Part shown: piece after piece, positions 1-64,000 of the stretch
Layout of the letters: every line of letters starts with the position of its first letter
How positions within the stretch are numbered: the stretch's first letter is position 1
Source of the DNA: Lama glama
Lineage: Eukaryota
DNA: 64,000 nucleotides
Assembly: GCA_028534125.1 (NCBI GenBank)
Contig: CM052842.1
Coordinates: 930,001 to 994,000, forward strand
Reading direction: 5' to 3'
Translations under genes and position numbers: made by a program
The notes under the pieces: model-generated
Database searches by the model: none
What the model saw: the letters and a program-made list of their open reading frames with translations, nothing else
Told to the model about the DNA's origin: nothing

Positions 1-1120
1 CGAACCCTCCTGGATGTGTATGTCGTTATAATTCACGTCACAACCAAATCTTGGCTGGGGTGTGCCCTGCCCCTGCAGGCAGTGTGGTTAATACAGGAGA
101 GAAGAAAGAGTAGGCGCCCTCACTACTCCGAACCGCTGCTTCCTTCTGCGGGATGACCTGTATGGAAGGATCTGACAAGTAACCCCCTGTCCTTCCCCTC
201 ACCTAGGCGGCACCTCCACTGCTCCAACCCGCCTTGCACCTGGAAACATCGTGTTTCCAACACCGGCTGGTCACAACCACGAACTTTCCTGGACCAGTCG
301 CCTCTCTATTTCTTTTCCTTTTTAAATTCAGAGCTGTGCCAGCGCCACGCCCGAGTCCTGGGAGACAGAGGCACCCGTGTGTGTGTGTGTGACTAGCAGC
401 CCCTCCAAGGTCGGGGCCCAGGGCAGCGCTGGCCAGGCCGCGGACTGTCCTAGGAACAGGAGGGGCGGGGCCAGGTTCCTAAGCCTGCCTTCGACAGAGG
501 ATCCAGGAGAACTTGCTCAAGTTGACTCCCAAGTCCATTCAGACCCACAGAACCAGAACTCCCACAGCAAGGGTCCGCCACCTGCGCCCTCCGCGGGCAC
601 CCCAGTTGCTTCAGGGCAGGGACCCAAAAGCGGCAGGGCCCGAGCGCGCACGCGCGGGAGGCGGGGCAGCGGGGCGACAGGGGCGGGGGCCCGTGGAGAC
701 AAAGAGGGGGAGGAGCCTGGCGGGGTCCGCCCCCCGCGCCGGGCAGGTCCCCGCGGCTCAGGGCTTGGGCCTCGGGGGTTCGCAGCGCGCACGCGGCTCC
801 CGGACGGCTGCGGGGCCCGCGCCGCACCCGCTGGACTGCGGAACCGGGGAGCGGCCGCCTCGCCCTAGGTAGGCCGGGCGGGGCAGTGGGCTTCTCCTGC
901 CTGGCCCTCGCGGCGCCCACCCCGCAAGCCCGGCTTTGTTAGCGCGTTGACCCGCTCGCCCCGGTGGTCACTTTAACGCAGAGCGTCGGCGTCCGGGAGA
1001 GGCTCCAGTCGCCCGCCAGCCTCGTAGCTGGGACCCCGGGCCCACCGCCCTCCTCTGCCCGCTCTACTCTCCGCAGCCGGCCCCGCCGCCCTGCCGCCGC
1101 CACTGCCCTCGCCCCGGAGC

Positions 1121-5949
<4,829 letters not shown>

Positions 5950-7121
5950 GCTCTGGAAGCAGCCACTGGAGGGGAGAAGCTGGGGCTTCTAGGGAAATGA
6001 AGGGCTGATGCTCCAGGTTGGGCCCCACGGAAGGGTGTCTCTGGGCCAGGGGAGTGTCGCCAGAGTGAGACCGACAGGACGGACCGGGTTGTTCCCCACT
6101 CGTGATTGGTGTGTGCATTTCAGGTCCTACAACAGGAGGGGCCCAAGCCAGCCCACCTGGGCCAACAGCACCTGGTCACTTGCTGGATTTGGCATGGCTG
6201 TGGCACCTCCCTGGACAAAGTGGTGCTTTGAAAGTTACCATTTTCAAGTGCGTCCAGATTTTATTTTTGAAACTGAAAACGTAGGTCTTTGTCTTTATTT
6301 GCGACATAGGTGGATTCTAAACGCCTTTGCGATCCAGACAGGCTGTAGGTCTCTCCTCACCCCGCAGCCCTGAGCACCTGGCCAAGGGCCAGGGCAGGGC
6401 AGGTCACATAACCCTCATCACCTTTCGTTCTGGCTGGTTACTTTCCGATGCCAGTTGGTTGCAACAGGATGTGATTGTTCATCTTGGGCAGCCCAGCCCT
6501 GGCACTGCTCCGCTTGACTGGCTCAGCTTCACGGTCCTGTGCTGACTTTCTGCGTCAGGCAGGCAATATGAAACATTAAGAGTGTGTCTTTCATTTGAAC
6601 TGTTCTTTTTTTCATCCAGTTCTTCCATACAGAATGAGTTTGTGTGGTATGAATGTTCTCTATACAATAATCACGTTCCAAAAACTATTCAAACGTGGCG
6701 GAACTAAGATAAAATGTATAAAATAAACCAGTGGTTGTGAAACACGTAAGATCGATGTCACAACTAGTTGGCAAATGGTGCCCAGGCATCAGGATCAGGG
6801 GGACAGCTGTACCTTTGTGCAGTGTGATCACGCTCTGAACTCCCGGAGTTCCTGGTAGATCCCACTAGCACTTCAAGGCTACTGTCACCATGCTGAGTGA
6901 CACTCTGAACATGCTCAGCTATTTTCTTACAGACATTAACTGAATTACAGAAGCAATACATGATCATTTGAAGAAATATAAATATATATAAAATAAAATA
7001 TAACATGAAGTTTGAGTCATCTTATTTTGTGTCTTTAGGAACTCTTATGCCACAGGTAAACTGACAGTGAAAAGGGGGGATTTGAGTGTTGGCCACAGCG
7101 TTTCAGCCAAACTAGATTCAA

Positions 7122-7477
7122 AGCTATAACAGAAGAAAACTTTCCTGAATGAAAGGAATATCCACTCTCCAAACTGAAAGACCACATCGTGTACCGAAAA
7201 AAAATAGAGAACACAAAGGCTAATGAAATTACTGATCCTGAAAGAGAAAACACTATGAGGGGAGTGGGGGAGGGGATAGCTCAGAGGGAGAGGCTTGCTT
7301 AGCGTGCATGAGGTCCTGGGTTCGATACCTAGTATCTCCATTAAAATAAATAAGTAAGTAAATAAACCCAATTACCTCCCTCCCAAACAAAACAAAACAA
7401 AACAAAAATGCTATACAAACATCCAGGAAAAAAAGATCACTCACAGAGGAAAAAAGTCAGTTTGCCTCAGGACTCTG
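7122..7477 (+). mobile_element. Ancient L1M/HAL1 ORF1-like fragment interrupted by a SINE
   Basis: ATAACAGAAGAAAACTTTCCTGAA...GAAATTACTGA...ACAAACATCCAGG...GGAAAAAAGTCAGTTTGCCTCAG resembles old L1 ORF1 sequence on both sides of the SINE. Confidence 0.5.
7257..7408 (+). mobile_element. tRNA-derived SINE, Vic-1-like (camelid)
   Basis: G-rich head, A-box ATAGCTCAGAGG, B-box GGTTCGATACC, AT-rich body with ATTACCTCCC, (CAAAA)n tail, and flanking near-identical AAAACACTAT / AAAATGCTAT target-site duplication. Confidence 0.8.
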
Positions 7478-7694
7478 AGCCATAGCTCTTTCTGTATTTA
7501 TTTCCTTGAGGTGTCACTTTACTTTAAGTTGTATTATAGTCATATTTAAAAGTTTATTTCCTTTCTCTTTCCTTTACCCCTTTCCTACGAAGGTGTGATA
7601 GCAGTAGTTAAATTCAAGTTAAGTTTATAAGATGCAAAAAATGGAATCTTGCCAGAAATAAAGGAGAAGACATGGCTCAGAAACACCAGGTGTG

Positions 7695-7745
7695 GGCGGG
7701 AGGAGGGTGGAGCTCAGTGGATGCTTAGCACGCTTGAGGTCTTCA
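7695..7745 (+). repeat. Truncated second copy of the same SINE family
   Basis: GGAGGGTGGAGCTCAGTGGATGCTTAGCACGCTTGAGGTC parallels the head of the 7257 SINE. Confidence 0.55.
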
Positions 7746-7754
7746 AATCAGCTG

Positions 7755-7825
7755 ATTGACGATGTTTGGTTGAATCACTGGGTGCGACAGCCCGGCCAAG
7801 TTGACACATAACACCAACCATCACA
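7755..7825 (-). repeat. MLT2 LTR terminal fragment
   Basis: GCCAAGTTGACACATAACACCAACCATCACA is close to the reverse complement of the MLT2 terminus (TGTGATGGTTAAT...TGTCAACTTGGC). Confidence 0.6.
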
Positions 7826-8099
7826 CCAGGCATCACGCCTGACTTCCTCCCCTTAACGTGCATAGCGAATGAAGCACGGGTCCTGTTAATTCAGTCAGTA
7901 AACCTCTCGAGTCCTGTTACCTGAACTACAGCGACAGCCCCCAAGTGGTCTCCTGCTTTGCAATAATCTCCAGAAATTTTTTAATGTATTTAGTGAAATA
8001 TATTTTATACACTGCTCCCTCAGATTGCCGAATATAGTAATAGAGTCGCAGCTTTCTCACAAATCCAATTTTTGCCCTAGGAAAGCAATGAGGAGTTGT

Positions 8100-8830
8100 G
8101 GCTCCTCCGTTTTTAGAATGGCCGCTGGCGATGCCGCCCTCCTCCCTGCGGAGCCTGCGGGCTTGCGGCGACGTGCATCCTCTCCCAGTCGGTTCCCCCA
8201 CGCTCCCCAGTGTCTGGCTGGGTTAAGAAGGACCGAGCGCCGCCTCTGGGAAGTGGAGCCGGAAAGAACTACACTTCCCAGGATGCTGCGCAGTCCCGGA
8301 CTCCACTTCCCAGCATTGCCCGGGGCGCCTTGCGAGGACTCCATTTCCCAGAGCGCCGCGGGAGGGCCCGACCTGGTCCCGCCCCCTCCACCTGTCCCGG
8401 CCCTGCCCGAGACTCCGCCGGCGCCGGAAGCAGCTCTCTGTGCGCCGGACAGGTGGGCTACGGTGCAGGTGAGCCTGCGCGCGGCACTGAGGGGACCCCG
8501 GGGCGGGGGGCGTGGCGTGGCGAGCCGGGGCCTGGGCCTTGGGTGTCCTGTGACACCCAGAGAGGCCTGAGGGGTGCTGGCAGCCGGGGGCGTGGGACGG
8601 GGGCTCGTGGGCGCAGGCCGTGAGTGGGGCCTGGGAAATTTTGGGGGGGTGCCCAGCTGCAAGATGCTAGTGGACATGGAGGTGGCCCCGGGAGAGGATC
8701 CGGGAGCGTGGGAAGCGCCCGGCGGCATGAAAGGGGGCCGACCGTGGTACCTGCTGCTGGACTGCCCGCATAGTCTGGAGCAGCCGGCTGTCTGGGCAGG
8801 GTCCTCTCCGGTCGGGACTGCCAATGGGGC
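8100..8830 (+). promoter_or_regulatory. GFUS: GFUS CpG-island promoter with clustered ZNF143/THAP11-type motifs and a non-coding exon 1 (donor at 8468/8469)
   Basis: Four ACT(A/C)CA(C/T)TTCCCAG-like motifs at 8240-8356, ETS CCGGAAG at 8424, and donor GCAG|GTGAGC. Confidence 0.75.
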
Positions 8831-9274
8831 CCTACAGTGGGGTCAGAGCCGTCCTGTAGGGGCGTAAGCAGATTTCTAGCCTCCAAGATAAGGTCCCCAG
8901 AGGCGGTGGTGCCCCGAGGCCTCTCCATATCTGAACCAGAAGGAACCGGGCTCTAGAAGCCTTGCTGGGACCAGCTGGCCCCAGATGGGCACTGGGCTGC
9001 AAACATAGGCACTGCCTCTTCCCGGTCTGTAGCATATGGGCTTTGGCTGGGAGCAGCCCTAACGATCTGGGCCAGGAGCCTCCAGCCCCAGGGTTGGCTG
9101 TCTCCTCTCTTGTCAGCTAGAAGAGAGCAAGTGGTCCCTTTCTTGGTCTAGTGGGGGTCAGAGTTGGGCCTGCAGGGCACAGCCTGGCTCTCCTGGCTTA
9201 GTGGCAGCCTTAGGGCTCCTGTGCGGCTCTAGGGAGAGAGCTCCCTGGGGAATGGGGCTGGGAGGAGGGGATGA

Positions 9275-12981
<3,707 letters not shown>

Positions 12982-13263
12982 AGCGGGGCAGAGGGAGCGG
13001 TGCTGCCTTCTCCAGGCACCCAGCTCAGCCGGCAGAGCCCAGTGGCAACCACCCTCAACCTGCCAGGAGTTGAGGGCACTGCCCTCGTCAGGGGGCCCGG
13101 GCTCCACCCTCTCTGCCTGGGCAGCTCTGGGTAACTGTCCAGTGGGCCCACCATTCACGTCCATCCTCAGGGAAACCAAGGCCTGGCCAGGCCTGGCACC
13201 ACTCCCCGTGTCGGTCCCTGAATGTGTCCACTTCTGGTCCTGTTCTTCCGCTCCCCAGGAACC

Positions 13264-13269
13264 AATAAA
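13264..13269 (+). terminator. GFUS: GFUS polyadenylation signal AATAAA
   Basis: AATAAA ~280 nt after the stop codon. Confidence 0.8.
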
Positions 13270-14396
13270 GTGCATTTTCACAGGCCTGGCCCCAGCCACT
13301 CTGTGCCAGCCCTCCCCTCCCCACCCACAGGCTCAGCCTCCCTGAGCCTGGGCAGCCCCCAAACCCACCATCCCCCACTGACTGCTCAGCCCCCAAGAGC
13401 TGCCGGGCCACAGTGGCCGGCTGTCGCCACATGAAGGCCTTGGAAACCGGCACTCTTCCCGGAGCTCCCTCATCCCCAGCACTTTGGGGAAAGAGGCTGG
13501 GTCTGGATTCGGACAGGCTTGAGTGGGCACACGGATGGCTCAGAGGAGAGAGTGGTGACTGCATGGCTCAGATGCCCCTTGGACTCCAGAAGAGTGTAGG
13601 ACCAGACCTGAACCTTCATCTCCCCAGCCCTCGTGTGGCTGCTTGGGTGCCAGGGCCTGGCCTGCCCTTCTCCGGTGGACAGTTAACAGGTGACATGCAG
13701 AGAGGGCCTAGTGGGCAGGAAGGTGAACGGCCTGGGCCGCCCGGTCCTCAACAGGGAAATCTGGACAGGTTGACTGACCGGTCCACTGGCCAGCCAGCTA
13801 GTGCTGGGTGTGGACCTAGGGGTGCCCAGTTCCCAAGCCTTCAGGCCAGAGTCCACAGACCACCTCCCACAGGACCCAGGCACCTTCCCCGGCTCTCCTA
13901 GTCTTCGTGCCAGTGACCCCCAGCTTTCCTCTGGCCTCAAGTGTGCCAGCTGCGTTCATGACTAACTCTGTTTATCCAGGCGGCACTGGCTGTCTTCCCT
14001 GTGCCCGGCACGCAGTCCCGACCTCTATCCCTGTGCCCAGCTGACCATGCGTGGCTCCCGTCACTGCCCCCTTTCTCTCTGGCTTCCCCACGTTTCATGT
14101 CTTGACTGAAGTGGTTCTCCCTCTCCGAGGCCCACCCTACCTGTTTGCTTCTCTGGTGGTACCTGTCCTTCCCCCAGAGACTTGGAGCTCCAGGACCAGG
14201 TATCCCCTGGTGCCAGCCCTTGGTGAATGAAGGGTCTGCCCATGTGGGGATTGAGGGGGAGGGGCAGGACCTGAGTTGAGCTCAGATCAGCGAGGTGAGA
14301 ACGGTGGGAAGGAGGCCCGGCACAGAGCAGAGGCCAGACATGCGTGACAGGACACCAAAAGTGGTTCTGTGTCCTGAGCTGTCCCCTGGGTTGTCC

Positions 14397-14418
14397 TGTG
14401 TGTGTGTGTGTGTGTGTG
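14397..14418. repeat. (TG)11 microsatellite
   Basis: Read directly from the sequence. Confidence 0.9.
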
Positions 14419-15389
14419 TTTATTGAGGAGGGGCTGTCCCCCAAGCCAGAATGCAGATCTGCAGGGTAGGGGTTTGGCTGTCCATTCCGCTGATGTGTGG
14501 CTTTTATTCCCAGCCCAGAGCAGGCACCATGCTCAGGGGCAGTTGCTGAAAGAACTTAGAACAAGTCAAAGTAAAAGTTTAAAGAAGATAGCTAAATATC
14601 TTTAAAATGCAGTTTTAACTACAGTCTTAGATCTCCAGACCTTATTTTTCCCATGTCAAGCAAAAATTACAAGCAAAGCCCTGACCCACAGCCCCCACCC
14701 CCGTCAGTCTCTAAGGTGGTCCCTGGCCACAGCCAAGCACTCTGTCTTCCTCAGGGCCAACAAGCCGGCTAGGTCTCTGCTGGGAACCAAGGCCTCAGGA
14801 AGGTCTTTCCTGCTTCCTCCCCTCAGTGCCCTGGGAGGCCTGTGGAAACCACTTAAACACAGAACTGCAACAGACCCCTGCTCGCACGTTTCCCTGGCTT
14901 GCTGGACCCACTGCGGCTTGGAGAAGAGCTGTCCACAAGCCCTGACCAGGTAGCCTTGTACAACAGGCCCGAGTCCACTCTTAGCTCCAAACAGAAAACC
15001 AGGGCGCTGAGAATGCTGCACCCACCCAGCGTGAGCAGGGTCCCACTCTCCAGCCCCTGGCCTGTCGGGATGATCGGCTGGAGTCCACATTCCGGCTGCC
15101 AGGTTTTCATCAGCGGCTGGTCAGATGCCCCTCTTGGAAGCTCAGCTGCCCAGTGACCGCCACCACTGGTGCTCCAGGCTTTGCAGCATCCCCGAGAGGG
15201 CCCCCACCTGGAGGGCTGCAGGGCACCGACTTCTAGGATAAGGTCAGAGTAGCCCCCACCGGTTGGGAATGGCCTTTGAATGGCCTCTCTCGAGCTGCAC
15301 TTGAGAAATCACACAAGCGCTCGCAATCCTATCAAGGCTCGCTCGCCGGGGTCCTCAGAACAGAACTCATGTCCTCAGTCGGACCGAAA

Positions 15390-16090
15390 CGTCCGCGCGG
15401 AACTGCGCCGGTGCCGCCCCCTGCGGCGCCCCGCCCCTCTGCGTCGGCGCCCCGCCCCTCCGCGTCGGCGCCCCGCCCCTCCGCGTCGGCGCCCCGCCCC
15501 CTCTGCGTCGGCGTCCCGCGTCTAGGGCTCTCCAGCCAACGAGCCGCCAGGGGGCGAGACCAACTACTTAGCGGGCGGCAAAGCGCCGAGCCGGGACGGG
15601 AAGGGACGGGGCGTGAGGGTCTGGGCGGCGGGTGGACGAGGGCAGGTGCGGGGCGGCGCAGCCCATTGGCCCGGCCGAGGGCGGGGCGCGGCGCGGTGGT
15701 GAGATGGCGGCGGCGGCGGAGGCGGCGGAGTCCCTCCCTCGGCGCGTGGGCTTCGTGGGCGCCGGACGCATGGCGGAGGCCATCGCGCAGGGCCTCATCC
15801 GAGCAGGTGGGGCGCCGCGGACGTGGGGTGTGTAGGGTCCCCTTGCCGGGGGTGGCGGGCATGCGACACCGGCGCGGCCTGGGGGGGCGAGGCTCACCTG
15901 CCCGGATCCGGCGTAGTCCCCGGCAGCACGGGGCCCTCCGCGCAGGGTCCCAGGGTGGAGCAGGGCCGGGCGGCCGTGGGCGGGGGCGGAGCGCCGACCT
16001 GCCCCTCGGGACTGCTTCCCTGGGAGCGCAGCCCGAGGGGGATGTGGTGGAGAGGCTCAGAGCCCGCCGTCCCCGCGTGGGACTCGAGCC
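15390..16090 (+). promoter_or_regulatory. PYCR3: PYCR3 CpG-island promoter with CTCF-like site (15544-15557), inverted CCAAT (15665-15669) and GC boxes
   Basis: CCGCCAGGGGGCGA matches the CTCF core; ATTGG; high CpG density around the ATG. Confidence 0.7.
15424..15508. repeat. GC-box minisatellite, 4 x ~21 bp (CGGCGCCCCGCCCCTC[TC]GCGT), in the PYCR3 promoter
   Basis: Units at 15424-15444, 15445-15465, 15466-15486 and 15487-15508. Confidence 0.9.
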
Positions 16091-19000
16091 ACACGTGAAA
16101 TTGAGATGTGCGGCGAGTGCATGGAGTATAGTATACGCAGAATTTGGAAGATCTAGCTCACAAAGTAACGTATCTTAGCCATTTTTAATATTGAGTACGT
16201 GTATATTTTGGCTATATTTGGTTAAAAAATGCAGTGCAATTCAACTTTTCCTGCTTCTTCTTGCTTGCTTACTCTGACTACTGGAAAATGTGAAGTTACC
16301 CGTGTGGCTCTGGTGATGCTTCTCTTGGGCCGCCCAGGCTGGCCTAGAGCCTGGATCCCCCGGGACTCCCCAACCTCCTGCCTTGGTGGAGCCGCCTGAC
16401 CCGTCGAGCCTTGGACTCTTTCTTTCTGTTTGTGTCCCAGCTGCACTCCTGGCCGTTCTGCTGGATTTCTCAGTCTCAGCACTGTGCACGTTTGGAGCCG
16501 GATAATTCTCCATCCTTCACATTGTAGGGTGTTTTGCCCTCTCCGTGGCCTCCGCTAGATGTCAAGGTCCAGAGAGGTCAAAATCATCGGAAGACAGTTT
16601 ACTGCAGGTCTCAGGTGTCTTACCTGTAACACCTGAGAGCTGGCCTGCCTCCCGGTGGGTAGAGTCCACATGGATCACAGTCCCGGCACGTGTAGGCAGC
16701 ACACAGTGGCGGTCACTGTTCAAGCTGGGGCTGCACTTCTGCCATTCTATTAGACCGCACAGAAATCTGGGCTTCCCAACCATGAACCCACAAAACTAGA
16801 TGATTTCTACCAAATGGGCAGTTAGGCTCTGCTTGGATGTCCCAGCACAGATGCACCCCGTCCCAGGGACGTTTGGGCCCCACCCCACCCCCAGGCCTCC
16901 CCACCCACCATACCCCCTCCTCCCCAGGCAGCAGTCCAAGGGATATGTGTCCTCACGAGACGAGGCAAGCTCCTGGCCCCTGTGTCTGGCAGGGCATCTG
17001 GACTCGGCAGCAGGCAGGTGGCGATGACTGCTGAGTAAAATCGAATGTGTCCAATGCTGTGGCCCCATCTCTGCTTCCAGGAGAGTCTTGGGATGGCCCA
17101 GGTGTGGCTGAGCCTGACAGACTCTTCAGGAAGGGGCCTGCCAGGCTGGCTCTTCCTCCTCCTTCCACTCGCCCCAACTCCTCACTGACACCCCCAACCC
17201 TGCCCCACCTTTGCCTTTCTCTCCAGGAAAAGTGGAAGCTCAGCACGTGCTGGCCAGTGCGCCCACTGACAGGAACCTCTGCCACTTCCGGGTGAGTGAG
17301 CTAGAGTGGAGGCCCCCCCGGGGCCCAGGGTGGCTGTTGGCTCCTGTCCTTCTGAGATGCTCCTTGGGGCTGCTTACTTAACTAAAGTTTTGAGGCAGAC
17401 TGGGTTGGGGAAGTGAAGGTCAAAGGCCACAAGGAAGGTCAAGGTTGTGGAGGGCCAGGGCTGGGTACGGAATGTGTGCGTGTGGACATGTGTGTGTTGG
17501 ATGGGCAGGGGTGGTCGTGGGCACTCACTGGGGTTGGAGGGCTGGAGGAGGAGCTGACACTCAGGGGCGTCTGGGCGATCTTGGACACCGGGAGCAGGGC
17601 AGGCGTTTGCAGCGAGAGAGACCCATGAGGACCCAGAGTGGCCTCCAGCAGGGAGGGCTGCGGTTCGGGAGGGCGCCTCACTGACCTGGGGCTGGTCCGG
17701 CCTCCCCGCTGCAGGCCCTGGGCTGCCAGACCACCCACTCCAACCGGGAGGTGCTGCAGGGCTGCTCCCTCATCTTCTTTGCCACCAAGCCCCATGTCCT
17801 GCCGGCCGTCCTGGCGGAAGTGGCCCCTGTGGTCACCGCAGAGCATATCTTGGTGTCTGTGGCTGCCGGAGTCTCTCTAAGCACCCTGGAGGAGGTGAGT
17901 GGACCGTGGGGTTAGGTGGGGCTGAGGTTCTGACCCCAGGGTGGGCTCTGCTGGCCAGACTCAGCGTCCCAGCCCTGGCCACCCCAGACCAGCTGTGCCT
18001 GGGCCCGGGATGGGTTGCTGCAGAGGTGGCCGGGTGGCTGAGGGGCCAGGGTTCAGGTTTCTCCTGCCGGGGGAAGCAGGGAGGGGAGCCTGTGCTGGCA
18101 GAGGTGGTGCCTGCCCAGTAGGCCCGATCCTACGGACTCCCTGACTGTAGCCTCACTGGACAGCTGCTGCCCCCAACTGCGCGAGTGCTGCGGGTCTCGC
18201 CCAACCTGCCCTGCGTGGTCCAGGAGGGGGCCTTGGTGATGGCGCGGGGCCGCCATGCTGGCAGCAGCGAGGTTGAGCTCCTGAGGACCCTGCTAGAGGC
18301 CTGTGGGCAGTGTGAGGAGGTGCCCGAAGCCCATGTGGACGTCCACACCGGCCTCAGTGGCAGTGGTGTGGCCTTTGTGAGTGTTGTTGGGTCCCCGTGC
18401 TCCCACCCCTGCCCTCACAGGACGGCCCTCAGCAGAGTGGGGCCTTTCTGAGCCCCTGCCACCATGGCTGGGTCCCTGGGCTGCCCACGAGCACCACCCT
18501 CCCTATATCGGTGCCTTCCTGGGCCTTTGAGGCCGGCCTCTGGGCAGACCCCTGGGTTCAGGCCTCCACTCTGGTGACTAGTGTGCCGGGCTGTGTTCCT
18601 GAAGGTTCCCATCCTTCTCCAGGCGGGTGCTGGGTCCAGGGGAGAGCTGGCTCTGACCCCGCCCCTGCTGCTACAGGTGTGCACCTTTTCAGAGGCCCTG
18701 GCTGAAGGCGCCATCAAGATGGGCATGCCCAGCGGCCTGGCCCACCGCATTACTGCCCAGACCTTGCTGGTGAGACCTTGCTGCCTGGCCCCAGAGGGGT
18801 GGGTGGACGGGATGGGTCAGCATGCCTCCTGGGAGCAGTGGGATGGGAGACAGCTGGCCTGGGCAGCCTGGGCTGAGATGGGCGGGGTGGGGGGGTGCAT
18901 GAGAAGTCAGGGCTGAGCTGGAGAAGGGGCTGCCGGCCTCCCCCAAGTCACCCCAACCCTCACCCTCCCTGCAGGGGACAGCCAAGATGCTTCTGCAGGA

Positions 19001-19157
19001 GGGGCAGCACCCGGCCCAGCTGCGGACGGACGTGTGCACGCCAGGCGGCACCACCATCTATGGGCTGCACGCGCTGGAGCGGGGTGGGCTGCGTGCGGCC
19101 GCCATGAGCGCTGTGGAGGCTGCCACCTGCCGGGCCAAGGAGATCAGCCGGAAATAG
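15704..19157 (+). CDS. PYCR3: Pyrroline-5-carboxylate reductase 3 (PYCRL), 278 aa
   Basis: Exons 15704-15806, 17227-17291, 17715-17894, 18164-18376, 18677-18769, 18975-19157; total 837 nt. Motifs [19 protein letters not shown] and VCTPGGTTI. Confidence 0.97.
16085..16335. mobile_element. MER33-like hAT-Charlie DNA transposon remnant
   Basis: AATTGAGATGTG...ATTTGGAAGA...TATTTTGGCTATATTTGGTTAAA...CTACTGGAAAATGTGAAGTTAC.GTGTGGCTC follows the MER33 consensus as recalled. Confidence 0.65.
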
Positions 19158-19835
19158 GGCACATGGGCACAGGACTTGGCCACAGCCCCGAGTGCCGCCC
19201 CTCCCTTCCTCTCTCCCTGGCCCCTTCCGAAGACTCTGCAGGCCAGCGGAGGAGCTGCTTGAGGTCTGAGGGTGGCTGGAGGATGGGGCCTGGCCAGCCG
19301 TGAACATGGCTGGTCCTGGGCCCCTCCCCAGACCCTAAGCTCCTGGCAAGTGGCGGATGGAGCTGGCCTTGACCCTTCCCTGCTTGGAGAGTCCTGAGAG
19401 TCCCGTGGCCTGGCCTTCGACTGCAGGATTTGGGTCTGTAGCATGTCTGCGAACGGGCCAGCAGGGCAGTAGCCAGGAATATGGGGCCTGAAGCAAGGAC
19501 ATGGAGCCTTTGGGGGGCTGCCTGCAGCTGTCTGCTGTGCTACCCCAGGGCTCTCGGGGGGCTCCCCGCATGACAGAGCCCCCCCTCCACTCCAGGCGGA
19601 GGCCCAGTTCTCGCTGCAGCCTGACAGCTGAGACTGGAGGCAGAGGGTCCTCCTGCCTGTAAGATGGGGTGAGGCACCTGGGTGGCAGCCTCTCCTTCAT
19701 TCCTGCTGCCCTGCCACCCTGGGGGAGCCCCCATTGCAGCCTTCACCAGCTGCTGCCCATCTGATCTGGACCCTCACTCCTCAGAGGGTCAGCCTGAGTC
19801 CATCTCTGCACCTGCCTCCTGCCCCTGTAAAAGGG

Positions 19836-19841
19836 AATAAA
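19836..19841 (+). terminator. PYCR3: PYCR3 polyadenylation signal AATAAA
   Basis: First AATAAA after the stop, ~680 nt downstream. Confidence 0.65.
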
Positions 19842-20476
19842 GACGCCCCCTAGCAGCACAGAGACCAGGGTTTAACGGGAGGCCAGTGAAACCAAATCCC
19901 GGTCTGGAGCCGTGTCTCTGCCAAGGCCTGGGACACTTGGCACAGAGAGGTCTGGGGCAGGTGGATGAGGTGGTGTGGGGACAGGGTTTCTGCAAGGATG
20001 GGCTCACTGGGCCCCCCACCAACTCTGACCTCACCCCCAGCACTATGTCTGTGGGGCCCCGTGATGCATCTTCCAGCAGGATCCCGGGGGACCAGGATGG
20101 GCGCAACTTGGGGAGCAGAAAATGCTCCTCTGCCCAGCCCTGACCTGAGCAGGCCACTTCCTGCATGAGAGGCGCCCTGGTGATCCCCCAGCCCAGCTGG
20201 TGACAGACCCGACAAGGCATGCTCATTGAGGAGGGACCGGCCCAAGAAGGGCAGCTGGTGGGGTGGGGGCAGGGTCACAGATCAATTCCTTGCTGGCCAT
20301 TTCTTTACCTTCTACCGTAAGAGTGAAATTACTTTTCCAAGGAGTTGGTGGATGTGAGCTTCTTTCATCGACGTCCCATTTCTGTATCCTCCCTACTTCT
20401 TCAAATTACGTGTTCTGGATCAAGTTACAAAAATAAGGCTAGAACGGGGATATGTGTGAGGTTGACACATTCAGCC

Positions 20477-20482
20477 TTTATT
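20477..20482 (-). terminator. TIGD5: Probable TIGD5 polyadenylation signal (AATAAA on minus strand)
   Basis: TTTATT on plus, ~3.1 kb past the TIGD5 stop; the first such hexamer I saw downstream. Confidence 0.5.
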
Positions 20483-23400
20483 ATAAAGCACGCGGGGCCC
20501 CGCTGGCCAGTAAACTCTGTCAGTGAGGCTGATGTGAAAGGGGCCCAGAAAGAACACGCACCCGGCGCCCACCCCAGGACCTGCCACTGGAGCTGAGCCT
20601 CACCCTCCTGGGCTCCCTGTTTGCAGGCTCCCCCCGGCAACCCTGACCTCCTCAGGCCAACGTGGGAGTCCCTGGCGGACTGACCCCTCAGCCTGAGGGC
20701 GCTCCCCTTGCGCACCCCTAAGCACGCACTCAGCCCATCAGGCAAGGCTGGCCTCAGACAGGCTTCCTCTAACCTGCCACCTGGCCTCGCCCTCCCAACC
20801 CCACAGGTCAGGGTGCTTTCAGCAGGAGCCTGCGAGCTCACCTTTCCACCTGCAGGGTTTCCCTTGCATGCCCACTGCCAAACCCTCTGGGGGCCCTAAC
20901 GGTGACTCTGACCCAGAGCCACTTTTTGGAAGGTGACCTTCACTGCCTCGAAGCATTGTTACAGCACTGTGAACAGCAGGAGGGGAGGCTGGTGGCTGTG
21001 TCCCTGAGCACCTCCCTGGCTGTGGGTGTCCCCACCCCGCCAGGGAAACATGTCCCCCTCCAGGGCAAGAAAGCTTGTCTCCGGCATGGTGCCCAGTGCT
21101 GCAGGTGATGGCTGCTGAAGACACTAGCAGCGCCAACTCCAGCATCCCCCTTGGTGCCATCAACCACCTCTCTCTCCTTACTGTGCACCAGGGTGGCAAA
21201 CTCAAAAGACCTGGGGCCCAGCAGGCCAACAGCAGGGAGGCCACCCAGCTGGGGTCCACTTTGGCCATTCTCCTGCAGAGACAGCCTCTAGCGTCCCCCG
21301 TGGGAAGCTCTGACCAGGCCGTCCCATGGTTTCACACTGAGAGGAGCCCAGGGAGGGAGTGACAGCCACCAAAGCTGGGGTGGGGCCCCAGGTGCCCGCC
21401 CGCCACCCACACTCCGCTGCAGGCCTCCGGCTCGGAGGACCCATGTCTGAGGCCACCCTCAGGGGCAGAGCCACCCCCTCCGTGTGCAGGGCTCAGGGCC
21501 CATGGCTTCTGCCTCATGGCACCAATACCTCCATTTTTGAGAGGATACCTTTAGAGGAGGTCCTGGCCCAGCAAAGAGGGCTCCCAGACCATCCTGTGCT
21601 GTGCCTCGTTCACTCAGGGCACACCCAAGGCCATGGGGACTTGCCAGAGCCACCTCCTAGGATGCAGCCTTGGCTCCCTAGAGGGGACGAGACTGGTGGG
21701 ACGTGAGGAGAGGGAGGCAGCAGGTTCTGTCCTGACACTGGTTCCCAATACTAACTGCAGCCTCCCCACCCAGGCCCATGGGGAGAAGAGGGAGACTCAG
21801 CAAGAGGGGGGGCACTGATGGCGGCTGCAGGGCGCTGCTGAGGCCACCCTCACCCACTGCCCACGTGGGGCCTGAGGTCTCTGTCTCCACACACTCCTGC
21901 AGACAGGCCCAGCAGAGCAGAGGCCCAGCAGACCAGCTATTGTGACCAGGAGCCCCAGGCTGGGTCCCTACCAGCCAAAAAGGCAGATGGAGTAAAATGC
22001 AAGCTGTCCTGAAGCCTGTTGCCAGCTGCTTGGCTAGATCCAGGTCCAGCTGCAGTCTGCCTCCTGCAGGTGTGTGGGCCTGAGACAGCTGGCAGCGGAT
22101 GTGCCAGCTGGGCCCCAGCAGGTGTGGCAGGAGGCTGCTGGCCTGGCCTGGCCAGCCAAGCCTCCCTTCTCTTGTTCCCAAATCCTCCACACCTTTCCCT
22201 AGCTTTCGGATTTGACATATACACATCCTCAAGTACACTTTTTTGGCCAGGGATGGTTCCAAGGAACAGTTTACGTGCTTGCTCCAAGGGCACCCCAGCT
22301 GCCTCCCCACAGCACAGCCATTCCCTACCACGAACATCACCTCTGCAGCCTCTGCAGTCTTGGACCCCCGGAAAGATGAGGCAGTTGATGAGGGGAGAGT
22401 GCCAATATGCACGCAGCCCCTCAAATCCAGGCCCCCTGCCCCTCACAAGGGCTCTGGACATCTCTGCAGAGCAGCCTCTGGGAGATCTGGGTATCTCGGC
22501 CTCAGATCACCAGCAGGAATCCTGAATGTAGAGCTGATGGAGCAGAATGAGAGCTGGACAGGAACACAGGAGCCCTTCCCTTCTCCTTTCAAAATGTGCA
22601 ACCCAGACGCCAAATCCCCGGGCTGTGGGCCACACCCTCAGCAGTGCCAAGACAGGGGAGGAGGAAGCCTGGGGGGGTGGGCTGGGCAGGAGGAGCCCTG
22701 GAGGGAGCAAAGGCACAAGGATTGTCCTGTCTGTGGCTGTCAGTGCCACAGGGCAGCTCCCTGGAGCCAGACGAAGTGGACCGTGGCTGGTCCACTCACT
22801 GGTCTGGTCACCAGGGCTCAGGTCTAGTGCTCGTCAGCCCCACAGAATGAGAGCTGCTCAGGATGGAATTTTCTTAAGGAAAATTGAAAATCCGAGTGGA
22901 CCACAAACCTGCACCCCTTGCTGCGTCCGGAGCCTCAGGAGGCCCCGCTCTCCCTTCCAGCCCACGCAGCTGCCCGCCCTTCGAGATGGCCCGGGTTGGG
23001 GAGTGACACCCCTCTGGGTTCCTGGAGAGTATCCGTAAAAATGGACTTAATGCACTAAAACCAGAAACGACTGCTGTGCTTCCCGTTGAGACAACCAGCG
23101 GCTATGGTGTGGGAATCACACAGCATCAGGGCCCAGTCAGAGGGGTGTGCCGGCCCCTGTCCAGTGTAAGTGCTGGGCCCTGGAGGCGGGGGTCAGGGAG
23201 TAGGAGGTGTGGGCAGGAGTGGGGCTGGAGGCCTCAGCCCCACAGGGGCCAGGGTGGGAACACAGCAAACTGCTCTGTAAAGTGCTGTGATGTGTGTGTG
23301 TCTGCTAGGCCTGCGTGGGGGGGGGGCTGGCTAAGAGCACAGACCCAACATGTGTGCTTGCCCAGGAAGGAGGGGGCAGGAGCCCGGGGCCTCTTCTAGC

Positions 23401-23611
23401 TACCCCTACATGAGTCAGGGGGACCAGTGGAGGGGATGACCCTTCACCTACAGAGCTCCTCGGAGCCAGGCTGGGCTGGGATCCTGCAACTCCTGAGCCA
23501 TGGGCTGGGCCACCCCAAGGGAGGGAGGAGGTGGAAAGGGGAGACGATGTGTCCCCTTCCTCCAAATGCAGCAGGAGAAAGGCCACTGGGGGGCTGCTCA
23601 GGCTGGCTGGG

Positions 23612-25555
<1,944 letters not shown>

Positions 25556-28500
25556 GGCGGCGGCGGCAGCGACGGGGGTACCGGATCGGGGGCCATACGC
25601 CCGCCCGGCCGGCCGCACGGGGCGGGGCGCCGGGGGCGGGGTCGGCCGGGCCCTCCCCTTTGTCTCGCCCGCTCGGCGCGCGCAGGCGCGCTGGCCCCTC
25701 CTGGCCCCGCCCCGCCCCGCGCCGCGCGTCACCCGGCAAGTGCCGGCCGGTTGGCCCCGCCCCGGCCCGACGAGGCCACTGGAGCCGCGGCGGAGGGGGG
25801 CGAGCAGGTGCGGCGCCGTGCCCGGCCGCTTGCTCCCGCTCCTCTGGGAAAGAGTGGGCCCCGTGGTGGCCTCGCCTCGGCTTCTGTCATCACACCCGTG
25901 GGGAGCGTCGCGCGGAGGGCTCCGGCGGCGAGGCGGGGCGTGCGCGCGAGCCGCCTCCCCCGCGGCCCGGCGCGTGGTAGACCCCGCCGCTTCATTTCCC
26001 GTGCGCGGCGCGGCCGGCCCTCCCTTTCCTTTGCCGTCCGGCGCCGCCGAATCCTCATCTGTGCTCGCCGCGTCCTTGGCTGGCGAGTGAGTACCGCGGC
26101 TCGCGCCGCCAGGCCCCAGGGCCCGGGGAAGGGGCGGTCCGCACTGCGCCGGCGATTCCGTCCTCGACTCCGGGGCGCCGGGCCGAGTGCAGCGCCGGCG
26201 GGGAGCGCAGAGGGGCGGGGCCCGCGGGCCACGTGCTGGCTGGACCCCTGCGGCGGCCTCGGCGGGAGGGCGGCGGCGACACTGCGCCGGCCGCGCTGGC
26301 CGGCGCCTCGGTGGGTGACAGGAACGCCTGCCTAGCTGTGGCCCGGGCCTGTAGCGCTTCCTTTGTCCGCGTTTACTGAGCACCTCCTGCACGCCGGCTC
26401 TGGGCCTCGGAGGACAGGCGCGGGCCCAACCTTCGGGAAACCTTGACAGTTCGTGAATGCAGGAAATAAGGACGTGATTGCTGAGTGACTAGAAAGAAAC
26501 ACACAGCGTTCTCTGAGAGTGACCGAGGGCCTTGACTTGGATAAGGTGGTCCGGGCAGGAAGCGATGTCAAACCAGTGTCTGAAGGGGAGGGTGTCGCCT
26601 TCCTGGAAAACGGGCTTTTTAAATAGAACGAAGAAGGGAAAGCCAATGGGGTGGCAGGTGTGGGGACTCGATGGAGGCAGCACCGCAGGGTTTGCAGAAT
26701 CAAGGGCCACCTTGGAGCAAGAGAGTTATTTGTGTAGCTAAATTTGGGGTGGTCCCTGCCTGTTGCGGGAGCACCTCTTACATTGACCCTGGCAGGTAAC
26801 CCGCTAGGGAGTAGGCCTGGCCTGGGTCAGGGAAGGATGCTTGGTGTTACCTCAGAAGCGGCCCTGACAGCCCGACTCCTCTGGGCGCCATCAGCCGGTA
26901 AGTGGGCTGGTTCAGATGTGACTCAGTTGTTCCTGAGCCCCTTGTGCCCAGCTCTGTTGGCAGCTGTTCCCTGAAAAAGCTCCTTCTTGCAGAGTGCCTG
27001 GCACACAAACTGCAAGGAGCAGGTGCTCTGCCATCTCTGCAGGGCAGTCAGCCCTGGGCCTCACGGGAGCCTGGGCAGAGTGGTGTCTTCTCGTGGTCAG
27101 TGGGGTGACTACCCTCTGGAGGAGGCTGGTGCAGGACCAGCCTCCTTGGCTTCACTGCTGGGGAGCTGGGTGAGGCTGCAGGGTTCAGCAAAGGTGGGCA
27201 GACGTGCTTGATCAGTGTTTTTGTGAGTGGAGGTTTCTTGAAGGTGGTGTTTTAAAAAAGATCATGTTGTGAATATCTCCAACGTATTGTGCTCTGGTGT
27301 CAGCTTTTTAGGGGTCAAGCAAGAAATGCTGGCCTGAGCCCTGGCCCTGTGCTGATATTTTAAGATTACATATGTGAATTCAAAGTGGACAGCAGTGTGA
27401 CATTGGCATGAAGTACAGGCACCAGTGAGACACAGATTGCCAGGTCCTCACCTCACCCGGAGCTGCAGTTTCCCCCACTCCTGTTTCCCAGCTGTGAGGC
27501 TTGGAGACATACATGAGGCATCAGGTGTACACAGGATGGTTAATAAAGCAGGTGCAGTGTTGGAGTCGCCCACAGGGAAGGGTGTAGAGGTGCCTGGCAG
27601 TCAGGGTAGATAGACCAGGGCAGCACCAACTGAGACAAATAGAACTGAGGGCCATGGCGCTGCAGCACAGACAGCAGGGCAGGTTGGCGTTTCTGGGTGG
27701 TGCTGGACTGTCCAGGAGCCAGAGGTAGGAAAGCATCTGACTAGGAACTTGGGGCGTGGCACTGCCCCCTAAAGAGAAGCAGAGGGCGTCACTCCCACAC
27801 AGTAGCCCCACTGTGTCGCTGTTCTCATCGCCTGAAACATGACCAGTGCCCACCACTGCCCTCCCGGACACCGCCCGTGGGGAAGCTCTATTGTGCAGCA
27901 GTGGTCTAGACCACAACAGCGGGGGGTGGCCCCGCTGCCTGCACTTCACACCCATTCTCACTTCCTGTGGAAGGTGGAGAGAGCTTTGATTCCCTAGGTG
28001 GATGATCTGGGAGTCCCTCTGTGTGTGCGACTGAGATGAGATGATGTGAGCATGGGGATACCTGGGGCAGTGTTTGGGAAATGGGAAGGTGCAGAAGGCA
28101 GAGCCAGGGGAGGGGACAACCCCCACCCCTCCCAGAAACCTTCCTCATTCACCCAGCCTCCCAGGGCCTCTGGGCTCCCTGGCACCTTGGTGGGTGTGGC
28201 TCTGCCAGTCCGTGTTCTCGCATTACTTCAAGACTTTCCAGCCAGGAGTATCCAGGGTGGGGGCTGCTGCTAGTTTCCCTGTCTTGGCACTGCTAGAACT
28301 GCCCTTCCAGGACAGAGGCCAAGAAGGGCCCTGAGTCCCTGCACAGGCTTTGGAGAACGTGTCTGTCTTGGCACAGCCGTGGGTGCTTTCTGCACTGGGT
28401 GCTGAGCTGGGAGGGTTGCAGAGGAACTGCTGCATCGCTGCTTCCACCACAGGTCCTTGTGGCCAGGTCGGGTGCAGTGCCTCCAGGGCTTCCCACCACC

Positions 28501-30007
28501 TCACTGCCCCCTCTCGTGGGAACGGTCTTAATGCACCTTATGGACCAGGGTTGGGCCTTAGTGGCGGGCAGCATGCGCTTTTGCCCGGCCAGTGAGTGGG
28601 AGGGACCCCTGAGGCTAGTTGCCCGGCGTCTGGGAGCTCTCCTCCCGGGGCTCCGCTCTGTTCTAGCTGGGGGAAGTGCGGCAGAGCAGAGCCCGCTGTC
28701 CTGTAGGCACACGGCATCCTGACTGGAGGGCTCTAGGCTGGGGTGTGTGTCCTCGAGAGGAGGTGTTCAGACTCAGACTTGCTTTTCTCCAGGAAGAGAT
28801 GGGCCTCATGGAACCTGGAGGCACTCAGGGACAGGGAGTGGAGGTGGGCTTTTGCATCTGATGCTAGGGCGCTGTGTCACCTGTCCTGGGAGACACAGCA
28901 GCAAGGCAGGGGACTCTGAGAGCTGCCTGTCCCCCTACCCTTGGAGTCTTTCTGGGTGCTCTTGGCTTCACGCCAGGAGGCACTCCACTGTGTGTGGCTA
29001 GCCTCCAGGTGATGCTCTCCTGCGGTGTCTGGAGAGCCCTCCTTCAGCCAGTGCTTGGCCACATCCTCCCCCTGGGAACCTCATCACCTGAGAAGCCCCG
29101 GCGGTGGGTGTCTGCAAGGAGCCTACCAGGACCTCCTGTGCACTTCCACCTGCTGATGTCCTGTGTTCACCCTGCTCCCGCAGGGCACATTGTATATCCC
29201 TGTCCAGTGGTGGCTGATGCAGGCGCTCCAGCGCTGGCTGCAGTGTGGGGTAGACAGGGGAGGGCAGGGGTGTGGGTGGCAGGGCTCCTATGGGAGGAGG
29301 GAGACAGATCCTCAGGTCTCTAGTCGCTGGGCAGCTGGGGGCCCCTGGGACAGAGCGGGACAGATCCGCTGCCTATGTGTGTGGTTTCCTCAGCTCCTGG
29401 GCTGCTGCCTCTTACGGATTCGGGTGGGGCACCTAATGTCTCCCCACCTGTCCTTTTATGCACACCAGGAAGGCATTGTGTCCCTGAGAGTGCTTTGGTG
29501 GGAACCTGCGGGGACAGTGGCACCCTGCCCACCTAGCCTCTCACCCTGCCCCAGCGGTGGCCCTGCTGAAGGAAAAGGCACTGGGGCTTGGTGGCTGCTG
29601 AGACCTTCAACAAGGTCATCTTGGGCCTGGTCCAGCGGTCTGGACCCAGTGGCTGTGCAGAGAGGGGGATCCCCTCCACAGCCACGGCTCCAGGTGGACA
29701 GTGGGGACGCCTAGTGCTGGCTCCCCTCTCCCAGGTTGGCTCAGCTTGGTGGGGAGCGGTGGGAAGGGCACTCAGATGGTGCCCCCCAGGATCTGCCCAT
29801 TTCACATGACGATGGAGCAGTGCTGCCCTGAGCAGTGGACCCAGCCGCCTCCTGGGATTTTGGTGGTGGGTCTCGCCCTGTGTCTCCTCCATCACCCTCA
29901 CCTCCACGCTACCTCACCAAGCAACGTCTGAAAAGGCCCTCCAGCCTGCTCAGGCCGCCCTGTCTGACTGCCTCTAACCTTGCTGCTTTCTCTTCATGCT
30001 GTCCTAG

Positions 30008-30022
30008 GAGATCAAAGTGAAA
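30008..30022 (+). other. EEF1D: Candidate 15-nt 5'UTR microexon of EEF1D (GAGATCAAAGTGAAA)
   Basis: Branch CTCTAAC (~29972-29978), pyrimidine tract with TGC motifs, TAG acceptor at 30005-30007 and consensus GTAAGT donor at 30023. Confidence 0.6.
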
Positions 30023-31452
30023 GTAAGTACCCTGCTGCGTTCCCTTCACCTGAGCCCGGAGACCCCCAGACCGGCCCTCAACCTGCCTGATGTCCTCACA
30101 CACCTGTGGGGCCAGGCTGCAGGCCTCGGTTTCCTTGTCTGGAGCAGAGTCCAATCCTGTCGGTGTGGGCTTGGCTTTCCTGGGCTGAGCCAGTTCCTGC
30201 CTGTGAGTCGGGTGGGCCTCCCCTGAGCACCGTCTGTAGGCAGGGCTTGGAGCTGCAGCCCTGCCAGCCCCTGGTCCCAGACCCTGTCCCTGGCTCATGG
30301 GCATCTTGAGCTGTGGCCCTCAGAGCTCTGAGCAGAGCCTAGTCTGATGTCAGGAGCAAGGACAATGTTTAAGTCAGTAGATTTATGTGGGACTCTGGCG
30401 CTGGAGGCTCAGCCTGGTGGGCAGGGCTGAAGGGGCTGGACCAGCCCAGACCTGCCCTGGTGAGGGGTCAGCCAGGAGCTTGCTGTCAGAGGGCAGTGGG
30501 TGATGTCACAATGCCCCCCTTCCTGGGCACACTTACCACCTCCCACCACTGCCTCTGCCGTCAGCCTGGCCTTGGTAAGTGCTGCCTCCAGCCTAAGGAG
30601 GAAGGCTCACGCCCCCGGGCCCACATTAGAGCAGGGCCTCTCCCTCAGCAGGAACCTCTCTGAGCCTGGGGCCTCAGTCCCTGCCATAAGAGGCCTGCGG
30701 CATGTGCTGTTAGAGGGGCCCCCAGCGTGCCCCTTCAGAGCACGAGGGGGGATCTCCCTGAAGTCCAGGGCAGGGGTGGGACTTAGCCCCCATGTCCCAC
30801 AGAGTAATAGGAGATGGGTTTTCCTTTTGTTAGGGGGTGTTAGGAAGGGGGTGTAGACCCTGGACTGAGTGGTGGGAAGAGTTTGCCATCTGGGGTGAAG
30901 GTAGCGTGAGGCAGAGTCAGGGCCTCTGGGGCAGCAGATGACACAGGTCCCTCTAAGCTGAGCCTTGTCCACCCGCCCCAGTAGCCGGTGGGGTGCAAAG
31001 CCCCACACCCTTCTCCCACTGTCCCAGTGACAGAGCCCTTACACCAGAAGTGCTGATGAGAGGAGGGTACTTGGAGGTTCCCACGTGGCCCCTTTTAGTT
31101 CGGGTGCACCCACAGATGTGAGCTGATTGCCTCCTGATCAGGGAGCAGCTGCCACTGACCAGGGAAACTGGTCCTCACTCCCTGCCTGACCTCCTCTCCT
31201 TTGAGATGGTCACTTCCTGGTGTCTCTCCTGATGTGACCTCGTGGGGTTGGGCACTACACCCTCTGCTCCCAGCTGCCCACTGGGAGATTGCCCCTCATC
31301 TCAGACCCTCACAGCTCCTCTCGGGATATGCCCTGCTCAGGATGGCGGGGTGGCCGTGCGGGTGTGGGGGACTCAGGCCCGGGCACCGTGAGGGGCCATC
31401 TTCCAAGACCACCAAGTGCATGTCTATAAAACAGAAACCCCAGTGCCTCTGG

Positions 31453-31627
31453 GAGGTGGCCAGACTTAGCAAAAACACAGGACGTCCAGTTAAAATTTCA
31501 GATGAACAGCAAATAACGTTTCAGTATAAGAGTCTCAGATGTCTCACGGGATATATTCATTCTAAAAGTCATTTGCCATTGATGTGAGAATCAAGTGAGT
31601 GCGTCCTGTATTTTATCTGGCTGCCCT
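31453..31627. mobile_element. MER53-like palindromic hAT MITE
   Basis: Inverted termini GGTGGCCAGACTTAGC...ACAGGACGTCCAGTTAAA / GCGTCCTGTATTTTATCTGGCTGCCCT, with internal dyad symmetry. Confidence 0.75.
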
Positions 31628-32002
31628 CCTTGGAGGTTCATAGGAAAGGTTTCTGTAGCCAAAGATATTTGGGAAGTGTTCCCCAGATCCCTCTGGAGAG
31701 CCTGGGTGCCCTGCCCGTTGGATCAGAAAAGACAAGCTTTGGAGTTGGGAGGATGCATGCAAACACGGCACACACAGCACACACATGTGTATGTGTGTGT
31801 CTGTCAGTCGCTTCACAGGGTTGCCTGTGCACTCCACTCCGGGTCTTTGCCTGTTGCCTCACAGAACCCCCAGGCACCTCCGTAGCGGGCGTCCCCCGCA
31901 GCCCCGCCAGTCAGGCTGAGCAGGGGGGTGGGGGCGCCGTCTGCAGACGGCCCGTGGTGTTGCAACTGCCTTCTCCTGCTTGCTTTTTAACGCTGCGTGA
32001 AG

Positions 32003-33072
32003 ATGAGGAGCGGGAAGGCCTCCTGCGCCCTGGAGACCGTCTGGGAGGACAAGCAGAAGTATGAGGAAGCCGAGGGGCCCTTCCAGGAGCATGAGGCTGC
32101 GCGAGCCGCCGCCCCCGCCACCGCCCAGCAGCTCCTGGCCGCAGCCCCGGCTGTGAACGGGCCAGGTGGGGAGGATGTGGAGGAGGCAGACGCCCCCGAC
32201 GGCAGCAGGAGCGACCGCGGGAAGAGCCCCAACGGGAAGAAGCCCCTGCAGAAGAAGAGGAAGCGCTCCCCAAGGGGCTGGCTCAGCCAGGCGGACCTGG
32301 CCCTCGTGGGCCTCTCAGCTGACCACGTCTGGCTGGACAAGCCGCTTTTTGACCAGGCGGAGAGTTCCTACCACCAGAGGCTGGCAGACGTGGCTGCCCA
32401 GGCCCCCTGGGGTCCCTGCACTCATGGAAGCCAGGTTGCCTGCCACCACGTGACCTTGGGCATCTGGGTCAACAAGTCTTCCTTTGACCAGGCAGAGCGG
32501 GCGTTCGTGGAATGGTCTCAGGCATTGCTGCTGGCTGTAGAGGGGGGCGGCCGGCAGGCAGCTCCCGACACAGGCCAGCAGGCAGCCGCCCCGGACCTGC
32601 ACCTCATCCGCCAGCCCAGCCCACCGGCCAACAGCCAGCCCCCACTGGGCAGCCTGCAGGCGCTCGTGCAGGGGGTGTGGCTCGAGAAGCCACGGTACGA
32701 CGCAGCCGAGAGGGGCTTCTACGAGGCCATGTTTGACGGCCACCCTCCTGGGAAGGTGCGCCTGCAGGAGCGGGCCGGCCAGGCTGAGGGCGCCAGGCGG
32801 GGCCGCAGAGACCGGCGGGGCCGCAGCGCAGTGGGAGGCAAGCGGCTGGGGCAGCGACGGGCCAGCGGGGAGGCCCCCTCTGCTCTGCCCTACTGGCACC
32901 TCCTGCACAAGGATGCCGAGGCCCCCTGGCTCAGCAAGCCCGCCTACGACAGTGCCGAGTGCCGCCACCATGCTGCCGAGGCCCTGCGCACGGCCTGGCG
33001 CCTTGAAGCCGCATCCCTGGCCCGCCAGCCCAGCGCCCGGTCTGGCCCTTCCGTGTCCAGCCTGAGATCCAA
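32003..33072 (+). CDS. EEF1D: Large alternative coding exon of the long nuclear isoform eEF1B-delta-L (full isoform ~638 aa)
   Basis: MRSGKASCALETVWEDK...; NLS KKRKRSP. Donor AA|GTAGGA at 33072/33073 splices in frame to the exon starting at 34803 (G AAA ATG). Confidence 0.9.
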
Positions 33073-34214
33073 GTAGGAGAAACGTGTTGGGTGGATGCCT
33101 AGGCTTCTGGGCTGGGGCCAGCATGGTCCCCTTCCTACCTCCACCCCAGCGGGCCTCTTCCTGATTGCTGGACCCCACTGAGTTGGGTGCTGGGGCGGGT
33201 TGGGGTAGCTCTCTCCTCCTGGGGCATTGCGGTCTCCAGGATCACCCTTGGGGGTCGCTGAGTTCTGGTCACCCCCACCGAGTTTTGGAGGGAAGGGCTG
33301 AGTTTGTCCTGGGCAGGGTTTCCCCTTTGGCCTGGCAACTATGGGCCTGGCAGAGGGAGCAGTGAAGCCTTGCCCGAGCCCCACTGGGGCCTGCCTGGGA
33401 ATTCTGTCTACCCTGTGACCACCTCTGAGGGGAGGTGGGCATCTCGGGTGCAGCAGCACATGAGTCTGGAGGACACCACTGACGAGGCCAACTGGCCTTC
33501 AGCCTGTGTGCTCAGGGGTCTTGGAGGAGGGGGGAGGGGTGGGCAAGGCCAGCGTCTGGCCGTGGAAGGGGCCCCTTGGCCAGCGGGGCTCGGGGGAGGC
33601 CTGGATTGGAGGCGCAGCAGTGAGGGGAGGGGCTGCAGTGCAGGCGGGGTCAGCAGGGAGTTAGGCCTCCCTGGGCCTGAGTCCCAGCAGAAGCCGCTTT
33701 GCTGCTCAGTGGGGGTGGATGTGCTGCTTTGGGAGGATCCGGGCCCTGTGTGAGGGGCCAGGACATGGGGGTTGGGGTGTTCCCTGTTGGGAGTATGGGG
33801 GCAGACCATGGAACTAAAGCTGGATTCATGGTGGCGCCTCACGGGGGCGGGGCACAGAGGGGAGCTCTGGGGCCCGACTCTCCTCTTGTCACCAAGGGGC
33901 ACTTGGCGAGGTCCGGTGATGGCCTGGGGTCCTCGGCACAGAGAGCTGGTGGGATTGGGTCCCTTTCTGTCACGCTCAGTGAGGGACAGGACAGTCCTGT
34001 GGCATCAGGGTTGTCGTGGAGGGCCAGAGGGAGAAGAGGGTGGACCCTGTGCTCGGGTCTGGGGCAGCTCCCCTGTCTTGCTGCGACGTGCCAGTGCTCC
34101 AGTTTGCCAAAACGGATGGTGGCTGCGCCCGCCTCTCGGGCCAGAGTTCGCCAGCTGTTCTCAGACTCGCTGGTCTCAGGATGCCAGGGCTTTCTACCAT
34201 GGACTTCTACCACG

Positions 34215-34522
34215 TTGGTGATAAAACACAGGAGGTTGTTTGTTGGAAAATAATAAGGTCGTTATTTGTTAACATATTTCTGCAGAAATGGTTTCCTTGT
34301 AACAAAAAGATTTAGGAAATAGGGGGCCTTGTTTTACATTTTTGCAAATTTCTTGTGTCTGGCTTAATAGAAGGCAGCTGGATCCCTGCACCTGCTTGTG
34401 CATTCAGTCTGCTGGTGTACGTTGTCTCATCAACAAATTCAGCCTTGAACAAATGTGTGATTGGAAAAGGGAGGACCTTGGGAACCCCTGGAGGTTCGTG
34501 GCTGTAGTTTGAGAGCTGCTGG
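34215..34522. mobile_element. Charlie1-like hAT DNA transposon fragment
   Basis: TTTTACATTTTTGCAAAT...TGTCTGGCTTAATAGAAGGCAGCTGGAT...TTGGAAAAGGGAGGA matches the Charlie1 consensus as recalled. Confidence 0.65.
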
Positions 34523-34806
34523 CCTTGGGGATAGGCCCGGGGACCATGGGCCTTAGAACGGAAGGAAGTCCACGGCGGGGGGCAGGGGTAGGGGCTTATG
34601 GGCTCACTGTGGTCTGTGCCAGGAACCGCTGGTGCTCTGCTCGGGGCCTGGAGCCCTCGTCACCCAAGGATGGGACGGCCTGCCTGGCACCCTTGAGGTC
34701 TGGGCTGTCAGAAGGGGTGCTTGTGCAGGCCCGCCCTGGGGCCTGCAAGGAAGCACCCTTTCCCAGCCAGGCTGTCTTAGTCTCTCCTCCCCTTCCCGAC
34801 AGGAAA

Positions 34807-37800
34807 ATGGCCACAAACTTCCTTGTGCACGAGAAGATCTGGTTCGATAAGTTCAAGTACGACGATGCAGAAAGGAGGTTCTACGAGCAGATGAACGGGC
34901 CCGTGGCCGGCTCCTCCCGCCAGGTAGGGACTCTGCACAGCCACTGCCAGCGGGCCGGAGGAGGGCGGCCTGGCTGGCTCCTGGGGAGCTGGAGCTGCCC
35001 TCGTTTTGGCGCAGGGCGCTCCCAGGGGCCCACAGGACCCGGCCTGGCCGGGCCTGCAGAGCGCGCGCCTCGGGCCCTGTCTTTGCGGCCCAGGACTCTG
35101 TTCTTGTCTGTCCTCCGGCCCCTTGAGCGCATCCTGTGCAGCACTTCGCTGCTCTCCTCACATGAGTGGTTCTTTTTTAAATTTAAAAAAGAGAAAAAAG
35201 AGACTGGTGTTTTTCTGCACTGTCTGCAGGAGAACGGCGCCAGTGTGATCCTCCGTGACATTGCGAGAGCCAGAGAAAACATCCAGAAGTCCCTCGCCGG
35301 GGTGCGTACCGCAGGCCGCCGCCCCCCCCCCCCGCGTCCCTGCTCCTCCCCCGCACTGCTGACTACTTTGGCCTCTTGGAGCAGTTAGCGTAGGGTGTGC
35401 AGGGCTGTGTTTCCACACCGCCAGAGAAGATGTTCTTCCTCTTGTGTCCTTGCTGAGCTGGCTGGCAGTCACCTGGGATGCCCCACCTTGCCTTGGCCAC
35501 TCCTGTGGGGCCAGTGTGGGCCCCCTCATCCTGCAGGGTGCACCCCAAGGCACAGGCCCGGAGACCTCTTGCTTCGGGCTTGCTCTCCCGGCTCAGGAAC
35601 GCAGGAGAGGGTGGCACATGCCATGGTTCATCCCTCCCCAGAGAGATGGGCTCACGGGGCAAGTTGAGTTCTGTTCACGGAGTTGGCACTATCTTGAATC
35701 TGAGGCCCAGATCGGGGCCCTCGGGCCCAGCTCAGCCTCCAGGTCCCACGTGAGATCAGGAAAGGAAGACAGGATCGTGTCTGGCTCTGCCCCCAGACGG
35801 GCTGGGGAGTGTGTCCCTAGGAGGTGACAGGCCTGCTCCACCTTCTTGCCAGAGGAATCAGGACCTCGTTCTCCCCTGGGACACAGGGTGGCACCGTGGC
35901 CTCCAGGGCGAAGTGTCAGCAGAGCTGTACTCTGTCTGCAGGCTCTCGGAGAGTCCACCAGTCCACCTCCTTGCCTTTTCCAGCTCTGAGAAGTTGCCCC
36001 CATTCCTTGGCCCATGGCTTCTGACGTCAGTTTCTGTCACATTTCTGGCTCTTATGTGGACCTTTGTGATGACCCTGGTCTCCCCGGTGGACACCGGGTG
36101 ATCTCCCTACGCCCAGAGCCTCAGCTTCATCACATCTGCAAAGTCCCTTTTGCCACGAGGTCACCTTTTTACAGGGTTCGGGGATTGGTATGGGACCAGG
36201 TTTTAGAACCTTCTGCTGGCCACAGCTGGTTCAGGAGGTCCTGGCTGTAGGTTGGGCAGACCTGGGTGAGTGTCCCCCAGGAAGTGGTGCCACCACGGTC
36301 TGCCCAGCAGACCGTGCTCTGTGCTTGCCTCCTGCCTTGTCTTCCGTCCAGCAGCCCCAAGTTCCACCTGCCACCCTCTGCTTGCTCAACACAGTTCAGG
36401 CCAGGCAGACGAGGGATCAAGGTGGCACAAGGTCTTTGCACTCAGGCCAGGTGCATCAGGCTCCTGTGCCCAGGAGGCCAGTGCTGGGGGCTCAGCAACT
36501 CTGGGGGCTGTGGCCCTGGAGCTTCCTGGGCTGCGGACCTCTTCCCCCACCGGGCCTTGGGGCCTTGGCCACTGGGGTCAGTGGCAGGGTCTTGGTCTTT
36601 GGGGGAAGCACGTGGGTGCTTGCTTGGGCCCGGGGGCAGGTCTGCTTGGGCTGATGTGTGAAGCCCCGCGGACCAGGTGGCAGGAGGAACAGACACTTAC
36701 CTTCTCGTGATGTGGAGGCTCAGCGTCCGAGATGAAGGTGTGCGGGGGTTGGTTCCTCCCAAGGCCTCTCTCCTTGGCGTGTAGAAGGCTGTTTTCCTCC
36801 TGTGTCTCTGTCACATCTGTGTCCACATTTTTTCTTATGACGGCACCAGTTACGGGATTAGGACCACTTGACGACTTATCGTGATTAATTATTGTTTCCG
36901 AGTAAGCCCCCACCCTGAGGCCCTAGTGGTGGGGCCCCCAAGTGAACTTCAGGGGAGCATCATTCAGGTGCCGAGGAACCCAGGAGGGATGCTGCGGCCC
37001 AGCGCCGTGCTTGGACTTGGGTGGGGTGGGGCTCAGCACCTGCCGTCTCTGGAGGTTCCCGCAAACTGCGAGGTGACAGGCAGAGGGCTAGAGGCAGGAA
37101 TGGAGGGTCCTGGATTCAGAACCTTAGTGTGGGTCTGCCCTTGAGGCTGCCAGGTGGCTGCCTATTGTATCATGGTCTGCGACTGGACTGGGTGGCCTGG
37201 GCCCGCCTCACTGAGCTCCCTGACTTTCTGCCCTGCGTAGGGCTGGGCAGGGTGGCCCTCAGGCACAGACGCCATGCAGGGACTATGGGCTTGTGGGCTG
37301 GGCAGCGGTGACCCAGTGGCCCCCAGTCCGGTCTCTGCCCCGCCACTTCCTCTTGGCCTTGCAGCAAGTGGGGCCTTGCCCGGAGCCTGCATCCTCAACC
37401 GTCGGTTCCCACTCAGTGTTGTCACCAGGGCTGTGTTGGGAGGTCCCGGGGCTGGGCCGACATGCCAGGCAGCAGGCTCCAGCCTGCTGCCAGACCCGGT
37501 GCATTTGCTTGGCAGGTGAGCCTGCTGAGAGGGGTCTGGGCCGGAGCGTGCAGGCTGGTGGAGCAGTGGGAAGGGTGGTCAGGGCCTTGCAGGAAACAGG
37601 TGGTTCTGGATTTCATCGCTGTGCGGTGGGGCTGCTGGAGGCTTTTGGTGGGAGTGGTATTGGGAGCTGAGTGCTGTGGGAAGCAGGCTGGAGAGGCTGG
37701 GTGCTCTGTGGCAGCGGCGAGGGCGGTCAACTGGCAGGTGGGTGCTGTTGGCATTTGCTAACCAGAGTAGGAGGTTGTGGGGACAGGTTGGGGATGGACA

Positions 37801-39922
37801 TGTCGGTTGATCTGAAAGGAGGGGAATGGAGTGAGCAGAGCCCACCCCGGTCCTAGGGCCTGGTCAGCACTGCTTCCCCAGCAGCACGGCGCCACTTGGC
37901 CAGCTCTCACGAGACTTCGATGCAGTAGGAGCTGGTGGGTCACAGGAGACAAGTGTCGGCCTAGTACTGCCCCAGGTCCTTGGGCAGGGAGCCAGGTGCT
38001 CAGTGTGTCCTCTGTTGGCAGTGGCCTGGGGGTGTGCAGATCAGAGGAGGAGGCCACATGGCTTGCTCTGTTGCTGCCTGGTGGGTGGGCCCCAGGCTCA
38101 AGGTCTTTACCGTAGTTGGACACTGGAAAAGGGCAGCGGCCGTTGGAAAGGGCCCAGTGACCATGCTCTGTCGTTGGAGCCGTTCCACTGCAGTGTGGTG
38201 GTGCTGAGTGGCCTGCTTGTGGGCCCCAGGGGGTAATTTGAGCCATGGCACCTGGGGGGTGAGCTCCCTGGGCCCCGCTGTTGGGTCAGATGACAGGGCT
38301 CCCAGTCAGGGAGGAACCAGAGGAGGCTGGTGGCCAGGCCAGGGTCCCTGGTCACTCGGAGCTTTTGAGGGAGGCAGGGTGTGGCACTGGCTGCTGCAAG
38401 GTGGCTGCCCCCTGCTCTGGCATGCTCCTTCCTCCTGCTCCCAGTGGGCCCCTCAACTGCCATCCCCTCCTGTTTCCAGCTCAAGGCTGTGCTGCCCAGT
38501 CCTCCTGAGGCTCTGGGCCAGGCTGACCCAAGGGCTTTAAGTCCTTTGCTTCCTCCTACCCCACCGGGCGACGGCAGCTGTGGCTCAGTTCCGCACTGCC
38601 TCTGTTCTGGGGCTGCCTCTGCCCTGGGCCTCCTGCTTCCTGTCCTGTGCTGTCCACTCATTCAAGGGTGTCCCTGGTCTCACATCTGCAGGGCTTTCTC
38701 CCCACTTGCCTGGGGCAGGTGGACCCCGTGGGGCTGACGAACTTCTCACCCAGCTTGGGGCTCTGCTTCTGAATGGCTGAGGTGTTGAGCCCACCCTCTC
38801 CTGCTGCCTTGCAGAGCTCGGGGCCTGGGGCCACCAGTGGGCCCAGTGGAGACCACAGTGAGCTGGTCGTCCGGATTGCCAGCCTGGAGGTGGAGAACCA
38901 GAGCCTGCGAGGGGGTGAGGCCCTGGGCCTGATGGGTGGGGGGCCCCACCCTGCCCCTGCCATCTGACCAGCACCCACTTTGCTCCCACAGTGGTGCAGG
39001 ATCTGCAGCAGGCTGTCTCAAAGCTGGAGGCCCGGCTGAGCGCACTGGAGAAGAGCTCACCAGCCCACCGAGCCACGGCCCCACAGACGCAGGTGAGTGC
39101 CCTCCCCACACCCAGGGACCACATGCCTGGCACTGAGCAGCAGGAGGCCCTCAGATACACGGGCCCTGGTGCCCTCACCCTGACGGGCAGGGTGTGTAGT
39201 TGGGTCCCTGGCTGCGTGGGCCTCAGCCTCCTGTCCCCTGTGGCAGCACGTGTCTCCCATGCGCCAAGTGGAGCCCCCTGCCAGGAAGGTGGCCACTGCC
39301 ACGGAGGATGACGAGGATGATGACATCGACCTGTTTGGCAGCGACGAGGAGGAGGACAGGGAGGCGGCCCGGCTGCGGGAGGAGAGGCTGCGGCAGTACG
39401 CTGAGAAGAAGGCCAAAAAGCCTGCCCTGGTGGCCAAGTCCTCCATCCTCCTGGATGTCAAGCCTGTGAGTGGCTCATCTCTGACCCTCCCCACCCTGTG
39501 CCCTGGGGTCCTGGAGAGGTCGGGGGGGCAAGGCAGGTGTAAACTCAGACTGCTCTGACCCCAGTCCCCCCCCTCCCCAGTGGGATGACGAGACAGACAT
39601 GGCCCAGCTGGAGGCCTGCGTGCGCTCCATCCAGATGGACGGGCTGACGTGGGGGGGCTCCAAGCTGGTGCCGGTGGGCTACGGCATCCACAAGCTACAG
39701 ATCCAGTGTGTGGTGGAGGACGACAAGGTGGGGACAGACCTGCTGGAAGAGGAGATCACCAAGTTCCAGGAGCACGTGAGTGGGCAGGCACACACGGTGG
39801 GGTCCCCAAGTGAACCTCCGGCCAGGCCAGGCACGTGGCAGGAGCACGTGGGCCTTCGTGAACACGAGCCTCCCTCTCCACAGGTGCAGAGCGTCGACGT
39901 TGCTGCTTTCAACAAGGTCTGA
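34807..39922 (+). CDS. EEF1D: Elongation factor 1-delta, short isoform, 280 aa
   Basis: Exons 34807-34923, 35230-35301, 38815-38914, 38992-39092, 39247-39465, 39581-39775, 39884-39922; total 843 nt. [15 protein letters not shown], leucine zipper, DDIDLFGSD acidic region and GEF domain ([16 protein letters not shown]). Confidence 0.98.
35900..36200 (-). mobile_element. MLT1 (MaLR) LTR fragment
   Basis: CCTTGCCTTTTCCAGCT...CATTCCTTGG...CACATCTGCAAAGTCCCTTTTGCCA...ACAGGGTTCGGGGATT is typical of antisense MLT1C/D. Confidence 0.65.
36670..36968 (-). mobile_element. MLT1A/B-like (MaLR) LTR
   Basis: GGAGGCT...TCCGAGATGAAGGTG...GGCCTCTCTCCTTGGC...CACCAGTTACGGGATTAGG...CATTCAG. Confidence 0.7.
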
Positions 39923-39960
39923 GCCTGGCACTGGGCCTGTGTGTGTGAAGTCTTGCAGCC

Positions 39961-39966
39961 AATAAA
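39961..39966 (+). terminator. EEF1D: EEF1D polyadenylation signal AATAAA
   Basis: AATAAA 38 nt after the stop. Confidence 0.9.
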
Positions 39967-41399
39967 GACAGATTCCAGCTCTCTGCCTCCTGTCCTGGTC
40001 TGGGCCCCACGGTGGGCACGTTCAGCGAGCGGCACTCTGCCAGGCCCCAGGCCTCATTAGTGTCGCCTGGGCCCCCTGTCTGTCCTGCTGCTCCTGCACC
40101 AGTGGCCACCACCCTCCTCCCCTGTCTTGGTCTCTCCACAGCCCTCCTGTGGCTATGGGACCCCACCACTTGCTGCCCCTCCTATCTGCCCCCTCCCATC
40201 TTGCTCACGCCTCAGTTGCGAGCACCACGTCCAGGTCAAGCTGTTGAAACCAGAAACGAGCACATATTGGCTCCCTCACTGTAGGAGGCATCCCTGTCCA
40301 CCACCTCCTCTCTTCTCTGCCGAGCTGTCCCCACAGGTGCAGAAGTGCCAGTCTGGGACTGTCCAGGGGAGAGGTCCCAGCGGCCGACCTGGCCCTGCTG
40401 TTGTGACTATAGCCAGGCGCCCCATCAAGTTTGAACTGTGTGAACCCCTGCCAGATATCCCACCATCTCTAGAAAGAAGGCCGGGCTTTTCTCAGCCCTG
40501 CCGCCCCTGCTGCCCAGCCCTGCCCCTCTCCCTTCAGTCCTTTTAGGGTGCTCACTGCCCTGCCCCGCCCACCTTCCACTGTGCTGCCTGCATCTGTGGT
40601 CGTGCCTCCCCCTGCCCCCCACACTAGAGACCAGGGCCCTAGACGGATCCCATGACAAACTGCCCTGTGCGCTGGTGCCCACTGTCCTGCCTGTCCCTGT
40701 CCACCTCCACTCCCAAGCCCCGCGTTTGGACAACACTTGAGTCACTAGTGGTTTCTCCTCTGGACTGCTGACCCACATGGCTGTTGAGGCAGCCGTGTCT
40801 GGTGTTGGGAGAAAGTGTGGGTTGTGGTTACTTCTGCGCTGTCCTCCAGGGCCCCCCTCAGGATTTCTGTGGGGCTTTGAGTGCGGAAGCTGAAAGCCTT
40901 TGCTACCAGCTGGGGGTGGACAAAGGGCCCCCTCGCCCTTTGTTGGCACCACACTCCTTCCCGAGCAGTGTGGTATGGGCCTTGCCTGGGGCGGTGCTGG
41001 CTGCGCGCTGCCCTCCCCAGGCCGGGGCGGCCCCTGGGCGGGTGGGGGTGAAGTCCAGCTGGACGCGGAGTTCTGGCTGTCCTCTTCTACCCTCGCGGAG
41101 CCCAATGCACGGAGCTGCCAGCCTCGCGGGGATCGGGACAGGCCACGCGGCAAGGGGCCAAGGGGAGCAGGGGTGACCAGCGAGAGCACACGCCCCCAGC
41201 CCCAGCCAGGTCCAGCTGCTGGGGCCCCTGGGAGTGTCTGGAGGCCAGCGGCCCGCCCCGCCCATTCCGGTTGCCAGGAAAGGCGGGCTCTCCCTGGTGT
41301 CCCCGCCTCCTGGTGCGTCCCGCTGGCTGGGCGGGCTTTGGGGAGCGCGGCGTCAGGGGGTGGACGGGCGGGGCGGCCAGAGTCCGGAGTGCGGGGGTA

Positions 41400-44300
41400 A
41401 TGGCGGCAGAGCAGGACGCAGAGGGGCGCGCGGCGGCCCGGCCGCTGCTCACCGACCTCTACCAGGCCACCATGGCGCTGGGCTACTGGCGCGCGGGCCG
41501 GGCGCAGGACCAGGCCGAATTTGAGCTTTTCTTCCGTCGCTGCCCGTTCGGTGGAGCCTTCACCCTGGCCGCTGGGCTGCGCGACTGCGTGCGTTTCCTG
41601 CGTACCTTCCGCCTCCGGGACGCAGGTATCCCCCGGGCCCGGGAGCCCCTCCTACCCGGCCCCCTTGCCCCGCCCACCACCACTTCTGCCGCCCCTAGAC
41701 GTGCAGTTCCTGGCCTCGGTGCTGCCCCCAGACACAGACCCGGCGTTCTTCGAGCACCTTCGTGCCCTCGACTGCTCCGGGGTGACAGTGCGGGCCCTGC
41801 CCGAGGGCTCCCTCACCTTCCCCGGCGTGAGTGCGGGGTAAGCCGGACGATGGGGTGGGGCTGAGTGGGCCCACGGTGCCGAGCTGACAGCCCGCCCCGC
41901 AGGTGCCGCTGCTGCAAGTGTCGGGGCCACTCCTGGTGGTGCAGCTGCTGGAAACGCCGCTCCTCTGCCTGGTCAGCTATGCCAGGTGGGGCCTGGGGTG
42001 CCAGGTGGGGCCTGGGGTAGGACCGGGGCTCCTGCCCAAGACCCGAAGGCTGGGCTCCGAGGAAGGAGCACGGCCTTCCGGGCCCCACCCGGTGGGGCGT
42101 GGCCCCTGGGTTGGATGGTGGAGCCCAGGCCTGGGTCCTGGAGAGGGACCTTCCGCTCCCACCGTGCAGGGTCCCAGGAGAGGACGGCTCTGGTTGGCTT
42201 CCTGGCCCTCACGCAGGGCCCTTGCCCTGTTGCTCCAACAGCCTCATTGCCACGAATGCAGCGCGGCTTCGCCTGATCGCAGGGCCGGAGAAGTGGCTGC
42301 TGGAAATGGGACTTCGGCGAGCTCAGGGACCGGATGGGGGTCTTACGGCCTCCACCTACAGCTACCTGGGCGGTGAGGGCCAGGAGAGGGAGGCAAGGTT
42401 TGGGAAAGGAGGCCAGCCCTGAGATCCCCCTCACTACAGTACCTGAAGTCCCTCAACCTTGCCTGATGCCCTGGTCCAGGCTTTGATGGCAGCAGCAATG
42501 TGCTTGCGGGACAGCTGCGGGGCGTGCCTGTGGCCGGAACCCTGGCACACTCCTTCGTCACGTCCTTTTTGGGTACCGAGGTGCCCCCTGACCCGGTCAG
42601 TACCCCTGTCTGCCCCACTGCAGTCCAGAGGGCAGACCCCCAAAGCCAGCCGCTGCCCAAGGGGAGGGAGGGACCAGTTCTTGCTCTGCACTCAGGTAGG
42701 TGCCGTGCCTGGCCCACCTCAGCCACCCTGGCAGGCAGTCTTGGTGCTGCACTGGGAAGCTGGCAGGCAGGTGGCTCAGACCCTTTACCAGGGACAAACC
42801 AGACCCCACCCTGTGCTCTGGATCTTCCATCCTTCACCAGTTCGTCTCCCTAGATGTTGGCTCCTGCTGCTGGTCAAGGCCCCAAGGTGGACCTGGCCGC
42901 CTGTGTGGAGACATGGCTGGAGCGTGTGTGTGCCCACCTGGGGCTGGGAATGCAGGAGCCACACCGGGGGGAGCGGGCAGCCTTTGTGGCCTATGCCCTG
43001 GCCTTTCCCCGGGCCTTCCAGGGCCTGCTGGACACCTACAGCGTGCGGAGGTGAGGCCCAGGCATCCCCGGAGCGGGCTCAGCCGAGCACCTTCAGGCCC
43101 CCGACCGCCTTGCCCTGCCTGCAGGAGCGGCCTTCCTAACTTCCTGGCTGTAGCCCTGGCTCTGGAGGGGCTGGGCTACCAGGCAGTGGGCGTGAGGCTG
43201 GACAGCGGCGACCTGCTTCAGCAAGCCCAGGAAATCCGCGGAGTCTTCCGAACGGTGGCGGCCCAGTGAGTCCCCGGGGTACTTTGCCTGCTGAGACCCC
43301 CTCTGGGGTTGGAATGTTGGGATGGGACAGAGGAGGGGAAGGAGGGACCTTCCCAACCTTCACCCCTCCCACGGTGAGGCTCTCTGGTGTGGTCGCTACC
43401 TCAGTAGAGTAGGCACGGCCCTGGCGAGGAGGCTGGGGTGGGCTCACTCAGGGGCCTGCAGGCAAAAAGGCCAGAGCCAGCATGGCTGAAGGCAGATTAT
43501 CAGGGGGTGGGGAGATGGCATGACGGGTGGGAGGGGACCGGTGCATCAGGAGCAGCGGAGGGGCTGCCCACACAGGTTCCGGGTGCCCTGGCTAGAGTCG
43601 GTCCCTATCACCGTCAGCAACAGCATTGATGAGGAGGAGCTGGCCCGGCTGGCCCAGAAGGTGAGTGGGGCGGGGGCAGGCCAGAGGGCGGCTGGGGGCC
43701 CCAGGCCTGCAGGTGCTGGACGAGCCCAGGGCTGCCTCCCGTCCCCTCCTCCAGGGCAGCGAGGTGAACGGCATCGGCATCGGCACGAGCGTGGTCACTT
43801 GCCCGCGTCAGCCTTCCCTGGGCTGTGTCTACAAGGTGAAAATGGGGCAGGGGCCCTGTGGGGGCGGGCTGGGCTGGGTCATGGGCCCGAGGAGAAGGGT
43901 CCAATTCTGCTGACACCCTGTCTCCGCAGCTGGTGTCCGTGGGAGGCCAGCCACGAATGAAGCTGACTGAGGACCCAGAGAAGCAGACATTGCCGGGGAG
44001 CAAGGCTGCCTTCCGGCTCCTGGGCTCCAACGGTGAGGCCTGCCTTGCTGACCCTCTGCGGTTCGGCTCAAGGCCTCTGGCCCCCCACGTTATTCTTGGC
44101 ACCCCTGACACGCACACACACACAGGGTCTCTGCTGATGGATGTGCTGCAGTTGGCAGAGGAGCCACCTCCCCAGGCTGGCCAGGAGCTGCGAGTCTGGC
44201 CTCGAGGGGCCCAGGAGTCCTGTACCGTGAGGCCGGCCCATGTGGAGCCACTTCTGCGACTCTGGGTCCAGCAGGGACAGGTGACCACCCCTACCCACCC

Positions 44301-44660
44301 CGCTAGGCTGCACCTTCAACCCAAATCAAGCCCTGACACCTGACCTAGAGCCAGCCCCTTCCTTCCCTCTTCCCCCCAGCTGTGTGAGCCCCTCCCATCT
44401 CTGGCTGAATCCAGAGCCTTCGCTCAACTGTCCCTAAGCCGTCTGAGCCCTGCACACAGGCGGCTGGAGCAGCCTGAGCTGTACCAGGTGAGTGTCGGGC
44501 CCACATTGTCAACCTGACCTGTGTGCTCTCTGCCCCGACAGCCACCCACTCTCCCCTCCTCTCCACCCTGCAGGTCGCACTGTCTGAGAAGCTACAGGCC
44601 CTGGTGGACAAACTGAGTGCCAGCAGTCCCCATGAGAGTCCAATGGTGGGAGTTGCCTGA
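41400..44660 (+). CDS. NAPRT: Nicotinate phosphoribosyltransferase, 546 aa as assembled
   Basis: Exons 41400-41625, 41699-41826, 41903-41985, 42242-42372, 42480-42595, 42854-43050, 43125-43265, 43576-43660, 43755-43835, 43930-44032, 44126-44280, 44380-44487, 44574-44660; total 1641 nt. Motifs [22 protein letters not shown] (phospho-His), LDTYS and RLDSGD. Confidence 0.97.
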
Positions 44661-46310
44661 AATTAACATGAGTCATTCACTGTCCCCCACAACTTGTCAT
44701 GTGTCGTGTCTTCACCCAGCCTGCCACTCACTGGAACCCCAGGGCCTCCCGGGGTGGGCTGGAGTCAGGGATCAGCGTGAGGGCTCGTGCTTCCAGGGGA
44801 GATCCCGCTCGGCCCGGGCAGGGAGGTGGCCCTGTGCCGAGGCCTGAGGGTGGTGAGGAGGTAGGCTAAGGGCAAGGAGTGTCTGAGGCCTGGAGAGCTG
44901 GGAAAGGGCAGGGCTGTGGGGAAGGGAGGCCTCTGGTGCCCAGCTGGGAGTTGGGGTTGGTACCATGGAAGGCCTCTCCCTGCTGGAGGCTCGAGAAGGG
45001 GCACCTCGGGGTGGGATTAGAGTGCCAGATACAGGAGCTCCAGCATTCCTGTGACCATGCGCTGCCAAAGGCACTGTCCTCAGGCAGGCTCTGTGGGGCA
45101 CCTTGAGCTTCCCAAGCCAGAGAGCAGCCTGGTGTCACCTGCCACTGCTGCTGCCAGCCCTGCAGGACCCTGCCACTGGGGAACCCTGTGGCCCTGCGCC
45201 CCACCCATCTGGCTCCCTCCTGGCCTTGGCATCTGTCATGATGCTGACCAGCCTGGGCCTTGGGGACCCGGCTCCTCGGAAGGGAGAGGAGTGGGTCCAG
45301 GCCTGCGCTAGAGCCAGTGAAGAAGTTGAGGGGACAGAGGGCGGCTCAGCTCTGTGCAGGCAGGCTAGTCAGGTCTCCAGAGGGGCCACTCAGGAGAGCG
45401 GTCTGGGGCTCTGTGGACGTGAGGGTGGGGCCCGGGCCTGGCCTGTCCAGGCCTTGAAGCAGGTGTGGGTGTGGAGGTGCTGACTCTCCAGGGCGCTTCC
45501 CACAGCACTGCCACCTGCCAAGGTATTTGGCCAGACCAGCTCTTCTGGCTCCTCTGCCCAGGCTGGGCAGTGCCCCTGAGTTGCTGGGTGACAGTGACGG
45601 TGGGAATTTAGGGCAGAGGCCCAGTCAGGCCATCCCTGGGGGACAGGTGGTTGAAGGAAGATACAGACACACAGACACACAACAGAACATGCACTGGCCC
45701 CAGGTACCCACAGGTCACCACTTCTCAGCTCTGCACTTCCTTGGTGCTGGGACCCAGAGCACCTCCCGCCTCCAGTGATGGCGGTCACCTGCAAGGACAC
45801 CTGAAGGCACAGGGCAGCTCCTCTTGCCTCTGGCTCCACCCCAGGGCTGCCCCGAGCTCAGAGATGTGGGCAGCTCTCTGAATTATCCCCGTTCCCAGAA
45901 TGGCTGGGTCAGAATGCAGAGGGGACAGCCCAGGCCCAGCCTGGACCCAACGGCTTCTTTGGGGCTGAATCAGGTGAAGGCTCAGCTCAGGGCTAGGCCC
46001 AGCGTTCTGGACCCTGCCAGGGTCTCTTCAGGGCTGTCCACACCTTCCCCAGGGTCTTCTGCCTAGAGGAGGCAGAGATCAGGGACAAGGACCCTTCTCT
46101 CCCCTTGCAGACCTACTGTCTCCCAGGGACCTTCCCTCTTCCCCAGGGCCTGGGGGCAGAGTCAGACCCCAGGCGCTCAGGCTTCTCACCCCAGATGCTG
46201 GCCACTCACCTCCAGCAGCCCAGGCAGGAGGGGCTTTCACAAGCCCCCAGCAGGCACCACTCCTGGGGACACCTCTGTGTGGCTCCCCAACCCCCACACC
46301 CACACCCACG

Positions 46311-46313
<3 letters not shown>

Positions 46314-46347
<34 letters not shown>
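46314..46347. repeat. (AC)17 microsatellite ~135 bp upstream of the MROH6 ATG
   Basis: Read directly from the sequence. Confidence 0.9.
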
Positions 46348-46349
<2 letters not shown>

Positions 46350-46394
46350 CACCACGCCCGTTCTTGGTCCCGCCTGCCTGGGACATGCTTCTAG

Positions 46395-51041
<4,647 letters not shown>

Positions 51042-64000: not shown

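Follow-up and report, generated by a model that had tools for sequence, protein, structure and literature searches.

What the long N-terminal extension of EEF1D does is the question raised by the window analysed here, a stretch of 64,000 nucleotides of llama DNA. In print, 366 residues of the long form have so far been drawn as an NLS and a blank box, and membership of the long form in eEF1B has been left open. The long exon is included in brain and testis mRNA of human and mouse (PMC4346937). In people, recessive intellectual disability follows from loss of this exon alone (p.Glu24Serfs, p.Trp316Ter, p.Gln226Ter), and in mice seizures and excess protein synthesis were described (available part of PMC6176097). 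The original prediction, made from the letters of the window, held that this exon carries five dispersed copies of the EEF1G-binding motif of the short isoform, and we followed it up computationally.

The long exon and its five motif copies

The coding part of the long-isoform exon lies at 32003..33072 on the forward (+) strand, as do all the features below. It comprises 356 codons plus 2 nt in an open frame that starts with the ATG at 32003. A GT donor follows position 33072, and joining it to the acceptor at 34803 preserves the frame (...RSK, then K-M-ATNF). The encoded protein was 99.7% identical to residues 1-357 of the annotated alpaca elongation factor 1-delta isoform X1. The first coding exon of the short isoform occupies 34803..34923, with acceptor, donor and an ATG at 34807, and its residues 1-30 matched 5jpo_E (E 1.1e-16). 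The other EEF1D exons (leucine zipper, acidic region and GEF domain) extend over 35227..39919, with approximate limits taken from tblastn; in the full protein Pfam recognised PF10587 and PF00736, which correspond to the downstream acidic region and GEF domain, and their exons lie within the window. No Pfam family for the motif was found above cut-off in the long exon, and the canonical exon gave no match at all. A sub-threshold Cytochrom_C_2 match of the long exon was dismissed as helical-composition noise.

All six Trp codons of the original prediction (32042, 32330, 32465, 32678, 32927 and, in the canonical copy, 34840) were located at the claimed positions with the stated peptides. The copies, numbered R1 to R5, have their Trp at residues 14, 110, 155, 226 and 309 and occupy 32039..32095, 32327..32383, 32462..32518, 32675..32731 and 32924..32980, respectively; the canonical EEF1G-binding segment, residues 11-29 of EEF1D, is encoded at 34837..34893. 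The pattern W..K..[FY][DE].AE had exactly six matches in the six frames of the window and was present in 0/200,000 shuffles of the exon protein, a test that is circular because the pattern had been read off the copies themselves. A less circular test employed a 19-column PSSM built from 25 canonical (last-position) copies only, although it is not fully independent either, because the profile that had retrieved these 25 copies contained the repeats. The canonical segment scored 68.2 bits, and R1 to R5 scored 24.9, 25.3, 23.0, 43.7 and 14.1 bits, against −19 for the next-best site and 12.7 for the best score over 20,000 shuffles. The five copies of the window thus beat every shuffled control, as the original prediction demanded. 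The same PSSM had no match in 120 EEF1G proteins (48,361 aa). The profile matches P0158, P0208, P0210, P0211 and P0252, which spanned many stretches, were rejected, as the PSSM found no copy in them and three are TPR proteins; for the motif region of P0206 one relative was obtained, sought among shorter proteins only.

W12, K15, A21 and E22 were invariant across the six copies of the window, E22 thus being kept in 5/5 repeats. The copies differed at position 26, where only R4 keeps Tyr, and R1, R2, R3 and R5 have Q, H, V and H. R4 has the full motif, including E22, F25 and Y26, and is on its residues the best candidate for a complete EEF1G site, with a weak match of its own to 5jpo_E (E 0.42). 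R2 keeps K15, A21, E22 and an aromatic residue at 25, with Q, R or H at 26, and R3 keeps F18 and F25, with V, M or I at 26; in R5, F25-Y26 is replaced by H-H in placentals and is often F/Y-Y in other vertebrates. Because Y26 is absent from R2, R3 and R5, we class them as derived copies and not as full EEF1G-docking helices. R1 is the copy nearest to the canonical one across species, but it is degraded in camelids and reads E-G-P-F-Q in the window in place of E-R-R-F-Y/H; among 118 placental proteins the variants were RRFY (62), RRFH (42) and GPFH (2). Two further loci in the genome matched the short form only, and a search with R4 as query, insensitive as it was, returned no second motif-bearing locus besides R4 itself (one candidate).

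The remaining elements of the exon were also inspected. The predicted basic cluster KKRKR, followed by SP, was found at 32252..32266, in the published N-terminal NLS region of the long form (PMC4346937), and R86-S89 had an identity of 0.75-0.79 in 24 non-placental sequences. The tetrapeptide VNGP, said to resemble the canonical MNGP, is present at 32153..32164 and its NG is conserved (N52 identity 0.71 and G53 0.88 among the 24 non-placental sequences), but it is only a putative counterpart of MNGP, because its Asn stands 38 residues past the Trp instead of 18. A conserved Cys/His patch (C-x-H-x4-A-C-H-H, 32417..32449), possibly a metal or redox site, lies just before R3; the pattern occurred in 20/28 vertebrate sequences and ACH[HQ] in 22/28.

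Conservation and age of the array

R4 was recognised in 26/26 jawed-vertebrate sequences, R2 and R5 in 24/26 each, R3 in 23/26 and R1 in 13/26 (lost or unrecognisable in the other 13), an apparent invariance that is inflated because the deep sequences were fetched with the motif profile and a copy was counted only if its Trp aligned and its score was at least 10. Tyr at position 26 was kept in R4 in 24/26 and was never seen in R2 (0/24) or R3 (0/23) among the sequences scored. In the placental set (119 proteins after one of 120 was dropped, many of them being further isoforms of a species already in the set), the strict pattern was fitted by R2-R5 in 119/119 and by R1 in 64/119, and the core motif columns had a conservation of 0.98 versus 0.86 elsewhere. 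In the 24 non-placental sequences, identity to alpaca was 0.50 in the motif windows versus 0.22 elsewhere; the motif core reached 0.71 versus a null of 0.29, a value equalled by one of 200,000 random placements. The W, the K/R, the aromatic residue at 18, A21, E22 and the aromatic residue at 25 are maintained in R2 and R3 throughout bony vertebrates, and in R3 in sharks as well. Each position has its own signature as well (N14/F18/V-M-I26 in R3 and Y25/Q-R-H26 in R2), and conserved flanks adjoin R2, R3 and R5 (L101, G103, C139-H149, L301-E306).

Two to six copies were found in 45 among the 150 representatives listed. Carriers included platypus, birds, newt, caecilian, frog, paddlefish, teleosts, a whale-shark cluster, elephant shark, lamprey and hagfish; the latter two have three extra copies, some fish forms are without R2 or R3, and among the sequences named for 30 clusters none is from a reptile. 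Outside mammals, most of the long forms are predicted gene models. In such models the array is present from sharks to mammals and, judged by them, is far older than mammals, an age that the original prediction did not mention. In print the long isoform is limited to mammals and birds, whereas the gene models add amphibians, bony fishes, sharks, lamprey and hagfish and so appear to contradict the published restriction. The copies cluster by position, and therefore the array is old; a nearest-neighbour result of 129/129 by position was aided by close relatives and flanks and is not taken as proof.

The sequence comparisons support an origin of the long-exon copies by duplication of the canonical N-terminal motif. 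The claim of serial duplication stands in this part only, since FastTree bootstraps on 27 columns did not resolve the order of the steps: the counts, each of 112, were 104 for R3, 102 for the canonical copy, 79 for R1, 66 for R5, 46 for R4, 37 for R2 and 56 for R1 plus the canonical copy. An array arose in insect EEF1D too.

Probable binding of EEF1G and alternative partners

On binding of EEF1G, residues 11-29 of EEF1D alone become protected in HDX, and deletion of residues 1-43 abolishes the interaction (available text of PMC9458455). E22R and Y26E in EEF1D and R14E in EEF1G strongly reduce binding, and the EEF1G cleft was recently reported to be gated by oxidised glutathione (as given in the accessible part of bioRxiv 2025.10.13.682107). 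The coincidence of the repeat unit with this mapped footprint is supported by the alignment of the copies. AlphaFold2 placed five helical blocks on the five copies of the long N-terminal region (14-23/25-35, 113-133, 158-180, 216-244 and 312-340), with a mean pLDDT of 59 and no packed domain (pTM 0.22). A folded tandem-repeat (solenoid) domain was rejected on this pTM, on the irregular Trp-to-Trp spacing (45-96 aa in the window, 45-141 across species) and on the lack of a Pfam family above cut-off.

A complex of EEF1G 1-215 (two copies) with the R2-R3 fragment (aa 100-176) was modelled, and the score of 0.47 (runs 0.80, 0.47 and 0.00) versus 0.05 for the best of three controls was graded as weak support, peptides and disordered chains falling outside the calibration of the tool. 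The mark that it passed was reached by 51/78 solved complexes and 2/108 mismatches; scores at or below 0.60 accounted for just 5 of the 78 solved complexes and for every one of the 4 passing mismatches among 180. For eukaryotes, 71/105 complexes in all attained the mark, as did 39/65 without a like solved complex, 12/29 small interfaces and 2/126 unrelated pairs. Contacts agreed between the runs in at least 2%, with a partner pLDDT of at least 33, and the tool returned no interface. The pass may reflect likeness, because a like complex (5JPO) has already been solved.

We favour, at a probability of roughly 60%, the reading that in the long exon duplicated EEF1G-docking helices, joined by predicted flexible linkers, form an old array, and that the long form is likely a multivalent EEF1G binder with unequal sites. 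R4 and an intact R1 would be strong and R2, R3 and R5 weaker, every copy being predicted as an isolated helix outside any globular domain. The copies would enter the cleft of the EEF1G GST-like domain and compete with short EEF1D. As EEF1D forms trimers through its zipper, several EEF1G-EEF1B2 units could be cross-linked or sequestered by only a few long molecules, leading to less elongation. The array could be freed by oxidised glutathione or when the motif lysine is ubiquitylated. The footprint match and the conservation speak for the scaffold with up to six sites envisaged originally, but equality of the sites is not supported, as four of the five copies are without Y26 and copy 1 is degraded in the window and missing from half of the jawed-vertebrate sequences (13/26). 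That the array carries EEF1G into the nucleus is possible but has the least support of all the steps; neither six equal sites nor nuclear import of EEF1G is proven.

Sequestration of EEF1G agrees with published data that the long form represses translation, since its over-expression lowers and its knockout raises translation (available part of PMC6176097). The same part of that report describes a rise of the short form in the knockout, and the higher translation could have another cause because this rise might itself raise translation. The array is not required for EEF1G binding in itself, because the long form retains the canonical site. Canonical K15 corresponds to K381 of the human long form, which is ubiquitylated by RNF20/40 (PMC6451099).

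It is unlikely, although it would fit part of the data, that the copies descend from the EEF1G-binding helix and now serve RNF20/40, p-TEFb, HSF1 or another GST-fold protein (for example the ValRS N-domain), the array being a transcription-factor scaffold and not an EEF1G trap. RNF20/40 binds both N-terminal fragments covering 1-367, as a repeated element would permit, each fragment containing copies (human W14, W112 and W164; W233 and W316); p-TEFb and HSF1 bind 181-367, the published partners of the region are nuclear, and the signatures of R2 and R3 would suit separate partners. However, RNF20 co-precipitates the long and not the short form, though the latter carries the canonical copy, the residues common to all copies are the EEF1G footprint, including E22, and the array is older than mammals and has its insect counterpart. 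Somewhat less probable still is that only R4 and an intact R1 bind EEF1G, making the long form about bivalent, while R2, R3 and R5 are kept for some other role, for example packing with the Cys/His patch or each other. The replacement of Y26 in R2, R3 and placental R5, their scores of 14-25 bits, well below the 44 of R4 and the 68 of the canonical copy, and the conserved flanks beside them speak for such a division; the persistence of the motif residues in R2 and R3 across bony vertebrates, the lack of a packed domain and, weakly, the R2-R3 model speak against it. That the repeats are functionless relics or chance resemblances within an exon of low complexity is very improbable and already contradicted, for despite the decay of R1 in camelids and many lineages and the fish forms without R2 or R3, the copies outscore all shuffles and their cores are much better conserved than the spacers from sharks to mammals.

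Relation to published systems

The gene, the large alternative exon, the NLS and the in-frame join are shared with published eEF1B-delta-L, whose accounts, in their available parts, mention an NLS together with leucine-rich and basic stretches, and no repeats (PMC4346937, PMC6176097, PMC6451099). One figure legend in this literature presents residues 181-367 as being without any identified motif. The guess that the long form may relocate eEF1A, eEF1B-gamma and ValRS is already in print (accessible part of PMC6176097). No account naming the repeats was found in a search of the open-access literature. The long isoform, its NLS and the guess of EEF1G relocation were thus known, and the repeats themselves are apparently new. 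They supply named residues for mutation and a candidate mechanism for the unexplained translation repression, and they tie long EEF1D to the glutathione gating of the EEF1G cleft. They also place the emergence of the long form among early vertebrates rather than in birds and mammals; provided that the gene models are expressed, it could then be studied in fish and amphibians.

The helix bound to the EEF1G GST-like domain in PDB 5JPO has the W-x2-K-x2-Y-D-x-A-E-x2-F-Y unit, E22 and the predicted helix in common with the copies. It offers one site per chain, 1:1 in solution, whereas the exon of the window adds five copies as putative further sites, four of them without Y26. A joint reading, tentative and rather doubtful as a whole, would make the long form a vertebrate-wide, stress-gated EEF1G sponge. 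Each chain would bind eEF1B-gamma through as many as five additional helices and restrain elongation in neurons and germ cells, until it is freed for its nuclear role by oxidised glutathione or by ubiquitylation of K15 (K381). The same helix would be a general EEF1G-docking motif, multiplied also in the EEF1D of insects and in unrelated MSS51-like and ZCCHC24-like proteins of arthropods.

The PDE-gamma-like tail of RGS9-2 is a case of a long isoform with a built-in copy of the docking motif of its partner. By analogy with RGS9-2 and with multivalent short-motif scaffolds, long EEF1D would be a disordered chain with repeated docking helices, whose isoform-specific inclusion alters partner binding. 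Unlike that of RGS9-2, the EEF1D motif appears to have been copied from the next exon of its own gene, and its probable target is a core translation complex with a glutathione-gated cleft.

The repeat array and its statistical support

EEF1D lies on the forward strand of the window, and its long-isoform reading frame opens, on the same strand, with an ATG at 32003; the GT donor that follows 33072 is spliced in frame to an acceptor at 34803, 4 bases upstream of the short-form ATG. The product was 99.7% identical to residues 1-357 of the annotated alpaca elongation factor 1-delta isoform X1. The 33072/34803 junction reads RPKKM in 65/119 placental proteins and PNRKM in 45/119, a one-residue difference (alpaca has the shorter form) that shifts published residue numbering. 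A basic KKRKR cluster is encoded at 32252-32266. The original prediction placed five extra copies (R1-R5) of the EEF1G-binding segment (W-x2-K-x2-[FY]-[DE]-x-A-E) in this exon, and these peptides, as well as the canonical one, were present at exactly the Trp codons named (32042, 32330, 32465, 32678 and 32927; canonical, 34840). W12, K15, A21 and E22 (short-form numbering) were invariant across all six copies. The VNGP following R1, likened to the canonical MNGP, was also present, but it is located 38 residues past the Trp versus 18 in the canonical copy, and was thus set aside as part of the repeat unit.

The pattern used in that prediction matched 6 times across the six frames of the 64-kb window and in 0/200,000 shuffles of the exon protein. 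As this pattern is circular, a 19-column profile (PSSM) was built from 25 canonical-position copies only, a small circularity being left because they were fetched by a profile that included the repeats. R4 scored 43.7 bits, followed by R2 (25.3), R1 (24.9), R3 (23.0) and R5 (14.1), all exceeding the best site among 20,000 shuffles (12.7 bits), and the claimed repeats thus withstood comparison with shuffled controls. After the five copies, no site in the long exon scored above -19, and the PSSM had no matches in 120 EEF1G proteins.

The EEF1D gene, its long isoform, nuclear localisation signal and binding helix are already known, and the isoform carrying the array is disease-relevant. The repeat architecture is real and old, and apparently unreported so far: no account of it was found in the open-access literature searched. 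In the accessible parts of the sources, the word 'repeat' is absent from PMC13231004, PMC7160314 and PMC13685516, 'motif' is absent from PMC7841112, and nothing on the repeats appears in PMC10452860, PMC8623629 and PMC13336642. Residues 181-367, which contain R4 and R5, were drawn as a blank box for want of any identified motif (PMC6451099).

Conservation and age of the array

In the 119 placental long forms listed (the best 120 of 361, less one that was dropped, with many being isoforms from a single species), the strict pattern was found for R2-R5 in 119/119 and for R1 in 64/119, and core columns averaged 0.98 versus 0.86 outside the motifs. When 1.84 billion representatives were searched with a profile made from the six window copies, 259 matches were obtained at E <= 0.001; among the best 150 examined, 45 contained two to six copies and 6 contained none. 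The 30 clusters looked up included platypus, four birds, newt, caecilian, frog, paddlefish, several teleosts, a cluster containing a whale-shark sequence, elephant shark, sea lamprey and hagfish. Twenty-eight long forms picked from these matches were aligned, and identity of the 24 non-placental forms to alpaca was 0.50 in the motif windows and 0.22 elsewhere.

Counting a copy only when its Trp was aligned and its score was at least 10, with some sequences being fragments, 26 jawed-vertebrate sequences yielded 13 copies of R1, 24 of R2, 23 of R3, 26 of R4, 24 of R5 and 19 canonical copies. In the FastTree analysis each position formed its own group (R1 13/13, R2 24/24, R3 23/23, R4 26/26, R5 23/24, canonical 19/19), with uneven bootstrap support of 37 to 104 of 112. 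This grouping suggests that the array was already present before the shark/bony-vertebrate split and bears no sign of recent homogenisation. Lamprey and hagfish each had three extra copies without assignable positions. The long isoform has been described in print as limited to mammals and birds (PMC4346937; PMC6176097); the array found in cartilaginous and bony fishes, amphibians, lamprey and hagfish, mostly in predicted gene models as for non-mammalian entries generally, contradicts that restriction. R1 was nearest to the canonical copy (mean similarity 59 versus 37-49) and, like it, lies shortly after a start Met, which suggests that the long exon originated when the first coding exon was copied; R1 and the canonical copy were grouped in only 56/112 bootstraps.

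Relation to EEF1G binding

EEF1D residues 1-30 (PDB 5jpo_E) were crystallised together with EEF1G's GST-like domain; on binding, HDX protection was gained only at residues 11-29, deletion of 1-43 abolished the interaction, and EEF1D, a trimer, bound EEF1G 1:1 in solution (PMC9458455). Helix 14-28 adjoins the glutathione site, E22R, Y26E and EEF1G R14E strongly reduced binding, and oxidised glutathione displaces EEF1D (bioRxiv 2025.10.13.682107). The conserved repeat span, positions 11-26, corresponds to the footprint of EEF1G protection. E22 was kept in every copy. Among the jawed-vertebrate sequences scored, position 26 was Tyr in 24/26 copies of R4 and Tyr or His in most copies of R1 and R5. 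No copy of R2 (Q/R/H) or R3 (V/M/I) had Tyr there. R4 was the only complete extra copy in the window, where R1 has a mid-helix G-P that occurs in 2/118 placental proteins.

With a 40-sequence alignment, AlphaFold2 placed a helical block on each copy and predicted no globular fold (pTM 0.22; mean pLDDT 59). R2-R3 (aa 100-176), chosen as the open case, was modelled without alignments together with a mammalian EEF1G domain (P0293, residues 1-215) present twice, a solved complex of this kind being 5JPO. The median score was 0.47 (0.80, 0.47, 0.00) versus 0.05 for the best of 3 controls, on a scale uncalibrated for peptides and disordered chains; the runs had at least 2% of contacts in common and partner pLDDT of at least 33. 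The outcome was classed as weak support, and no interface was reported. The mark used is reached by 51/78 solved complexes and 2/108 mismatches and, on eukaryotes, by 71/105 solved pairs (39/65 without a like older complex, 12/29 small interfaces) and 2/126 unrelated pairs; passing scores of 0.60 or less comprised only 5 of 78 solved complexes and all 4 passing mismatches (of 180). The model gives only a small push in favour of docking.

We consider it fairly probable (about 0.6) that the long form binds EEF1G multivalently, through unequal sites. The homology, conservation and residue identity of the copies are established from sequence, and helices on flexible linkers are predicted. The extra copies would dock on EEF1G, and the long form would compete with short EEF1D and sequester EEF1G-EEF1B2. 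Such sequestration would fit the lower translation on over-expression of the long form and the higher translation in knockout neurons, in which the short form also increased (PMC6176097). That the long form might relocate EEF1G, as originally proposed, is not a new idea, since the same authors surmised that it may relocate eEF1A, eEF1B-gamma and ValRS. The copies might instead serve nuclear partners, the main rival and an unlikely reading in our estimate, for which the binding of both N-terminal fragments by RNF20/40 and of region 181-367 by p-TEFb and HSF1 would speak. Slightly less likely still is EEF1G binding by R4 and intact R1 only.

RNF20/40 monoubiquitylates K381 of the long form (PMC6451099). 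Human K381 corresponds to K15 in the canonical copy (window 34849-34851), a lysine that is invariant in the motif, so that its modification could turn the canonical site off. This correspondence was not found stated in the literature examined; all five extra copies retain the equivalent lysine. The Trp of R5 is human W316, the site of a disease nonsense allele.

Other occurrences of the motif and neighbouring features

EF1-delta of two triatomine bugs (P0230, P0269) contained two copies with a spacing of 57-63 residues, which probably arose through an independent duplication. Four copies occurred in a 3,066-aa zf-MYND + MSS51_C protein (P0206, aa 1520-1755), with a second, acidic repeat family seen by eye upstream; one relative was found, in a barnacle, with a single copy. 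A krill 3CxxC zinc-ribbon, ZCCHC24-like protein had two. The handles of the non-EEF1D motif proteins are P0206 (aa 1520-1755), P0427 and P0250. Coming from single gene models, the triatomine, MYND/MSS51 and krill occurrences are leads only.

Within the long exon, a C-x-H-x4-A-C-H-H patch precedes R3 (32417-32449; 20/28 vertebrate sequences) and is a possible metal-binding or redox site beside the putative docking helix. PDTG at aa 188-191 (32564-32575) belongs to a highly conserved P-D-x-G (0.92), with TPDEG[YF] in 17/28 sequences, all 17 non-placental; this sequence may resemble phosphodegron-type sites. Elsewhere in the genome, an intronless EEF1G copy (L004:679-1920) has a 413-aa open frame and differs from human at 3 positions within residues 1-215; the parent gene is probably a second match, split over L005 and L006. 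For EEF1D, two diverged and apparently processed copies (L002, L003) match the short form only. Neighbouring features in the window are a C2H2 zinc-finger exon at 4963-5946 (+), a CENP-B-type gene at about 23700-25200 (-), which we take to be TIGD5, and the presumed start of NAPRT at 41052-41861 (+), an order we assume to be that of the human locus.
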